In this document: in pieces, positions 1-64,000 of the stretch
Layout: every line of letters begins with the position of its first letter
How positions within the stretch are numbered: the stretch's first letter is position 1
Assembly (NCBI RefSeq): GCF_016026235.1
Contig: NZ_CP065613.1
Origin: Escherichia coli
Lineage (GTDB): Bacteria > Pseudomonadota > Gammaproteobacteria > Enterobacterales > Enterobacteriaceae
Reading direction: 5' to 3' (one strand)
DNA: 64,000 nucleotides
Notes under the pieces: model-generated
The model's database searches: none
The model's input: only the letters and a program-made list of their open reading frames with translations
Told to the model about the DNA's origin: nothing
Made by a program: the position numbers and the translations under genes

Positions 1-966
1 CATACCTTTGATTCTTTCCCATGAGCGGGAGGTGAATGTTTTTTCCAGCAAATCAGCTTTTGCGCGTTTGGCGTCGTTACTGGTGCCCCCATGGTGCTTG
101 TTGAGCAACTCGATAATTTCATCAAGTGCGATTTCTTTTGCACGCTTTTCTTTTAGCCATGTCGGTGTACCGTCGTTGGCAAATAATTCACTGTTATCCC
201 GTGAGGTATCGATGCCGAGGTGTTCACCTCCCAGGTTAAGAAACTCGATATGAGGAAGAAAGTTTTTAAATGTTGGGTTTGAAAATACCTGTCCATCAAT
301 ACGGGTGGAGCGATCTTTTAGTATTCTGGCGGTGCGCCACACCTGACCGGTTTCTATGTTCATTTGCTTCTCCATCTGGATCAGGATGGAGGGTTCATAA
401 CCGGTTTCTGTTTCTGCTTTCATTTTTATACCGGTTTTTGCCAACTGGCGTTTGCCATCATCACCTTCGAAAAAGTCATACTCATATCCTGCACGCCCGC
501 ACATAATAATGTGCGCCTGACTGTTAACAAATCGATCGGTAAAGCGTCGCCACTCCTGTTTGAGCCACGCCCAGTCTGAAAATTCCAGTCCTCGTTTACG
601 GTTTCGGCGTCTGGCATACTCGTCGCATAATCCGGTCCAGAAGTGACTGATGGAGTCGATGATCATTACGGAACCGCTGCTTTCCGCTTCATTAATGGCT
701 TCAAGCAGATCAACAAACGAGCGGGTTTTTGCCGTAAATAATTCGATATTTTCCGCATCAAAGCGGGGTTTAACCCAGTCAGAGCCTGTTTCTGTGTCCA
801 GAAACATTACCGGGCGGTTACCAGCTTCAATTCCCCGTTGCCGCATAAGCATTACCAGACCAATAGCCAGTTCGCTTGCTGTGTAGGTTTTGCCGTCGCC
901 AGCAAACCCCATAATTCCTGCTTTTAGATAGGCCTGTGTGTTTATTGCTCGTTGAAAAAGCGCCAT
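1..966 (-). CDS. P-loop ATPase, phage recombination/replication-associated (3' end outside window)
   Basis: Minus-strand ORF from ATG at 966 running off the left edge; own translation shows Walker A GFAGDGKT and Walker B-like VMIIDSIS; start abuts the stop of the Gam-like gene. Confidence 0.6.
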   Translation of the reverse strand, partial: MALFQRAINTQAYLKAGIMGFAGDGKTYTASELAIGLVMLMRQRGIEAGNRPVMFLDTETGSDWVKPRFDAENIELFTAKTRSFVDLLEAINEAESSGSVMIIDSISHFWTGLCDEYARRRNRKRGLEFSDWAWLKQEWRRFTDRFVNSQAHIIMCGRAGYEYDFFEGDDGKRQLAKTGIKMKAETETGYEPSILIQMEKQMNIETGQVWRTARILKDRSTRIDGQVFSNPTFKNFLPHIEFLNLGGEHLGIDTSRDNSELFANDGTPTWLKEKRAKEIALDEIIELLNKHHGGTSNDAKRAKADLLEKTFTSRSWERIKGM

Positions 967-971
967 AGATT

Positions 972-1271
972 TTAGTCCTCCAAATCAATATCAACCTGGT
1001 GGTGGGCAATGGTTTCAGCCATGTACCGGATGTGTTCTGCCATGCGCTCCTGAAACTCAACATCATCATCAAATGCGTGGCTGATTGCCTGTTTATTGGC
1101 ACCGTGGCGTTGCAAATGGTCGATGCAGAGCGATTCAAACAGGTGCTGAGGCAGACCTTTTTCCAGGTCGTCCGCCAGTTCCGTTTCTTTTTCTTCACGA
1201 ACGATCTGCTGGTAGTGGCGAGCCCATGCCATTTCTTCAATACGATCAAAAATCGGGTAAGCGCTCATCAC
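972..1271 (-). CDS. gam: Gam-like host-nuclease (RecBCD) inhibitor
   Basis: 99 aa; strongly resembles lambda Gam C-terminal region ([17 protein letters not shown]...[17 protein letters not shown]) from memory; paralog of the 56348..56644 gene. Confidence 0.85.
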
Positions 1272-3204
1272 TGGTCACTCCAAAATTTTCAAGCTTGTTG
1301 GCAATCATCATTGCGATGTCAGGGATTGCAGGCGCATAGGCTATGCACGCAGGATTCGCACATAAACCGTAAACCGCCGCAATCAACACCTGTTTTTTCC
1401 AGTTGAGTTCATCTTCGCCAGTTTCATTATTGCTATCATTATGCTGATCGCTGCCAGCGTTCTCCGGTAACAAATCATCAGCTTTTTCCGTTTTCTTCGG
1501 CTCTTCTTCCTGTGCTTCATCTGGTTTTTTTTCGTCAAAAGTTTCCTGATAAGTTGCGTCTCCCATCACCGCGCCACAGTCAGGGCAGTTATCCTCGCCA
1601 GTCTGATTGCAGGGTGTTCCCTCCTCCGGTTCGCTGTTCTGGTGCTGTTTATCTTCAGTCTGTCGCACTTCATTTTCCGTTTTTTTGACTTCATTTGAGG
1701 AGATATGATGACCGGGAATCCATTTCGGATCATTCGGGTCGCTAATCCCTTCAACAAATTCTCCGCGAGAGGCAGCCAGTAATTTGTCTGCATCGACAGG
1801 ATTTTTGGGCGGAATGTTTTTCCGGGCTTCATGGAGTTCTGCCCGCAGTTCCTGATATTTCGCATCAACAGCATTTACCTGTGACTGAGCATCCAGCGGC
1901 TGCGTGTCCTGATGATGTTCAGTTGCATCCGGTTCCACTGTTTCAGCCGTTGCCTGTTCATCTGCCATTGCGCAAGATGGTTGCGGTTTTTCTTCATCAT
2001 CCTGTTTTCCTTCTTCTGTTACTCGCTGCGGCATCGGGGCAGAGGAGCGACCGCAGGCAATATCCACGATTTCCGGATCAGGGTTGGCATGATCGGTTTC
2101 AGTCAGTACTTTGTTCAGATATTCAGTGACGTGTGCGGGGATGACCTCGATCCCAATTGGTGCTTCTTTCACGGACGCAACCACGATGGCGCGGGAATAA
2201 TCCAGCCCGCCAGGCATGGTGATGAATTTGTCGCGGAAAACAGAAAAGGGTGGTTTATTTTCAGCGATAATTTCCTCAATGCGTTTAGCGTGTGCCGGAT
2301 GAAGGTTATAGATGTCCACGTCCATTGAACGGGCCAGTACGCCAGTGGCTACATCGCGCGTCAGTGACGTCAGATCGTGGACGAAACCTTCGCCGCGATC
2401 GGTGAGGTTCCCGCCGCCAGCATTAGCACCGGAAGTCGTGCGAGTGATGCGTGAAACACGATTCCCTTTTCGCCATTCTTTTGTCAGAAGACCGCGATCA
2501 ATGTGTTCGGTATCCAGCCAGGCTGAAATGAAATTCTTAAATTCATAGGGCTGATGTTTTTTCGTGATAGAGAAAACTGCCTTAATTGCATCAGTCAGGC
2601 GGAGCAGGGCGGCATTATCCAGAGTTGTCGGTTCTGCCATGCCGCGTATGGCCAACAGCAGATTCTGGACATAGCTGTTTTCCTGATCCATCTCAAGAGC
2701 AGTAATGTGTTTGCGTTGTTCACGGGTGGCATGATGCAGGTATTTCCGATCCCCGGCAGCATACGTAAAAATGTGCAGAAGACGCTGTGTGAACCGCAAA
2801 GTGGCTACAGAGACTTCGCAATCCTGGCAATCCTCGTGGGCGTCTGCCTGCGCGTTTTCTTCCTGGCCTCCCGCCAGTTCTTTGGTTTCTTGAGCATTAT
2901 CCTGGTGGTGAACGTCGTCTGGCGCTGCTCCCGGTTTTAGTTCCCATGTCATGGAGTCTTTGCTGAGTTGATAGCGTTCACTCCAGGTAAAATCGATCTC
3001 ACCTTCAGGGGGAAGGTCATTAACGACAGGAAAATTTGTGGCAACAGCTTTAAAATAGTTGCTCAGTTTTTTACCTGACTTAACGAGCAGATAGTCCAGA
3101 GTGGTGCTGGTCGATTCAAAATCGTCGCTTGCCCACAGGACGACGTCAGGTTCACCGGATGATTTTTTCGCTTTCCGTAACAGGAAGAGTGGTTTTGTGC
3201 TCAT
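1246..3204 (-). CDS. Large acidic hypothetical protein of the early-left operon
   Basis: 652 aa ORF; D/E/Q-rich low-complexity segments; Cys pairs CQDCE and CPDCG; family not recognised. Confidence 0.5.
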
Positions 3205-3274
3205 TGTTTTTTAACCTCAACTCAGATTAAAATTACTGCGAGTGATGAATAAATGTCCCAGGTTCTTCACTCAG

Positions 3275-3304
3275 GCCTGCACACTGTGCAGGCTTTCTTT
3301 TTTT
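3275..3304 (+). terminator. Intrinsic-terminator-like hairpin plus T-run on the plus strand
   Basis: 8-bp stem gcctgcac/gtgcaggc with 3-nt loop followed by tttcttttttt. Confidence 0.35.
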
Positions 3305-3332
3305 CAGATTTCACCTTTTAATTTCATTGCAA

Positions 3333-3626
3333 TCAGAGTTGCCAGAAATTCGGCTTTTTTTCTGCGGGCAGATTATTTCCGATGTAAACCAGGCACATTT
3401 TTGTGGCACCTTCAACAAGAGTTTTAAAGTTTCCTGATAGACCGTCGATATCAACCACAGTGAATGGGGTTTCTTTATTTTCTGTTTTAATTACGTAGCC
3501 AATATGCTTTCCTTCCAGGTAAACCTCGTGAACAATGTTATCAGTAGTTGCAACAGTGGCTTCATAATTGGTGTTCATGTTTTTCTCCTTAATTAAGGTT
3601 GAGCGAATCCCTGCCATTGCTGGCAT
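3333..3626 (-). CDS. Hypothetical phage protein
   Basis: 97 aa ORF in co-oriented early-left gene series. Confidence 0.45.
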   Translation of the reverse strand: MPAMAGIRSTLIKEKNMNTNYEATVATTDNIVHEVYLEGKHIGYVIKTENKETPFTVVDIDGLSGNFKTLVEGATKMCLVYIGNNLPAEKKPNFWQL

Positions 3627-3652
3627 AAATTCAGTTTCGAATAGTCAGTTAA

Positions 3653-3934
3653 TTAAAGTTCGTGTGCCATCTGGTCTTTTTCGGCGCAGATTTCACTACA
3701 ATATTTGCGTTTCTTTTTCCTCATCATGGTTCCGTGCATGTAAATAAGTTCAGCAGTGTAAGCCTTATCAGGGCTTACTTGTCTGTCACACAGGCCATAA
3801 GCACAGGGAATTAAATCGGGATCACCTTTCTGCTGGAGGGTTTTTTTGATTATCCATAACAATTTTTTGATTCCGGTGTGTGTTATGGTCTGCTGAGGTG
3901 CAGAGGTAAAACAATAATCAAGCATAGGGTTCAT
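3653..3934 (-). CDS. Hypothetical small Cys-containing protein
   Basis: 93 aa ORF; lysine-rich with CAYGLC...CSEICAEKD. Confidence 0.45.
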   Translation of the reverse strand: MNPMLDYCFTSAPQQTITHTGIKKLLWIIKKTLQQKGDPDLIPCAYGLCDRQVSPDKAYTAELIYMHGTMMRKKKRKYCSEICAEKDQMAHEL

Positions 3935-3950
3935 ATCCGTAGCTCCATTT

Positions 3951-4505
3951 TTATTTTAAAGAAAGTAATTGTTCCACAGTCATATTTTTAATTGCGCCCC
4001 GGTTAACAAGAGTCCATCCCTGTTTTTCCAGATAAAACCGGAAAGTCTCCAGGGTACAGACCAGTGCGCCATCAGGAACGGTTTCGGTGAATTCGACATT
4101 GCCGAATTTGTCGAAGTGAACAACCAGAGTGCGACCATCACCCGGAATCATCTTGTCAGCAGGTGGGGTGTTATTCTGGCGCAGTTCGGCCTCCATGCGG
4201 TCGAACTCAGCAATGTAGGCTTCCTTGAATGCGGCGGCTTTTTTGCCAGTGAAGCCCATCATCAGGAAAACGAAGCCGTTTTTGGTGATTTGGTACATTG
4301 GGCGTTTTTCGCCTTTGGCGTCGGTATAGGTGACGGGCTTAAAATTAAGCCGGTTAAACTCCGGCGAGCATTCGAGAGTTTCGATCTTCTGAATAACGTT
4401 TTTGTGCATTTTCCGGAAGAACTTCGCAACCGCAACAGACGTAGTGACAGCGCGACCATTTTCGATGGTTACGTCAGGGTGAGAAAGGGTAAGGATAGTA
4501 GCCAT
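3951..4505 (-). CDS. Rha-family phage regulatory protein
   Basis: Motif TKNGFVFLMMGFTGKKAAAFKEAYIAEFDRME typical of Rha; start taken at internal Met (4505); long ORF extends to 4799. Confidence 0.6.
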   Translation of the reverse strand: MATILTLSHPDVTIENGRAVTTSVAVAKFFRKMHKNVIQKIETLECSPEFNRLNFKPVTYTDAKGEKRPMYQITKNGFVFLMMGFTGKKAAAFKEAYIAEFDRMEAELRQNNTPPADKMIPGDGRTLVVHFDKFGNVEFTETVPDGALVCTLETFRFYLEKQGWTLVNRGAIKNMTVEQLLSLK

Positions 4506-4670
4506 GATGGCAGCCTCGATAGTCAGTTTAAATAACTCACCACCAGAGGTAGCAATCTCATGGGTGGTGAGACGCACAGGGTTGCTACAACCGGTGACTA
4601 CCGAAACCGGCCAGCCTTGCGGCTGCCCTGCACGCCCCACCATAATCTGAATGTGGCTGTGCTTGACGCA

Positions 4671-4694
4671 TAAAAAAACCGCCTGAGCGCGGTT
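4671..4694 (-). terminator. Intrinsic terminator (minus strand)
   Basis: Stem aaccgc/gcggtt with 6-nt loop followed by a 7-A run on plus strand (U-run on minus transcript). Confidence 0.45.
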
Positions 4695-4821
4695 ATGCGC
4701 AGTAGTCATCGTCGGGGTAGCAATCCCGGCCCCCGTTTTATGAGGTGCAGGTGCACTATAATTCCACCCGTTCTGGTTTTCAATAGCTACATTCAACATT
4801 TTCTCTCACCTTTCATCACCG

Positions 4822-4976
4822 AAGTGAATTTTGTGATGCGGTGCCTGGTGCCTCCAGGTGACGTTAACCAGTTAACAATTACAGTCGGCTTTCCCACCCA
4901 AACCAATAAGGACTAACATGACTTTTAACTGTGCCGCGTGCGCTTAGCCGCATTCACCGCATCACAAAATTCACTT
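4822..4976. repeat. Perfect 22-bp inverted repeat separated by 111 bp
   Basis: aagtgaattttgtgatgcggtg (4822-4843) vs its reverse complement caccgcatcacaaaattcactt (4955-4976). Confidence 0.6.
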
Positions 4977-5206
4977 TAAAAAGGGCGGACATCAGCCAGC
5001 AATTAAACCGATGCCGCCAACTGGTACTTCACACAGCAATGTCGTTATTTACAACCGGAAGCGCACTCCCACCATTTAAATTTCACAGACAAGACCGACT
5101 CTTTATGGATACCGGAAATGCGCCTTCGTGTTGTGCCCGGTTTTATTTCACCACCTCCGGGCTTTGGTGGTATCTTTACTGAAGTTCTCACACAACCAGT
5201 AAGGAA

Positions 5207-5503
5207 ATGAATATGCCAACGTATCTCGCCAGAGTAGAACTATATAATGCTGAGCCAGAGGATTACGAAGGGCTTCATAAATATATGCTCTCACTAGGAT
5301 TCAGGAGAACGATCCCCCATGGAGATGGTTCGTATAATCAACTCCCGGACGGAACTTATGTTTCCGAAAAGGGCGGTGATATTTATCAAATTCGCAGCCA
5401 GATATCTGACTATGCAGACCGACTATCCGGGTATCGCGCGTCTGTTTTTGTTTGCGAATTCAGTCAATGCGCATGGTATTTATACCCCGCCAAGACCCGG
5501 TGA
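5207..5503 (+). CDS. Hypothetical protein
   Basis: 98 aa ORF convergent with and overlapping the 3' end of the 5480..5692 ORF. Confidence 0.4.
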   Translation: MNMPTYLARVELYNAEPEDYEGLHKYMLSLGFRRTIPHGDGSYNQLPDGTYVSEKGGDIYQIRSQISDYADRLSGYRASVFVCEFSQCAWYLYPAKTR

Positions 5504-5692
5504 ATATCCTGCACGGCCTTCTGCTTTGTAGAAGGCTTCTTCGCTATCATAATCGCCAGATTCCAGCGCTTCTTTAGCCAGCCAGATGCGTGCCCCAGTG
5601 CCTGCATTTGGCTCCAGTTGCTGGAGGCGTTTTGCATCTTCTGGGAGTAGAGCGATAACGTGTTTTAATTCTGTCTCGTTCATTTTACTCAC
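5480..5692 (-). CDS. Hypothetical small protein
   Basis: 70 aa ORF; 8-bp overlap with upstream ORF suggests translational coupling. Confidence 0.35.
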   Translation of the reverse strand: MSKMNETELKHVIALLPEDAKRLQQLEPNAGTGARIWLAKEALESGDYDSEEAFYKAEGRAGYSPGLGGV

Positions 5693-5894
5693 CTGAATGT
5701 CTTCCCAACCAACGACGTGCGCCAGCTTCGGTTTTAAACGTTTTGCTTTTGGTATACGTCATGGCGGTGAATGTGCCGTCCTGGTTGGGGAACACGCCGT
5801 ACACCAGAGATTCGTTGTTGCCAAGATCGATAGTATTCATGTTGACCCCATTTCCCCTTAACGCCGGGGTAGCGGAACTGTTTGCTGAGAACAC
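5685..5894 (-). CDS. Hypothetical small protein (start possibly at internal Met, ~51 aa)
   Basis: 69 aa ORF immediately downstream of the DicA-like repressor on the same strand. Confidence 0.35.
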   Translation of the reverse strand: MFSANSSATPALRGNGVNMNTIDLGNNESLVYGVFPNQDGTFTAMTYTKSKTFKTEAGARRWLGRHSGE

Positions 5895-6042
5895 CGTGCG
5901 GTGTCTTGATGAATGAAATTTAGAATAACCTAAGATGGGCGGCCAAGATTTTTATGTAGAAAAACCTAAGTTTTTTGATGTAAAAAACACAAGTGTTTGA
6001 AAGTTTGTGCTTTTTATTACAGGGTGTGGAGAAAAAAGGGGA

Positions 6043-6450
6043 TTATTTGTTTGCGCTTCTTTTGCGAGCTTTGAGTAGTTCTTCAAAAAGTTTGTTGAAA
6101 TTTTCAACTCGAGCACGCATCTCTGACAACAGGGCCTTTTGCTCTGACTCAGGCAGTGCGTCGAACAGTTGAAGTAACTCTTTTTGATCTTCTGTCAGAA
6201 TGGCTGGCTGATTATCCGGGATCGGTTCGCCTGGTTGTTTATCTTCATCCCCAAAAAGAAGCCAAGTCGGTGAGCACTGAAGCGCTTGGCTCAGTGCGAA
6301 TAATCTTTTCCCCGCCGGCTGTGTTTCATCTCTTTCCCATTGAGAAATTGTTACGTGAGCCACTTTGACCAGCTTACCTAATGCGGCCTGAGACAGTTTT
6401 AATTTTTTACGCCTATGTAAGAGGCGAGCACCGAAGGTTTCGTTTTTCAT
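6043..6450 (-). CDS. DicA-like HTH (XRE-family) prophage repressor
   Basis: 135 aa; HTH LSQAALGKLVKVAHVTISQWERDETQP; resembles Qin DicA from memory; divergent from a Cro-like gene. Confidence 0.8.
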   Translation of the reverse strand: MKNETFGARLLHRRKKLKLSQAALGKLVKVAHVTISQWERDETQPAGKRLFALSQALQCSPTWLLFGDEDKQPGEPIPDNQPAILTEDQKELLQLFDALPESEQKALLSEMRARVENFNKLFEELLKARKRSANK

Positions 6451-6526
6451 ATTAGGGAATTCTAATTTTTCTTGACTTAGGTTTCTCTACGATCTAGTTT
6501 CCTTAGGAAAATCTAAGGAGCTCGAT
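6451..6526. promoter_or_regulatory. Divergent promoter/operator region between repressor and Cro-like gene
   Basis: 76-bp intergenic with imperfect inverted repeats (ttagggaattctaat; ccttaggaaaatctaagg) and an SD before 6527. Confidence 0.4.
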
Positions 6527-6754
6527 ATGTTGAAAATTGATGCTATAGCGTTTTTTGGCAGCAAAACAAAGCTTGCCAATGCCGCAGGAGTTAGGCTGGC
6601 AAGCATTGCTGCATGGGGGGAACTGGTTCCTGAAGGTCGCGCGATGCGCCTGCAAGAGGCATCTGGCGGGGAACTTCAGTACGACCCCAAAGTTTATGAC
6701 GAATATCGTAAGGCAAAACGACCTGGGAAGGTGATTCATGAAAATCAGGCATGA
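6527..6754 (+). CDS. DicC/YdaS-like Cro-type regulator
   Basis: 75 aa; resembles DicC/YdaS from memory (FGSKTKLA...GRAMRLQEASGGELQYDPKVYDEYRK). Confidence 0.7.
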   Translation: MLKIDAIAFFGSKTKLANAAGVRLASIAAWGELVPEGRAMRLQEASGGELQYDPKVYDEYRKAKRPGKVIHENQA

Positions 6755-7160
6755 GCACATCGAATCAGTGCTGTTAGCCCTGGCAGCCGAAAAAGGGCAG
6801 GCGTGGGTCGCTAACGCAATTACTGAAGAATATCTGCGGCAGGGGGGCGGCGAATTGTCTCTGGTACCAGGCAAGGACTGGAACAATCAGCAGAATATCT
6901 ATCACCGTTGGTTGAAAGGTGAAACGAAAGCGCAAAGGGAAAAAATTCAGAAACTGATCCCTGTGGTTCTGGCAATTCTTCCGCGTGAGCTGCGTCACCG
7001 ACTCTGTATCTTCGATACCCTGGAACGCCGTGCATTACTGGCGGCGCAGGAAGCGTTGAGTACGGCAATTGATGCGCATGATGATGCTGTCCAGGCCGTT
7101 TACCGGAAAGCACATTTCAGCGGTGGTGGGTCGCCCGGCGATTCTGTCGTAGTGCATTGA
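6738..7160 (+). CDS. YdaT-like protein
   Basis: 140 aa ORF overlapping the Cro-like gene end; position and size as in Rac ydaS-ydaT. Confidence 0.55.
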   Translation: MKIRHEHIESVLLALAAEKGQAWVANAITEEYLRQGGGELSLVPGKDWNNQQNIYHRWLKGETKAQREKIQKLIPVVLAILPRELRHRLCIFDTLERRALLAAQEALSTAIDAHDDAVQAVYRKAHFSGGGSPGDSVVVH

Positions 7161-7204
7161 TTGAAATTAATCGTGCCGGATTGTTTTGTTCGGTATCAGT
7201 TAAA

Positions 7205-7624
7205 TGTAACGCTGCGAGCGTTACAAGGTGAAAACAAATGGCTTCAAACTGGATAAAGCTCGAGGTTATTACGCCGGATAAGCCGGAAATATTCAGGCTT
7301 GCTGAGATTCTGAATATTGATCCAGATGCCGCATTAGGGAAGGTTATTCGCTTCTGGGCATGGGCGGATCAACAAATGATAGACGGTAATGCAGATTGTA
7401 ACGCTCGCGGCGTTACAAAAAGTGCAATAGATCGCATCACTTTTATGTCTGGTTTTGCTGATGCGTTAATTCAGGTTGGATGGCTGGTCGAAAATGACGG
7501 TGGGCTTTCTCTACCTAACTTTGAACGTCATAACGGAAAAAGCTCTAAAAAACGGGCGGTTACAAACGAGCGAGTAACAAAAATACGCGAACTGAAACGA
7601 AAAGGTAACGCTGCCAGCGTTACA
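7205..7624. repeat. Four copies of a ~21-bp palindromic iteron (TGTAACGCTnnnAGCGTTACA)
   Basis: Copies at 7205-7225, 7397-7417, 7558-7579 (variant), 7604-7624, in and just upstream of the replication gene. Confidence 0.55.
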
Positions 7625-8026
7625 CAAACGGATCAAAAAGCGTTACCAGAGGAAGAGGAAGAGGAAGATCTAAATACTGATCTCCCCCTAAATCCCCCTC
7701 GCCAAAAACGAGCGTCTAAAAAATTCGAGCCGGAGGCTATTGAGCTGCCCGATTGGTTGCCGGAAACACTCTGGCATGAGTGGGTCCGGTTCAGACAGGC
7801 ATTGCGAAAACCGATTCGAACGGAGCAGGGCGCTAACGGGGCGATACGGGAACTGGAAAAATTCCGTCAGCAGGGTTTTACACCTGAGCAGGTGATTCGA
7901 CACAGCATCGCCAATGAATACCAGGGCCTGTTCGCGCCGAAAGGTGTTCGGCCTGAGACGTTGCTCCGACAGGTTAACACCGTCTCGTTGCCGGACAGTG
8001 CGATCCCGCCAGGCTTCAGGGGGTAA
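7238..8026 (+). CDS. Replication initiator (O-like/YdaU-like)
   Basis: 262 aa; acidic linker EEEEEED; iterons embedded; followed by DnaC-like loader. Confidence 0.6.
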   Translation: MASNWIKLEVITPDKPEIFRLAEILNIDPDAALGKVIRFWAWADQQMIDGNADCNARGVTKSAIDRITFMSGFADALIQVGWLVENDGGLSLPNFERHNGKSSKKRAVTNERVTKIRELKRKGNAASVTQTDQKALPEEEEEEDLNTDLPLNPPRQKRASKKFEPEAIELPDWLPETLWHEWVRFRQALRKPIRTEQGANGAIRELEKFRQQGFTPEQVIRHSIANEYQGLFAPKGVRPETLLRQVNTVSLPDSAIPPGFRG

Positions 8027-8032
8027 CGGACC

Positions 8033-8779
8033 ATGAAAAATATTGCGACAGGCGGCGTTCTGGAACGCATCCGCCGACTGACCCCGCCACATGTAACCGC
8101 CCCATTCAGAACGGTAGCGGAGTGGCGCGAGTGGCAACTTGCTGAAGGCCAGAAACGTAGCGAGGAGATCAACCGCCTGAATCGCCAGTTGCGGGTGGAA
8201 AAAATTCTGAATCGCTCAGGCATCCAGCCGTTGCACCGTAAATGCTCGTTTGCGAATTACCAGGTGCAGAACGACGGCCAGCGATACGCGTTAAGCCAGG
8301 CGAAATCCATCGCCGATGAACTGATGACCGGGTGTACAAATTTTGCGTTCAGCGGAAAACCTGGTACCGGGAAGAATCACTTAGCGGCAGCTATCGGGAA
8401 TCGCCTGCTGAAAGACGGTCAGACAGTGATTGTGGTTACCGTGGCTGATGTTATGAGCGCCCTGCACGCCAGCTATGACGACGGGCAGTCAGGCGAAAAA
8501 TTTTTGCGGGAGCTGTGCGAAGTGGATCTGCTGGTTCTTGATGAAATTGGCATTCAGCGCGAGACGAAAAACGAGCAGGTGGTGCTGCACCAGATTGTTG
8601 ATCGCCGGACAGCGTCGATGCGCAGCGTGGGGATGCTGACAAACCTGAACTATGAGGTGATGAAAACATTGCTCGGCGAGCGGGTGATGGATCGCATGGT
8701 CATGAACGGCGGGCGCTGGGTGAATTTTAACTGGGAGAGCTGGCGTCCGAATGTTAGCCATTCGAGGGTTGTTAAGTAG
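8033..8779 (+). CDS. DnaC-like helicase loader ATPase
   Basis: 248 aa; Walker A GKPGTGKNHLAAAIG and Walker B LLVLDEIG. Confidence 0.8.
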   Translation: MKNIATGGVLERIRRLTPPHVTAPFRTVAEWREWQLAEGQKRSEEINRLNRQLRVEKILNRSGIQPLHRKCSFANYQVQNDGQRYALSQAKSIADELMTGCTNFAFSGKPGTGKNHLAAAIGNRLLKDGQTVIVVTVADVMSALHASYDDGQSGEKFLRELCEVDLLVLDEIGIQRETKNEQVVLHQIVDRRTASMRSVGMLTNLNYEVMKTLLGERVMDRMVMNGGRWVNFNWESWRPNVSHSRVVK

Positions 8780-8793
8780 TTTCAGGAGGATTT

Positions 8794-9216
8794 ATGGCGA
8801 AACCTTTTACTCCCGAACAGCGGGAAGAACTGAAGACGCGAATTGTGGAACTCGTGCATCAGGACGGTCGGGTCACGATTCGGCAGTTGTCAGATGAAAC
8901 AGGTATCAGTCGTGCGTCTGTCGGTCGCTTATGCATGGAACTGGTCGCAAGTGGTGATGTATATAATTCTGGCTACGGCTTATTCCCGTCTGAACAGGCT
9001 CGCAAGGACTGGCAAAGCGCCCGCAAAAAACTCTCGAGAGTAAAGGTGAGGAAACCGGTTGTTGTTGATCCGGACCTTATCTGGTCATTACCTGACGGAG
9101 AAATACGCCGCTACGACAGGCGCCTGAATATAATCTGTCGCGAGTGCCGGAAGAGCGAAGCTATGCAGCGTGTACTGGCTTTCTATCAGGGTAATTTTCA
9201 GGAGGCGATACTGTGA
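8794..9216 (+). CDS. Hypothetical protein, possible HTH
   Basis: 140 aa ORF with AGGAG-like SD. Confidence 0.5.
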   Translation: MAKPFTPEQREELKTRIVELVHQDGRVTIRQLSDETGISRASVGRLCMELVASGDVYNSGYGLFPSEQARKDWQSARKKLSRVKVRKPVVVDPDLIWSLPDGEIRRYDRRLNIICRECRKSEAMQRVLAFYQGNFQEAIL

Positions 9217-9630
9217 ATGAAATTAGCTATCAGGCTTCAATTACCGCTGGCATTCGCATCAAAGGAGAGGAGCATGGAAATAAAACCAGAAGATGAGTTA
9301 AGCAATATCGTTTTATTTCCGATAAAAGAGGATGACCCTCGTAATCAGGTTAATTTTCTTTATGAGCCATCGGAAAGACCATATTGCCATCACGCCTCTG
9401 TACGGGTTGACGAAAAAGAGCGTCAGGTCCGCTGTAAAATCTGCGGTGCGGTTGTGGAGCCGTTTGACTGGATGCTCTCTGTGGCAAAAAGAGAAACCAG
9501 ACTGGCAGATGATGTAAGGCTATTGCGCCAGGAGGAACAGGAAAGGCGGAGAAATATAGAAAAGCTGATACAGATTGAGCGTAACGCGAAAGCGCGGATA
9601 CGCAGGGCGACAAAATCCAGAACTGAATAA
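9217..9630 (+). CDS. Hypothetical protein with CxxC zinc-ribbon-like motif (alternative start 9274)
   Basis: 137 aa ORF; CHHASVRV...CKICGAV; SD-like aggagg upstream of both candidate starts. Confidence 0.45.
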   Translation: MKLAIRLQLPLAFASKERSMEIKPEDELSNIVLFPIKEDDPRNQVNFLYEPSERPYCHHASVRVDEKERQVRCKICGAVVEPFDWMLSVAKRETRLADDVRLLRQEEQERRRNIEKLIQIERNAKARIRRATKSRTE

Positions 9631-9777
9631 TTAAATTTAGCACTGTTAAAAATTTAATCCTTAACCGGAGGGATTTCTGCACCCTCAAATCATCAGGAGA
9701 CCGCCCGAAAGGGCGGGGAGCAGTCACACATCTGTTTCCGATAGCCCCGTTCTAATGCTACACTCTTTGATATTTTT

Positions 9778-10464
9778 ATGACCCCAATAAACATATTTAT
9801 GACAGTTGCTGATTTCAAACGGCCCAAATTGGAGCTCCCAAACGGGGCAAACAAACTACTACTGCACTCTTGCTGTGCTCCATGTTCCGGTGAGGTGATG
9901 GAGGCGCTTCAGGCCTCGGGAATCGACTACACCATCTTTTTCTACAACCCGAACATTCATCCTCAGAAAGAGTATTTAATTCGTAAGGATGAGAATATTC
10001 GCTTTGCTGAACAACACGGCGTGCCGTTTATTGATGCTGATTACGACACAGACAACTGGTTTGAACGAGCCAAAGGAATGGAATGGGAGCCCGAACGAGG
10101 GATCCGTTGCACCATGTGTTTTGACATGCGTTTTGAGCGGACAGCGCTGTACGCCGCTGAAAATGGTTTCAGTGTGATCAGCAGTTCACTGGGCATTTCA
10201 CGCTGGAAAAATATGCAGCAGGTTAACGACTGTGGGCGGCGAGCCGTCGCGCATTATCCGGGCATGGTGTACTGGGATTATAACTGGCGCAAGCAGGGCG
10301 GCTCGTCCCGTATGATTGAAATCAGCAAGCGCGAAAAATTCTATCAGCAGGAATATTGTGGCTGTGTGTATTCTCTGCGCGATACCAATCTACACCGCAA
10401 ATCTCAGGGACGCCCTCTTATCAAAATTGGTCAACTCCACTACGGTAAAGAAGAGAAGGAGTGA
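9778..10464 (+). CDS. QueH-like (DUF208) epoxyqueuosine-reductase family protein
   Basis: 228 aa; motifs [11 protein letters not shown] and CGC recalled as typical of QueH/DUF208. Confidence 0.65.
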
Positions 10465-10691
10465 TTTTATGGGGCACCTTTCTGATTGATTTCATATTGG
10501 CGAGGTAAGTAGAATGACTGCGGGTGCTTGAGGCTATCTGCTTCAGGCATGAACACCAAAAGGCAGATAGAGAAAAGCCCCAGTTAACATTACGCGTCCG
10601 GCAAGACGCTTAACATTAATCTGAGGCCAATTTCATGCTTTGCACATGTAGGTTAGCCTCTTACATGCCGAAAGGCAAGGAGAAGCAGGCT

Positions 10692-10847
10692 ATGAAGCAG
10701 CAAAAGGCGATGTTAATCGCCCTGATCGTCATCTGTTTAACCGTCATAGTGACGGCACTGGTAACGAGGAAAGACCTCTGTGAGGTACGAATCCGAACCG
10801 GCCAGACGGAGGTCGCTGTCTTCGTAGACTACGAATCCAGGAAGTAA
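10692..10847 (+). CDS. hok: Hok/Gef-family type I toxin
   Basis: 51 aa MKQQKAMLIALIVICLTVIVTALVTRKDLCEVRIRTGQTEVAVF, near-canonical Hok; in-frame upstream extension from 10635 may be mok-like. Confidence 0.8.
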   Translation: MKQQKAMLIALIVICLTVIVTALVTRKDLCEVRIRTGQTEVAVFVDYESRK

Positions 10848-10924
10848 GAGTGACCGGGCGGGGAGCTGATCCCATCCCCGCCCACCTCTGATGTGTCAGG
10901 CATCCTCAACGCACCCGCACTTAA

Positions 10925-10967
10925 CCCGCCCATCGCTGTGATCTCTCAGCGTTTCGGCGGGTTTTTT
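10925..10967 (+). terminator. Intrinsic terminator downstream of hok
   Basis: Nested GC stems (cccgcc...ggcggg) followed by TTTTTT. Confidence 0.45.
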
Positions 10968-11096
10968 GTTGTTTATTTCCGGTGAATTTGATTCGCGCAC
11001 CTTCGCAGATAGAATCGACTCACTTAAGTAGCGCGCAGGGAGAAGAGGGATGGACCCCGAACAGGGGAGAGCTATTTATCTGGAAGGATTCTGAAG

Positions 11097-11384
11097 ATGA
11101 AAATCGAAGAATTGCGTGAAATTTTTAGTGAAAATGGCCTCTATGCTGTGCGCGTTGAGAATGGAGCGATTGTCAGCCATTGCCGCATTAGATGTTTGCA
11201 ATCTCAACAAAGGAAGAGCGGTGCTGTGTTATTTTATTTTTGTAATGGACTTCTGACGGACGGTTTTATTTTGCGTGAGGACGAATTTGTCACATCATTA
11301 CGGGTTTTGAAAGAGATTGGTTTTAAGGCTGGTTTTCTGCTTTTGCTGAAGAATAAACTCATCTACAATCTTGAGCAGGATTGA
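11097..11384 (+). CDS. Hypothetical protein
   Basis: 95 aa ORF. Confidence 0.4.
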   Translation: MKIEELREIFSENGLYAVRVENGAIVSHCRIRCLQSQQRKSGAVLFYFCNGLLTDGFILREDEFVTSLRVLKEIGFKAGFLLLLKNKLIYNLEQD

Positions 11385-11422
11385 ACTCCTGCTGTGTAAC
11401 ACCGTGCCACCGGAGAAAGCCG

Positions 11423-12022
11423 ATGGCACATATACAACTGGTCAAACAAACCTCTTCCGGATTACTTCTCCCGGCGACGCCGGAGAGTTGCGATTTTCTG
11501 CATCAAATCAAAATAGGTGAGTGGATACACGCAGACTTTAAGCGTGTGCGTAACTACGCATTCCACAAGCGTTTTTTCAAACTCCTGCAACTGGGTTTCG
11601 ATTACTGGACTCCGGTCGGTGGGGCGATCACGCCTCGCGAACGAAAACTGGTGTCCGGTTTCGTTGATTACCTGTGTGAATCAGTAGGCCGGGAACATAC
11701 GCCAGCTCTGAGCGAAGCCGCAGAGCAATATCTGAATACAGTTGCGACACGCAGAACCCGTGATACGGCATTGCTAAAGTCGTTTGAGGCTTTCCGCGAG
11801 TGGGTAGCCATTCAGGCCGGATTTTACACCGAGCATTTTTATCCGGACGGTAGCCGTGGGTGTCGGGCGAAATCTATCGCGTTTGCGAATATGGACGAAA
11901 CCGAGTTTCAGCAGGTTTATAAATCTGTACTGAATGTGCTGTGGAACTGGATTCTGTTCCGTAAATTTTCCTCTCCGGAACAAGTCGAAAATGTGGCCGC
12001 GCAGCTGCTGGAGTTTGCGTAA
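11423..12022 (+). CDS. nin-region protein (DUF1367-like, tentative)
   Basis: ORF 11381..12022 with start placed at Met 11423; stop overlaps next start (ATGA-type). Confidence 0.45.
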   Translation: MAHIQLVKQTSSGLLLPATPESCDFLHQIKIGEWIHADFKRVRNYAFHKRFFKLLQLGFDYWTPVGGAITPRERKLVSGFVDYLCESVGREHTPALSEAAEQYLNTVATRRTRDTALLKSFEAFREWVAIQAGFYTEHFYPDGSRGCRAKSIAFANMDETEFQQVYKSVLNVLWNWILFRKFSSPEQVENVAAQLLEFA

Positions 12023-12312
12023 TGGTGGATTTACTTAAAGCGGCGCGGGGGCAGATGTGCACCGTCAGAATTCCTGGCTACTGCAATCACGATCCGGAAA
12101 CGTCTGTGCTGGCGCATTACCGACTGGCGGGAACGTGCGGAACAGCGATAAAGCCACACGATATGCAGGCAGCGATTGCCTGTAGCTCGTGCCACGATTT
12201 AATCGACGGGCGGGTAAAAACCAGCGATTACACCAAAGAAGAATTACGCCTGATGCATGCAGAAGGTGTTTTTCGCACACAAGAAATCTGGAGAAAGGAG
12301 GGATATTTATGA
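12022..12312 (+). CDS. YbcO-like (DUF1364) putative zinc-binding nuclease
   Basis: 96 aa; Cys/His-rich CNHD...CSSCHDLIDG; size/position match lambdoid nin-region YbcO. Confidence 0.55.
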   Translation: MVDLLKAARGQMCTVRIPGYCNHDPETSVLAHYRLAGTCGTAIKPHDMQAAIACSSCHDLIDGRVKTSDYTKEELRLMHAEGVFRTQEIWRKEGYL

Positions 12313-12863
12313 TTTACCCAACGAATACAGGAAAAAGCGGAGAACACCTTCGTCTCACCACGCTGGAAAGTGTCTGGATTCAGGGAAAACTACGTATGTG
12401 GGGGCGCTGGTCGTATATTGGTGGCGGTAAGACGGGGAATATGTTTAACCTGATGTTGACCTCTAAAAAGCTGACAAAAACGGCAATTAACGAGGCGCTC
12501 CGGAGGATGAAAAAAGCAGGTCTGAACAAGTCTGAACTTGAGGCTTTTTTGCGGGATATGATTAACGGTAAGCAAAAGAGCTGGCTGGCGCATTGTACTG
12601 ATGCAGAGGCGTTATGTATTGATCGGGTCATAAGTGAGGTGCTGGCAGAGCATCCAGGATTGATTAGCGTCCTTCGGCAACGGTATGAGGGGCGGGGGAT
12701 GACCAAACGCAAAATGGCTGAACTGCTGAATGATGCACACCCGAAATGGAGTTTAAGAACCTGTGAAAGACGCATTGAGCATTGGCTAAAGGTGGCAGAA
12801 TTTATTTTGTACAAACCAATGGTTATGGCTTTTGGTATAGAGAAAAAAGTTATTGCTTTTTGA
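12309..12863 (+). CDS. Late-gene antiterminator Q-like protein
   Basis: 184 aa from ATG 12309 overlapping previous stop; last early gene before terminator, tRNAs and lysis genes. Confidence 0.55.
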   Translation: MIYPTNTGKSGEHLRLTTLESVWIQGKLRMWGRWSYIGGGKTGNMFNLMLTSKKLTKTAINEALRRMKKAGLNKSELEAFLRDMINGKQKSWLAHCTDAEALCIDRVISEVLAEHPGLISVLRQRYEGRGMTKRKMAELLNDAHPKWSLRTCERRIEHWLKVAEFILYKPMVMAFGIEKKVIAF

Positions 12864-12942
12864 CGTAAAAACTGCTTCAATTCTTGTACGCTTCGCAAAG
12901 CTGTACCGCGAGGCGAATAGCAGACATGGACATTTGAAAGAG

Positions 12943-12965
12943 CCCGCTTTATGCGGGTTTTTTTA
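12943..12965 (+). terminator. Intrinsic terminator after Q-like gene (possible tR')
   Basis: Stem cccgc/gcggg with loop tttat followed by 7 T. Confidence 0.5.
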
Positions 12966-13052
12966 TACCTGAAAAACGGCACAGGACGTTAAACGTGCTG
13001 GTGGTCAGATGAGTTTGCAGATGTGATGACATATGGTTATTATTCTGCCTCC

Positions 13053-13129
13053 GGCCCTTTAGCTCAGTTGGTCAGAGCGAGCGACTCATAATCGCCAGGT
13101 CGCTGGTTCAAGTCCAGCAAGGGCCACCA
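13053..13129 (+). tRNA. tRNA-Ile2 (anticodon CAU; could also be read as Met)
   Basis: Hand-folded cloverleaf; anticodon loop ctCATaa; close to E. coli ileX-type from memory; ends CCA. Confidence 0.8.
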
Positions 13130-13130
13130 A

Positions 13131-13207
13131 CCACCACTAGCTCATCCGGATAGAGCATCAACCTTCTAAGTTGACGGTGCGAGGTTCGAGTCCTCGGTGG
13201 TGGGCCA
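13131..13207 (+). tRNA. tRNA-Arg (anticodon UCU)
   Basis: Acceptor ccaccac/gtggtgg, anticodon loop ctTCTaa, T-arm ggttcgagtcc, 3' GCCA. Confidence 0.75.
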
Positions 13208-13209
13208 GC

Positions 13210-13285
<76 letters not shown>

Positions 13286-13288
13286 TAT

Positions 13289-13363
<75 letters not shown>

Positions 13364-13800
13364 GCGAGATTTGAGACGAAGGTTGTTATTTGCACTGACA
13401 CAATATTGTGTGGGAATGTCTGACTCCTTACCATCTCCTGTTCTGTGATGTTGTTTTGTTGCAGTTCCAGTGCTCTTTTTTCAGCACCAGAATGGTGCAT
13501 TGTCGGTCAGGTTACGTAGTGAACCTCTGGCAGGGGACTGATAATGCATCATTCTGGTGTTGTAAATATCTCTTCGGACAACTTACAAAATATTCTAAGC
13601 AAACCCCGGGAACACACTCTTAACTGCCTTGGCTGGCGGTTTTTTGTACAGTGCTCGGTATGTGTGAGCTGGAAATCAGATTTTGCATGGACTGGAATCA
13701 TGCTGTTATTTAGGGGCGAAGAACTGGCTTTTTCTTCCGCCTTCTCACCAGTAATGATTAGAAAAATAATGAAATGCCCCCTCCGGGGAGGAGGACCGTA

Positions 13801-13866
13801 GAAAAAAGGACCCGCCAGCAAAAACATTGGGGATGAACAGCTTTCGCTACTCAGATTGCTGGCGGG
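13801..13866 (-). terminator. Intrinsic terminator on minus strand
   Basis: 11-bp stem cccgccagcaa/ttgctggcggg; plus-strand gaaaaaagga gives UCCUUUUUUC on the minus transcript. Confidence 0.4.
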
Positions 13867-13976
13867 TAAAGTTCCTCATGAATTAAGAATGCTACGCGAT
13901 CTTTTTTAATGGAAATGAAAATTATTGTCAATTAGACGTGCGTGTTTTTTCATACAATATTGGTAAAGGTGATTCA

Positions 13977-14007
13977 GGCCATCAGAGTTTTGCTGATGGC
14001 CTTTTTT
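13977..14007 (+). terminator. Intrinsic terminator upstream of holin
   Basis: ggccatcag...ctgatggcc hairpin followed by TTTTTT. Confidence 0.5.
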
Positions 14008-14042
14008 CTTTCCGATAGCACAGGTCTGTCGGGGGGCGGGAT

Positions 14043-14258
14043 ATGTATCAGATGGAAAAAATATCAACAGGCATTGCCTACGGCACCTCCGCCGGCAGTG
14101 CCGGCTACTGGTTTTTGCAGTGGTTGGATCAGGTCAGTCCATCACAGTGGGCTGCGATTGGTGTGCTGGGAAGTCTGCTTCTGGGGCTTCTGACTTATCT
14201 GACGAATCTGTATTTCAAAATAAGAGAAGATAAGCGTAAGGCTGCGAGAGGTGAATAA
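14043..14258 (+). CDS. S: Holin (phage-21-type pinholin, dual-start)
   Basis: 71 aa; Met1/Met4 dual-start motif MYQM; resembles S21 pinholin from memory; stop overlaps endolysin start. Confidence 0.8.
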
Positions 14259-14755
14259 TGTCGCCATCATTACGCAAGGCTGTTGCAGTTGCTATTGGTG
14301 GCGGGGCTGTTGCTATAGCATCTGTGTTAATCACTGGCCCAGGTGGTAACGATGGTCTGGAAGGTGTCAGCTACATACCATACAAAGATATCATTGGTGT
14401 ATGGACTGTATGTCACGGACACACCGGAAAAGACATCATGCCTGGTAAAACGTATACCGAAGCAGAATGCAAAGCTCTCCTGAATAAAGACCTTGCCACT
14501 GTCGCCAGACAAATTAACCCGTACATCAAAGTCGATATACCGGAAACAACGCGCGGCGCTCTTTACTCGTTCGTTTACAACGTGGGCGCTGGCAATTTCA
14601 GAACATCGACGCTTCTTCGCAAAATAAACCAGGGCGATATCAAAGGCGCATGTGACCAGCTACGTCGCTGGACATATGCTGGCGGTAAGCAATGGAAAGG
14701 GCTGATGACCCGTCGTGAGATTGAGCGTGAAGTCTGTTTGTGGGGGCAGCAATGA
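14258..14755 (+). CDS. R: SAR endolysin (lysozyme)
   Basis: 165 aa; Gly/Ala-rich N-terminal SAR segment [20 protein letters not shown] then lysozyme-like domain. Confidence 0.8.
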
Positions 14756-15222
14756 GCAGAGTCACCGCGATTATCTCCGCTCTGGTTATCTGCATCATCG
14801 TCTGCCTGTCATGGGCTGTTAATCATTACCGTGATAACGCCATTACCTACAAAGAGCAGCGCGACAAAAACGCAAGAGAACTGAAGCTGGCGAACGCAAC
14901 CATTACTGACATGCAGCAGCGCCAGCGTGCTGCTGATGCACTCGATGCTAAATACACGAAGGAGTTAGCCAATGCGAAAGCTGAAAATGATGCTCTTCGG
15001 CGCAAGCTTGATAATGGTGGTTGGGTGCTCGTCAAAGGAAAATGCCCTGTGCCATCCTCAGCCGAAACCTCCAGCGCCTCCGGCATGGGCAATGATGCCA
15101 CCGTCGAACTCTCTCCAGTTGCTGGACGAAACGTTCTCGGTATCCGGGACGGAATCATCAGCGACCAGACAGCATTGAGAATGCTTCAGGAGTACATCAG
15201 GATCCAATGCCTTGGGGGGTAG
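14752..15222 (+). CDS. Rz: Rz-like i-spanin
   Basis: N-terminal TM helix then coiled-coil-like region; ATGA overlap with R stop; alternative GTG start 14740. Confidence 0.7.
14972..15178 (+). CDS. Rz1: Rz1-like o-spanin lipoprotein embedded in Rz
   Basis: 68 aa ORF in alternative frame inside Rz; signal peptide with lipobox-like VVGCSS; proline-rich mature part. Confidence 0.7.
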
Positions 15223-15310
15223 CGGTAATTTTACTCATTATCCTTCAAATCAGATTCTGTTGTCAGAGGAATGGGGGAAGCTGGATTCGCAAGAGCTTTT
15301 TATGGGCAGT

Positions 15311-15823
15311 TTAGCTAAAAAAAGGCAACACGAAGCTAAAACTACCAACATAAAGTGCTGACCAGCTAGCAGCTGAAATCAGACTCACTGTATACACTTT
15401 CACTGGATGAAGTTGCAACATTCCTGCCACCAAAGGAGCAATATAACGCAGCACGGCGATAAAGCGCGAAGTGAAAAGTATTGACACAGAGTTATTTTGC
15501 AACTGAAGGCGAACCCGTTCTATTGTATTGGAACGGCTCGATATTATACATGCAAGTTGAGGGATATGCCCAATTATTATACCAAGATGGTAATTAACGA
15601 TAGTACCGCACCATGCGCCACTCATGACCGTGATTCCAGCTTCCCATGGTGAAAGAGTCGTCTTGCTGACTGTAATTACAGTGGCCATCATAATTGATGC
15701 TGGTGGCAATATCGCCGAAATGAGTAAAGTGGATTTTGTGAACGCTATTATAAAAAGAAGCCCCCATAGGCGATATGGATGAAGTACAAAATAGTTCATC
15801 AAAGCATTTATCCACTCCATCAA
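15311..15823 (-). CDS. Polytopic inner-membrane protein (family uncertain)
   Basis: 170 aa with several hydrophobic helices; oppositely oriented between lysis and terminase genes. Confidence 0.45.
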   Translation of the reverse strand: MMEWINALMNYFVLHPYRLWGLLFIIAFTKSTLLISAILPPASIMMATVITVSKTTLSPWEAGITVMSGAWCGTIVNYHLGIIIGHIPQLACIISSRSNTIERVRLQLQNNSVSILFTSRFIAVLRYIAPLVAGMLQLHPVKVYTVSLISAASWSALYVGSFSFVLPFFS

Positions 15824-16017
15824 TGTCTTTCCTTCTGTGAATTTTTCTTTGCTATTTAACCGTGATACGACTTAATTTAGGCTTAAACACCTTACATTTA
15901 CAAGGTACTCCTGTGGGGGGCCCTGCCACGGAGCGTCGCAGGAGTGAGTGATGAGGAAGAATTAAAGCAACCTATTGTGACAGGCAGCGATAACAGTAAA
16001 TCACAGGAAGCATAATC

Positions 16018-16782
16018 ATGGCAAAACCGGACTGGGAGGCCATCGAATCGGCATACCGGGCCGGAGTCCTTAGCCTCCGTGATATAGGCGAGAAATACGG
16101 CGTTACAGAAGGGGCTATCAGGAAGAGGGCCAAAAAGCTTGGTTGGGCACGCAGTGGCGGTACGCAGGTTTGCAAAAATGGTACGCAAAAAAGGAAAGTG
16201 CGTACCAGCAGAAAGCCTGCCATTACTGGCCTTACACAAAAAAGTACGCAACTAAAAACAGAATCTACACCGGATACGAAACCGATACGCGGAATGCGTA
16301 CCGATCCCCCGACTAACCCATTCCAACCCGGTAACCAGCAGGCATTAAAACACGGTGGTTATGCCCGTCGCCTTCTGCTCAAAGATGAGGTGATAGAGGA
16401 CGCTAAAGCGTTGACGCTCGAGGACGAATTATTTCGCCTTCGTGCTAACAACCTTGTCGCTGCAGAGAATATTGGCCGGTGGTTGGTGTCGCTGGAAGAT
16501 GCTAATGGGGACCAGGAAAGGAAGATGCTGATTGAAAATATCAGCGCCGCCGAGAAAGCAATGATGCGCAATACAGTTCGTATTGAGTCCATCGTTGGCA
16601 CGCTTGCGACGGTAGGAAAAATATTTGCTGATACAGCCTACCGCAAGGCCGCCACTGATAAGGTGTCTCTGGAGGCTGATCGTCTTCGCCGTGATGCAGG
16701 TATTGATGATGGCAATGGAGAGCGTGACCTCAATGACTTCTACTCTGACATCCAAACCGACGCTGAATCCGGCTTTACGTAG
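16018..16782 (+). CDS. Terminase small subunit
   Basis: 254 aa; N-terminal HTH-like segment; immediately upstream of large terminase. Confidence 0.65.
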   Translation: MAKPDWEAIESAYRAGVLSLRDIGEKYGVTEGAIRKRAKKLGWARSGGTQVCKNGTQKRKVRTSRKPAITGLTQKSTQLKTESTPDTKPIRGMRTDPPTNPFQPGNQQALKHGGYARRLLLKDEVIEDAKALTLEDELFRLRANNLVAAENIGRWLVSLEDANGDQERKMLIENISAAEKAMMRNTVRIESIVGTLATVGKIFADTAYRKAATDKVSLEADRLRRDAGIDDGNGERDLNDFYSDIQTDAESGFT

Positions 16783-18136
16783 TTTCTGGACTATGCGGGC
16801 ACGTAACAAAGTGCTTTATGGTGGTCGGTCATCGTCAAAATCATGGGATGCCGCTGGCATTGCCATATTTCTGTCGAATAAATACACCCTGCGTTTTTGT
16901 TGTGCCCGTCAGATCCAGAATAAAATCGAAGAGTCGGTGTATACCCTGCTCAAAATTCAGATAGACAGGTTTGGTCTGCGGCACCGTTTCCGTATTCTGA
17001 ACAACAAAATCATAAACCGGGTTACTGGCTCGGAATTTGTTTTTTATGGATTATGGCGCAACATCGAAGAAATTAAGTCACTGGAGGGGATCGATGTGTT
17101 GTGGCTGGAAGAAGCCCACGCACTGACGGAATACCAGTGGAAAATTCTGGAGCCAACGATCCGTAAAGAGGGTTCGGAATGCTGGTTCATATTCAACCCC
17201 GGACTTGTTACTGATTTCGTCTGGCGCAACTTCGTTGTTGATCCGCCCGAAGGCACTCTCATCCGCAAAATTAACTATGACGAAAATCCGTTTCTGTCTG
17301 ACACCATGCTTAAGGTTATCGACGCGGCGCGACGCCGTGATCCGGATGGTTTTAAACATGTGTATGAGGGCGTTCCGGAGTCTGATGATGATGCGGCAAT
17401 CATCAAACTGTCTTGGATAGAAGCCGCAGTGGATGCGCACAAAACGTTAAATTTCGAACCCAGTGGAAGAAAGCGTATTGGCTTTGACGTGGCTGACAGT
17501 GGTACAGATAAGTGCGCTAACGTTTACCGTCACGGATCCGTTGTTTTCTGGGCCGACGAATGGAAGGCCAAAGAAGATGAATTACTGAAGAGCTGCCAGC
17601 GTACTTATCAGGCGGCGCTGGAGCGTGAAGCAGATATTGTTTACGACTCTATCGGTGTTGGTGCGTCTGCCGGTGCTAAATTCTCTGAAATTAACGCTGA
17701 CCGGAAGAGCGAGAACGCATACGCGCGACGTGTGAATTACCAGAGGTTTAACGCCGGTGCTGGTGTGCATGAGCCAGATGACGAGTACAACGGCATCCCC
17801 AACAAAGACTTTTTCGCAAATCTTAAGGCTCAGGCATGGTGGCTGGTGGCTGACCGTTTCAGAAATACGTTTAACGCCATTAACAACGGAGAACAGTATC
17901 CTGTGGATGAGCTGATCAGCATAGATTCTCGTTGTCCGTTGCTTGAAAAGCTGAAACTGGAACTGACAACACCTCATCGTGATTTCGACCGTAACGGACG
18001 TGTGATGGTCGAAAGTAAAAAAGCCCTCGCAAAACGCGAGATACCGTCACCAAACGTTGCTGATGCATTCATTATGGCCTTCGCGCCAATCGATACATCG
18101 CTGGATATCTGGGAACAGCTGGGGAGACAGGCCTGA
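16733..18136 (+). CDS. Terminase large subunit
   Basis: ORF 16625..18136 with ATPase motif LYGGRSSSKSW and nuclease-like C-terminal domain; start ambiguous (16715/16733/16793). Confidence 0.8.
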   Translation: MTSTLTSKPTLNPALRSFWTMRARNKVLYGGRSSSKSWDAAGIAIFLSNKYTLRFCCARQIQNKIEESVYTLLKIQIDRFGLRHRFRILNNKIINRVTGSEFVFYGLWRNIEEIKSLEGIDVLWLEEAHALTEYQWKILEPTIRKEGSECWFIFNPGLVTDFVWRNFVVDPPEGTLIRKINYDENPFLSDTMLKVIDAARRRDPDGFKHVYEGVPESDDDAAIIKLSWIEAAVDAHKTLNFEPSGRKRIGFDVADSGTDKCANVYRHGSVVFWADEWKAKEDELLKSCQRTYQAALEREADIVYDSIGVGASAGAKFSEINADRKSENAYARRVNYQRFNAGAGVHEPDDEYNGIPNKDFFANLKAQAWWLVADRFRNTFNAINNGEQYPVDELISIDSRCPLLEKLKLELTTPHRDFDRNGRVMVESKKALAKREIPSPNVADAFIMAFAPIDTSLDIWEQLGRQA

Positions 18137-19602
18137 TGGCACGAAACAAACAAGCCCTGCGGCGAACTGTGCAGGCCACAGCTGATGGTTATGAGAATTT
18201 TATTGCCCGCGTAGGGATGCAGACACCTAACCAGCACTCAGCATCCACCTACCGGGCTAATTTCACCAGTCGTAACCGCATGCTGGTGGAATGGTCCTAT
18301 CGTTCATCCTGGATCATCGGCGAAGCAGTCGATGCTATCCCGGATGATATGACCCGCAAAGGCATTCGCATCACTTCGGAAATTGATGCAAAAGATCGTG
18401 GCATTCTCGAATCACAACTGGATGAGTTGCAAATCTGGGATGCGCTGAATGACGTGCTGAAATGGTCGCGCCTCTACGGCGGCGCGGTGGGTTTCATCAT
18501 GATTGAGGGGCAGGCACCAATGACCCCGCTGCGACCCGAAACCATCGGTAAGGGCAAGTTTAAGGGGATTCTCCCGCTCGACCGCTGGATGGTCGACCCG
18601 GCACTGACCCGCCGCATTAAAGATATGGGGCCGGACCTGGGTAAACCTGAGTTTTACGATGTGGTGACCACAGCAACGGGAATTCCTGCCTGGCGCATTC
18701 ATCACAGTCGCCTGATTCGCTTTGATGGCGTCACGTTGCCATTTCAGCAGAAGATGACCGAGAACGAATGGGGAATGTCGGTTGTAGAGCGTATCTGGGA
18801 TCGTCTTACCGCGTTCGACAGCGCTACTGTCGGCGCGGCGCAGCTGGTCTACAAGGCGCATTTGCGTACCTACAGCGTGGAGAAGCTACGCGAGCTTATC
18901 GCACTTGGTGGTCCTGCGTATGAAGCGTTGCTGAAGAATATCGACCTGATTCGACAGTTCCAGAGTAATGAAGGCATGACGCTCATGGACTCGCGGGATA
19001 AGTTTGAAACCCATCAGTACAGCTTCAGTGGTCTGGATGACATCCTTTCGCAGTTTGCAGAACAGATTAGTGGCGCTGTTGGTATCCCACTGGTGCGGTT
19101 GTTCGGACAGTCCCCGAAAGGATTTTCTACCGGTGATGCAGACCTTGCCAACTATTACGATCGCATCAGTTCGTTGCAGGAGAGGCGTTTACGTCTTCCG
19201 GTGCGGCGGATACTGGACATCATGCATCGTTCGGAACTTGGCAAGCCGCTGCCGGACGATTTCACGTTTGAGTTTAACCCGCTCTGGCAAATGTCTGATG
19301 TCGATCGCTCAACGGTGGCGTTAAACACCACCAACGCAATCAGTACGGCGCTGGGTGATGGTCTGATGACACTGAAAGCCGCTATGACTGATTTGCGAGA
19401 AAATTCTGACGTAACCGGCATCGGGGCATCCATTACCGACGAGGACATCGAGAATGCCGAAGATGAAGCGCCGCCCGGCATCGGCGAACCTGATGACGAA
19501 CCGCAGGAGCCGTCAGGCGGAAATCCGGTATCGAACCAGCCTACGCAGGATAGCGAGGGCGGTCGGAGACATCGTAAATGGTCGCTACGATGGTTCAAAT
19601 GA
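18136..19602 (+). CDS. Portal protein
   Basis: 488 aa following terminase; acidic C-terminal tail; ATGA-type overlap with terminase stop. Confidence 0.75.
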   Translation: MARNKQALRRTVQATADGYENFIARVGMQTPNQHSASTYRANFTSRNRMLVEWSYRSSWIIGEAVDAIPDDMTRKGIRITSEIDAKDRGILESQLDELQIWDALNDVLKWSRLYGGAVGFIMIEGQAPMTPLRPETIGKGKFKGILPLDRWMVDPALTRRIKDMGPDLGKPEFYDVVTTATGIPAWRIHHSRLIRFDGVTLPFQQKMTENEWGMSVVERIWDRLTAFDSATVGAAQLVYKAHLRTYSVEKLRELIALGGPAYEALLKNIDLIRQFQSNEGMTLMDSRDKFETHQYSFSGLDDILSQFAEQISGAVGIPLVRLFGQSPKGFSTGDADLANYYDRISSLQERRLRLPVRRILDIMHRSELGKPLPDDFTFEFNPLWQMSDVDRSTVALNTTNAISTALGDGLMTLKAAMTDLRENSDVTGIGASITDEDIENAEDEAPPGIGEPDDEPQEPSGGNPVSNQPTQDSEGGRRHRKWSLRWFK

Positions 19603-20236
19603 CAGTATCACGGAAATTATTGCGGCGCTGGAGCGTTACAGTGAAATCATCACCCCCTGGGCGACAAAGGTCGCGGAAAACTTTACTGCGGACCTAACCC
19701 GGCAGAACGAGAAAGTTTGGCGGCAACACAGCAAGAACATCAGTCGCGAGCTCCGCAATCTTGTGGAAAGCGCTCCTGTGGGCCAGGTGATGCAATCCAT
19801 CATCGCCGAACAGGTCAAGTACATCAAATCTCTGCCTCTCGAGGCCGCAGACAGGGTGTACGACATCCAGAACAAAGCGATAGAGGCTGTTGTCACCGGT
19901 GGTCGGGCGGAGCAGTTTGCTAAAGAGATTGCATCTACCGGCGATGTTGCTAAGTCTAGGGCCGATCTGATTGCCCGAACGGAACTGGGAAGAGCAACGG
20001 GCGCGCTGGATATGGCCCGAGCGATAGCTATTGGCTCGGATGGTTATATTTGGCGTACAGCCGATGATGGCGATGTCCGAGATTCCCACGATCACATGAA
20101 AGGTAAATTCGTCCGCTGGGATTCACCTCCAACTTTGGACGGCATGACCGGCCACGCGGGCGAGCTGCCAAACTGCCGCTGCTATAAAGAGATCGTGTTT
20201 GTTCGCGTTCCATTCGCAATGAAAAGGGCAGCATAA
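19454..20236 (+). CDS. Head morphogenesis protein (Mu F / SPP1 gp7-like)
   Basis: 260 aa ORF; no in-frame ATG downstream of portal stop, so it overlaps portal 3' end by ~149 bp in another frame. Confidence 0.6.
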   Translation: MPKMKRRPASANLMTNRRSRQAEIRYRTSLRRIARAVGDIVNGRYDGSNDSITEIIAALERYSEIITPWATKVAENFTADLTRQNEKVWRQHSKNISRELRNLVESAPVGQVMQSIIAEQVKYIKSLPLEAADRVYDIQNKAIEAVVTGGRAEQFAKEIASTGDVAKSRADLIARTELGRATGALDMARAIAIGSDGYIWRTADDGDVRDSHDHMKGKFVRWDSPPTLDGMTGHAGELPNCRCYKEIVFVRVPFAMKRAA

Positions 20237-20239
20237 CCC

Positions 20240-21460
20240 ATGAAATACTTTTTTGAGACCAGGCTCGGGGAAACCCGATACCGCCTGGCTGACGGCTCGT
20301 TGCTGTGCAAAGACGTGCCGATAGGACGAACAGGTAAGCAGCTCTATGGTGCTGATGACCTGCCAAAACTGAAACCCGATAAGTTCGGTGAAATAGTCGT
20401 CACGCGTTCTCCTGAGCAGGTATTCCATCCGGCCACGCTTGCCTCATTCGAAGGGATGAGCATCACGATCCTGCATCCTGAAGATGAAAACGGGAATGTG
20501 CGGCTGGTAAATCCCGAGAACTGGAAAGAGCTTGCTGTCGGGCACCTCCAGAATGTCCGGCGCGGGACGGGTGAGCAGTCTGATTTGATGCTGGCTGACC
20601 TTATCGTCAAAGACGAAAGCGCCATTCAGCTTATCGAAGATGGCCTGCGCGAAGTGTCGTGCGGCTATGACGCGGAGTACGAGCAGACCGAGCCAGGTAA
20701 AGCCGAGCAGGTCGATATTACCGGAAACCATGTGGCTCTTGTCCCTAAAGGCAGAGCCGGAAATCGTTGTGCAATTGGAGACAGAGACACAATGGCAAAT
20801 CAAAAGAAAAACTGGTGGAACCGCATGCGTGCGGCCATCAAGACAGGAGATGCCGACACCATGAACGAACTGGTGGAGTCGGCTCCCGCATCGGTTACAG
20901 GAGATGAGGGGGATTTGCCGCAGGGCGTTAATCTCAACATCAACCTGTCCCCGCAGCAACCACTACCGGACAAAGCACCAGAGATGGGCGGAGATCCAAC
21001 CGGCGACAGTGATGATGACCTCAAAACATTACTGAAAGCCCTGCTGGCTAAGCTGGAAAGAAATGCCACGGGCGATAACGATAATAAGCCTGACGATAAT
21101 CCGACCGGTGACGGCGAGGACGATGAAGAGGAAACCACGATTACTGGTGACTCAGCCTGGCGTGCCGAAGTTATCGTTCCGGGTATCGATCTGAGCCGTA
21201 AGATGAAACCGACCGCGTTCAAACGCGAGGTTCTGGCTTCTGCTGACAAAACGCTGGTTCGCCAGATAGTCGGTGATGCGGATATCCGCAAATTACCGAA
21301 ACAATCGGTCGACATGGCGTTTAATGCCGTGTCTGAGGTTGCCAAAGGGCGAAACACCCGCGCCACCACCGGCGATGCACAGCGCCTAAACATGGGCATG
21401 ACCAGTATCGCTTCCCTGAACAAACAAAACGCTGAATTCTGGGCAAGCCGTAAAGGGTAA
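20240..21460 (+). CDS. Scaffold/prohead-protease-like protein
   Basis: 406 aa; acidic repeat-rich C-terminal half typical of scaffolds. Confidence 0.5.
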   Translation: MKYFFETRLGETRYRLADGSLLCKDVPIGRTGKQLYGADDLPKLKPDKFGEIVVTRSPEQVFHPATLASFEGMSITILHPEDENGNVRLVNPENWKELAVGHLQNVRRGTGEQSDLMLADLIVKDESAIQLIEDGLREVSCGYDAEYEQTEPGKAEQVDITGNHVALVPKGRAGNRCAIGDRDTMANQKKNWWNRMRAAIKTGDADTMNELVESAPASVTGDEGDLPQGVNLNINLSPQQPLPDKAPEMGGDPTGDSDDDLKTLLKALLAKLERNATGDNDNKPDDNPTGDGEDDEEETTITGDSAWRAEVIVPGIDLSRKMKPTAFKREVLASADKTLVRQIVGDADIRKLPKQSVDMAFNAVSEVAKGRNTRATTGDAQRLNMGMTSIASLNKQNAEFWASRKG

Positions 21461-21463
21461 AAA

Positions 21464-21970
21464 ATGAATAATGTATTTCTGTACCGGATGCCTGTTGGCA
21501 TTGCCGGGGCTGTCTCTCGCCCGCAGGACTTAACCGTCGAACCGGTGGTCCTTAAATCCGATAACGCCTTCGCTGCCTATGGCCTGGCTGGTAAATACGA
21601 TGATGACGGTTTTTTCGTGCCGCTGGCAGATGGTGATACCGCAGACAAGGTGAAGGGGATCTACGTGCGCCCTTATCCGACCACGTCGCAGCCGGACATG
21701 GTTCGCCAGGTGGGAACAGGCAAGAACTTCCCGGGCGACGCCATGAAGCGTGGCTACGTGACCGTTAATCTCGGTTCTGATTTTGATGCCAGCACTATCA
21801 AAAAAGGCGATCCGGTATACGTTGTCGTCTCCACTGATGAATCCATCAAAGTGCCGCTGGGTGGATTCATGTCCACGTCAGTCAGTGGCAAAAACGTGGT
21901 GCTGACCAACGCTGAATTCACAGGTGCCGGTGATGCTGACGGCAATGCAGAAATTTCCTGGAAGATTTAA
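21464..21970 (+). CDS. Head structural/decoration protein
   Basis: 168 aa between scaffold and major capsid gene. Confidence 0.45.
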   Translation: MNNVFLYRMPVGIAGAVSRPQDLTVEPVVLKSDNAFAAYGLAGKYDDDGFFVPLADGDTADKVKGIYVRPYPTTSQPDMVRQVGTGKNFPGDAMKRGYVTVNLGSDFDASTIKKGDPVYVVVSTDESIKVPLGGFMSTSVSGKNVVLTNAEFTGAGDADGNAEISWKI

Positions 21971-21981
21971 GGAACAGACGA

Positions 21982-22923
21982 ATGATTACTTTTGATCAGG
22001 CAACCGTTGACAGCTCTGGTGCCTTTCTCATCGGGGAGCTGGAGCGACTCGACCAGACGCTGAACCTGCCACTGGTGGGGTACACCTGGAGCCGCGATAT
22101 TCAACTGCGTGAAGACGTCTCCATCGCAGATGACATTTCCAGCTGGACGAATACCAGCTTCGCCGCTGCGGGTACTGGCGCAAATCCGAATGGAAAAAAC
22201 TGGGTAGGCAAAGACTCAACCGCTATTGCTGGCGTGAACGTGGATATCGGCAAATCCGGTAACCCGCTGAACCTGTGGGGGATGGAACTTGGCTGGACGG
22301 TCATAGAATTGCAGGCTGCTCAGCAGGTCGGCCGCCCGATTGATACGCAGAAGTATGACGGTATGCAACTGAAATGGCAGATGGATAACGATGAACAGGT
22401 ATATGTTGGCGATTCCGCATTAAACCTGAAAGGCCTTGTTACCCTGGACGGCGTGCCTGTCAACAACGCTGCCAAAACGTGGGCAACCTCAACACCGGAC
22501 GAAATCCGCGCAAGCATTAACCAGGTGCTGTCTGATGCGTGGGCCGCTTCTGGTTACTCTGTGGTTCCGCGTGATTTGCTGATCCCGCCTGAGCAGTTTG
22601 CTCTGTTGTCCAGCATCATCGTTTCATCTGCAGGTAACCAGTCCCTGTTGACGTACCTTCAGACCAACACCATCAGCTATCACCAGAACGGTGTTCCGCT
22701 GAATATCCGCGCGGTTAAATGGCTGAAAGGCCGTGGTGTGGGGAATAAGGATCGCATGGTTGCGTACACCAACGATAAAAAATACGTCCGCTACCCGCTG
22801 GTTCCGCTTCAGAGCGTGCCGGTGCAGTATCGCGGTCTGTATCAGATCGTCACTTACTACGGCAAGCTGGGTGCAGTCGAGCCAGTGTACAAAGAAACCA
22901 TTTCGTACGTTGATGGCATTTAA
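21982..22923 (+). CDS. Major capsid protein
   Basis: 313 aa in canonical position with strong SD. Confidence 0.7.
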   Translation: MITFDQATVDSSGAFLIGELERLDQTLNLPLVGYTWSRDIQLREDVSIADDISSWTNTSFAAAGTGANPNGKNWVGKDSTAIAGVNVDIGKSGNPLNLWGMELGWTVIELQAAQQVGRPIDTQKYDGMQLKWQMDNDEQVYVGDSALNLKGLVTLDGVPVNNAAKTWATSTPDEIRASINQVLSDAWAASGYSVVPRDLLIPPEQFALLSSIIVSSAGNQSLLTYLQTNTISYHQNGVPLNIRAVKWLKGRGVGNKDRMVAYTNDKKYVRYPLVPLQSVPVQYRGLYQIVTYYGKLGAVEPVYKETISYVDGI

Positions 22924-22964
22924 CAGCCATATGGCCCCCTGGCGGGGCCATTAAGGATGACCCG

Positions 22965-23186
22965 ATGGCAAAAAATAATGCAGTAATACACGTACATACC
23001 CCGTTTGTGCTCACGCTTCCCGACGGTTCGCGGCGCGAGTTTGTTAAAGGCCGTCATGCAGTGGAGGAAGACGTTGCCACGCACTGGTTCACTCGTGCGC
23101 ACGCGGAAGTATCCGTTGGCAAAGCCACAGACGCGCGTAACGAGGTAAAAAATGCCAAAGAATCAAAGTCTGCCAGCGGTAAGTGA
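22965..23186 (+). CDS. Hypothetical head-associated protein
   Basis: 73 aa ORF. Confidence 0.4.
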
Positions 23187-23559
23187 TTTTCGCCGCGACT
23201 TCCCGCAGTTTGCTGACCCTGCCAAATATCCCGAAGCGCAAATCCAGTTTCGTCTGAATCTGGCCGATGAACTGCTGAGCGAAAACGTCACCGAAAAAAA
23301 GTTGTTTCCGTACTTTGCCGGATTGTTCGTTGCGCACTACATGACGCTCTGGGCGGCAGACAGCCGGGCGATGCTGGCTGGTGGTCCGGGCGGTTCAACC
23401 AATGGTGTTCAGTCCTCAAAGTCCGTGGATAAGGTAAGCGTCAGTTATGACACCAGCGCGACGCTGAATCCTGATGCAGGTTTCTGGAATAACACCCGAT
23501 ATGGCGCTGAATTTTATCAGTTGATCACGATGTTCGGTGCAGGCGGTCGCCAGCTATGA
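23152..23559 (+). CDS. Head-tail connector/neck protein
   Basis: 135 aa ORF in neck module, overlapping neighbours. Confidence 0.5.
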
Positions 23560-24044
23560 GTTTCAAAAGCGGTGTAACAACGAGGGTGGATAACGCTCAG
23601 GCCATTCTGGATGCGCTCAGGTCGTTAACCAAAAAAGATGTGCTGGTCGGCATCCCTTCGGAAGACAGCGAGCGGGATGATGTTCCGTTTGGTAATGCGG
23701 GCATCGGTTACCTCAACGAATACGGCTCACCGGCGCAAAACATCCCGCCACGACCTCACCTGGTCCCCGGCGTTAAATCGGTAGAAGAACAGACAGTGCC
23801 GCAGCTCAAAGCAGCGGCGCAGGCTGCGCTTGATGGTAATGCGGCGGGTGCGGAAAGAGCGCTCAACCGTGCCGGAACGCTGGCCGCTAATGGCGTCAGG
23901 CGTTACATGACCATTACCGGCTTTACGCCGCTTGCTGACAGTACTGTTGAAGCCCGGGCTCGTCGGGGCGCAAGGGGGCAACACTGGAACTTGCCCGGCG
24001 TGCTGCTGGCGAATCTCCGGGAACCGAACTGGCGAAACCATTAA
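23556..24044 (+). CDS. Neck/head-completion protein
   Basis: 162 aa ORF, start overlaps previous stop. Confidence 0.5.
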
Positions 24045-24095
24045 TTGACACCGGGCAATATCGCAGAGCGATTACCCATGTTGTGAGGGATAAAG

Positions 24096-24485
24096 ATGCC
24101 GACTCTTGATGTAACAGATGTGCTTTTTGACCCCGATTTTTGCGACTTCAATTTGTGGGTAACACGCCGTGTGCAAACGGTGGATGAGGATGGGATCGGC
24201 AGCGACAGCGAAGTTAAAAAGCAGTTTGCCGGAGTCGTTACTGTTGATCGCTCTCTGGAAAACCGTCGTATGCAGGCCGGGCAGGTAATCAGTGGTGCAA
24301 TTCTGATTGTGACGACTGAGCGACTGACGCAGGGACAGACTGGCCGTGATGCCGATATCGTGACGTATCAGGGCCGTGATTATCGTGTGACTTTCGTCGA
24401 CCCGTATACAGCGTATGGTGCCGGATTCGTTCAGGCGCATTGTGAGTTGCTGCCGTTTGATGGGGGAATTCCGGTTGAGCAATAA
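24096..24485 (+). CDS. Tail completion/neck protein
   Basis: 129 aa ORF. Confidence 0.5.
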   Translation: MPTLDVTDVLFDPDFCDFNLWVTRRVQTVDEDGIGSDSEVKKQFAGVVTVDRSLENRRMQAGQVISGAILIVTTERLTQGQTGRDADIVTYQGRDYRVTFVDPYTAYGAGFVQAHCELLPFDGGIPVEQ

Positions 24486-25023
24486 CACCAGCACAGAGCG
24501 CGGATGGCTGATACCAACCAGTGGCGATCCGGATTATGACGAAGCGCTCGACAGGCTGTTAAGCCAGTGGATGCGTAACGTTTCCGGTCTGTCTGCCGGG
24601 ATGGTTCGTCCGCGCTGGCAGAAAGAGCAGCCGCCACTGCTACCGGCTGAAACGAGCTGGTGTGCGTTTGGGGTTATCGGATGGTCAGGTGATGACAGTC
24701 CGGCATTCACCAGACAGACCGATGATGGCTCTCAGCTCTGGCGGCATGAAACGATTGAGTGTATGGCTTCGTTTTATGGTCCGGCGGGGATGGTGTATGC
24801 GTCCCGGTTTCGTGACGGTATATCTGTGCCGCAGAACAATGCAGCACTGAATGCGCTGGGGCTGTCTCTTGGCGATTACACAGGTCTGACTCCCTTCCCT
24901 GAACTTATTAATCAGCAATGGGTCCGCCGCTACGATATGACGGTGCGTCTGCGCCGGAAGGTTGTGCGCGAGTACGGTATTAAATCGCTGGTGGAAGCAC
25001 CAGTCATCTTTTTCGGAGATTAA
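24460..25023 (+). CDS. Neck/tail-terminator-like protein
   Basis: ORF 24415..25023 with start placed at ATG 24460. Confidence 0.5.
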   Translation: MGEFRLSNNTSTERGWLIPTSGDPDYDEALDRLLSQWMRNVSGLSAGMVRPRWQKEQPPLLPAETSWCAFGVIGWSGDDSPAFTRQTDDGSQLWRHETIECMASFYGPAGMVYASRFRDGISVPQNNAALNALGLSLGDYTGLTPFPELINQQWVRRYDMTVRLRRKVVREYGIKSLVEAPVIFFGD

Positions 25024-25026
25024 GCT

Positions 25027-26172
25027 ATGGCACAGGGCTTGCCTGTATCAAACGTTGTTAATGTTGATGTGATCATGTCGCCGCGTGCAGCATCAGGGCG
25101 AAATTTTGGTGCATTACTCATTCTCGGCCCGTCCACAATCATTCCGGTAAGTGAGCGCATTCGCCGTTATTCTGCTGCGGAAGATATTGGAAAAGATTTT
25201 GGCGTGGAATCACCAGAATATAAGGCTGCGCAGGTGTTTTTCTCACAATCACCGAAACCTCAGGAGGTTTTTGTTGGTCGTTGGGTGAAAACGAAGGGAG
25301 ACAGCGAACAGGCCACGCCTGAGACGCTGGAGCAGGCTGTGAATGCCATGCTTGATTATACTTCATGGTATGGGCTGGGGATTGCAGACGATGCAGATAT
25401 TCCGGATGCAGACTGGCTGAAAGTGGCTGCGGCGATCGAATCCTCTTCTGTAAGCCGTATTCTGGCGATTACGACAAGCGATGAGAAATGCCTGCAGACT
25501 GCATCCAGCGATGATTTGGCATCAAAACTGAAAACCGCCGGATATTCACGCAGTTTTATTCAGTATTCATCGGGTAATAAATACGCTGCGTTATCTGCAT
25601 TTGGCCGGGCATTCACGGTTAATTTCAATGGCAGTAATACCGCGATTACGCTCAAGTTTAAGCAGGAGCCGGGTGTCGGGTATGAAACACTGACAGTCAG
25701 CCAGGCATCGGCACTTGATGCAAAAAACTGCAATGTATTCGTGTACTACCAGAATGATACGGCTATCCTCCAGCAGGGAGTGATGGCTAACGGCGATTTC
25801 TTTGATGAACGCCACGGCCTGGACTGGTTACAGAATTATGTGCAGACCAACCTCTATAACCTGCTTTATACCAGCACCACGAAAGTACCCCAGAGTGAAG
25901 CCGGTATTACCCGACTGTTATCAAGTGTTGAAAAATCACTGGATCAGGCCGTTCAGAATGGACTGATTGCTCCGGGCGTATGGAACGGTGGCGACCTTGG
26001 TCAGTTGTCATCAGGTGACACGCTGCCCAAAGGTTATTACGTATACGCCCAGCCGCTGGATGAACAGGCACAATCAGAACGTGAAGCCCGTAAGGCTCCG
26101 GTGATTCAGGCTGCAATAAAACTTGCAGGCGCGGTTCATTACGCTGACGTACAGATTAACGTTGTTCGCTAA
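25027..26172 (+). CDS. Tail sheath protein (contractile tail)
   Basis: 381 aa, first gene of sheath–tube–chaperone–tape-measure order. Confidence 0.65.
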
Positions 26173-26182
26173 GGGGAAGTGA

Positions 26183-26623
26183 ATGTCTACCTATTCTTTT
26201 ATGGATGTCACTGCGACGCTGACCGGGCCGACCGGTTCGATTGACCTCGGGTACGGTTCGGCAAGTTCTGAAGAGGGGATTGTGGTTGCGATGGGCGGTC
26301 CTAAAAACACCATGACCATCGGTGCTGATGGCGAAGTGATGCACAGTCTCCATGCAGATAAAAGCGGGACGATTACCGTTAACCTTCTGAAGACATCACC
26401 GACAAATAAAAAATTGTCGCTGGCGTATAACGCACAGAGCCAGTCTTCTGCCACATGGGGGAATAACGTTATTGTGATCCGAAACAAGGTCAGCGGCGAC
26501 ATCATCACGGCACGCAGTGTTGCGTTCCAGAAACAACCGGATAACGCCAACGCTAAAACCGGTAATACGATGCCGTGGGTGCTTGACTGCGGCAAGATTG
26601 ACCAGGTTCTCGGGGAGTTTTAA
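26183..26623 (+). CDS. Tail tube protein
   Basis: 146 aa directly after sheath gene. Confidence 0.6.
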   Translation: MSTYSFMDVTATLTGPTGSIDLGYGSASSEEGIVVAMGGPKNTMTIGADGEVMHSLHADKSGTITVNLLKTSPTNKKLSLAYNAQSQSSATWGNNVIVIRNKVSGDIITARSVAFQKQPDNANAKTGNTMPWVLDCGKIDQVLGEF

Positions 26624-26626
26624 TAC

Positions 26627-27079
26627 ATGGAATTCGAAATCAAAGGCGTGAAATATCGCGCGGCAAAACTCAGCGTTTTTGACCAGCTGAAAGTGACCCG
26701 CAAACTTCTGCCGGTGCTGGCAGGAATGATGTCAGATTTCGGGAGCATTCGCTCCCGTTTGCCTGCTGACGGCAAAATAGACACCGTGAAATTCGAGCAG
26801 TTAAAACCGGTGTTTGAAACCATGCTCCCGCGTATCGCTGAGGAACTGTCTTCCCTGACCGAAGATGACACCAGTGCAATTATTCATCCCTGTCTTGCGG
26901 TGGTGTCGCGGCGTCATATGGACGGATGGGTGCCGGTATTTACCCAGGGCGAACTGATGTTTGATGATATTGACCTGCTGGTCATGCTGCAGCTGGTGGC
27001 GCGGGTGGTCGCCGATTCGCTAGGAAATTTTTTGCAAGGACACCCTACCAAAGAGACGCCCATCCCGCCAGCGGAATAA
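26627..27079 (+). CDS. Tail assembly chaperone (0-frame product)
   Basis: 150 aa just upstream of tape-measure gene; contains slippery heptamer near 3' end. Confidence 0.6.
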   Translation: MEFEIKGVKYRAAKLSVFDQLKVTRKLLPVLAGMMSDFGSIRSRLPADGKIDTVKFEQLKPVFETMLPRIAEELSSLTEDDTSAIIHPCLAVVSRRHMDGWVPVFTQGELMFDDIDLLVMLQLVARVVADSLGNFLQGHPTKETPIPPAE

Positions 27080-27276
27080 CCTTCAATAGCCTGCCGGGTG
27101 GTGAAGATTTTATTCTTCGTCCGGCGCTTGCCTTCCATATTGACCAGAAAGATCTTAACAGTGGTGCGGTAGATCTCTGTCGCATCGCGCTTCTTAATGA
27201 CTACCTTGATATGTGCGAGGACAACGATGTCCGGGTAGAAAAATGGAGAGAGGATAATGAACGCCGAGACTATTAA
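27028..27276 (+). other. Candidate programmed -1 frameshift: slippery T_TTT_TTG (27028-27034) plus -1 frame extension to 27276
   Basis: aaT TTT TTG in chaperone frame; -1 frame stays open ~80 codons to TAA 27274-27276, overlapping tape-measure start. Confidence 0.5.
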
Positions 27277-29209
27277 AGATTTCCTCGTCTCGCTTGGCTT
27301 CAGTGTGGATGATGCAGGAGCGAAAAAGTTCGGTTCTGTCCTCGCCGGTACAACTGCAAATGTCATCAAAATGGGGCTGGCTGTTGAAGGAGCTGCGCTG
27401 TCCGTGGTGGCCTTCACGGCTAAGATCGCCTCCGGTCTGGATAATCTTTACTGGGCGTCACAGCGCACCGGCGCGACAGTCCAGGGAATTCAGTCTATTG
27501 GCTATGCGGTTTCGCAGGTTGGCGGCAGCGTGGACGCTGCGCGATCTTCTCTGGAAAGCCTCTCCCGGTTTATTCGTAACAATCCCGGTGCAGAAGGCTT
27601 TCTGAATCGCCTGGGCGTACAGACCCGTGATGCCAGCGGTAACATGCGTGACATGGCCGCTATTTTTACTGGTGTAGGCCAGAAGCTCAGCGGTATGCCG
27701 TATTACCGGGCTAACCAGTATGCGCAGATGCTGGGCATTGACGAAAATACCCTTATGGCTATGCGTCGCGGAGTGGGGCAGTTCAGCGCTCAGTATTCAG
27801 AAATGGTGAAAGCGATCGGATTTAATGCCGATCAGGCTGCCTTATCGTCAAACCGGTTTATGACCTCGCTGAAATCGCTCGGTGAAATGGCCGGGATGGC
27901 GCGGGACAAAATCGGATCGAATCTTGCGGACGGACTGGCGGGGCAGATTGATAACCTGCGCAAAAAGATAATTGAAAATTTTCCCAAAATTGAAGTCACC
28001 ATCACAAAGGTCATAAAGGGGATCCTCTGGCTGGGTGAGATAGTCGGGCGGGGTGCATTCCGGATAGTCGATGGTGTCGGAGATATCATCGAGTGGTGGG
28101 GGAAACTGGATGCCGAAACGAAAACCCTGATAGAGGTTATCGGCGGTCTGGTTGTCGCCATGCGGATACTTAACTCTACTTTCTGGATGTCACCTATAGG
28201 GCTGATTACCGGTCTGATCGTGGCTCTCGGTCTCTTGTGGGAAGACTACAAAACATGGAAAGAAGGCGGTAACAGTCTTATCGACTGGGAAAAATGGCAA
28301 CCAGCAATAGATAAAGCGAAGGATGCGATCACCTGGCTTCGTGATCACCTTCTGGAACTAAAAGATGGTGTTGGCGGCTGGCAAAATGCACTGGAAATCC
28401 TCGGTACATTCATCGCGGGTGTCTGGGTATCCAAGGTTCTGGGGGCTTTCGGGAAAATATCAGGTTTGCTGGTCCCGCCGTGGTTAAAAGGCTGGATGGC
28501 TTATGCTGCGTATTTGTACTCTGATCGCGAAAATATTGGTGCCAGTGCGAAGTCATCCTGGGATTACACGAAACAAAATATTGGAGGTTCATTGCGCTGG
28601 CTTGGCATTGATACCGATTTTGGTCGTAATCCTCATACCGTAAAAGGCGCAAATATTCAGTCAGATATTCCAGGTGCTGAGCCGGAACAACATGCGCAGT
28701 CTACGAAGCGTACTTTAGCCGATCGGAATAACAATCCAGGGAATATTCGCCCGGTGAGCGGTAAAGGGTTCCGGTTTTTCGAATCAGCTCTTGAGGGCTG
28801 GGAGGCGATGAAAAACCAGCTCATGCGTTACTTTACTGGGAAAACAACCGGACGGGCATTACAGACTATTCAGGATATTGTCAGTACCTGGGCCCCGGCA
28901 GGTGATAACAACGATCCGAAAAAGTATGCACAGGATGTTGCGAAATGGATGGGAGTATCACCGAATGCAATATTGAATCTTACAGATCCCCGGACTATGG
29001 GAGCATTGATGCAGTCGATGGCGCGCAAAGAAGGTTATTCAAACTGGAACAGCCCGCTGGCGTATCAGGCCGCCGCTGGCAACCTTAACCAGCAGACTGT
29101 TATAAATGTTCATGGAGTTAACAACCCTCAGGAGGCGGCTAATCTGATCGCTGACAAGCAGGGGGCTGTAAATGCCAGGGCGGTACAGCAATTGAAAGGA
29201 CCTGCGTAA
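27257..29209 (+). CDS. Tail tape measure protein
   Basis: 650 aa; Gly/Ala-rich hydrophobic central segments. Confidence 0.7.
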   Translation: MNAETIKDFLVSLGFSVDDAGAKKFGSVLAGTTANVIKMGLAVEGAALSVVAFTAKIASGLDNLYWASQRTGATVQGIQSIGYAVSQVGGSVDAARSSLESLSRFIRNNPGAEGFLNRLGVQTRDASGNMRDMAAIFTGVGQKLSGMPYYRANQYAQMLGIDENTLMAMRRGVGQFSAQYSEMVKAIGFNADQAALSSNRFMTSLKSLGEMAGMARDKIGSNLADGLAGQIDNLRKKIIENFPKIEVTITKVIKGILWLGEIVGRGAFRIVDGVGDIIEWWGKLDAETKTLIEVIGGLVVAMRILNSTFWMSPIGLITGLIVALGLLWEDYKTWKEGGNSLIDWEKWQPAIDKAKDAITWLRDHLLELKDGVGGWQNALEILGTFIAGVWVSKVLGAFGKISGLLVPPWLKGWMAYAAYLYSDRENIGASAKSSWDYTKQNIGGSLRWLGIDTDFGRNPHTVKGANIQSDIPGAEPEQHAQSTKRTLADRNNNPGNIRPVSGKGFRFFESALEGWEAMKNQLMRYFTGKTTGRALQTIQDIVSTWAPAGDNNDPKKYAQDVAKWMGVSPNAILNLTDPRTMGALMQSMARKEGYSNWNSPLAYQAAAGNLNQQTVINVHGVNNPQEAANLIADKQGAVNARAVQQLKGPA

Positions 29210-29859
29210 TGGACTTTTTATCTGTTTTACTGCAGCAGCGAACCCGCTCAATAGGAATCATTATTCCTGATGTGGTTATTACCGAAAAGCACACTGACGC
29301 CTTGGAAATTACGGAACATCCGGTTGAACAGCCCACGAATGCTGGTGCCAGTGGTGAGGGCGCTGGTTACATATCAGAACACGCATTCAGGCGCCCTTCT
29401 GAGGTTGTGATGGAAACCGGTTTTTCCGGAGGCGGATCGCTGCTTGATTTTGCCAGTAACCTGACTGCTACCAGTTTACTGGGGCTGAGCCCGAAAGAAC
29501 TGTATCAGGAACTGCTTAACTTGCAGCGGAATCGTATTCCTTTCGATGTGACAACCGGCAAGCGTATTTACAACAATATGTTGATAAAAACGCTGGAGGT
29601 CACGACCGATAAGAGTAGTGAAAATGTGCTTCTGGCGACACTTACCCTCAGGGAAGTAATTATTACCTCCACGCAGTCAGTCAGGGTTGCCCCGAAAAAC
29701 AATATGACCGAGGGAGTCGGAACGTCTGCTGTGCAGAATACAGGCACCAAAACAACGGTGCCGCCGAATAATTCCATTCTGAAATCGCTGCCACAGATGG
29801 CGCAAGAAGGTATCTCCACTGTTGATGGGTATTTGAGCAATTTATTTCTGGGAAGGTGA
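29209..29859 (+). CDS. Tail/baseplate assembly protein
   Basis: 216 aa; start overlaps tape-measure stop. Confidence 0.5.
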   Translation: MDFLSVLLQQRTRSIGIIIPDVVITEKHTDALEITEHPVEQPTNAGASGEGAGYISEHAFRRPSEVVMETGFSGGGSLLDFASNLTATSLLGLSPKELYQELLNLQRNRIPFDVTTGKRIYNNMLIKTLEVTTDKSSENVLLATLTLREVIITSTQSVRVAPKNNMTEGVGTSAVQNTGTKTTVPPNNSILKSLPQMAQEGISTVDGYLSNLFLGR

Positions 29860-29862
29860 TTC

Positions 29863-30165
29863 ATGAAAGCCGTAGAAATCCCACTGGTTGCTGACAATCA
29901 GACTTTTGCCACCACAATTAACGGTTCGGTTTATCACCTGTCTGTCATCTGGCGAGGCGAGTGCTGGGTTCTGGATCTTGCTGACAGCAATGGCTCCGCC
30001 ATTATATCAGGTATACCGATGATTACGGGGGCTGACCTGCTGGCACAGTATCGATATATGGATCTGGGTTTTTCTCTGGTGGTGCTCTGCGACGTGGCAG
30101 GGCAGGAGAATCCGACGCAATTCGATCTTGGAACGCTCTCACACCTCTATGTTTTCACGGAGTAA
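29863..30165 (+). CDS. Tail protein, hypothetical
   Basis: 100 aa ORF. Confidence 0.45.
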   Translation: MKAVEIPLVADNQTFATTINGSVYHLSVIWRGECWVLDLADSNGSAIISGIPMITGADLLAQYRYMDLGFSLVVLCDVAGQENPTQFDLGTLSHLYVFTE

Positions 30166-30167
30166 CA

Positions 30168-31208
30168 ATGTCGAAAAACTGGATGCGTCACTTTGAATTA
30201 TTGCTTGTTGATGATAAGGGCGACGGGATAAAAATTTCTGAGCTTAAAGTCACTTTCAATATTCAGAAAATGCCTGCGACCATATTTAATGGATTTGTTG
30301 GAAATTTTAAGGTTTATAACCTGTCTCCTACCACTCAGAACCGGATTATGCAGAAGGAGTTTTCGCGTATACAGGTTATTGCCGGATACAAGGGGCAACC
30401 GGATGCAGCAGGTAATTATCCTGATGAAAACGTTGGTATGATATTCAATGGAGATATCCGTTTTACTGTCACTGGTAAAGATAATGCCACAGACAGTTGG
30501 ATCATGTTGCAGTGTATTGACAGCTGGGAAGGCCACCTGAACGCAAGTGTGAAAACCACAGTGGCTGCTGGCTGGAAGTACAGCGATCTTTTCAGTCTGG
30601 GTATGAAATCATTCGAACCATATGGCATCGAATCCGGTGCAGTTCCTGACATGCCTGAAACGGTATTTCCCCGAGGTCGCGTTGTTTATCAAAACACATC
30701 AAGGTTGATGAATCATATCGCAGGGCAGTGTAAAGCTAACTGGTGGTATGAAAATAATCTGGTAAATATTGTTCCTGAAGATAAATATATTGGTGTTGCT
30801 ACGGTGTTGAATGCTAACACCGGGCTTATCAGTATGCCACAGCAGACGATGGGAGCTGGCGTAAATGTCAGATGTCTGATTAATCCAAATATTAAGCTCG
30901 GTGGGCTTATTCGTCTGGATCAGGCATCTGTATACCGTGCCTCTTTGAGTAATGACCAGGTAGCGAAATCGCCAGCACGACTGGATGAGTCTGAAAGCGA
31001 CGGTAATCTCTACGTTAACGGTCTGCCAGGCATGTCACAGCCTGCCAGCATTAATACTGACGGTGATTACATTGTGGGCAGCATTGATTATACTGGCGAC
31101 ACCCGAGGGCAGGCGTGGTATATGGACCTGCTTTGCCTGGCTAAAGGGAGTAAAAGTTTACTCACTCCTGATACGATAGCGAAAATAAGTGGGGTACCAA
31201 ATGCTTAA
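30168..31208 (+). CDS. Baseplate hub-like protein
   Basis: 346 aa ORF in baseplate module. Confidence 0.5.
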   Translation: MSKNWMRHFELLLVDDKGDGIKISELKVTFNIQKMPATIFNGFVGNFKVYNLSPTTQNRIMQKEFSRIQVIAGYKGQPDAAGNYPDENVGMIFNGDIRFTVTGKDNATDSWIMLQCIDSWEGHLNASVKTTVAAGWKYSDLFSLGMKSFEPYGIESGAVPDMPETVFPRGRVVYQNTSRLMNHIAGQCKANWWYENNLVNIVPEDKYIGVATVLNANTGLISMPQQTMGAGVNVRCLINPNIKLGGLIRLDQASVYRASLSNDQVAKSPARLDESESDGNLYVNGLPGMSQPASINTDGDYIVGSIDYTGDTRGQAWYMDLLCLAKGSKSLLTPDTIAKISGVPNA

Positions 31209-31443
31209 ATGGATCTTATTACTGGTATATTTTGTGACTTTGTCTTCTGTGGCTGCGGTAACATGCACCACTTCAAATACAGGAACAACTTACTGTACTG
31301 GTACAGACAGTAGTGGTTCTACAGTTAAAACAGAATCTTATACAACCAATACAGGTACTACGTATACCACAGGAACGATTAATGGGAGTGCAGTACATCG
31401 TGAATGCCAGGCGACCAATACTGGCACAACGTACTGTAATTAA
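31201..31443 (+). CDS. Small secreted Thr/Gly-rich repeat protein (moron candidate)
   Basis: ~80 aa from ATG 31201; hydrophobic signal-like N-terminus; three NTGTTY(C/T) repeats with Cys. Confidence 0.45.
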   Translation: MLKWILLLVYFVTLSSVAAVTCTTSNTGTTYCTGTDSSGSTVKTESYTTNTGTTYTTGTINGSAVHRECQATNTGTTYCN

Positions 31444-31478
31444 TTTTTTTAAGAAATCAGCTATAAGAGACATTTGTA

Positions 31479-31820
31479 ATGAAGAAAATATTCCTTCTCG
31501 CAGTGTTGACTCCAACAATTTGTGTAGGTGGAACGCTGAATGATTTTTTTGGACTGCACACCTCACTGGCTGATAACTACATCATCAAGAGAGAGATCAC
31601 AAATAGGGCTGTTTCTAATGCGGCTATGGACGCTGTATCTAATGGTCGTGAGGCGGATTTTGGTGATGAGTTAATGAAAGAACATGGTGATAGTTATGGT
31701 GAAATAGCTCTGCGTCAACTCGCTTTCGAGTGCGGTTATTCTTTTTCCGATAGTGGCCAATCTCTTACGATTCTAAAAAAAGAAGAATGTAGATTGGTGC
31801 TATCTGAAAATAAGAAATGA
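31479..31820 (+). CDS. Small secreted/lipoprotein-like protein (moron candidate)
   Basis: 113 aa; N-terminal signal-like MKKIFLLAVLTPTICVGG; followed by terminator. Confidence 0.45.
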   Translation: MKKIFLLAVLTPTICVGGTLNDFFGLHTSLADNYIIKREITNRAVSNAAMDAVSNGREADFGDELMKEHGDSYGEIALRQLAFECGYSFSDSGQSLTILKKEECRLVLSENKK

Positions 31821-31885
31821 GTTCGCTAAATTAACTTTTCACGGTAATTGCTTCTATCACCATGGAAAGAAAACTAGCTACATAA

Positions 31886-31910
31886 AACCCGCCTTCGAGT
31901 GGGTTTTTTG
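31886..31910 (+). terminator. Intrinsic terminator
   Basis: aacccgc...gtgggtt hairpin followed by TTTTTT. Confidence 0.45.
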
Positions 31911-31928
31911 CTTTCTGGAGGCATATGA

Positions 31929-32681
31929 ATGCCAGTTTCTTTAAGCGCTCAACTTGGTAGCAAAGAACAGGCCGATGTAAGACTTGCTGGCTCTGTCATG
32001 TCGGCGCTGCGTGTTTCTATGCCCGGCATCGTCCAGTCATTTGATCCGGACACGGTAACGGTAGTTGTTCAACCAGCGATTAAAGGCTATGAGCCAGACT
32101 CAAATGGAATCAACCAGTCGACGACATTACCCTTGCTGGTGGATGTGCCAGTGGTATTCCCGCGCGGCGGAGGCTGTACGTTGACTTTTCCGGTAAAAGC
32201 CGGGGATGAGTGTCTTGTCGTTTTTGCCGATCGTTGTATTGATTTCTGGTGGCAGAGTGGCGGGATACAGGAGCCGGTTGATGACAGAATGCATGATTTA
32301 TCGGATGCGTTTTGTATTGTAGGTCCCCAGTCGCAGGCGAGGAAGATTAGCGGTATTAATACCAGTGCCACACAGTTGCGTAGTGACGACGGCAGTACCT
32401 ATTTTGAGCTTAATCCTGATACCAGGAAAATTAAAATTGTCGCTCCGGGTGGTCTTGATGTGGTTGCCCCTCTGGCTGATTTTTCTGAGAAAGTAACCAT
32501 TCATGGCCTGTTAACCTGGATGGGTGGCATGGTGGGGTCTGTTGTTTCTGGTGTGGCTTCAAAAATCACTGGTGCTGTTGAGTTTTTGGGTAGCGTGAAG
32601 GCTAACGGCAAGCCAATCGATGATACGCACACTCATGGTGGTGTTCAGCGCGGTGGAAGCAATACCGACGGAGTAAACTGA
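31929..32681 (+). CDS. Baseplate spike/gpV-like protein
   Basis: 250 aa; Gly-rich C-terminus; precedes gpW-like and J-like genes. Confidence 0.5.
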   Translation: MPVSLSAQLGSKEQADVRLAGSVMSALRVSMPGIVQSFDPDTVTVVVQPAIKGYEPDSNGINQSTTLPLLVDVPVVFPRGGGCTLTFPVKAGDECLVVFADRCIDFWWQSGGIQEPVDDRMHDLSDAFCIVGPQSQARKISGINTSATQLRSDDGSTYFELNPDTRKIKIVAPGGLDVVAPLADFSEKVTIHGLLTWMGGMVGSVVSGVASKITGAVEFLGSVKANGKPIDDTHTHGGVQRGGSNTDGVN

Positions 32682-33034
32682 TGCGATACAGACGTGAAGA
32701 CGCCGATGGCGATTACACCTTTGGCAGCGGTGATGACACCTGGCTGATTAACTCACCGGAGGCCGTGGCGCAGGCGGTAAAAACGCGATTCGAATTGTGG
32801 TATGGGCAATGGTTTCTCGACACCACCGAGGGGACTCCGTGGATCCAGTCCGTACTCGGTAAGCAGAAGCCGGAAACCTACAACCTGGCGATCCGTAAGC
32901 GCATCCTCGAAACGCGGGGCGTTAAATCAATCCTCTCTTTCAATACTACGGTGGATACCACGACCCGACGTGTCAGGTTTTCCACTGAAATCGACACTCT
33001 CTATGGAATAACGACTGTTACATCGGAGGCGTAA
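32681..33034 (+). CDS. Baseplate wedge gpW-like protein
   Basis: 117 aa ORF with ATGA overlap. Confidence 0.5.
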   Translation: MRYRREDADGDYTFGSGDDTWLINSPEAVAQAVKTRFELWYGQWFLDTTEGTPWIQSVLGKQKPETYNLAIRKRILETRGVKSILSFNTTVDTTTRRVRFSTEIDTLYGITTVTSEA

Positions 33035-34233
33035 TGGCTCTGAACCTTGATTCTCTCGGTTTATCTGCAAAGGTAACCGCGGAGGGGATCAGTGCGCCTG
33101 ATTATCAGACGATACTCAGCACCCTGATTAGCTATTTTCAGCAGATTTATGGTAGTGATGCCTACCTCGAACCGGACAGTAAAGACGGTCAGATGGTGGC
33201 TCTGATGGCGCTGGCGATTCATGATGCCAATAATATGGCTATAACTGTCTACAACTGTTTTTCACCGGCAACCGGCTATGGGGCTGCACTGACCAGTAAC
33301 GTGAAAATAAATGGTATTTCACGTAAAGGCGCGACGAACTCTACGGTTGATTTGCTTCTTACAGGAACAGCCGGAACAACCATCATTAATGGCAGCGTGA
33401 AAGATGGTAATAATGTGATATGGCGTTTGCCTGCGTCAGTGGTGGTCGGTGTGGATGGTACAGTGATGGCGACCGCAAGATGTTCCGTCAGTGGTGCAGT
33501 GGCGGCGCTGGCTGGAACTATCACTGAAATTAATACGCCAACCCGTGGCTGGGTTTCGGTAATTAATCCTGCTGCGGCTACTGTTGGCTCTCCGGCAGAA
33601 ACTGATGCTGAGTTACGTATCCGCCAGTCGCAAAGTGTTGCGTTGCCATCAATAACCCCATTTGAAGCACTGGATGGTGCTGTTTCTAATGTTGCCGGTG
33701 TAACCCGCCACAAACTCTATGAAAACGATACTGGTTCGGAGGACGGTAACGGGTTACCGCCACACTCTGTTGCTGTAATTGTGGATGGCGGTGATGTGAC
33801 GGATATTGCTCAGGCTATCAGAGGGAATAAAGGCCAGGGGACAGCCACTCACGGTACAACATCCGTTACGGTTCCGGATAAATACGGCAATCCCCATGTA
33901 ATCAAATTCTCGCGTTCCAGTGATGTGCCTGTTTATGCCCGGATTAAATTAAAAGTTTTTACGGGTTATACCTCACAGATAGGGCAGCAGATCCAGCAGG
34001 TTATTTCCGACTATATCAATAGTCTGACGATTGGTGATTCGGTCCTTTTAAGTCGCATTTACTCACCGGCGAATCTTGGCGTGGTGAGTGGCGGGAATGC
34101 ACGCTATTACGATATTCAGGAGCTGACGATTGGGAAATCCCCGGGGGCTTTGTCGTCATCAAACATTGATATCAGATACAACGAATCTGCGTCCTGTACC
34201 CCGGAAAATATCGTTATAACGGTGGAGTCATGA
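33034..34233 (+). CDS. Baseplate J-like protein
   Basis: 399 aa ORF. Confidence 0.55.
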   Translation: MALNLDSLGLSAKVTAEGISAPDYQTILSTLISYFQQIYGSDAYLEPDSKDGQMVALMALAIHDANNMAITVYNCFSPATGYGAALTSNVKINGISRKGATNSTVDLLLTGTAGTTIINGSVKDGNNVIWRLPASVVVGVDGTVMATARCSVSGAVAALAGTITEINTPTRGWVSVINPAAATVGSPAETDAELRIRQSQSVALPSITPFEALDGAVSNVAGVTRHKLYENDTGSEDGNGLPPHSVAVIVDGGDVTDIAQAIRGNKGQGTATHGTTSVTVPDKYGNPHVIKFSRSSDVPVYARIKLKVFTGYTSQIGQQIQQVISDYINSLTIGDSVLLSRIYSPANLGVVSGGNARYYDIQELTIGKSPGALSSSNIDIRYNESASCTPENIVITVES

Positions 34234-34910
34234 GCAAATACACCGAACTAATCACGAACTACCACGCCACCAAACCTAAATTTCTTGCGCATGTTGATCT
34301 GATGACTCGGCCACTTATTGATGTTGCGGCTGCCACCAGAGGGCTGATTACTGCATTTGATATTGACTCTGCGGTTGGTGTGCAACTTGACATTCTGGGA
34401 TTGTGGATCGGACGTAGCCGTGTTGTCAGCCAGCCTATCTCAGGTGTCTATTTCAGCTGGGATACCGACGGGCTTGGATATGATCAGGGGGTATGGCAGG
34501 GACCATACGATCCTGATTCCGGATACATGTACCTCAGCGATGAAACTTATCGTGTCATTCTTAAAGCGAAGATTGCGATTAATAACTGGGATGGACGGAA
34601 TGATTCGCTTCCGGCAATTCTTGACGCTGCAACAGCAGGATCCGGGCTGCGAATGCAGATAGTCGATAATCAGGACATGACGATATCGGTCTGGGTCTTT
34701 CCTGATACTGATATTTCAGATGTATCGTGTGAGTTAATTGCGGCAATTAAACAGGGGTATCTCACAGTAAAAGCCGCCGGGGTATGGGCGGGTGGCATTG
34801 AAACACCTTCGGTGGAAACCCCATCGGAAGGCTCAAAATTTTTTGGTTTTGATATGGATAACGAATTCATCAGTGGTTTTGATGTAGGAGCATGGGGAGT
34901 ATTACTCTGA
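34230..34910 (+). CDS. Baseplate/tail-fibre adaptor protein
   Basis: 226 aa ORF. Confidence 0.5.
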   Translation: MSKYTELITNYHATKPKFLAHVDLMTRPLIDVAAATRGLITAFDIDSAVGVQLDILGLWIGRSRVVSQPISGVYFSWDTDGLGYDQGVWQGPYDPDSGYMYLSDETYRVILKAKIAINNWDGRNDSLPAILDAATAGSGLRMQIVDNQDMTISVWVFPDTDISDVSCELIAAIKQGYLTVKAAGVWAGGIETPSVETPSEGSKFFGFDMDNEFISGFDVGAWGVLL

Positions 34911-36166
34911 TGGCGAAAAATGACTTTAAAGCGTTTGCAACGGGTAAAAATGCCAATGTTATGTCGCAGGAGGAATGGGAAGCGTTGCCTGCGCTTTTAT
35001 CCGGATTTACAGCAGGGAAAGCATCCAGTGCGCAAGTCAATAAGGTTATTCGGCAGGCCAGCTTTATTGCTGCAGCTCTGGCCCAGTTTGTAAGTGACAA
35101 AACGCAACGGGATGTGCTTGATAATGGTGATCTGCCCGGTTTTGTTGAATTGCTGGGATCGGGGTTTGCTGTTGAATACCTGAGCCGCAAGAATCCGTTT
35201 GGCGATATCAAATCGGATGGCACGGTGAAAACGGCTCTCGAAAACCTTGGTTTACAGGAAACGGTAAACAAGGCTGGTAACGCTGTCCAAAAGACAGGCG
35301 ATACCTTGTCCGGTGGACTTACTTTTGAAAACGACTCAATCCTCGCCTGGATTCGGAATACTGACTGGGCAAAGATTGGTTTTAAAAATGATGCCGACAG
35401 CGATACTGATTCATACATGTGGTTTGAAACAGGTGACAACGGCAATGAGTATTTCAAATGGAGACACCGCCTCGCTGGCGGCCAGCTCAAAGAGCTGATG
35501 AATCTTAAATGGGATTCACTAAATATTCTGGTTAATGCCGTCATTAATGGTTGCCTTGGCATTGGTACGACGAATGCGTTAGGTGGAAATTCAATTGCTT
35601 TCGGGGATAACGATACCGGCCTGAAACAGAACGGCGATGGTCTGCTGGATGTTTATGCGAATGGACAGCATGTATTTCGTTTTCAGAATGGCGTGGCTAT
35701 TGCTTTTAAGAATATTCAGGCCGGAACTGCCAGAAAATTCACGTTATCCAGCGCCAACAACTCCACGAAAAATGCAGCGTTTTGTTTGTGGGGTAATCCA
35801 TCCAGGCCTGTTGTTGCAGAGCTTGGTGATGATTCAGGCTGGCATTTTTTCAGCCAGAGGAATACAGATAACAGCATCACGTTCGCCGTAAACGGACAGG
35901 TAATTCCGTTAAATTACGGAAACTTCGATGCCCGCTATAAACATCGAACTGAGGGGGTACAGGATGTGCGATATGGCCATGAAATGTATTACGGCCCCGG
36001 CAGTAACACCGTTTCGTGGACATTTCGCGCACCTTCGGGACACGGGCTGTCAGGGGTAAAGATATCGGATACCCACCGTAACTCAGCGGATAACGTTGAC
36101 GGTGTGTATTACCGACCGCTGCAAAAACTGATTAATGGTACCTGGTATAACGTGGCGAGCGTTTAA
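34910..36166 (+). CDS. Tail fibre protein
   Basis: ~418 aa from ATG 34910 overlapping previous stop; followed by assembly chaperone. Confidence 0.6.
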   Translation: MAKNDFKAFATGKNANVMSQEEWEALPALLSGFTAGKASSAQVNKVIRQASFIAAALAQFVSDKTQRDVLDNGDLPGFVELLGSGFAVEYLSRKNPFGDIKSDGTVKTALENLGLQETVNKAGNAVQKTGDTLSGGLTFENDSILAWIRNTDWAKIGFKNDADSDTDSYMWFETGDNGNEYFKWRHRLAGGQLKELMNLKWDSLNILVNAVINGCLGIGTTNALGGNSIAFGDNDTGLKQNGDGLLDVYANGQHVFRFQNGVAIAFKNIQAGTARKFTLSSANNSTKNAAFCLWGNPSRPVVAELGDDSGWHFFSQRNTDNSITFAVNGQVIPLNYGNFDARYKHRTEGVQDVRYGHEMYYGPGSNTVSWTFRAPSGHGLSGVKISDTHRNSADNVDGVYYRPLQKLINGTWYNVASV

Positions 36167-36168
36167 TT

Positions 36169-36714
36169 ATGTTACATTTAAAAAATATTACAGCGGGTAA
36201 TCCAAAAACTGTTGAGCAATATCAGATGACAAAACGATATTCGGTCACCTGGCTTTTTTCGGAAGACGACAAAAACTGGTATGAAGAACTGAAGAATTTC
36301 GCCAGCGACACAATAAAAATAGCTTACACCGGAGACGGTCGTGTGGTGTGGGTCGGTAAGGATGTGACAGGCATCGAGCCACGCAATGCCAGTGTTATTG
36401 AAGTTCCTGATATTACCGCTAACCGACGGATTACCGCGCCGGGTTACTGGTTTTACCGCAATGATGAATTTGTCTTTGACTACAGACTCAAAGCGGAAGA
36501 TGAGCGTGATGCCCTTCTGGCTCAGGTCAGTGCCCGGACAGGGGAATGGGAAGAAGACCTGCTGCTGGGGTTAATCAGCGACGAAGATAAAGAAAAGCTG
36601 AAAGCCTGTCGTATTTACGCGAAATCACTGCAGGCGATGGATTTCAGCGCCATCACTGATAAATCCTCATACAACGCCATTGAATGGCCCGTCTCTCCGG
36701 AAGGTTCTTCCTGA
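36169..36714 (+). CDS. Tail fibre assembly chaperone (Tfa-like)
   Basis: 181 aa directly downstream of fibre gene. Confidence 0.55.
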   Translation: MLHLKNITAGNPKTVEQYQMTKRYSVTWLFSEDDKNWYEELKNFASDTIKIAYTGDGRVVWVGKDVTGIEPRNASVIEVPDITANRRITAPGYWFYRNDEFVFDYRLKAEDERDALLAQVSARTGEWEEDLLLGLISDEDKEKLKACRIYAKSLQAMDFSAITDKSSYNAIEWPVSPEGSS

Positions 36715-36737
36715 TTTAATTTATCGCGAGAAAAACA

Positions 36738-38006
36738 ATGTCTGTAGTGATATCAGGTGCGCTGACTGATGGCGCAGGTATCCCCATGTCCGGATACCAT
36801 ATTATTCTGAAATCCCGGGTAAACACCCCGGAAGTGGTTATGCACACTGTTGCTGATGTGATGACAGGAAACGATGGTGAATACTGTTTCCATGCGCGGA
36901 CTGGAAAATATGGTGTGTATCTGAAACAGGACTGGCGCAACGAGTACAACGTTGGCGACATTGCTGTATATGAGGACTCAAAGCCCGGCACGCTGAATGA
37001 CTTTCTGATTGCTCCTGATGAGGGCGACCTGAAACCGGATGTCGTCAAACGCTTTGAGGAAATGGTGGCGCAGGCGCAGCAGAGCGCCGGGGCCGCAGCC
37101 GGAAACGCACAGCAGACGGCGCAGGATGTGGCGGCAGCCGCAGGTTATGCCCGCGCAGCAGAACAGGCCAAAAATGACATTGATGCTGCGCTGACCGGCA
37201 CTCTGAAAACGGCTAACCATCTGTCTGAAATCGCAGCAGCAGGCGAAAAGGCACAACAGAAGTCCCGGGATAATCTGGGGCTGAAAAGTGCAGCCACGAT
37301 GGAAGCACAGAGCGACATTTACGACCGGACAAAAGGCCGTCTGGCGATACCCGGCGCATTCGGCTTTGGGCGTGCTTTTCTGCCTGAAGATGTTATCCGT
37401 TTTGACACTAAGAGTGATTTCCTGGCCTGGGTAAGGAATGCGCTGCCAGGTGAATATTCCGTTGCTGGCCCCTACGACATCATCATACCCGACACACGGT
37501 TTGAAGGGGTGCTCAGCATCCGGTGGACTGATGCACGCCCTGAGACAACAGAACCGCGGTACAGAGCCAAATCCCTTACTTTTTACGGCATTAACGGCCC
37601 CATTTATCACACCCGCTACTGCTACTGGCCCATATCCAGACTGACTGGCTGGGTGAAAATAAATATAACCACAGAAGATATTATTTACAGAATCGTGGCG
37701 AGCTCTGTCCGCAACAGATGGGGAGACCCTGACATTGGCGGGCTGATTATTGCTGCGTACCAGGGAGAAGCTGACGGTGATAAAGTCATCAGACTTGTCA
37801 GGGGGCAGTCATACAGAGGCTCACGACTGGGACCGGTGGGGATTTCAGTGCCCAGTACTCCCACCGGAACGTATATAGCATCCCCACAATTTTTCATTAC
37901 GGGATGTTCAGAGCATTCATTACCGGGGTCATATTGCGCCCTGTCCGGGGTGCCGGATGCACATGTCTCTGGCGCAATGCCCGGGCTTTTTATTCGCACA
38001 TCGTGA
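36738..38006 (+). CDS. Second tail fibre / side-fibre protein
   Basis: 422 aa; Ala/Gln-rich segment AQAQQSAGAAAGNAQQTAQDVAAAAGYARAAEQAK. Confidence 0.55.
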   Translation: MSVVISGALTDGAGIPMSGYHIILKSRVNTPEVVMHTVADVMTGNDGEYCFHARTGKYGVYLKQDWRNEYNVGDIAVYEDSKPGTLNDFLIAPDEGDLKPDVVKRFEEMVAQAQQSAGAAAGNAQQTAQDVAAAAGYARAAEQAKNDIDAALTGTLKTANHLSEIAAAGEKAQQKSRDNLGLKSAATMEAQSDIYDRTKGRLAIPGAFGFGRAFLPEDVIRFDTKSDFLAWVRNALPGEYSVAGPYDIIIPDTRFEGVLSIRWTDARPETTEPRYRAKSLTFYGINGPIYHTRYCYWPISRLTGWVKINITTEDIIYRIVASSVRNRWGDPDIGGLIIAAYQGEADGDKVIRLVRGQSYRGSRLGPVGISVPSTPTGTYIASPQFFITGCSEHSLPGSYCALSGVPDAHVSGAMPGLFIRTS

Positions 38007-38016
38007 GGAATGCACC

Positions 38017-38580
38017 GTGGAAATTAAAAAAATCATTAATCCCCGTTATACCGAAAGTGGCGCAGTAGACTGTGACGTTTTTTTTGACGACAGGGACCAG
38101 GCAGTTCCCTACACAGCCACCGCTGATGATGTCGCACCGACGGGTCAGCAAATCTGGCAGGAACTGCAAAGTGGCAAATGGGGTGAGATAGCCCCATTCA
38201 CTGTGACACCAGAAATGCTGGAAGCGGCCAGAGAGGCCAGACGTCAGGAAATTGAAGCATGGCGCACAGAACAGGAGGCGAAGCCGTTCACGTTTGAATG
38301 GAACGGTCGTATCTGGAATGCTGGCCCCGACTCACTGGGCCGCCTGTCCCCGGTAGTCATGCTGGCAAAATCTGTCACAGCACAAACACATATGGCGTGG
38401 AGCGATGCCGATAATCAGCAGGTGAAACTGTCGATGCCGGAACTGGAAGAACTGGCGGCAGCAATGGTGCAGGCGCAGGTCGATCGCAACGATGAGATTT
38501 ATCGCCGTCAGCGTGAAATGAAAGAGGAGCTGAGCGGTCTGGATGATTTGGCTTCAATTCGGGCGTTTGACGTTGAGTAA
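38017..38580 (+). CDS. Second tail fibre assembly chaperone (GTG start)
   Basis: ORF 37957..38580; GTG at 38017 preceded by gaggaa SD. Confidence 0.5.
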
Positions 38581-38759
38581 TGAATAAGCCGCAACTGGCG
38601 GAATCACAGAAGACCGCTTTGCTTACCGAAGCGGAGTCTGTCATCCGGCCGCCGGGGCGTGCTGTCAGGCTGAACAGGGAAACGGATGAATCCGGGGAGG
38701 CCCGGGGGCGGGCCTCTGTTTTTCCGGAGTCAGTCCGGTCTGTGGTTTATGCGATGTGA

Positions 38760-64000: not shown

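Follow-up and report, generated by a model that had tools for sequence, protein, structure and literature searches.

The gene for a minor head protein in an Escherichia coli prophage most likely begins inside the portal gene that precedes it. In the window, by which we mean the whole 64,000-nucleotide stretch of DNA that was analysed, the last 149 nt of the portal gene appear to encode also, in another frame, the first 50 residues of a MuF-like protein. With a probability of roughly 0.8, we consider this to be a genuine and conserved co-directional, out-of-frame overlap, in which the MuF-like protein would be translated independently, by Shine-Dalgarno (SD)-directed initiation at the ATG at 19454.

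The portal/MuF pair lies in the head/packaging module of an E. coli prophage that resembles phage SEN34 (Brunovirus). The segment 19300-20300 is 100% identical to E. coli VL40, related copies are found in 338 of the 5426 complete E. coli genomes, and related phages are vB_EcoM-606R2, vB_EcoM-689R2 and Salmonella phage SEN34. Genes follow each other in the order terL, portal, MuF, DUF2213, cement protein and major capsid, the MuF-like gene standing directly after the portal gene as is typical of its family. The features of the region are as follows.

Ends at 18136: terminase large subunit (PF04466)
18136..19602, + strand: portal gene, 488 aa (Phage_portal_3/DUF1073, HI1409 family; PF06381, E=3e-106)
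19441..19445, + strand: putative Shine-Dalgarno sequence GAGGA of the MuF-like gene, within the portal codons GAC-GAG-GAC (D-E-D), 8 nt before ATG 19454
19454..19456, + strand: most likely start codon (ATG) of the MuF-like gene, chosen on the conserved ATG, GAGGA, the onset of constraint and the N-terminal length of homologues
19454..19602, + strand: dual-coding overlap of 149 nt, encoding the portal protein from residue 440 to its end at 488, with the stop, and, in the +1 frame, the first 50 MuF-like residues
19454..20236, + strand: MuF / SPP1 gp7-like minor head (head morphogenesis) gene, 260 aa (PF04233, E=1.5e-18)
19463..19465, + strand: second in-frame ATG (residue 4), not conserved
19493..19495, + strand: third in-frame ATG (residue 14), the RefSeq/PGAP start, giving a 110-nt overlap; not conserved and without an SD
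19600..19602, + strand: portal stop codon TGA
20240-21460: DUF2213 protein
21464-21970: cement protein
21982-22923: major capsid protein

The initial annotation, which was made from the sequence alone, had named the two overlapping genes portal and F-like head morphogenesis, correctly so, since Pfam, NCBIfam (TIGR01555, TIGR01641) and PHROGs concur. The portal protein scores 355 bits against PF06381 and 255 bits against TIGR01555 (cut-off 196), and it also matches the solved portals of Pam3 (8hds, E=2e-37) and E217 (gp19, 8fvh, E=1e-14). The MuF-like protein scores 68 bits against PF04233 over residues 137-243 (cut-off 29.6) and 48.5 bits against TIGR01641 (cut-off 39.65), and it aligns with PHROG 324, 'head morphogenesis', over residues 6-249 (E=9.5e-86), while a PDB sequence search with the MuF profile returned no match for it. 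Its AlphaFold2 model, built from a 26-sequence alignment, has a mean pLDDT of 56.6, with values below 50 in the N-terminal half, residues 1-19 included, a confidence too low for it to weigh for or against residues 1-13.

The overlap of about 149 bp that had been described between these genes proved to be exact: 19454-19602 is 149 nt long, and the MuF frame (F frame) is +1 relative to the portal frame, with MuF codon position 2 falling on the portal wobble position. The F frame is open from 19415 (there is a TAA at 19412) and its first ATG is 19454, whose T (19455) occupies the wobble position of the portal codon for Asn440 (AAT). From this ATG, the predicted N-terminal peptide of the MuF-like protein reads (M)PKMKRRPASANL... 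Both in-frame ATGs that had been listed, 19454 and 19463, are indeed present, and a third one, 19493, had been overlooked; these three are the only canonical starts upstream of the conserved N-terminal region. The further statement that no in-frame ATG exists downstream of the portal stop does not hold, as there is one at 19790, though its use would cost 112 residues. Together with GTG 19763, 19778 and 19787, it makes up the canonical starts of the F frame past 19493, and use of any of them would remove 103-112 residues, conserved ones included. Between 19493 and 19763, the F frame contains not a single in-frame ATG, GTG or TTG. This rules out the non-ATG start nearer 19590 that had been offered as an alternative, and we rejected that candidate, the only codons there being ATC, ATT, ATA and CTG.

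These positions also bear on the idea that the MuF-like gene starts past the portal stop, in which case there would be no real overlap and the upstream open frame would be fortuitous. Three public annotations place the start there: the E2348/69 record has it 38 nt past the portal stop, the SEN34 record has it at an ATG after the portal stop, and the vB_EcoM-689R2 record has it further downstream than that of SEN34. In addition, large co-directional overlaps in annotated prokaryotic genomes are usually mispredicted starts (PMC2478687). We nevertheless regard this idea as very improbable. In the window, its first canonical candidates would be GTG 19763 or ATG 19790, at a loss of more than 100 residues, and the ATG of SEN34 is an Ile-to-Met substitution that reads ATT in the window, for which reason a start of the SEN34/vB_EcoM-689R2/E2348/69 type was rejected. 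Furthermore, protein-level conservation of residues 18-50 persists in homologues with as little as 25-50% identity, and the wobble periodicity of the F frame is found within the overlap. The initial annotation had held that homologues starting at a GTG/TTG codon after 19602 would speak against the overlap; starts past the portal stop occur only in the three records just named, where they are annotators' choices that cut off about 50-80 conserved residues. No paper on the start of the MuF-like gene was found in the literature on SEN34.

The alignment of the N-terminus with homologues, which had been proposed as a check, showed that homology runs through the overlap, PHROG 324 aligning from residue 6 onwards. 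Homologues at 59-70% identity keep the pattern SRQAExRYRTSLxxIAxxVGxI..YDGSND at residues about 18-50, all of them encoded by the overlap, and residues 1-13 are the least conserved stretch of the MuF-like protein. Distant phage homologues carry a K/R-rich basic N-terminal peptide of roughly 15-25 residues, followed by an (A/T)ExxY...L helix. In Burkholderia phage vB_PL1, where the only available ATG overlaps the portal stop by 4 nt, 20 residues precede the corresponding AERQY; in the window protein, 21 residues precede this motif if translation starts at 19454, and 8 if it starts at 19493. The length of the portal/MuF overlap differs among the phages compared, as listed here.

Klebsiella ST11-OXA48phi15.1: 149 nt by homology (annotated without overlap)
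Haemophilus/Aggregatibacter Aaphi23 (ORF41/ORF42): 80 nt
Edwardsiella vB_EpM_ZHS: 77 nt
Proteus ZX7: 71 nt with its strong-SD ATG
Burkholderia vB_PL1: 4 nt

Conservation of the start itself was followed across 87 loci (the window, 80 relatives on viral contigs, and 6 loci in annotated records of phages and E. coli), and a one-genome-per-species scan added relatives at 59-86% protein identity. Both frames are open across the overlap at all 87 loci and in about 16 further species, and because this two-frame arrangement recurs so widely, the overlap is not a chance open frame. This recurrence also makes it exceedingly unlikely that a sequencing or assembly frameshift artefact splits or shifts a gene here, which is a generic worry for long overlaps (PMC2478687) but has nothing specific in its favour at this locus: 338 complete E. 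coli genomes carry the arrangement, as do isolated phages and members of many genera, and both proteins have full-length homologues.

An ATG equivalent to 19454 is present at 87/87 loci, and the aligned ATG is also kept in Shimwellia, Pantoea, Rahnella, Xenorhabdus, Izhakiella, Rosenbergiella, Morganella, Rouxiella and Arsenophonus, the position in other genera being -120 to -138 nt relative to the Tyr codon of YDGSND, which is invariant. The two ATGs that follow are not kept in this way. Position 19463 is ATG at about half of the 87 loci, and in the 67 collinear relatives it is ATG in 33 and ACG in 34; a TTG lying 3 nt upstream (at -96) takes the place of ATG 19493 at about 20 loci, and likewise in SEN34 and E2348/69, and no start of any kind lies near its position in Rahnella, Rouxiella and Xenorhabdus innexi. 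The predicted anti-SD duplexes have -5.9 kcal/mol for 19454, -3.0 for 19463 and -2.1 for 19493. GAGGA stands about 8 nt before the conserved ATG in 55/56 unique overlap sequences, with -5.9 to -9.0 kcal/mol and always as the best candidate, the sole exception being a second copy in Pantoea stewartii (L100) that has no portal gene upstream. Within the collinear relatives, GAG 19441 never changes (67/67), in contrast to the variable wobble sites on either side, and AAT 19453 is found in 67/67 even though a change to AAC would be silent in the portal protein. A start at an upstream, out-of-frame ATG within the portal gene, as the initial annotation had envisaged, is thus supported, and specifically at 19454, by the conserved ATG with its GAGGA, by the onset of constraint at 19453 and by the N-terminal length of homologues. 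We infer that ATG 19454 is most likely the start that is actually used.

The onset of constraint emerges from phase and polymorphism analyses, which were carried out on 67 collinear, ungapped relatives, as the fast alignment was too gappy for distant loci. Upstream of the overlap, synonymous variants are found in 175/201 portal codons (87%), and in 34/39 of the codons just upstream, compared with 3/13 (23%) in 19453-19491 (Fisher p=1e-6 against the 175/201 and p=4e-5 against the 39 upstream codons) and 8/36 (22%) in 19492-19599 (p=1e-14), these p-values comparing sites on one shared tree rather than independent events, since related sequences are not phylogenetically independent. The invariant codons are GAG 19441, GAG 19450, AAT 19453, GCC 19456 and GAA 19459, with neighbouring codons varying freely (GAC/GAT, ATC/ATA). 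As synonymous variation drops at 19453, a second layer of constraint begins at 19454 and its SD, and not at 19493. Nucleotide diversity by codon phase gives the following picture.

Portal-only region: 0.032 at portal position 1 (the F wobble), 0.016 at position 2, 0.202 at position 3 (the portal wobble)
19454-19492: 0.019 at position 1, 0.034 at position 2, 0.077 at position 3
19493-19602: 0.13 at position 1, 0.04 at position 2, 0.059 at position 3
MuF-only region: 0.257 at position 1, 0.073 at position 2, 0.036 at position 3

The peak of diversity thus moves to the F-frame wobble after about 19493. The 39 nt of 19454-19492 show no F-frame periodicity of their own, all three phases being quiet, and with only 13 codons in this stretch, its quietness could formally also come from a non-coding constraint.

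Against this background, we weighed whether the MuF-like gene starts at ATG 19493, giving a protein of 247 aa and an overlap of 110 nt, or, as a variant, whether 19454 and 19493 are both used to make two isoforms. PGAP, which selects starts by model, settled on 19493 in VL40 and in many E. coli genomes, and the RefSeq/PGAP start is its equivalent, with the same 110-nt overlap, in VL40 and S163-2. F-frame periodicity is obvious only from about that point, and the 13 residues that would be lost are the least conserved part of the protein. We still find a start at 19493 unlikely, though well short of negligible. It lacks an SD, its ATG is missing from SEN34, E2348/69 and about 20 other close relatives, which are left with only the TTG at -96, and the more distant Rahnella, Rouxiella and Xenorhabdus innexi have no start there whatever. 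It would also leave unexplained both the loss of portal synonymous variation in 19453-19491 and the invariant ATG and GAGGA of 19441-19456, and a non-overlapping homologue has the longer N-terminus. Metagenome gene calls use the first ATG, as in P0001, whose MuF protein begins MPKMKRR...

Initiation at 19454 remains our preferred reading. On the portal side, the conserved core ends ...ITDEDIENAEDEAPPGIGE, near residue 452 (about 19489), and homology to solved portals (Pam3, E217 and others) stops at or before this residue. Among the phages compared, portal C-termini can be aligned up to ...ITDEDIENAEDE..PP (motif ...DEDIENAEDE..PP), beyond which they are unalignable and differ in length by lineage. 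In 19493-19602, portal amino acids are variable at 22/36 codons against 49/201 in the core, making the tail far more variable, whereas MuF amino acids vary alike inside the overlap (12/37 codons) and in the F-only region (72/204). The portal C-terminal peptide is ...RKWSLRWFK, and its terminal SLRWFK* results from reading the invariant codons of the MuF RYDGSND in the -1 frame. From the variable tail and this SLRWFK* reading, the portal tail beyond about 19489 would be an overprinted, weakly constrained extension and the MuF N-terminus the older of the two. The portal tail thus looks like the evolutionarily younger, overprinted partner, which is the most economical reading of these data, and this basic tail is probably disordered.

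The end of the portal frame is itself mobile. In 8/67 close relatives, the stop TGA has become CGA, with a stop 3 nt later and one residue more; in Arsenophonus the stop is earlier (92-nt overlap), in Rouxiella silvae and Morganella it is 12-33 nt later, and in SEN34 its context is TGA-T. This variation argues against a programmed +1 frameshift, either inside the overlap or at the stop of the portal gene, AAA-UGA-C, that would join the portal and the MuF domain in one protein. As stop contexts go, UGA-C is weak, prfB being an example. A shift of this kind would have the right direction, the MuF frame being +1 relative to the portal, and portals with a C-terminal MuF domain do exist. However, we found no X XXY YYZ slippery heptamer and no homopolymer of at least 4 in the overlap and its surroundings, where stops close the -1 frame. 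As RNA, 19405-19525 folds no more stably than its shuffles (MFE -34.5 against -36.3 kcal/mol, z=+0.48), with no sign of a structure that would sequester the SD or ATG. In addition, an SD and an ATG proper to the MuF gene are conserved, and at 17/87 loci a stop codon stands directly before the equivalent of ATG 19454 in the F frame. A frameshift is accordingly highly unlikely, and the fusion was rejected as unsupported, given the lack of a slippery motif, homopolymer or structure and the unconserved portal stop. The natural portal-MuF fusion families (PHROG 2662, 859) make the idea of a fusion not absurd, and nothing supports one here.

The portal/MuF overlap, with independent initiation at 19454, can be placed beside several known systems. 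Genes of the muf type are known directly downstream of portal genes (Jamet et al. 2017, PMC5576092), and portal binding, at 1-2 copies per capsid, is known only for SPP1 gp7, a minor head protein (PMC5576092). Like members of the MuF superfamily such as SPP1 gp7 and Mu gpF, the protein studied here matches PF04233/TIGR01641 and is encoded right after the portal, among the packaging/head genes of a temperate tailed phage; it differs in that the 5' 149 nt of muf lie inside the portal gene and in being a short MuF without a toxin domain. Aaphi23, vB_EpM_ZHS and ST11-OXA48phi15.1 share with it the gene order, the +1 co-directional overlap and a basic N-terminal peptide leading into the (A/T)ExxY...L helix, whereas the overlap ranges from 4 to 149 nt when vB_PL1 is included and portal tails are not homologous between the lineages.

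Overlapping (overprinted) genes are classical in small phages. As in these and in the holD/rimI overlap of Enterobacteria, two frames here use the same nucleotides, with a conserved MuF N-terminus and a lineage-specific, weakly constrained portal tail, and as in overprinted genes, synonymous variation is suppressed in the partner of the older frame. The overlap is much shorter than in fully embedded phage genes and involves only the terminal tail of one protein. A survey of cellular genomes accepted no co-directional overlap of more than 60 nt as genuine, the longest accepted one being that of holD/rimI (Palleja et al., PMC2478687), at 56 nt as against 149 nt here. With the G/GT frameshift pairs of tail chaperones, the locus shares adjacent structural-module ORFs that overlap in different frames; unlike them, it has no slippery sequence or conserved shift site, has its own SD and ATG, and would require a shift of +1. 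The portal/MuF overlap is real, conserved and mechanistically ordinary, and it is no new kind of system. It was also already known in part, from the RefSeq annotation and from older phage records such as Aaphi23 ORF41/42.

In the mechanism that we propose, ribosomes would bind GAGGA at 19441-19445 inside the portal gene and start translation of the MuF-like protein at ATG 19454, its first 50 codons lying inside the last 49 portal codons in the +1 frame. The portal frame would run on past its core and across the MuF 5' end as far as the next stop, resulting in a variable basic C-terminal tail whose sequence would largely be set by the MuF frame. It is conceivable, though we think it doubtful, that the overlap also serves as a functional device: ribosomes translating the portal gene may periodically occlude MuF initiation at the SD and ATG, which lie in the conserved D-E-D-I-E-N-A codons of the portal, and so fix a low MuF:portal ratio, and the basic portal tail (..GGRRHRKWSLRWFK) may have a role of its own in the capsid interior, for example in contacting DNA or MuF. 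If this were true, the overlap would be, for a tailed phage or prophage, among the longest co-directional dual-coding segments with selection acting on both frames.

The main value of the finding concerns annotation. Public records use three incompatible starts for this gene, namely the upstream ATG, 19493 and positions past the portal stop, the last of which drop about 50-80 conserved residues, and the comparative evidence points to a single conserved start, 19454 in the window, with a 149-nt overlap. The pair also cleanly contradicts the rule of thumb by which co-directional overlaps of more than 60 nt in prokaryotic annotations count as mispredictions (PMC2478687), which bears on the automatic filters that are applied in prophage regions.

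In the head and packaging module, the overlap between the portal gene and the MuF-like minor head gene is accompanied by a second long co-directional overlap, which is found between the terS-like ORF and the large terminase gene terL:

16018-16782: terS-like ORF, 254 aa
16733-18136: terL (large terminase), from the ATG at 16733 selected by PGAP

Counted from this PGAP start, the two genes share 50 nt (16733-16782), while terL is longer (540 aa) in the annotations of the related Salmonella phage SEN34 and of E. coli E2348/69 than when it starts at 16733. These two overlaps are the exceptions among head-gene junctions that are otherwise close-set: the terL stop and the portal start have one base in common at 18134-18138 (TGATG), and the remaining junctions have spacers of 3-11 nt.

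The prophage also carries a tRNA cluster, located 5' of the lysis cassette:

13053-13363: four tRNA genes (Met-CAT, Arg-TCT, Thr-TGT and Gly-TCC)

The last tRNA, which is Gly-TCC in the window, is called tRNA-Val by PGAP, and the distance from the cluster to terS differs by ~391 nt between the window and the record of E. coli VL40, so the window may belong to another strain than VL40.

Among related loci from other genomes, those of Xenorhabdus innexi and Xenorhabdus szentirmaii (L094 and L095) encode portals with an insertion of ~60-70 aa of different sequence before the tail (about 2260-2595), and yet the portal/MuF overlap is kept in both; their MuF Shine-Dalgarno is stronger still (-9.0 kcal/mol) than that of the window. 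In the second copy from Pantoea stewartii (L100) no portal gene precedes the MuF homologue, whose frame opens just 111 nt 5' of the Tyr codon of the YDGSND motif, with a GTG at -24 as its sole start; probably this locus lies close to a contig end and has been rearranged or is a remnant. As for the window, the 3' end of the MuF-like gene (~20200-20236, residues 249-260) points to a mosaic recombination junction.

In a metagenome-assembled genome labelled as an archaeon (L107), the portal homologue (6-1754) carries ~130 extra aa fused at its C-terminus, which appear NUDIX-like from a reading of their sequence, and the portal and MuF homologues do not overlap because an extra small gene lies between them. 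Finally, the MuF-like protein of the window matches PHROG 2662 and 859, which are portal families; since their profiles carry a C-terminal MuF domain, natural portal-MuF fusions occur elsewhere.

Follow-up and report, generated by a model that had tools for sequence, protein, structure and literature searches.

The tail assembly chaperone gene of an Escherichia coli prophage very likely uses a programmed -1 ribosomal frameshift of the G/GT type (E/E+E' in phage P2), adding a conserved C-terminal extension to a minority of its products. The gene lies in a stretch of 64,000 nucleotides of E. coli DNA, which we call the window. We observed the sequence anatomy of such a site, its conservation among relatives, and selection acting on the -1 frame, and we found that the extension has no start of its own.

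The chaperone gene and its -1 frame extension

The genes around it form the tail module of a contractile-tailed prophage, and positions 26627-27276 share 99.8% identity with E. coli strain FDAARGOS_943. A tail sheath gene (25027-26172; DUF3383) precedes a tail tube gene (26183-26623; Pfam PF11681, E = 1.7e-60, labeled Phage_Tube_PhiTE), which is directly upstream of the chaperone gene. The tape measure gene follows (27257-29209; phrog_2276 "tail length tape measure protein," 1e-252). It has a C-terminal lytic transglycosylase-like region, and its name in RefSeq is "lytic transglycosylase catalytic." Baseplate genes (Dit-like, Pam3_gp18 plug, and E217_GP41 hub) are located 3' of it. The order is sheath, tube, chaperone, and tape measure, with the chaperone and its extension between tube and tape measure, where the G/GT and E/E+E' genes also lie. 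The tube, chaperone, and tape measure genes are on the plus strand, as are the slippery heptamers, the Shine-Dalgarno (SD)-like element, the extension, and its domain described below.

The zero frame of the chaperone (tail assembly, or tape measure, chaperone; 26627-27079) encodes the short product of 150 amino acids (aa). Residues 6-137 match Pfam PF21822 (Phage_TAC_15) with an E value of 4e-31 and 108.6 bits (cutoff, 22), and the protein also matches phrog_1688 (1.6e-64). Near the 3' end, the zero-frame codons read CTA (27020) GGA AAT (27026) TTT (27029) TTG (27032) CAA and contain two overlapping canonical heptamers, A_AAT_TTT (27025-27031; register 1) and T_TTT_TTG (27028-27034; register 2). 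Both are in X_XXY_YYZ phase and inside the overlap of the zero and -1 frames. T_TTT_TTG covers codons 135-136 of 150, and the stop is 15 codons further on. A slip in register 1 would give join(26627..27031,27031..27276), reading ...GNFFARTPY..., and a slip in register 2 would give join(26627..27034,27034..27276), reading ...GNFLARTPY...; either product has 216 aa. The predicted tryptic junction peptide is VVADSLGNFFAR for A_AAT_TTT (or for RNA slippage) and VVADSLGNFLAR for T_TTT_TTG.

The -1 frame has no stop between 26974 and a TAA at 27274-27276, which amounts to 82 codons counted from 27028. The extension proper (27031-27276) consists of 81 new codons after the slip plus the TAA, and 65 codons lie past the zero-frame stop. 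Its end overlaps the tape measure start (ATG, 27257) by 20 nucleotides (nt). The +1 frame closes three codons past the chaperone stop and was rejected as an alternative. Positions 27145-27258 of the extension (fusion residues 174-211) match Pfam PF21829 (DUF6889) over profile positions 3-40 of 40 (43.9 bits versus a cutoff of 23.9; E = 2e-11), and the extension also matches phrog_4364 (3.2e-17). The predicted fusion of 216 aa (~24 kDa) would consist of the chaperone domain, a linker of the form F-[FY]-x-R-[TA]-[PA]-Y ... LPxGED, and a C-terminal helical domain, DUF6889. A PDB sequence search with the fusion profile returned no relative.

A heptamer followed by an open frame is insufficient as stand-alone evidence. 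Among the window's open reading frames (ORFs) of at least 100 aa, we counted those with an in-phase heptamer in the last 40 codons and at least 20 open -1 codons past the stop, and 5 of 122 (~4%) had both. As this combination is not rare, our claim is based on the comparative evidence, which is strong.

Conservation of the extension and of the slippery codons

We gathered loci from IMG/VR (80 loci), species-representative genomes (44), and phage records (19) and recognized the chaperone in 132 of them. In 130 of these 132 loci, the -1 frame is open for at least 50 codons past the stop and ends 4 to 20 nt inside the tape measure gene; the two exceptions (L058 and L122) have apparent indels. The architecture is kept in phages of Acinetobacter, Burkholderia, Ralstonia, Bordetella, Providencia, and Edwardsiella at ~27 to 39% chaperone identity, and the motif LPxGED[WF]L[LM]RPV...DLADIALMND...ADNE persists in those distant phages. 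Past the zero-frame stop, differences at codon positions 1/2/3 of the -1 frame number 1/3/17 between the window and Citrobacter phage Omnitron and 5/2/26 between phage 689R2 and SEN34. The -1 frame dN/dS ratio is 0.06 for the window versus Omnitron and 0.03 to 0.19 in most pairs. These values indicate that the -1 frame is under strong purifying selection.

Selection also marks the place where the frame would change. From the heptamer to the zero-frame stop, the mean pairwise identity among 42 nonredundant sequences is 57% in the -1 frame versus 33% in the zero frame. The better conservation of the -1 reading before the stop implies that this frame is translated from the heptamer onward. In five relatives the -1 frame has a stop 2 to 4 codons before the heptamer, so that the frame can change only within the slippery run.

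Synonymous variation was analyzed in 42 nonredundant enterobacterial-type sequences (median pairwise nucleotide identity, 63%). The observed/expected ratio is ~0.85 to 1.4 at residues 1-118, 0.14 at residues 134-139, and 0.4 to 0.8 through the dual-coded tail. All 37 of 37 Asn134 codons are AAT, whereas AAC outnumbers AAT (91 to 41) in the rest of these genes; Phe135 is TTT in 42 of 42, with a TTT-to-TTC ratio of 130 to 107 elsewhere. Codon 136 is TTG, TTT, or TTA (synonymous ratio, 0.11). The collapse of synonymous variation exactly at AAT-TTT-TTG points to selection on the slippery nucleotides themselves. Nearly all of 682 homologous proteins are unfused chaperones of ~150 aa. Only one full-length fusion occurs among them, encoded on a contig (L145) with a T7 run. 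This near-absence of fused ORFs fits a need for both products.

The preliminary description of this DNA had placed a T_TTT_TTG heptamer in the zero frame near the end of the chaperone gene, followed by a -1 frame of about 80 codons that overlaps the tape measure start, and had assigned the pair to the conserved G/GT (E/E') arrangement of tailed phages. The positions given above bear out the first two points, and the assignment is upheld by the gene order, the DUF6889 domain, purifying selection, and the presence of T_TTT_TTN in 43 of 43 nonredundant enterobacterial-type sequences. A comparison with extensions of related phages had also been proposed, with attention to whether the -1 frame is closed in relatives; it is open in all but the two loci with apparent indels.

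The conserved frame could instead be an independent small gene, started at the ATA at 27076 or by termination-reinitiation at the chaperone stop, that makes a free protein of 66 aa with no frameshift. This is how the annotation reads: RefSeq/PGAP calls precisely 27076-27276 as a separate 66-aa "DUF6889 family protein" (WP_374756843.1), the same protein (MTFNSLPGG...) is deposited on 95 contigs, equivalents of 63 aa are found on ~1000, and short ORFs are called there in several phage records. The annotated start is ATA, however, which is Ile in the DNA. The only in-frame ATG, GTG, or TTG of the window's extension is codon 60 of 81, inside DUF6889 and past LPxGED (codon 20), and in the closest relatives none of the three occurs before extension codon 48. 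The starts called in relatives are inconsistent and truncate the conserved LPxGED region. A separate gene would not account for the conservation of the -1 frame from the heptamer on, before the zero-frame stop (57% versus 33%), and would leave the lack of synonymous variation in the slippery codons unexplained. We therefore consider an independent gene very unlikely, and the separate RefSeq gene with its ATA start is probably an artifact.

The same two frames could also be joined in the transcript if RNA polymerase stuttered on the T6 run (27028-27033) and added one U, so that a subpopulation of mRNA encoded ...GNFFARTPY..., a product identical to that of register 1. The run is invariant in the enterobacterial clade as T6 (sometimes T7), and the T7 variant of contig L145 joins both frames at the DNA level, which indicates that the run is length unstable. 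Known bacterial sites of transcriptional slippage, however, are runs of about nine or more A/T, and the window has six. Distant relatives with the same architecture have only T4 (AAATTTTATT and CCCTTTTATT), which is too short. The AAT before the run is frozen as well (37 of 37), a pattern that fits tRNA re-pairing and not polymerase slippage, and the identical TTTTTTG of P2 is described as a site of translational frameshifting (PMC3091744). Transcriptional slippage thus appears highly improbable as the source of the extended product. That a slippery-looking heptamer precedes a fortuitously open frame and yields no extended product is effectively refuted by the comparative data, despite the ~4% background in the window and the weakness of both heptamers without stimulators, since 130 of 132 loci, from many genera, show a conserved -1 frame under purifying selection, the extension matches a Pfam domain, and the slippery nucleotides are frozen.

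Candidate slip registers, putative stimulators, and proposed mechanism

For the ribosomal frameshift, the sequence admits a slip on either A_AAT_TTT or T_TTT_TTG and does not decide between them, because the two heptamers overlap. The preliminary description, which had missed A_AAT_TTT, named T_TTT_TTG as the slip site, whose phase and conservation stand. Among the 43 nonredundant enterobacterial-type sequences, A_AAT_TTT is canonical in 36, compared with all 43 for T_TTT_TTN. A third heptamer just upstream, G_GGA_AAT, is canonical in 32 and missing from 11. The window has lost it through a change of CTG to CTA (CTA GGA AAT), the sole such case in our first set of 83 phage and IMG/VR loci, and G_GGA_AAT was ruled out as the shift site. 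In distant relatives, TTT is followed by ATT, ATC, or ATG, and X_XXT_TTT (as A_AAT_TTT, C_CCT_TTT, G_GGT_TTT, or T_TTT_TTT) is the only canonical register in most of them. Two distant phages have the near-cognate forms T_TCT_TTT and G_GAT_TTT, and one has G_GGA_AAT or U_UUC. U_UUU is the invariant core family-wide.

Both heptamers have been measured in an E. coli reporter (PMC4066793, Table S3). U_UUU_UUG gave 0.118% frameshifting without a stimulator, 0.247% with the IS911 stimulator, and 0.765% with the IS3 pseudoknot; the corresponding values for A_AAU_UUU were 0.070%, 0.355%, and 11.4%. With a reporter background of ~0.05%, both are intrinsically weak in E. coli when no stimulator is present, and H_HH.U_UU.Y ranks among the best motif classes in this host (PMC4066793).

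Upstream of the site we identified a candidate stimulator from sequence statistics, an internal SD-like element, GGGTGGTCG (27003-27011), separated by 14 nt from A_AAT_TTT and by 17 nt from T_TTT_TTG. It is the 9-mer with the strongest anti-SD pairing of the whole gene (-12.2 kcal/mol; 8 pairs with the 16S 3' tail). Expected pairing was obtained by synonymous resampling, in which the same amino acids were re-encoded with the codon usage of the family. In the 43 nonredundant enterobacterial sequences, the mean pairing energy at the SD position is -10.7 kcal/mol versus an expected -6.3 kcal/mol, and in 29 of them no more than 5% of the resamples pair as strongly. Along the gene, the SD window alone deviates (-4.25 kcal/mol), and every other window falls between -0.9 and +0.6 kcal/mol. 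Variants that encode other amino acids keep SD-like strings (AGGTGAT, GGAGGAT, and GAGGAG), and the region has a frozen core of 18 nt, in contrast to the varying synonymous sites on its flanks. In 11 distant phages the enrichment falls short of significance, and we do not claim the element as a family-wide feature. The enrichment could also stem from another nucleotide-level constraint. The element probably pauses or tensions the ribosome in the manner of dnaX.

RNA structure gave no comparable signal. The preliminary description had suggested a search for a downstream stimulatory structure, and we found none among pseudoknot-free folds: single-sequence folds had z scores of -0.84 (27035-27134) and +0.84 (26985-27100), and the RNAalifold consensus of nine relatives had an energy of -0.49 kcal/mol with two invariant pairs and no covariation. 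An upstream hairpin, GGCG-N8-CGCC (26998-27013), suggested by the frozen 18-nt core, was dropped because its stem varies in the broader sample while the SD-like pairing stays.

In the mechanism that we infer, which covers the slip itself, its register and efficiency, the role of the SD-like element, and the functions of the proteins, most ribosomes would read 26627-27079 and release the 150-aa chaperone. A minority would move back by one nucleotide on A-AAT-TTT-TTG (27025-27034) and read on in the -1 frame as far as 27276. In register 1 the slipping tRNAs would be tRNA-Asn and tRNA-Phe, and in register 2 they would be tRNA-Phe and tRNA-Leu. The site would work with no downstream RNA structure, and the conserved SD-like element ~14 to 17 nt upstream would serve to pause or tension the ribosome. 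The slip would yield the 216-aa fusion of chaperone domain, conserved linker, and C-terminal DUF6889. By analogy with lambda gpG/gpGT, both products may coat the tape measure protein, and the extension may recruit the tube or another tail component.

A more specific proposal, which we hold tentatively and judge to have somewhat less than an even chance of being right, concerns the enterobacterial branch: a weak U-rich site may be driven there by an SD-like element 12 to 17 nt upstream, in place of a downstream structure, and the extension (linker plus DUF6889) may be an exchangeable module bounded by the slippery site and the tape measure start. If so, a dnaX-style rRNA-mRNA stimulator would operate in a phage frameshift of the G/GT type. 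If both parts of this proposal are right, RefSeq would contain thousands of "DUF6889 family protein" genes, with starts of the ATA type, that are misannotated C-terminal halves of frameshift fusions.

Module exchange, annotation, and known systems

The modular character of the extension is suggested by the mosaicism of the locus. The window is 95 to 100% identical to E. coli phage 689R2 up to position 27022 and again from position 27263, versus 52 to 67% for 27023-27262. That same interval is 83 to 95% identical to Citrobacter phage Omnitron, the flanks of which are at ~40 to 88%. These boundaries indicate that the exchanged segment is precisely the -1 extension, that its junctions are the slippery site and the tape measure start, and that the extension has been swapped independently of the tube gene.

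A frameshift in the tail chaperone gene is a well-known arrangement in tailed phages, and this family is mostly annotated as two genes. What the present locus adds to that arrangement is a second register, the absence of a downstream structure, an SD-like element specific to one clade, exchange of the extension as a module, and a misannotation that is systematic; the functional steps are those we propose above. The Phage_TAC_15 and DUF6889 family is common in Enterobacterales prophages, and annotation pipelines split off an orphan DUF6889 protein with an implausible ATA start. A frameshift would place DUF6889 in context, with the lambda T domain or P2 E' as its counterpart, and many annotations would be corrected. 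With its overlapping registers G_GGA_AAT, A_AAT_TTT, and T_TTT_TTN, the family offers a natural comparison. It is also a candidate for SD-stimulated frameshifting in phages that is accessible to simple reporters. Our literature searches for DUF6889, PF21829, Phage_TAC_15, and DUF3383/DUF3277 together with frameshifting found no paper.

Phage P2 provides the nearest parallel in the slippery site. E/E+E' shifts on TTTTTTG with no downstream structure (PMC3091744, summarizing Christie et al. 2002 and Xu, Hendrix & Duda 2004). P2 and the prophage share a contractile tail, an enterobacterial host, and a small gene adjoining the tape measure gene with a -1 shift on TTTTTTG near its 3' end, which is predicted in our case. 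Neither has a downstream RNA structure, and their extensions are of similar size (51 aa in P2 versus 81 aa here). Unlike P2, the prophage locus has an overlapping second heptamer and a conserved upstream SD-like element, and its families are Phage_TAC_15 and DUF6889, with no detectable sequence similarity to the P2 proteins. The P2 product is supported by experiment, whereas the product here is predicted from the sequence.

With lambda gpG/gpGT (Levin, Hendrix & Casjens 1993; Xu et al. 2013, 2014; PMC5009743), the locus shares the synteny of tube/shaft, chaperone, -1 extension, and tape measure. Common to both, as far as our predictions go, are a low-level shift, two products with the same N terminus, and a site that lacks a strong stimulatory structure (PMC5009743). 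The presumed role, coating of the tape measure and recruitment of tube subunits, would also be the same. The candidate upstream stimulator has its counterpart in dnaX and IS911 (Larsen et al. 1994; PMC4066793), where an internal SD-like sequence likewise lies within 6 to 17 nt of the heptamer. In contrast to our locus, dnaX combines it with a strong downstream hairpin and the highly efficient heptamer A_AAA_AAG, and the role that we suggest for the element here is drawn from sequence statistics only.

True homologues are found in Klebsiella phage Mulock (MN098327) and Burkholderia phage Magia (NC_070954), with chaperone identities of 57% and ~39%, respectively. Both have the Phage_TAC_15 and DUF6889 architecture with a slippery site at the homologous position, and both are deposited as a joined coding sequence, "tape measure chaperone frameshift product," in annotations that are bioinformatic only. 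The window's extension differs from theirs as another allele, resembling that of phage Omnitron. For the join point deposited for Mulock, none of the three candidate sequences was found in the protein collection, and the frameshift goes unmentioned in the paper on the Mulock genome. For Magia, the announcement of the phage does report the identification of a programmed frameshift (PMC7883833). Magia differs from the window in having only C_CCT_TTT, and the fusion that we rebuilt at this heptamer is exactly the deposited Magia protein.

Annotation and continuity of the -1 reading frame

The RefSeq/PGAP annotation presents the -1 ORF at 27076-27276 (3450-3650 in locus record L005) as a separate 66-aa "DUF6889 family protein" that starts at an ATA codon. 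Similar stand-alone DUF6889 entries occur in about 1000 contigs of Enterobacterales and are probably a systematic annotation artefact in which the frameshift has gone unrecognised. Among 132 related loci, the -1 frame was closed early in just two (L058 and L122), 19 and 22 codons beyond the stop, probably owing to indels or to decay of the prophages concerned. A close relative, L145 (Logan contig SRR23924998_45326), carries GGGAAATTTTTTTG at its positions 995-1010, with T7 replacing T6, so that the chaperone and the extension form one unbroken ORF of 213 aa (protein P0001). Either the T7 run stems from a sequencing error in the homopolymer, or L145 is a natural slippage mutant, which would produce the fusion only.

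Other elements in the window

Four tRNA genes carried by the phage (Met-CAT, Arg-TCT, Thr-TGT, and Gly-TCC) are clustered at 13053-13363; none of the four tRNAs decodes the slippery codons (Asn, Phe, and Leu). In the baseplate region, the plug gene (Pam3_gp18-like, 29863-30165) has a G_GGT_TTT heptamer in phase at 30066-30072, and its -1 frame stays open into the next gene, the hub (E217_GP41-like, 30168-31208). This heptamer is most likely a coincidence, the neighbouring genes happening to stand in a -1 relation. Two small ORFs are inserted between the hub and spike genes and are possible morons: one of 84 aa (31189-31443), whose N-terminus is hydrophobic and in which TNTGTTY-like motifs recur, and one of 113 aa (31479-31820). 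Neither had a Pfam match.

Rfam matches in the window were kept when above the gathering score. These were C4 antisense RNA and isrK (4560-4748, minus strand), the sok antitoxin RNA (10522-10697), naRNA4 (48741-48811), sRNA-Xcc1 (52311-52399, minus strand), and the lambda cIII thermoregulator (56951-57009, minus strand). The cIII thermoregulator match points to a second lambdoid element, located at the window's right end.

Conserved core and exchange of the -1 extension

Upstream of the slippery site, an 18-nt core (GTGGCGCGGGTGGTCGCC, 26996-27013) has the same nucleotides in eight of nine phage relatives, with synonymous sites varying on either side. The internal Shine-Dalgarno-like element (27003-27011) falls within this core; a small hairpin, GGCG-N8-CGCC, is another structure that the core might adopt.

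Sequence comparison with the E. coli phage vB_EcoM-689R2 showed that 27023-27262 is only 52-67% identical, against 95-100% in both flanks. Citrobacter phage Omnitron matches this segment at 83-95% identity, and the junctions of the segment fall at the slippery site and at the start of the tape-measure gene. The segment is a mosaic replacement of precisely the -1 extension.

Follow-up and report, generated by a model that had tools for sequence, protein, structure and literature searches.

What are two small genes with signal-like N-termini doing in the middle of the baseplate genes of an E. coli prophage, and do they serve the virion, the phage's own lytic cycle, or the cell that carries the prophage? 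In the window, i.e., the whole stretch of 64,000 nucleotides analysed here, the answer begins with the two genes that enclose them. On the left lies the baseplate hub gene (30168..31208, + strand, 346 aa), which matches the baseplate hub family phrog_196 (E = 7e-79) and whose homologues match Pfam E217_GP41. On the right lies the gene of the membrane-puncturing spike (31929..32681, + strand, 250 aa), named after the RefSeq annotation of an identical gene, with homologues matching Pfam PF18352 and Apex. Its ribosome-binding site (GGAGG, 31917-31921) and start codon (31929-31931, + strand) are contiguous with a terminator. The element is a myovirus-type prophage of the E. coli/Shigella type and encodes a Q-like antiterminator (phrog_753, E = 1.8e-79). 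The same prophage carries, at 38760-40586, an IpaH E3 ligase gene.

When the window is compared by blastn with E. coli relatives (L002-L006), an identity of 98-99% stops at 31147 and homology resumes at 31886, which delimits a block of 738 bp (31148..31885, + strand) replaced by unrelated sequence in the close relatives; the last ~20 codons of the hub gene (from 31148) already belong to it. Of 5426 E. coli genomes, 51 share the hub allele of the window, and only 6 of these have the block. Relatives whose hub and spike genes are 97-99% identical carry entirely different genes in between, namely an STY1065-type gene with DUF4282, Phd/Doc, a pair of 266- and 126-aa genes, or a gene on the reverse strand, and the cargo found elsewhere between hub and spike includes domains of the Mrr_cat (Mrr-type nuclease), T5orf172 and P22 antirepressor kinds. 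Over 39 related loci, the interval ranges from 78 to 2595 bp. The composition of the block is foreign to its surroundings, with a windowed GC content of 0.37-0.42 against about 0.5 in the flanks and a GC3 of 0.30 and 0.34 in the two ORFs against 0.515 in the structural genes. In the comparison of the window with Salmonella, dS is 0.09 and 0.23 in the block versus 0.53 in the hub gene. Salmonella also has the block, as do isolates from food and from bovine mastitis; queried as DNA and as protein against 50,697 phage records, it gave no match, and it is known from prophages only. The hub-spike interval is thus a variable cargo locus, and the block is accessory rather than a conserved structural component; ORF1 and ORF2 would have arrived by recombination between the conserved anchors. 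A sequence-only reading of this DNA had proposed that two small secreted-protein genes with a terminator (31201-31910) form accessory cargo interrupting the structural series. The observation is confirmed, and both comparisons it had suggested, of GC content with the neighbours and of presence in related prophages, bear the proposal out, the two ORFs not being conserved across relatives.

Most probably, the locus consists of two slots. The first follows the hub gene directly, as a rule with an overlap at the hub stop codon, and appears to code for a small Sec-exported protein in nearly every case; the second holds interchangeable cargo, ORF2 being one of many occupants beside DUF4282, Phd/Doc and the Mrr-type nuclease. 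A ~111-aa exported protein of the STY1065/STY2022 type fills slot 1 in about 26 of the 39 loci. The ORF1 family fills it in the window and in L007, L009, L011 and L012, as well as in L054 and L057 from outside the 39-locus survey; a 154-aa signal-peptide protein and lipoprotein fusions are its other occupants. One locus at least, L046, leaves the slot empty, its interval measuring 78 bp. In Hafnia (L012), an ORF1-type gene is followed by the 3' remnant of an STY1065-type gene, unlike the window, in which no such remnant was found. The two ORFs of the window had been taken for a single unit, a view that their distribution contradicts: Yokenella has ORF1 alone, Trabulsiella a third gene between ORF1 and ORF2, and Pantoea and Rosenbergiella have ORF2 paired with an STY1065-type gene. 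ORF1 and ORF2 assort independently, and ORF1 is a rare alternative to the STY1065/STY2022-type protein at slot 1. The latter (phrog_3443) resembles ORF1 in its position right after the hub gene, usually overlapping the hub stop, in its signal peptide and in its cysteines near the mature N-terminus and the C-terminus; it differs in being non-homologous, about 30 residues longer and not Thr-rich. Remote homology between the two was considered and rejected, since a 25-member HMM reached 5.0 bits over the signal peptide only and the blastp similarity, too, stays within the signal peptide. The STY1065-type protein itself gave nothing significant against Pfam, NCBIfam and PADLOC, and a literature search on STY1065/STY2022 returned no relevant publication.

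The hairpin calls for a different account from the one first given. It is a strong intrinsic terminator (stem-loop 31884-31907 with T-run, 31884..31913, + strand; 9 pairs, -12.7 kcal/mol, z = -3.9; 0 of 200 shuffles fold as well) and marks the right boundary of the cargo locus. It had been read as the genes' own terminator, closing an autonomous cassette. Whatever the cargo, 36 of the 39 loci have a terminator ahead of the spike gene, and the alignment of right flanks passes from no homology to a conserved hairpin, T-run, GGAG and ATG. Since the sequence can be aligned again, from 31886 onwards, with relatives that carry other cargo, the hairpin is part of the conserved right flank; it is a feature of the locus fused to the spike ribosome-binding site and is not cargo-specific. 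Nor does the upstream side lend support to autonomy. ORF1 starts within the end of the hub gene, its ATG and the hub stop codon sharing an overlap of 8 nt, ORF2 follows after a gap of just 35 nt, and no convincing promoter for the two was found; the sole promoter-like site (31066-31094) lies inside the hub gene, matches 9 of 12 consensus positions and is one site where shuffled sequences yield 3.1. The two ORFs are probably co-transcribed with the hub gene. Transcription that is not antiterminated would end at the terminator, and the Q-like antiterminator would permit late read-through into the spike gene. A moron, in the sense of Hendrix and Juhala, is absent in close relatives, deviates in base composition and has its own terminator and its own promoter, from which it can be expressed in the repressed prophage. 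The block is missing from the equivalent position in close relatives and departs from its neighbours in composition, and the hairpin lies in the conserved right flank instead of belonging to the cargo. On present evidence, we regard the ORF1/ORF2 locus as an ordinary moron-type accessory locus.

ORF1 (31201..31443, + strand), the occupant of slot 1, encodes an 80-aa precursor with a predicted signal peptide over residues 1-19 (31201-31257), the N-terminus up to the predicted cleavage site before VTC being MLKWILLLVYFVTLSSVAA. It is rich in Thr (28.8%, with 10% Ser and 8.8% Gly; 22 of the 61 mature residues are Thr), in line with the earlier description of a Thr-rich protein with a signal-like N-terminus and three NTGTTY(C/T) repeats. 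The latter are encoded by three 22-nt repeats (31276-31297, 31348-31369 and 31417-31438, + strand), which are just 68-86% identical as DNA and hence appear to be maintained at the protein level. The mature part (61 aa) contains two Cys-x9-Cys loops, C22-C32 and C69-C79. Homologues of 77-81 aa with 43-93% identity occur in Yokenella, Cronobacter, Trabulsiella, Hafnia, Salmonella and metagenomes; C22, C32, C69 and C79 are invariant among them and the TGTT motif is kept. The mature part yields pN/pS values of 0.26-0.43 in distant pairs, and an ungapped dN/dS against the Hafnia copy was discarded because the signal peptides differ in length by one residue. The exact sequence has no match in a collection of 15 billion proteins, the family has none in Pfam, NCBIfam, PHROGs or the PDB, and PADLOC-DB 2.0 gave a chance-level Cas5d match only (E = 0.043). 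An AlphaFold2 (AF2) model suggests a beta-meander (best pLDDT 72; the other four models 54-58) in which repeats 1 and 3 would sit at the turn and second strand of beta-hairpins and repeat 2 inside a strand, with both Cys pairs on adjacent hairpin strands. Mature ORF1 is thus modelled as a putative beta-hairpin protein stapled by two disulfides.

ORF2 (31479..31820, + strand), the cargo of slot 2, encodes a 113-aa precursor with a hydrophobic N-terminus and a predicted signal peptide over residues 1-18. It is a full-length member of phrog_13007 (E = 1.9e-38, 132 bits; residues 1-113 against profile positions 1-116 of 116), from which no difference was identified; this family is without functional annotation, and ORF2 has no Pfam, NCBIfam, PADLOC or PDB match. 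Its family comprises 43 cluster representatives among 1.8 billion proteins, and remote members also sit within phage tail or baseplate regions. The exact sequence is present in E. coli O28ac and Shigella boydii records. Alignments of the family show Cys85 and Cys104 to be nearly invariant, and the AF2 model is all-helical (pLDDT 86.7), with low confidence over the N-terminal signal region. The mature product is predicted to be a helical periplasmic protein of ~95 aa with a single conserved Cys pair. ORF2, like ORF1, is a real gene and is under purifying selection. Some proteins fuse the ORF2 domain to an N-terminal 'FDCSKA...' domain that at first sight resembled LprI/DUF1311. Assignment to LprI/DUF1311 (PF07007) was examined and dropped, Pfam finding no match in ORF2 even at E <= 10, nor any in 36 family members or in the fusion proteins; LprI is kept as a weak lead, not as a classification.

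The export of both products is predicted from heuristic criteria, namely hydrophobicity, small-x-small motifs conserved across divergent N-termini, and the low AF2 confidence over residues 1-19. Both ORFs have Lys/Arg within the first 8 residues and a hydrophobic stretch (best 10-residue Kyte-Doolittle mean 2.9 in ORF1 and 2.2 in ORF2), followed by cleavage motifs, VAA|V in ORF1 and VGG|T in ORF2, which keep their character in 14 and 36 homologues despite N-termini that are otherwise divergent. By this heuristic, both have the basic n-region, hydrophobic h-region and small-x-small site expected for Sec signal peptidase I, and the signal peptide earlier ascribed to the 113-aa protein is likewise retained. 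The lipobox [LVI][ASTVI][GAS]C is absent from both: the ORF1 family reads A/S/G-V/I-T/E/S-C, where Thr, Glu or Ser precedes the Cys (position -1), and the signal-peptide Cys of ORF2 varies within its family. Sec-type export and disulfide formation are the predicted state of both proteins.

Which function would suit such proteins? We are confident in the description of a cargo locus with exported products. What these products do can be proposed only tentatively, and superinfection exclusion, argued by analogy, seems to us the most likely function: from the periplasm or envelope of a lysogen, or of a cell under infection, both proteins would interfere with incoming phages when these are at the envelope or use their tail tip. 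Taken as one explanation, two-slot locus, exported proteins and exclusion together, the proposal blends a well-founded part with a tentative one, and we hold it in even balance. The translational coupling of ORF1 to the hub gene suggests late expression, which counts against exclusion. Exclusion usually matters in the lysogenic state.

The most probable of the other readings, which we nevertheless consider rather unlikely, builds in part on this coupling. Instead of excluding phages, ORF1 and ORF2 may be late periplasmic helpers of the phage's own lytic cycle, modulating peptidoglycan hydrolases (host enzymes, or the tape-measure protein through its lytic-transglycosylase domain), adjusting lysis or protecting progeny from debris. 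ORF1 overlaps the hub stop and the slot 1 and slot 2 genes of relatives overlap each other, which argues for co-translation with late genes; slot 1 is filled in nearly all relatives, suggesting a function linked to the tail module, and the tape-measure protein of related prophages is annotated as, or matches, a lytic-transglycosylase (SLT) domain. Furthermore, one AFDB structural neighbour of ORF2 bears the automatic label 'LprI N-terminal domain', and ScwA, a periplasmic LprI-domain protein, changes lytic-transglycosylase levels in Salmonella (PMC7933661). However, the occupants of slot 1 are non-homologous and the slot is empty in L046, so that no single essential function is conserved there; Pfam finds no LprI domain in ORF2 and its 36 family members, and neither ORF resembles known lysis or inhibitor proteins.

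It is tempting to carry superinfection exclusion further, into a speculation that we consider unlikely as it stands: slot 1 may be a dedicated position for 'periplasmic immunity', in which a hub-coupled exported protein would neutralise part of the tail-tip machinery of incoming relatives (spike, hub or the tape-measure domain that cuts the cell wall), and an arms race would swap non-homologous STY1065-type, ORF1-type and lipoprotein-fusion solutions. If this were true, ORF1 would found a new class of exclusion peptides, beta-hairpins stapled by disulfides, on top of which ORF2 could be stacked as a second layer.

A role as cargo for lysogenic conversion or virulence, directed at the animal host or at bacterial surface properties as with Lom and Bor, appears improbable. 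The IpaH gene on the same prophage, the occurrence of exact ORF2 in O28ac and S. boydii records and the predicted envelope or periplasmic location of both products would fit it, but bovine-mastitis and food isolates and Salmonella have the block too, and family members reside in prophages of Pantoea, Rosenbergiella, Hafnia, Yokenella and Trabulsiella; neither product resembles an adhesin, a serum-resistance protein or an effector, and neither has an outer-membrane anchor in the form of a lipobox or a beta-barrel. That the two are small, poorly conserved structural or assembly components of the baseplate is scarcely credible in spite of their place in mid-series on the same strand, given predicted Sec signal peptides and conserved disulfide Cys pairs, which are incompatible with virion assembly in the cytoplasm, the absence of both genes from prophages whose hub and spike genes are nearly identical, and a foreign codon composition. 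Just as improbable is a chance ORF1 in the spacer of a sole gene ORF2, as RefSeq annotates it (PGAP has no ORF1 in VL40, BCE049 and FDAARGOS_943, and the sequence is low-complexity), against which stand ORFs of 77-81 aa at the equivalent position in several genera with 43-60% identity and invariant Cys spacing, synonymous sites that are saturated in the comparisons with pN only 0.21-0.34, and a mature dN/dS of 0.24 versus Salmonella.

Superinfection exclusion remains our preferred reading, and the locus is of interest beyond it. Between the hub 3' end and the conserved terminator with the ribosome-binding site of the spike gene lies a hot-spot of recombination, in a family of prophages that is widespread among Enterobacterales, and ORF1 (77-81 aa) adds a small protein family missed by RefSeq annotation in E. 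coli. As the locus gathers toxin-antitoxin, nuclease and envelope-protein cargo, it is a good mining ground for genes of phage-phage competition. If the slot 1 proteins are tail-tip exclusion factors, they would provide simple reagents for the study of how contractile-tail phages cross the periplasm.

Several small envelope proteins encoded in tail regions exclude phages, such as HK97 gp15 (PMC3594210), T4 Spackle (PMC7677548) and T5 Llp (PMC9586334). The HK97 gene 15 morons resemble ORF1 and ORF2 in being inserted among tail genes, absent from close relatives and deviant in composition, with a terminator at the end and a small envelope-targeted product (PMC3594210). In contrast, ORF1 is coupled to hub translation, no promoter of its own was found and the terminator belongs to the locus; moreover, gp15 is a YebO-like inner-membrane protein, whereas the ORF1 and ORF2 products are predicted to be cleaved, soluble and periplasmic, and share no sequence similarity with it. 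Spackle, the periplasmic inhibitor of the gp5 tail lysozyme, is small, periplasmic and all-helical with a disulfide pair (PMC7677548), as is predicted for ORF2; no similarity in sequence or fold to the Spackle family was found. Llp of T5 and Cor of phi80 and N15, receptor-blocking proteins of tail-adjacent genes, are close to ORF1, with its roughly 61 mature residues and predicted place in the envelope, in size, location and tail-region position (PMC9586334). Llp and Cor are lipoproteins, whereas ORF1 and its homologues are without lipobox and without sequence similarity to them. The predicted fold and disulfides of ORF1 may be compared with those of Llp as well.

The prophage in the window joins lambdoid-type regulation to a contractile-tail structural module, in which the genes for tape measure (27257-29209), a baseplate protein (29209-29859), plug (29863-30165) and hub (30168-31208; phrog_196, E = 7e-79) precede ORF1 (31201-31443; 80 aa) and ORF2 (31479-31820; 113 aa, starting 35 nt after ORF1); the spike gene (31929-32681) lies 3' of this block and is followed by sheath initiator, baseplate J, wedge and fibres. 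The sequence-only reading described the region accurately, with its two ORFs, a Thr-rich ORF1 product carrying three NTGTTY copies, and a terminator. It also proposed an autonomous cargo cassette. The cargo part stands, as 51 out of 5426 complete E. coli genomes share the hub allele (at least 95% identity) and only six have the ORF1-ORF2 block; the autonomy is not supported, since the ATG of ORF1 overlaps the hub stop codon by 8 nt. As the cargo claim would have it, GC3 is lower in both ORFs (0.30 and 0.34, respectively, versus 0.515 for twelve structural genes) and relatives with near-identical hub and spike carry other genes between them. Both genes are optional, and they are moron-type accessory genes within the tail operon. 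Between the window and a Salmonella prophage, dS is 0.09 and 0.23 in the block versus 0.53 for the hub, so the passage of the cargo between phages is more recent than the divergence of their backbones.

Homology to E. coli prophages whose hub is 98-99% identical and whose terminator-spike flank is 94-98% identical ends at 31147 and returns at 31886. Between hub and spike, these relatives carry a signal-peptide protein of ~111 aa that overlaps the hub stop (NCBI name STY1065/STY2022 family; phrog_3443), followed by one of DUF4282, a Phd/Doc toxin-antitoxin pair, two genes of 266 and 126 aa or a gene on the reverse strand. Across 39 loci, drawn from 38 genome hits and fetched contigs, the hub-spike interval is 78 to 2595 bp long. 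Slot 1, directly after the hub gene, is of STY1065 type in about 26 of them and of ORF1 type in four besides the window (more members occur in Salmonella and metagenome contigs); the remaining occupants are a 154-aa signal-peptide protein and lipoprotein fusions. ORF1 has no detectable homology to the STY1065 type, and direct evidence that one slot 1 gene replaced the other comes from Hafnia psychrotolerans (L012 5532-5894), where an ORF1-family gene precedes the last ~38 codons of a STY1065-type gene (...NVEVVRVNMDEPRQFWTYDCVKVK). The ORF2 type is paired with the STY1065 type in Pantoea and Rosenbergiella and with the ORF1 type in E. coli, Salmonella and Trabulsiella, and Yokenella carries ORF1 without ORF2. 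Slot 2, which ORF2 occupies here, also receives a Mrr-type restriction nuclease and T5orf172, P22-type antirepressor, tRNA_anti-like and DUF2335 domains. The locus collects phage-competition cargo, and the occupant of slot 1 is almost always a predicted exported protein whose gene is coupled to that of the hub. In a Salmonella enterica contig (L054 2223-3832), ORF1, left uncalled by the gene caller, ORF2 and a Phd/Doc (Fic) toxin-antitoxin pair are stacked in a single interval; cargo builds up additively. Slot 2 of six loci (L002, L009, L023, L031, L038 and L039) holds two genes of ~243-266 and 123-165 aa without family assignment, a recurrent pair that is a candidate two-component system.

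The 9-pair hairpin with T-run at 31884-31913 (-12.7 kcal/mol, z = -3.9), after which come GGAGG and the spike ATG, had been taken for the block's own terminator. This attribution fails: 36 of the 39 loci have, in the 160 nt before the spike start, an ACCCGC-loop-GCGGGT type of hairpin and a T-run as part of a conserved right flank, and pairing is kept in stem variants such as GGCCGC/GTGGCC, GCCGC/GCGGT and CCCCG/CGGGG. When the loci are aligned, homology is absent upstream of the hairpin, and hairpin, T-run, GGAG and ATG are conserved; hairpin and spike ribosome-binding site form one fused element (31884-31931 in the window, with an equivalent site in loci L002-L047). The hairpin is not tied to this cargo and forms the right edge of the cargo locus. 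Such a locus, well defined, with two slots and a conserved terminator at its boundary, is new, if of modest novelty. Besides one at the fibre end, the hairpin is the only strong intergenic terminator in the 20-kb structural operon. Since a gene for a Q-like antiterminator (~12309-12863, plus strand; phrog_753, E = 1.8e-79) precedes the tRNAs and lysis genes in the prophage, antiterminated late transcription would pass the hairpin, and un-antiterminated transcription would end before the spike gene.

Other features of the prophage deserve mention. A reverse-strand 170-aa ORF between the lysis genes and terminase (15311-15823) is probably another accessory insertion; its counterpart by position and size in strain VL40 (L001) is named "DedA family protein". 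The VL40 copy of the prophage adjoins the bio operon and has two insertions, IS150 within the tape-measure gene and IS2 within baseplate J; in the window both genes are intact. Immediately past the tail-fibre end lies a gene for an IpaH-family type III secretion effector E3 ubiquitin ligase (38760-40586, minus strand; NF046045, E = 4e-170).

PGAP leaves ORF1 unannotated in those E. coli RefSeq records that were examined, and a collection of 15 billion proteins lacks the exact sequence. Homologues of 77-81 aa (43-93% identity) occur nonetheless in Yokenella, Cronobacter, Trabulsiella, Hafnia, Salmonella and metagenomes, with C22, C32, C69 and C79 invariant and two C-x4-TGTT-x-C loops conserved. 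Thr makes up 28.8% of the product, and the 22-nt DNA repeats encoding NTGTTY are just 68-86% identical to one another, so that it is the protein-level repeat that is maintained. The mature part gives a dN/dS of 0.24 against the Salmonella copy, and distant pairs show a mature-part pN of 0.21-0.34 with pS at 0.70-0.91 (saturated); in the signal-peptide stretch dN (0.177) exceeds dS (0.085), as expected where a sequence must only remain hydrophobic. These values show purifying selection and, together with the conserved homologues, that ORF1 is a real gene overlooked by annotation; a non-gene reading is unlikely. This unannotated family of Thr-rich mini-proteins is likewise a modest novelty. The AlphaFold2 (AF2) model, of moderate confidence (best pLDDT 72), is a six-strand beta-meander with each Cys pair on adjacent strands of a hairpin. 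The tRNA-Thr of the prophage tRNA cluster (13053-13363; CAU, Arg-UCU, Thr-UGU, Gly-UCC) reads ACA, which accounts for 10 of 23 Thr codons in ORF1 versus 50 of 286 in structural genes; the match may be coincidental. In E. coli FDAARGOS_943 (L050 1561-3268) the ORF1 region carries two IS1 insertions.

Along its entire length ORF2 matches phrog_13007 (E = 1.9e-38), and E. coli, Shigella boydii, Salmonella and Pantoea have close homologues. Among 1.8 billion representatives, a profile search recovered 43 members, all with a hydrophobic N-terminus ending in small-x-small and a conserved mature start T/S-L-D/E-D-F-F; the Cys85/Cys104 pair is nearly invariant. The AF2 model (high confidence, pLDDT 86.7) places four to five helices after 19 disordered N-terminal residues. 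Remote members of the family are again found in phage tail regions, and some are fusions with further periplasmic domains. One such partner is an N-terminal lipoprotein domain, joined to an ORF2-type domain in protein P0017 and to a STY1065-type domain in L023 (5575-6441); this lipoprotein domain recurs in a 379-aa slot 1 lipoprotein (L020 5568-6707). The small exported domains act as interchangeable modules.

No tool result assigns a function to ORF1 or ORF2, whose products are predicted to be small, exported and disulfide-bearing. The main alternative, that they are late-expressed periplasmic helpers modulating cell-wall enzymes, fits the translational coupling of ORF1 to the hub and our failure to detect a promoter for the block, and we consider it rather unlikely. 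A role as virulence or conversion cargo is more doubtful still, and a structural role is unlikely for genes of this patchy occurrence. We tentatively favour envelope-level superinfection exclusion, given predicted export, optionality, the locus itself and three precedents: HK97 gp15, a tail-operon moron of the inner membrane that blocks genome entry in a tail-dependent manner (PMC3594210); T4 Spackle, a helical, disulfide-bonded periplasmic tail-lysozyme inhibitor of 75 aa (PMC7677548); and T5 Llp, a small infection-blocking envelope protein encoded in or near tail genes (PMC9586334).

Follow-up and report, generated by a model that had tools for sequence, protein, structure and literature searches.

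Positions 34910-38580 of the window, as we call the whole 64-kb stretch of DNA that was analysed (64,000 nt), hold two tail fibre genes in a row, and a truncated DNA invertase gene lies further downstream. Do these genes represent the arms of a collapsed or fixed host-range switch, the second one being a horizontally acquired alternative fibre, as the original prediction proposed, or do they serve side by side? We consider it quite probable that the region is the mosaic end of a late operon, from which two different receptor-binding fibres are made together and not alternately.

The four genes of the two cassettes

The locus belongs to a lambdoid-early prophage with a contractile tail in a Shigella/EIEC-type chromosome. 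Positions 34910-38580 are filled exactly by four uninterrupted, tightly packed ORFs on the + strand, all with strong family matches, which bears out the predicted arrangement of two fibre genes in one orientation, each with a chaperone gene of its own. The gaps of 2, 23 and 10 nt are operon-like, and there is no promoter-like site between the two cassettes. Directly upstream, the stop codon of a gene for a DUF2612 baseplate wedge protein (34230-34910, + strand; Pfam DUF2612, 6e-47) overlaps the ATG of fibre 1 (TGATG). This protein matches gp17 of phage XM1 (7kh1_A2, E = 8e-5), which anchors the baseplate spikes there (PMC10457771); in the window, fibre 1 probably docks on the DUF2612 protein. 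Downstream of the cassettes, a GC-rich terminator-like hairpin (38696-38717, + strand; 9 pairs, 7 of them G-C) is followed by the T run GTTTTTCC and probably marks where the late operon ends.

Fibre 1 (34910-36166, + strand; 418 aa) is a mosaic baseplate fibre related to Mu S (5yvq_A, E = 4e-66). Its residues 1-115 form an anchor that is specific to this tail backbone, while shaft and receptor-binding tip (residues ~110-418) are of the Mu S type, and residues 109-261 hardly differ from Mu S 166-314. The ORF is uninterrupted and has an identical copy in NZ_CP065615; its match to tail-fibre PHROG profiles extends to the profile end, and a domain match indicates a T4 gp34-type trimerisation domain. 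Behind fibre 1 stands the gene of Tfa1 (36169-36714, + strand; 181 aa). This chaperone for tail-fibre assembly is of the Mu U/U' type (Pfam Caudo_TAP, 2e-26; Mu U, 5yvq_B, 6e-36) and is 45% identical to Mu U' and 39% to Mu U.

Fibre 2 (36738-38006, + strand; 422 aa) is an independent gene with its own ATG. It consists of a complete PF08400 collar/anchor domain (residues 1-131; 2e-70), a short Ala/Gln-rich shaft and a C-terminal receptor-binding domain, and its match to PHROG 2636 runs to the last profile position. No crossover site was found at its 5' end. The PF08400 domain has homologues in lambda Stf, whose corresponding domain forms a collar (StfN of Ur-lambda, 9e7m, E = 7e-16), and in the neck spike of XM1, as fibre 2 residues 1-212 align with residues 1-207 of the collar spike gp40 (7kjk, 7e-6). 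A PDB sequence search returned no match for the C-terminal domain and hence no link to the T4 gp37-like tip that lambda Stf is reported to have (PMC12617516).

The last ORF encodes a DUF4376 protein of 187 aa (38017-38580, + strand; PF14301/DUF4376, 1e-16). Mechanically, the ORF starts at ATG 37957; the start is most likely GTG 38017, behind a GAGGAA ribosome-binding site. Residues 1-187 align with positions 4-190 of the 194 positions of PHROG 1141. The protein is presumed to be the chaperone of fibre 2 by analogy with Alteromonas phage V22 (PMC7289586) and the Campylobacter CJIE1 prophage (PMC7882524), where experiments established a DUF4376 protein as fibre chaperone and as needed for fibre function (PMC7289586, PMC10579305, PMC7882524). 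In V22 (gp26/gp27) and behind the CJIE1 H-fibre, the next gene after the fibre gene likewise encodes a protein of ~190 aa whose C-terminal domain is DUF4376. This likeness is limited to the shared Pfam family; the fibres are unrelated.

The original prediction had asked for a comparison of the C-terminal fibre domains with each other. Direct comparison gave no similarity between fibre 1 and fibre 2, nor between Tfa1 and the DUF4376 protein.

Relics of a Mu-type switch

Within fibre 1 lies a Hin/Gin/Pin-type crossover site, CTCTCGAAAACCTTGGTTTACAGGAA (35235-35260), with the sole perfect AAACCNNGGTTT core of the 64-kb window. It is read in frame as ...LENLGLQE. The site is a hybrid, its left half equalling the left site of phage vB_EcoM-606R2 and its right half the inner half of Mu gix. 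In the alignment, identity changes over from 606R2 to Mu inside the core: the 606R2 match stops at 35253, and the Mu match starts at 35238 with an Sv-like stretch (35238-35550) that is 85% identical to Mu. In fibre 1, the anchor of the backbone and a Mu S-type remainder have been fused at a Gin/Pin crossover site. A search for crossover sites flanking the cassettes had been suggested; the one site present lies inside fibre 1, and 38500-41200 holds no partner, the best candidate matching at 13 of 22 positions.

The closest backbone relative, 606R2, is 97.8% identical over window positions 32126-35253 and carries at the same place a fibre gene with crossover site, an inverted tfa and fibre fragment, a second inverted site and an invertase; its inverted sites are located at 10111 and 11933 (in L003). 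This switch belongs to the same class as the G segment of Mu (Sc/Sv-U, U'-S'v, gix, gin), the C segment of P1 with cin and the P region of e14 with pinE. In Mu, the in-frame crossover site of the fibre gene falls at the same ...NLGLQE motif as here. The window further shares with Mu the gix-identical right half-site, a U/U'-like chaperone and, downstream, a U fragment and a gin/pin-like 5' stub. Unlike the G segment, it has only one site and no inverted arm, its invertase is cut to ~31 codons, and where Mu has U'-S'v, the window has another complete fibre cassette and ipaH.

The U fragment is a 99-nt piece of a Mu U-type tfa gene (38591-38689, + strand; codons ~113-145) with 80.6% nucleotide identity to Mu U. 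It lies in a 59-aa ORF (38580-38759) that matches Caudo_TAP weakly and phrog_7784 over its full length. The Gin/Pin-type serine invertase stub (41078-41172, + strand; ~31 codons, MLIGYVRVSTNDQNTDLQRNA...; Pfam Resolvase, 6e-4; PHROG DNA invertase, 7e-19) covers the first ~95 nt of the gene; its identity is 84% with the initial 82 nt of Mu gin and 83.5% with the invertase of 606R2. At its position, the EIEC relative L007 has a full-length pinE, the match to which stops at 41171. With one crossover site and no invertase, inversion would be impossible here. Nor do the cassettes lie next to the stub, as had been stated: it is 2.5 kb downstream of the last cassette gene, separated by the tfa fragment, the hairpin and a 1.8-kb ipaH gene on the - strand.

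This moron (38760-40586, - strand) encodes an ipaH-family type III effector of 608 aa (Pfam NEL, 2.5e-75; LRR_TTSS, 6.5e-17), named IpaHb by PGAP in a near-identical RefSeq record. GC content falls to 31-42% over the 5' part of the gene and the region upstream of it. From fibre 2 residue ~132 through the DUF4376 gene into ipaH, positions 37133-39542 are 98-99% identical to lambdoid ipaHd and ipaHe prophages. Together with the backbone homology that stops within the crossover site, this speaks for the horizontal acquisition that had been predicted for the second cassette.

A portable module in other phages

Nine other phages and prophages, built on three other tail backbones, end with the same four genes in this order (phiP27, pPE4, Rac-SA53 and six E. 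coli prophages), and the Tfa1/fibre 2 junction is held by 68 of 5426 complete E. coli genomes at a coverage of at least 80%. An invertase beside the module was found in none of the nine. This disagrees with the 'alternative' role assigned to the second fibre; of the two traits named as contrary to the original prediction, namely related phages that require both fibres and that have no invertase, the latter holds for these nine relatives with their same tandem order.

In phiP27 (L54-L57), Rac-SA53 (tail1-tail4) and pPE4 (gp67-gp70), order and orientation are as in the window, i.e., fibre, Caudo_TAP chaperone, PF08400 fibre and DUF4376 protein, and the module likewise sits at the extreme right end of the phage. 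Their backbones differ, with a Mu-type or another baseplate, a baseplate J protein of 19-30% identity and another fibre 1 anchor; unlike the window, they are without crossover site, ipaH or invertase relic. phiP27 shares 73% identity with the window in Tfa1, 82% in the fibre 2 N-terminal domain and 75% in the DUF4376 protein. Shaft and tip of fibre 2 are only 29-31% identical in the three phages, the protein having 490-1061 aa compared to 422 aa here.

The picture is the same for all eight module-bearing relatives compared. Baseplate J is 19-30% identical, whereas Tfa1 reaches 73-97%, the fibre 2 N-terminal domain 82-97% and the DUF4376 protein 67-95%; the C-terminal domain of fibre 2 is 29-55% identical to that of other modules. 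DUF4376 homologues of 187-190 aa stand behind fibre 2 in nine out of nine relatives, and their sequences were taken from eight. The tip of fibre 1, Tfa1 and the N-terminal domain of fibre 2 move together as a block of ~1.4 kb that is 84% identical across myovirus backbones. From the fibre 1 tip via Tfa1 and fibre 2 up to the DUF4376 gene, the genes form a portable module. dN/dS values of 0.10-0.32 for its conserved parts and of 0.47 for whole fibre 1 (against the close relative L008) indicate purifying selection on both cassettes. It counts against the attachment of fibre 2 proposed below that its N-terminal domain is ~82% identical across myovirus backbones with a baseplate J of 19-30%, as simple co-variation with a backbone partner would lead one to expect otherwise.

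Cassette 2 also occurs alone. In lambdoid prophages, it forms an stf-type cassette after J and lom; in those of EIEC, distal fibre and DUF4376 gene occupy exactly the stf/tfa position of lambda. These copies carry a different N-terminal allele, matched to their siphovirus tail type, and the two alleles are ~40% identical as judged by eye, not computed. In contrast to lambda Stf/Tfa, the host tail in the window is contractile and the chaperone is of the DUF4376 and not the Caudo_TAP type.

Origin and use of the two fibres

In our reading, a conserved two-fibre kit overwrote an old Mu-type invertible host-range switch by ordinary phage mosaicism. The order and mechanism of events are a reconstruction. 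The ancestor would have had a Mu G-type invertible segment, as 606R2 has at present. The module may then have overwritten this segment by recombination at the left crossover site and further downstream; the former could have been invertase-mediated or ordinary, at a short conserved sequence. The ipaH cassette would have come next, in place of the inverted arm, and a later deletion or rearrangement would have left the invertase with its first ~31 codons and fused the prophage to the pgl region.

On the virion, fibre 1 would dock on the XM1 gp17-like DUF2612 protein at the baseplate. The N-terminal domain of fibre 2 would form a collar around the tail or neck. Such an attachment to a contractile tail is deduced from the homology of ~100-200 N-terminal residues to XM1 gp40 (E = 7e-6), and co-production of both fibres from the homology to XM1 and Ur-lambda. 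In Ur-lambda, StfN is a 12-copy collar bearing four fibres (PMC12617516). XM1, a simple myovirus, provides the precedent for receptor-binding proteins on both baseplate and collar, with one set of spikes on gp17 and a second on the neck via the gp40 N-terminal domain (PMC10457771). The baseplate J protein of the window matches XM1 gp16 (9e-16), next to the match of DUF2612 to gp17; the tail-terminator candidate and neck proteins did not match XM1 in sequence. The genes of the XM1 tailspikes gp18 and gp40 lie far apart, in contrast to the adjacent fibre and chaperone cassettes here. If fibre 1 sits on the baseplate and fibre 2 forms a collar, the phage would have two receptor specificities at once.

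What stands of the switch originally predicted is its relics, i.e., site, Mu-U fragment and stub, at the place where 606R2 holds a live-type switch. They would equally be left if the two cassettes were its arms, like Sv-U and S'v-U' in Mu, fixed in direct order when the invertase was lost and used one fibre at a time. This scenario is scarcely tenable and already largely refuted: switch arms lack an N-terminus and are inverted, whereas fibre 2 has a start codon, the full PF08400 anchor and no 5' crossover site; fibres and chaperones are unrelated; the tandem stands in direct order in nine phages and prophages without invertase; and cassette 2 exists by itself in lambdoid prophages. Improbable, too, is a single compound fibre, branched or of two segments, in which the fibre 2 N-terminal domain docks on fibre 1 or Tfa1 instead of the tail. 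Joint movement of the ~1.4-kb block would suit it, as would the gp34-type domain in fibre 1 and the report that Mu Tfa remains attached to the tip of the fibre (cited in PMC7882524). In lambda Stf and XM1 gp40, however, the homologous N-terminal domains bind tail or neck rings and not fibres (PMC12617516, PMC10457771), and the Mu S-type receptor-binding tip of fibre 1 is complete and has its own chaperone. Moreover, lambda as well as the lambdoid ipaHd and ipaHe prophages have PF08400 fibres that work without any fibre 1, and the N-terminal allele of such fibres varies with siphovirus or myovirus tail.

In this host, the cassettes are possibly, though doubtfully, inert cargo of a defective prophage that decay has not reached yet, with selection here keeping ipaH. 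The invertase is truncated, and the right end of the prophage is lost and fused to the pgl region. Sister copies are damaged by IS2 in fibre 2 (L007), by IS1/IS2 insertions and structural-gene pseudogenes (L001) and by deletion of cassette 2 (L014), and database homologues from Shigella are mostly partial. Given the lost right end and these hits in sister strains, the cassette genes may no longer serve a virion here. On the other hand, all four ORFs are intact and identical or nearly so in L001 and L008, terminase (503 aa) and other structural ORFs of the window appear full length, and dN/dS stays well under 1 even against L008 (0.10-0.47). Inert cargo concerns present function and is compatible with the proposed origin of the module.

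Gene content of the tail-fibre region

The window is an Escherichia/Shigella-type chromosome in which a prophage extends from the left edge to approximately 41172, with its end adjoining pgl (41462-42463). Its early genes are lambdoid (RecE-like exonuclease, Rha, DnaC-like protein, Q antiterminator and lysozyme) and its structural genes are of the contractile-tail type. The RefSeq record NZ_CP065615, of EIEC type, is 99.9% identical to the window over 31900-41500. Among the early genes we observe an ORF of the QueH family (epoxyqueuosine reductase; 9778-10464, Pfam 1.9e-65), an unusual cargo for a lambdoid early region. A small ORF between the baseplate hub and spike genes (31189-31443) shows a hydrophobic N-terminus and three Thr/Gly-rich repeats (NTGTTY...); near the equivalent position, NZ_CP065615 carries two IS1 copies that are absent from the window. 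A second lambdoid prophage (50297-64000) begins at a tyrosine integrase gene (50297-51367, - strand) beside ybhC, on the att-lambda side of the gal-bio region. In a related record, the second lambdoid prophage has xis, Ea22-like, kil, cIII and N genes.

Four + strand ORFs fill the interval 34910-38580 without interruption. Fibre 1 (34910-36166, + strand) matches the Mu fibre S (5yvq_A, E = 4e-66); its residues 109-261 are almost identical to Mu S 166-314, and the C-terminal tip is homologous. Directly 3', after a gap of 2 nt, lies Tfa1 (36169-36714, + strand), a Caudo_TAP chaperone (2e-26) that matches Mu U (5yvq_B, 6e-36) and is slightly nearer to Mu U' than to U. This first cassette is thus a fibre and Tfa pair of the Mu S/U type. 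In the second cassette, fibre 2 (36738-38006, + strand) starts with a PF08400 domain (residues 1-131, 2e-70; 235 bits vs a gathering cut-off of 26.6), which is homologous to the collar domain StfN of lambda Stf (9e7m, E = 7e-16) and matches the N-terminal part of gp40, the collar spike of Vibrio phage XM1 (7kjk, 7e-6). The T4 gp37-like C-terminal tip matured by a Caudo_TAP Tfa, as in lambda Stf-type fibres, was not found in fibre 2, and PDB sequence searches with the fibre 2 C-terminal domain and with the product of the following gene gave nothing useful.

This fourth gene encodes a DUF4376 protein (38017-38580, + strand; PF14301, 1e-16), with the domain at residues 90-195 of a 207-aa ORF (61.7 bits vs a cut-off of 25). 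It starts 10 nt past the fibre 2 stop, and its pairing with fibre 2 is kept in 9 of 9 relatives. The mechanical ORF, with its start at 37957, shares 50 nt with fibre 2, and PGAP likewise places the start at an overlapping ATG. A start at GTG 38017, six bases after GAGGAA, yields 187 aa, which is the length of the homologues, and the overlap was therefore rejected as a frameshift signal. A chimeric 3' end of the gene, fused to the tfa fragment that follows it, was rejected as well, since the C-terminus aligns with that of a homologue (L009). For Alteromonas phage V22 and the H-fibre of Campylobacter CJIE1, experiments have shown that a DUF4376 protein encoded 3' of the fibre gene is a required chaperone (PMC7289586, PMC10579305, PMC7882524); the requirement for folding or trimerisation of the upstream fibre was demonstrated for these two only (PMC7289586, PMC7882524). 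Together with the family matches, this makes the original prediction correct in describing two fibres in one orientation, each with its own chaperone, that of fibre 2 being presumed.

The gaps within the module are 2, 23 and 10 nt. Between the two cassettes there is no promoter-like site, and the first good terminator of the region lies 3' of the fourth gene. Values of dN/dS are 0.10-0.32 for the conserved parts of all four genes and 0.47 for the whole of fibre 1 against the locus L008. In NZ_CP065615, PGAP splits fibre 1 into two partial pseudogenes (L001 20111-21367). This call is an annotation artefact of the mosaic, because the ORF is uninterrupted there and identical to window 34910-36166.

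A hybrid crossover site and the remains of a switch

For the tail backbone, phage vB_EcoM-606R2 (606R2, record L003) is the closest relative, with 97.8% identity over window 32126-35253. 3' of its DUF2612 gene, 606R2 carries a classical invertible unit, which consists of a 264-aa fibre with tfa, an inverted tfa with an inverted fibre fragment, a DNA invertase, and two sites of the Hin/Gin type in inverted orientation (L003 10111-10136 and 11933-11958). Homology of the window to 606R2 ends at 35253; the next homologous stretch is 41063-41171, where the window matches the initial ~95 nt of the invertase gene at 83.5% identity. The crossover site CTCTCGAAAACCTTGGTTTACAGGAA (35235-35260) is located at this break and holds the sole perfect AAACCNNGGTTT core of the 64 kb window. 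Its left half-site is the outer half of the left 606R2 site, and its right half-site is the inner half of Mu gix. In a four-way alignment the window tracks 606R2 up to the core and Mu directly after it, and as far as 35550 it is 85% identical to Mu Sv. The site, which reads in frame at fibre 1 residues ~110-117 within the conserved motif ...LENLGLQE, divides a constant anchor from a variable distal part, as the left site of a fibre switch does.

The other elements of a switch are missing. A search for the core pattern, a scan with the 26-nt consensus and a repeat finder detected no partner site in 38500-41200; the best other candidate in 34000-41500 agrees with 13 of 22 consensus positions, which is background. 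No inverted repeat of at least 20 nt flanks the cassettes, and imperfect pairs of 14-18 nt occur at chance level. Mu and 606R2, used as controls, have two inverted sites each. The suggested search for crossover sites flanking the cassettes yields a single one, inside fibre 1. A second fibre segment that is inverted, lacks its N-terminus and has its own tfa was not found either, both cassettes being on the + strand. Only a 99-nt fragment of a Mu-U-type tfa is left (38591-38689, + strand), 80.6% identical to Mu U codons ~113-145. Of the invertase beside the segment, a stub of ~31 codons is left (41078-41172, + strand), whose match to Mu gin is confined to the first 82 nt of gin; full-length pinE, as in the EIEC relative L007, is absent. 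With one hybrid site and neither an inverted arm nor an invertase remaining, the switch ancestry appears real and the switch itself extinct. The suspicion of a collapsed switch is borne out by site, stub and tfa fragment, but the two cassettes are not its arms.

That the cassettes end next to a truncated invertase holds loosely: the stub exists, but the tfa fragment, a strong terminator-like hairpin 3' of it (38696-38717, + strand), an effector gene, ipaH, that runs in the opposite direction (38760-40586, - strand) and an AT-rich spacer of 490 nt between ipaH and the stub intervene. The ipaH product combines an N-terminal LRR_TTSS domain (6.5e-17) with a C-terminal NEL E3 ligase domain (2.5e-75), and PGAP names the identical gene ipaHb. 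After the ~31 codons the invertase frame is lost, and the sequence (41172-41461) continues into the upstream region of pgl, with no IS element or recognisable att site at the joint. The EIEC strain VL7S7 has the same module and ipaHb; the pinE that comes next is of full length, contains an internal stop and lies beside yfhH, a host flank that is also present in the 606R2 record. By this comparison, the joint of stub and pgl region is most readily read as a later truncation of the prophage right end. Among relatives, the same prophage end with full-length pinE is seen beside yfhH and tadA.

The dual-fibre module and competing readings

The same four-gene order closes nine other phages and prophages, directly beside att sites or host genes and without an invertase: phiP27 (L54-L57), pPE4 (gp67-70), Rac-SA53 (tail1-4) and prophages in ETEC4090, VL46, C311, STEC276, AQ15 and 401651. 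As in phiP27, the genes for fibre, Caudo_TAP protein, PF08400 fibre and DUF4376 protein share one strand and close the late operon, and the junction of Tfa1 and the fibre 2 N-terminal domain is conserved. This junction occurs, at a coverage of at least 80%, in 68 of 5426 complete E. coli genomes. At the nucleotide level, pPE4 and the ETEC4090 prophage share 84% identity with window 35762-37132, and phiP27 shares 79% with 36112-37105. We compared the window proteins with those of eight module-bearing relatives. Baseplate J shows 19-30% identity in three other backbones and the fibre 1 anchor is unrelated; Tfa1 (73-97%), the fibre 2 N-terminal domain (82-97%) and the DUF4376 protein (67-95%) are conserved. 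The fibre 2 tip varies (29-55%, with 100% in VL46), and fibre 2 ranges from 422 to 1061 aa. To judge from these comparisons, the apparent broken switch is demonstrated to be a conserved dual-fibre module, probably laid over a Mu-type G region.

Structural precedents suggest how the module may work. Baseplate J of the window matches gp16 of XM1 (9e-16), and the DUF2612 protein matches gp17 (8e-5), which anchors the baseplate spikes (PMC10457771). A second set of spikes, gp40, is bound to the XM1 neck via an Ig-like N-terminal domain of ~100 residues followed by a coiled coil, and the authors of that study note two sets of receptor-binding proteins on the phage (PMC10457771). The collar of Ur-lambda, at the gpV/gpM junction, consists of twelve StfN domains and carries four fibres (PMC12617516). 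The gene for fibre 1 immediately follows the gp17-like gene, and the fibre 1 N-terminus varies together with the backbone. By homology, the wedge would be the docking site of fibre 1, with Tfa1 as its maturation chaperone; fibre 2 would form a ring around the tail or neck via its N-terminal domain, with the DUF4376 protein in the same role. A single late transcript would encode both, and we infer that they are displayed together, which would provide two specificities at once. Against this scheme, the fibre 2 N-terminal domain stays highly conserved on myovirus backbones that diverge from one another, which simple co-variation with a partner of the backbone would not predict. The tail-terminator candidate (24415-25020) matches no phage protein among the PDB sequences, including those of XM1, and a docking partner at the neck is thus without sequence support.

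The original prediction took the cassettes for the fixed alternative arms of an invertible switch. Alternative arms such as Mu S'v are without an N-terminus and inverted. Fibre 2 lies in direct order, with a start codon of its own and a complete anchor domain. Comparison of the fibres with each other revealed no detectable similarity between fibre 1 and fibre 2, nor is any detectable between Tfa1 and the DUF4376 protein, so that duplicates or alternative alleles were rejected. The recurrence of the order without an invertase, the spread of the Tfa1/fibre 2 junction, its conservation on divergent backbones, the module-wide dN/dS and the tight, promoter-free spacing all speak against fixed arms as well, and we consider this reading extremely unlikely. 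A compound or branched fibre built from both gene products would explain why the fibre 1 tip, Tfa1 and the fibre 2 N-terminal domain are transferred together, but is very unlikely given the known partners of homologous N-terminal domains and the use of cassette 2 on its own. The cassettes might also be inert cargo in this host, a view compatible with the origin of the module proposed here. The loss of the prophage right end and the IS elements or deletions that struck sister copies point in this direction; the intactness of the four ORFs and of the other structural ORFs in the window does not, and we regard inert cargo as possible, though doubtful.

Exchange of the second cassette together with ipaH

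Lambdoid EIEC prophages are 98-99% identical to the window from 37133 (fibre 2 residue ~132) to 39542, a stretch that covers the distal part of fibre 2, the DUF4376 gene, the tfa fragment and, of ipaH, the conserved 3' half. These prophages are ordered J, lom, PF08400 fibre, DUF4376, then ipaHd or ipaHe, and their fibres carry a different, lambda-Stf-like N-terminal allele. The anchor domain thus follows the tail type, and there has been a recent exchange of distal fibre, chaperone and ipaH between siphoviral and myoviral prophages. This supports the suspected horizontal acquisition of the second cassette. Cassette 2 works there as a stand-alone stf-type cassette, which argues against a need of fibre 2 for fibre 1.

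A junction of 240 nt (38551-38790) joins the DUF4376 3' end, by way of the tfa fragment and the hairpin, to the 3' end of ipaH; it recurs with 99.6-100% identity at ipaHa, ipaHb, ipaHd and ipaHe loci of nine EIEC-type genomes. At an ipaHa locus, cassette 2 is deleted except for the last 117 nt of the DUF4376 gene. Owing to the common junction, the chromosomal ipaH paralogues seem to travel with this fibre-chaperone cassette. We tentatively suggest, as one possible view, that the tandem block is a portable two-site adsorption kit (baseplate fibre and collar fibre, with one chaperone each) that moves between unrelated contractile tails, and that in Shigella/EIEC the distal collar fibre, DUF4376 and ipaH form a sub-unit exchanged between siphoviral and myoviral prophages. 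If this were true, the spread and diversification of ipaH would be mechanically coupled to recombination hot spots of tail fibres, including old invertase crossover sites.

Mosaicism of tail fibres at conserved motifs and crossover sites is long established. All components belong to described families, and the module order is already sequenced in phiP27 and annotated in RefSeq. Effector genes behind tail-fibre genes of prophages are textbook knowledge (PMC3530523). No paper was retrieved that treats ipaH in combination with tail fibre and invertase, and a general review confirms no more than the position of effector genes behind tail-fibre genes in prophages. Specific to this case are the hybrid site resolved to the base pair, the dual-fibre module behind an apparent broken switch, and the link of cassette 2 to several ipaH loci. 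The site is a clean example of an invertase crossover site as the splice point at which tail-fibre ends are swapped between unrelated phages. The distinction of module and broken switch matters for annotation and for reading prophage host range, and paralogues with one junction to the fibre 2 chaperone gene may be of interest for the spread of Shigella effectors. The practical value is modest, and no new mechanism is opened.

Two side observations concern the composition of the region and the upstream side of ipaH. By GC content the region falls into three distinct blocks: cassette 1 (34910-36714) with ~46-48%, cassette 2 (36738-38580) with a higher 52-57%, and the 5' half of ipaH together with the sequence upstream of it, where the value drops to 31-42%. 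At ~375 nt upstream of the start of ipaH, a perfect palindrome of 16 nt encloses a loop of 4 nt (40946-40981). Read on the strand of ipaH (- strand, 40978-40962), it contains GTACTGTTTTTTTAAAG, with two mismatches to the MxiE-box consensus GTATCGTTTTTTTANAG, and this element may be the regulatory site for type III secretion-dependent expression of ipaH.
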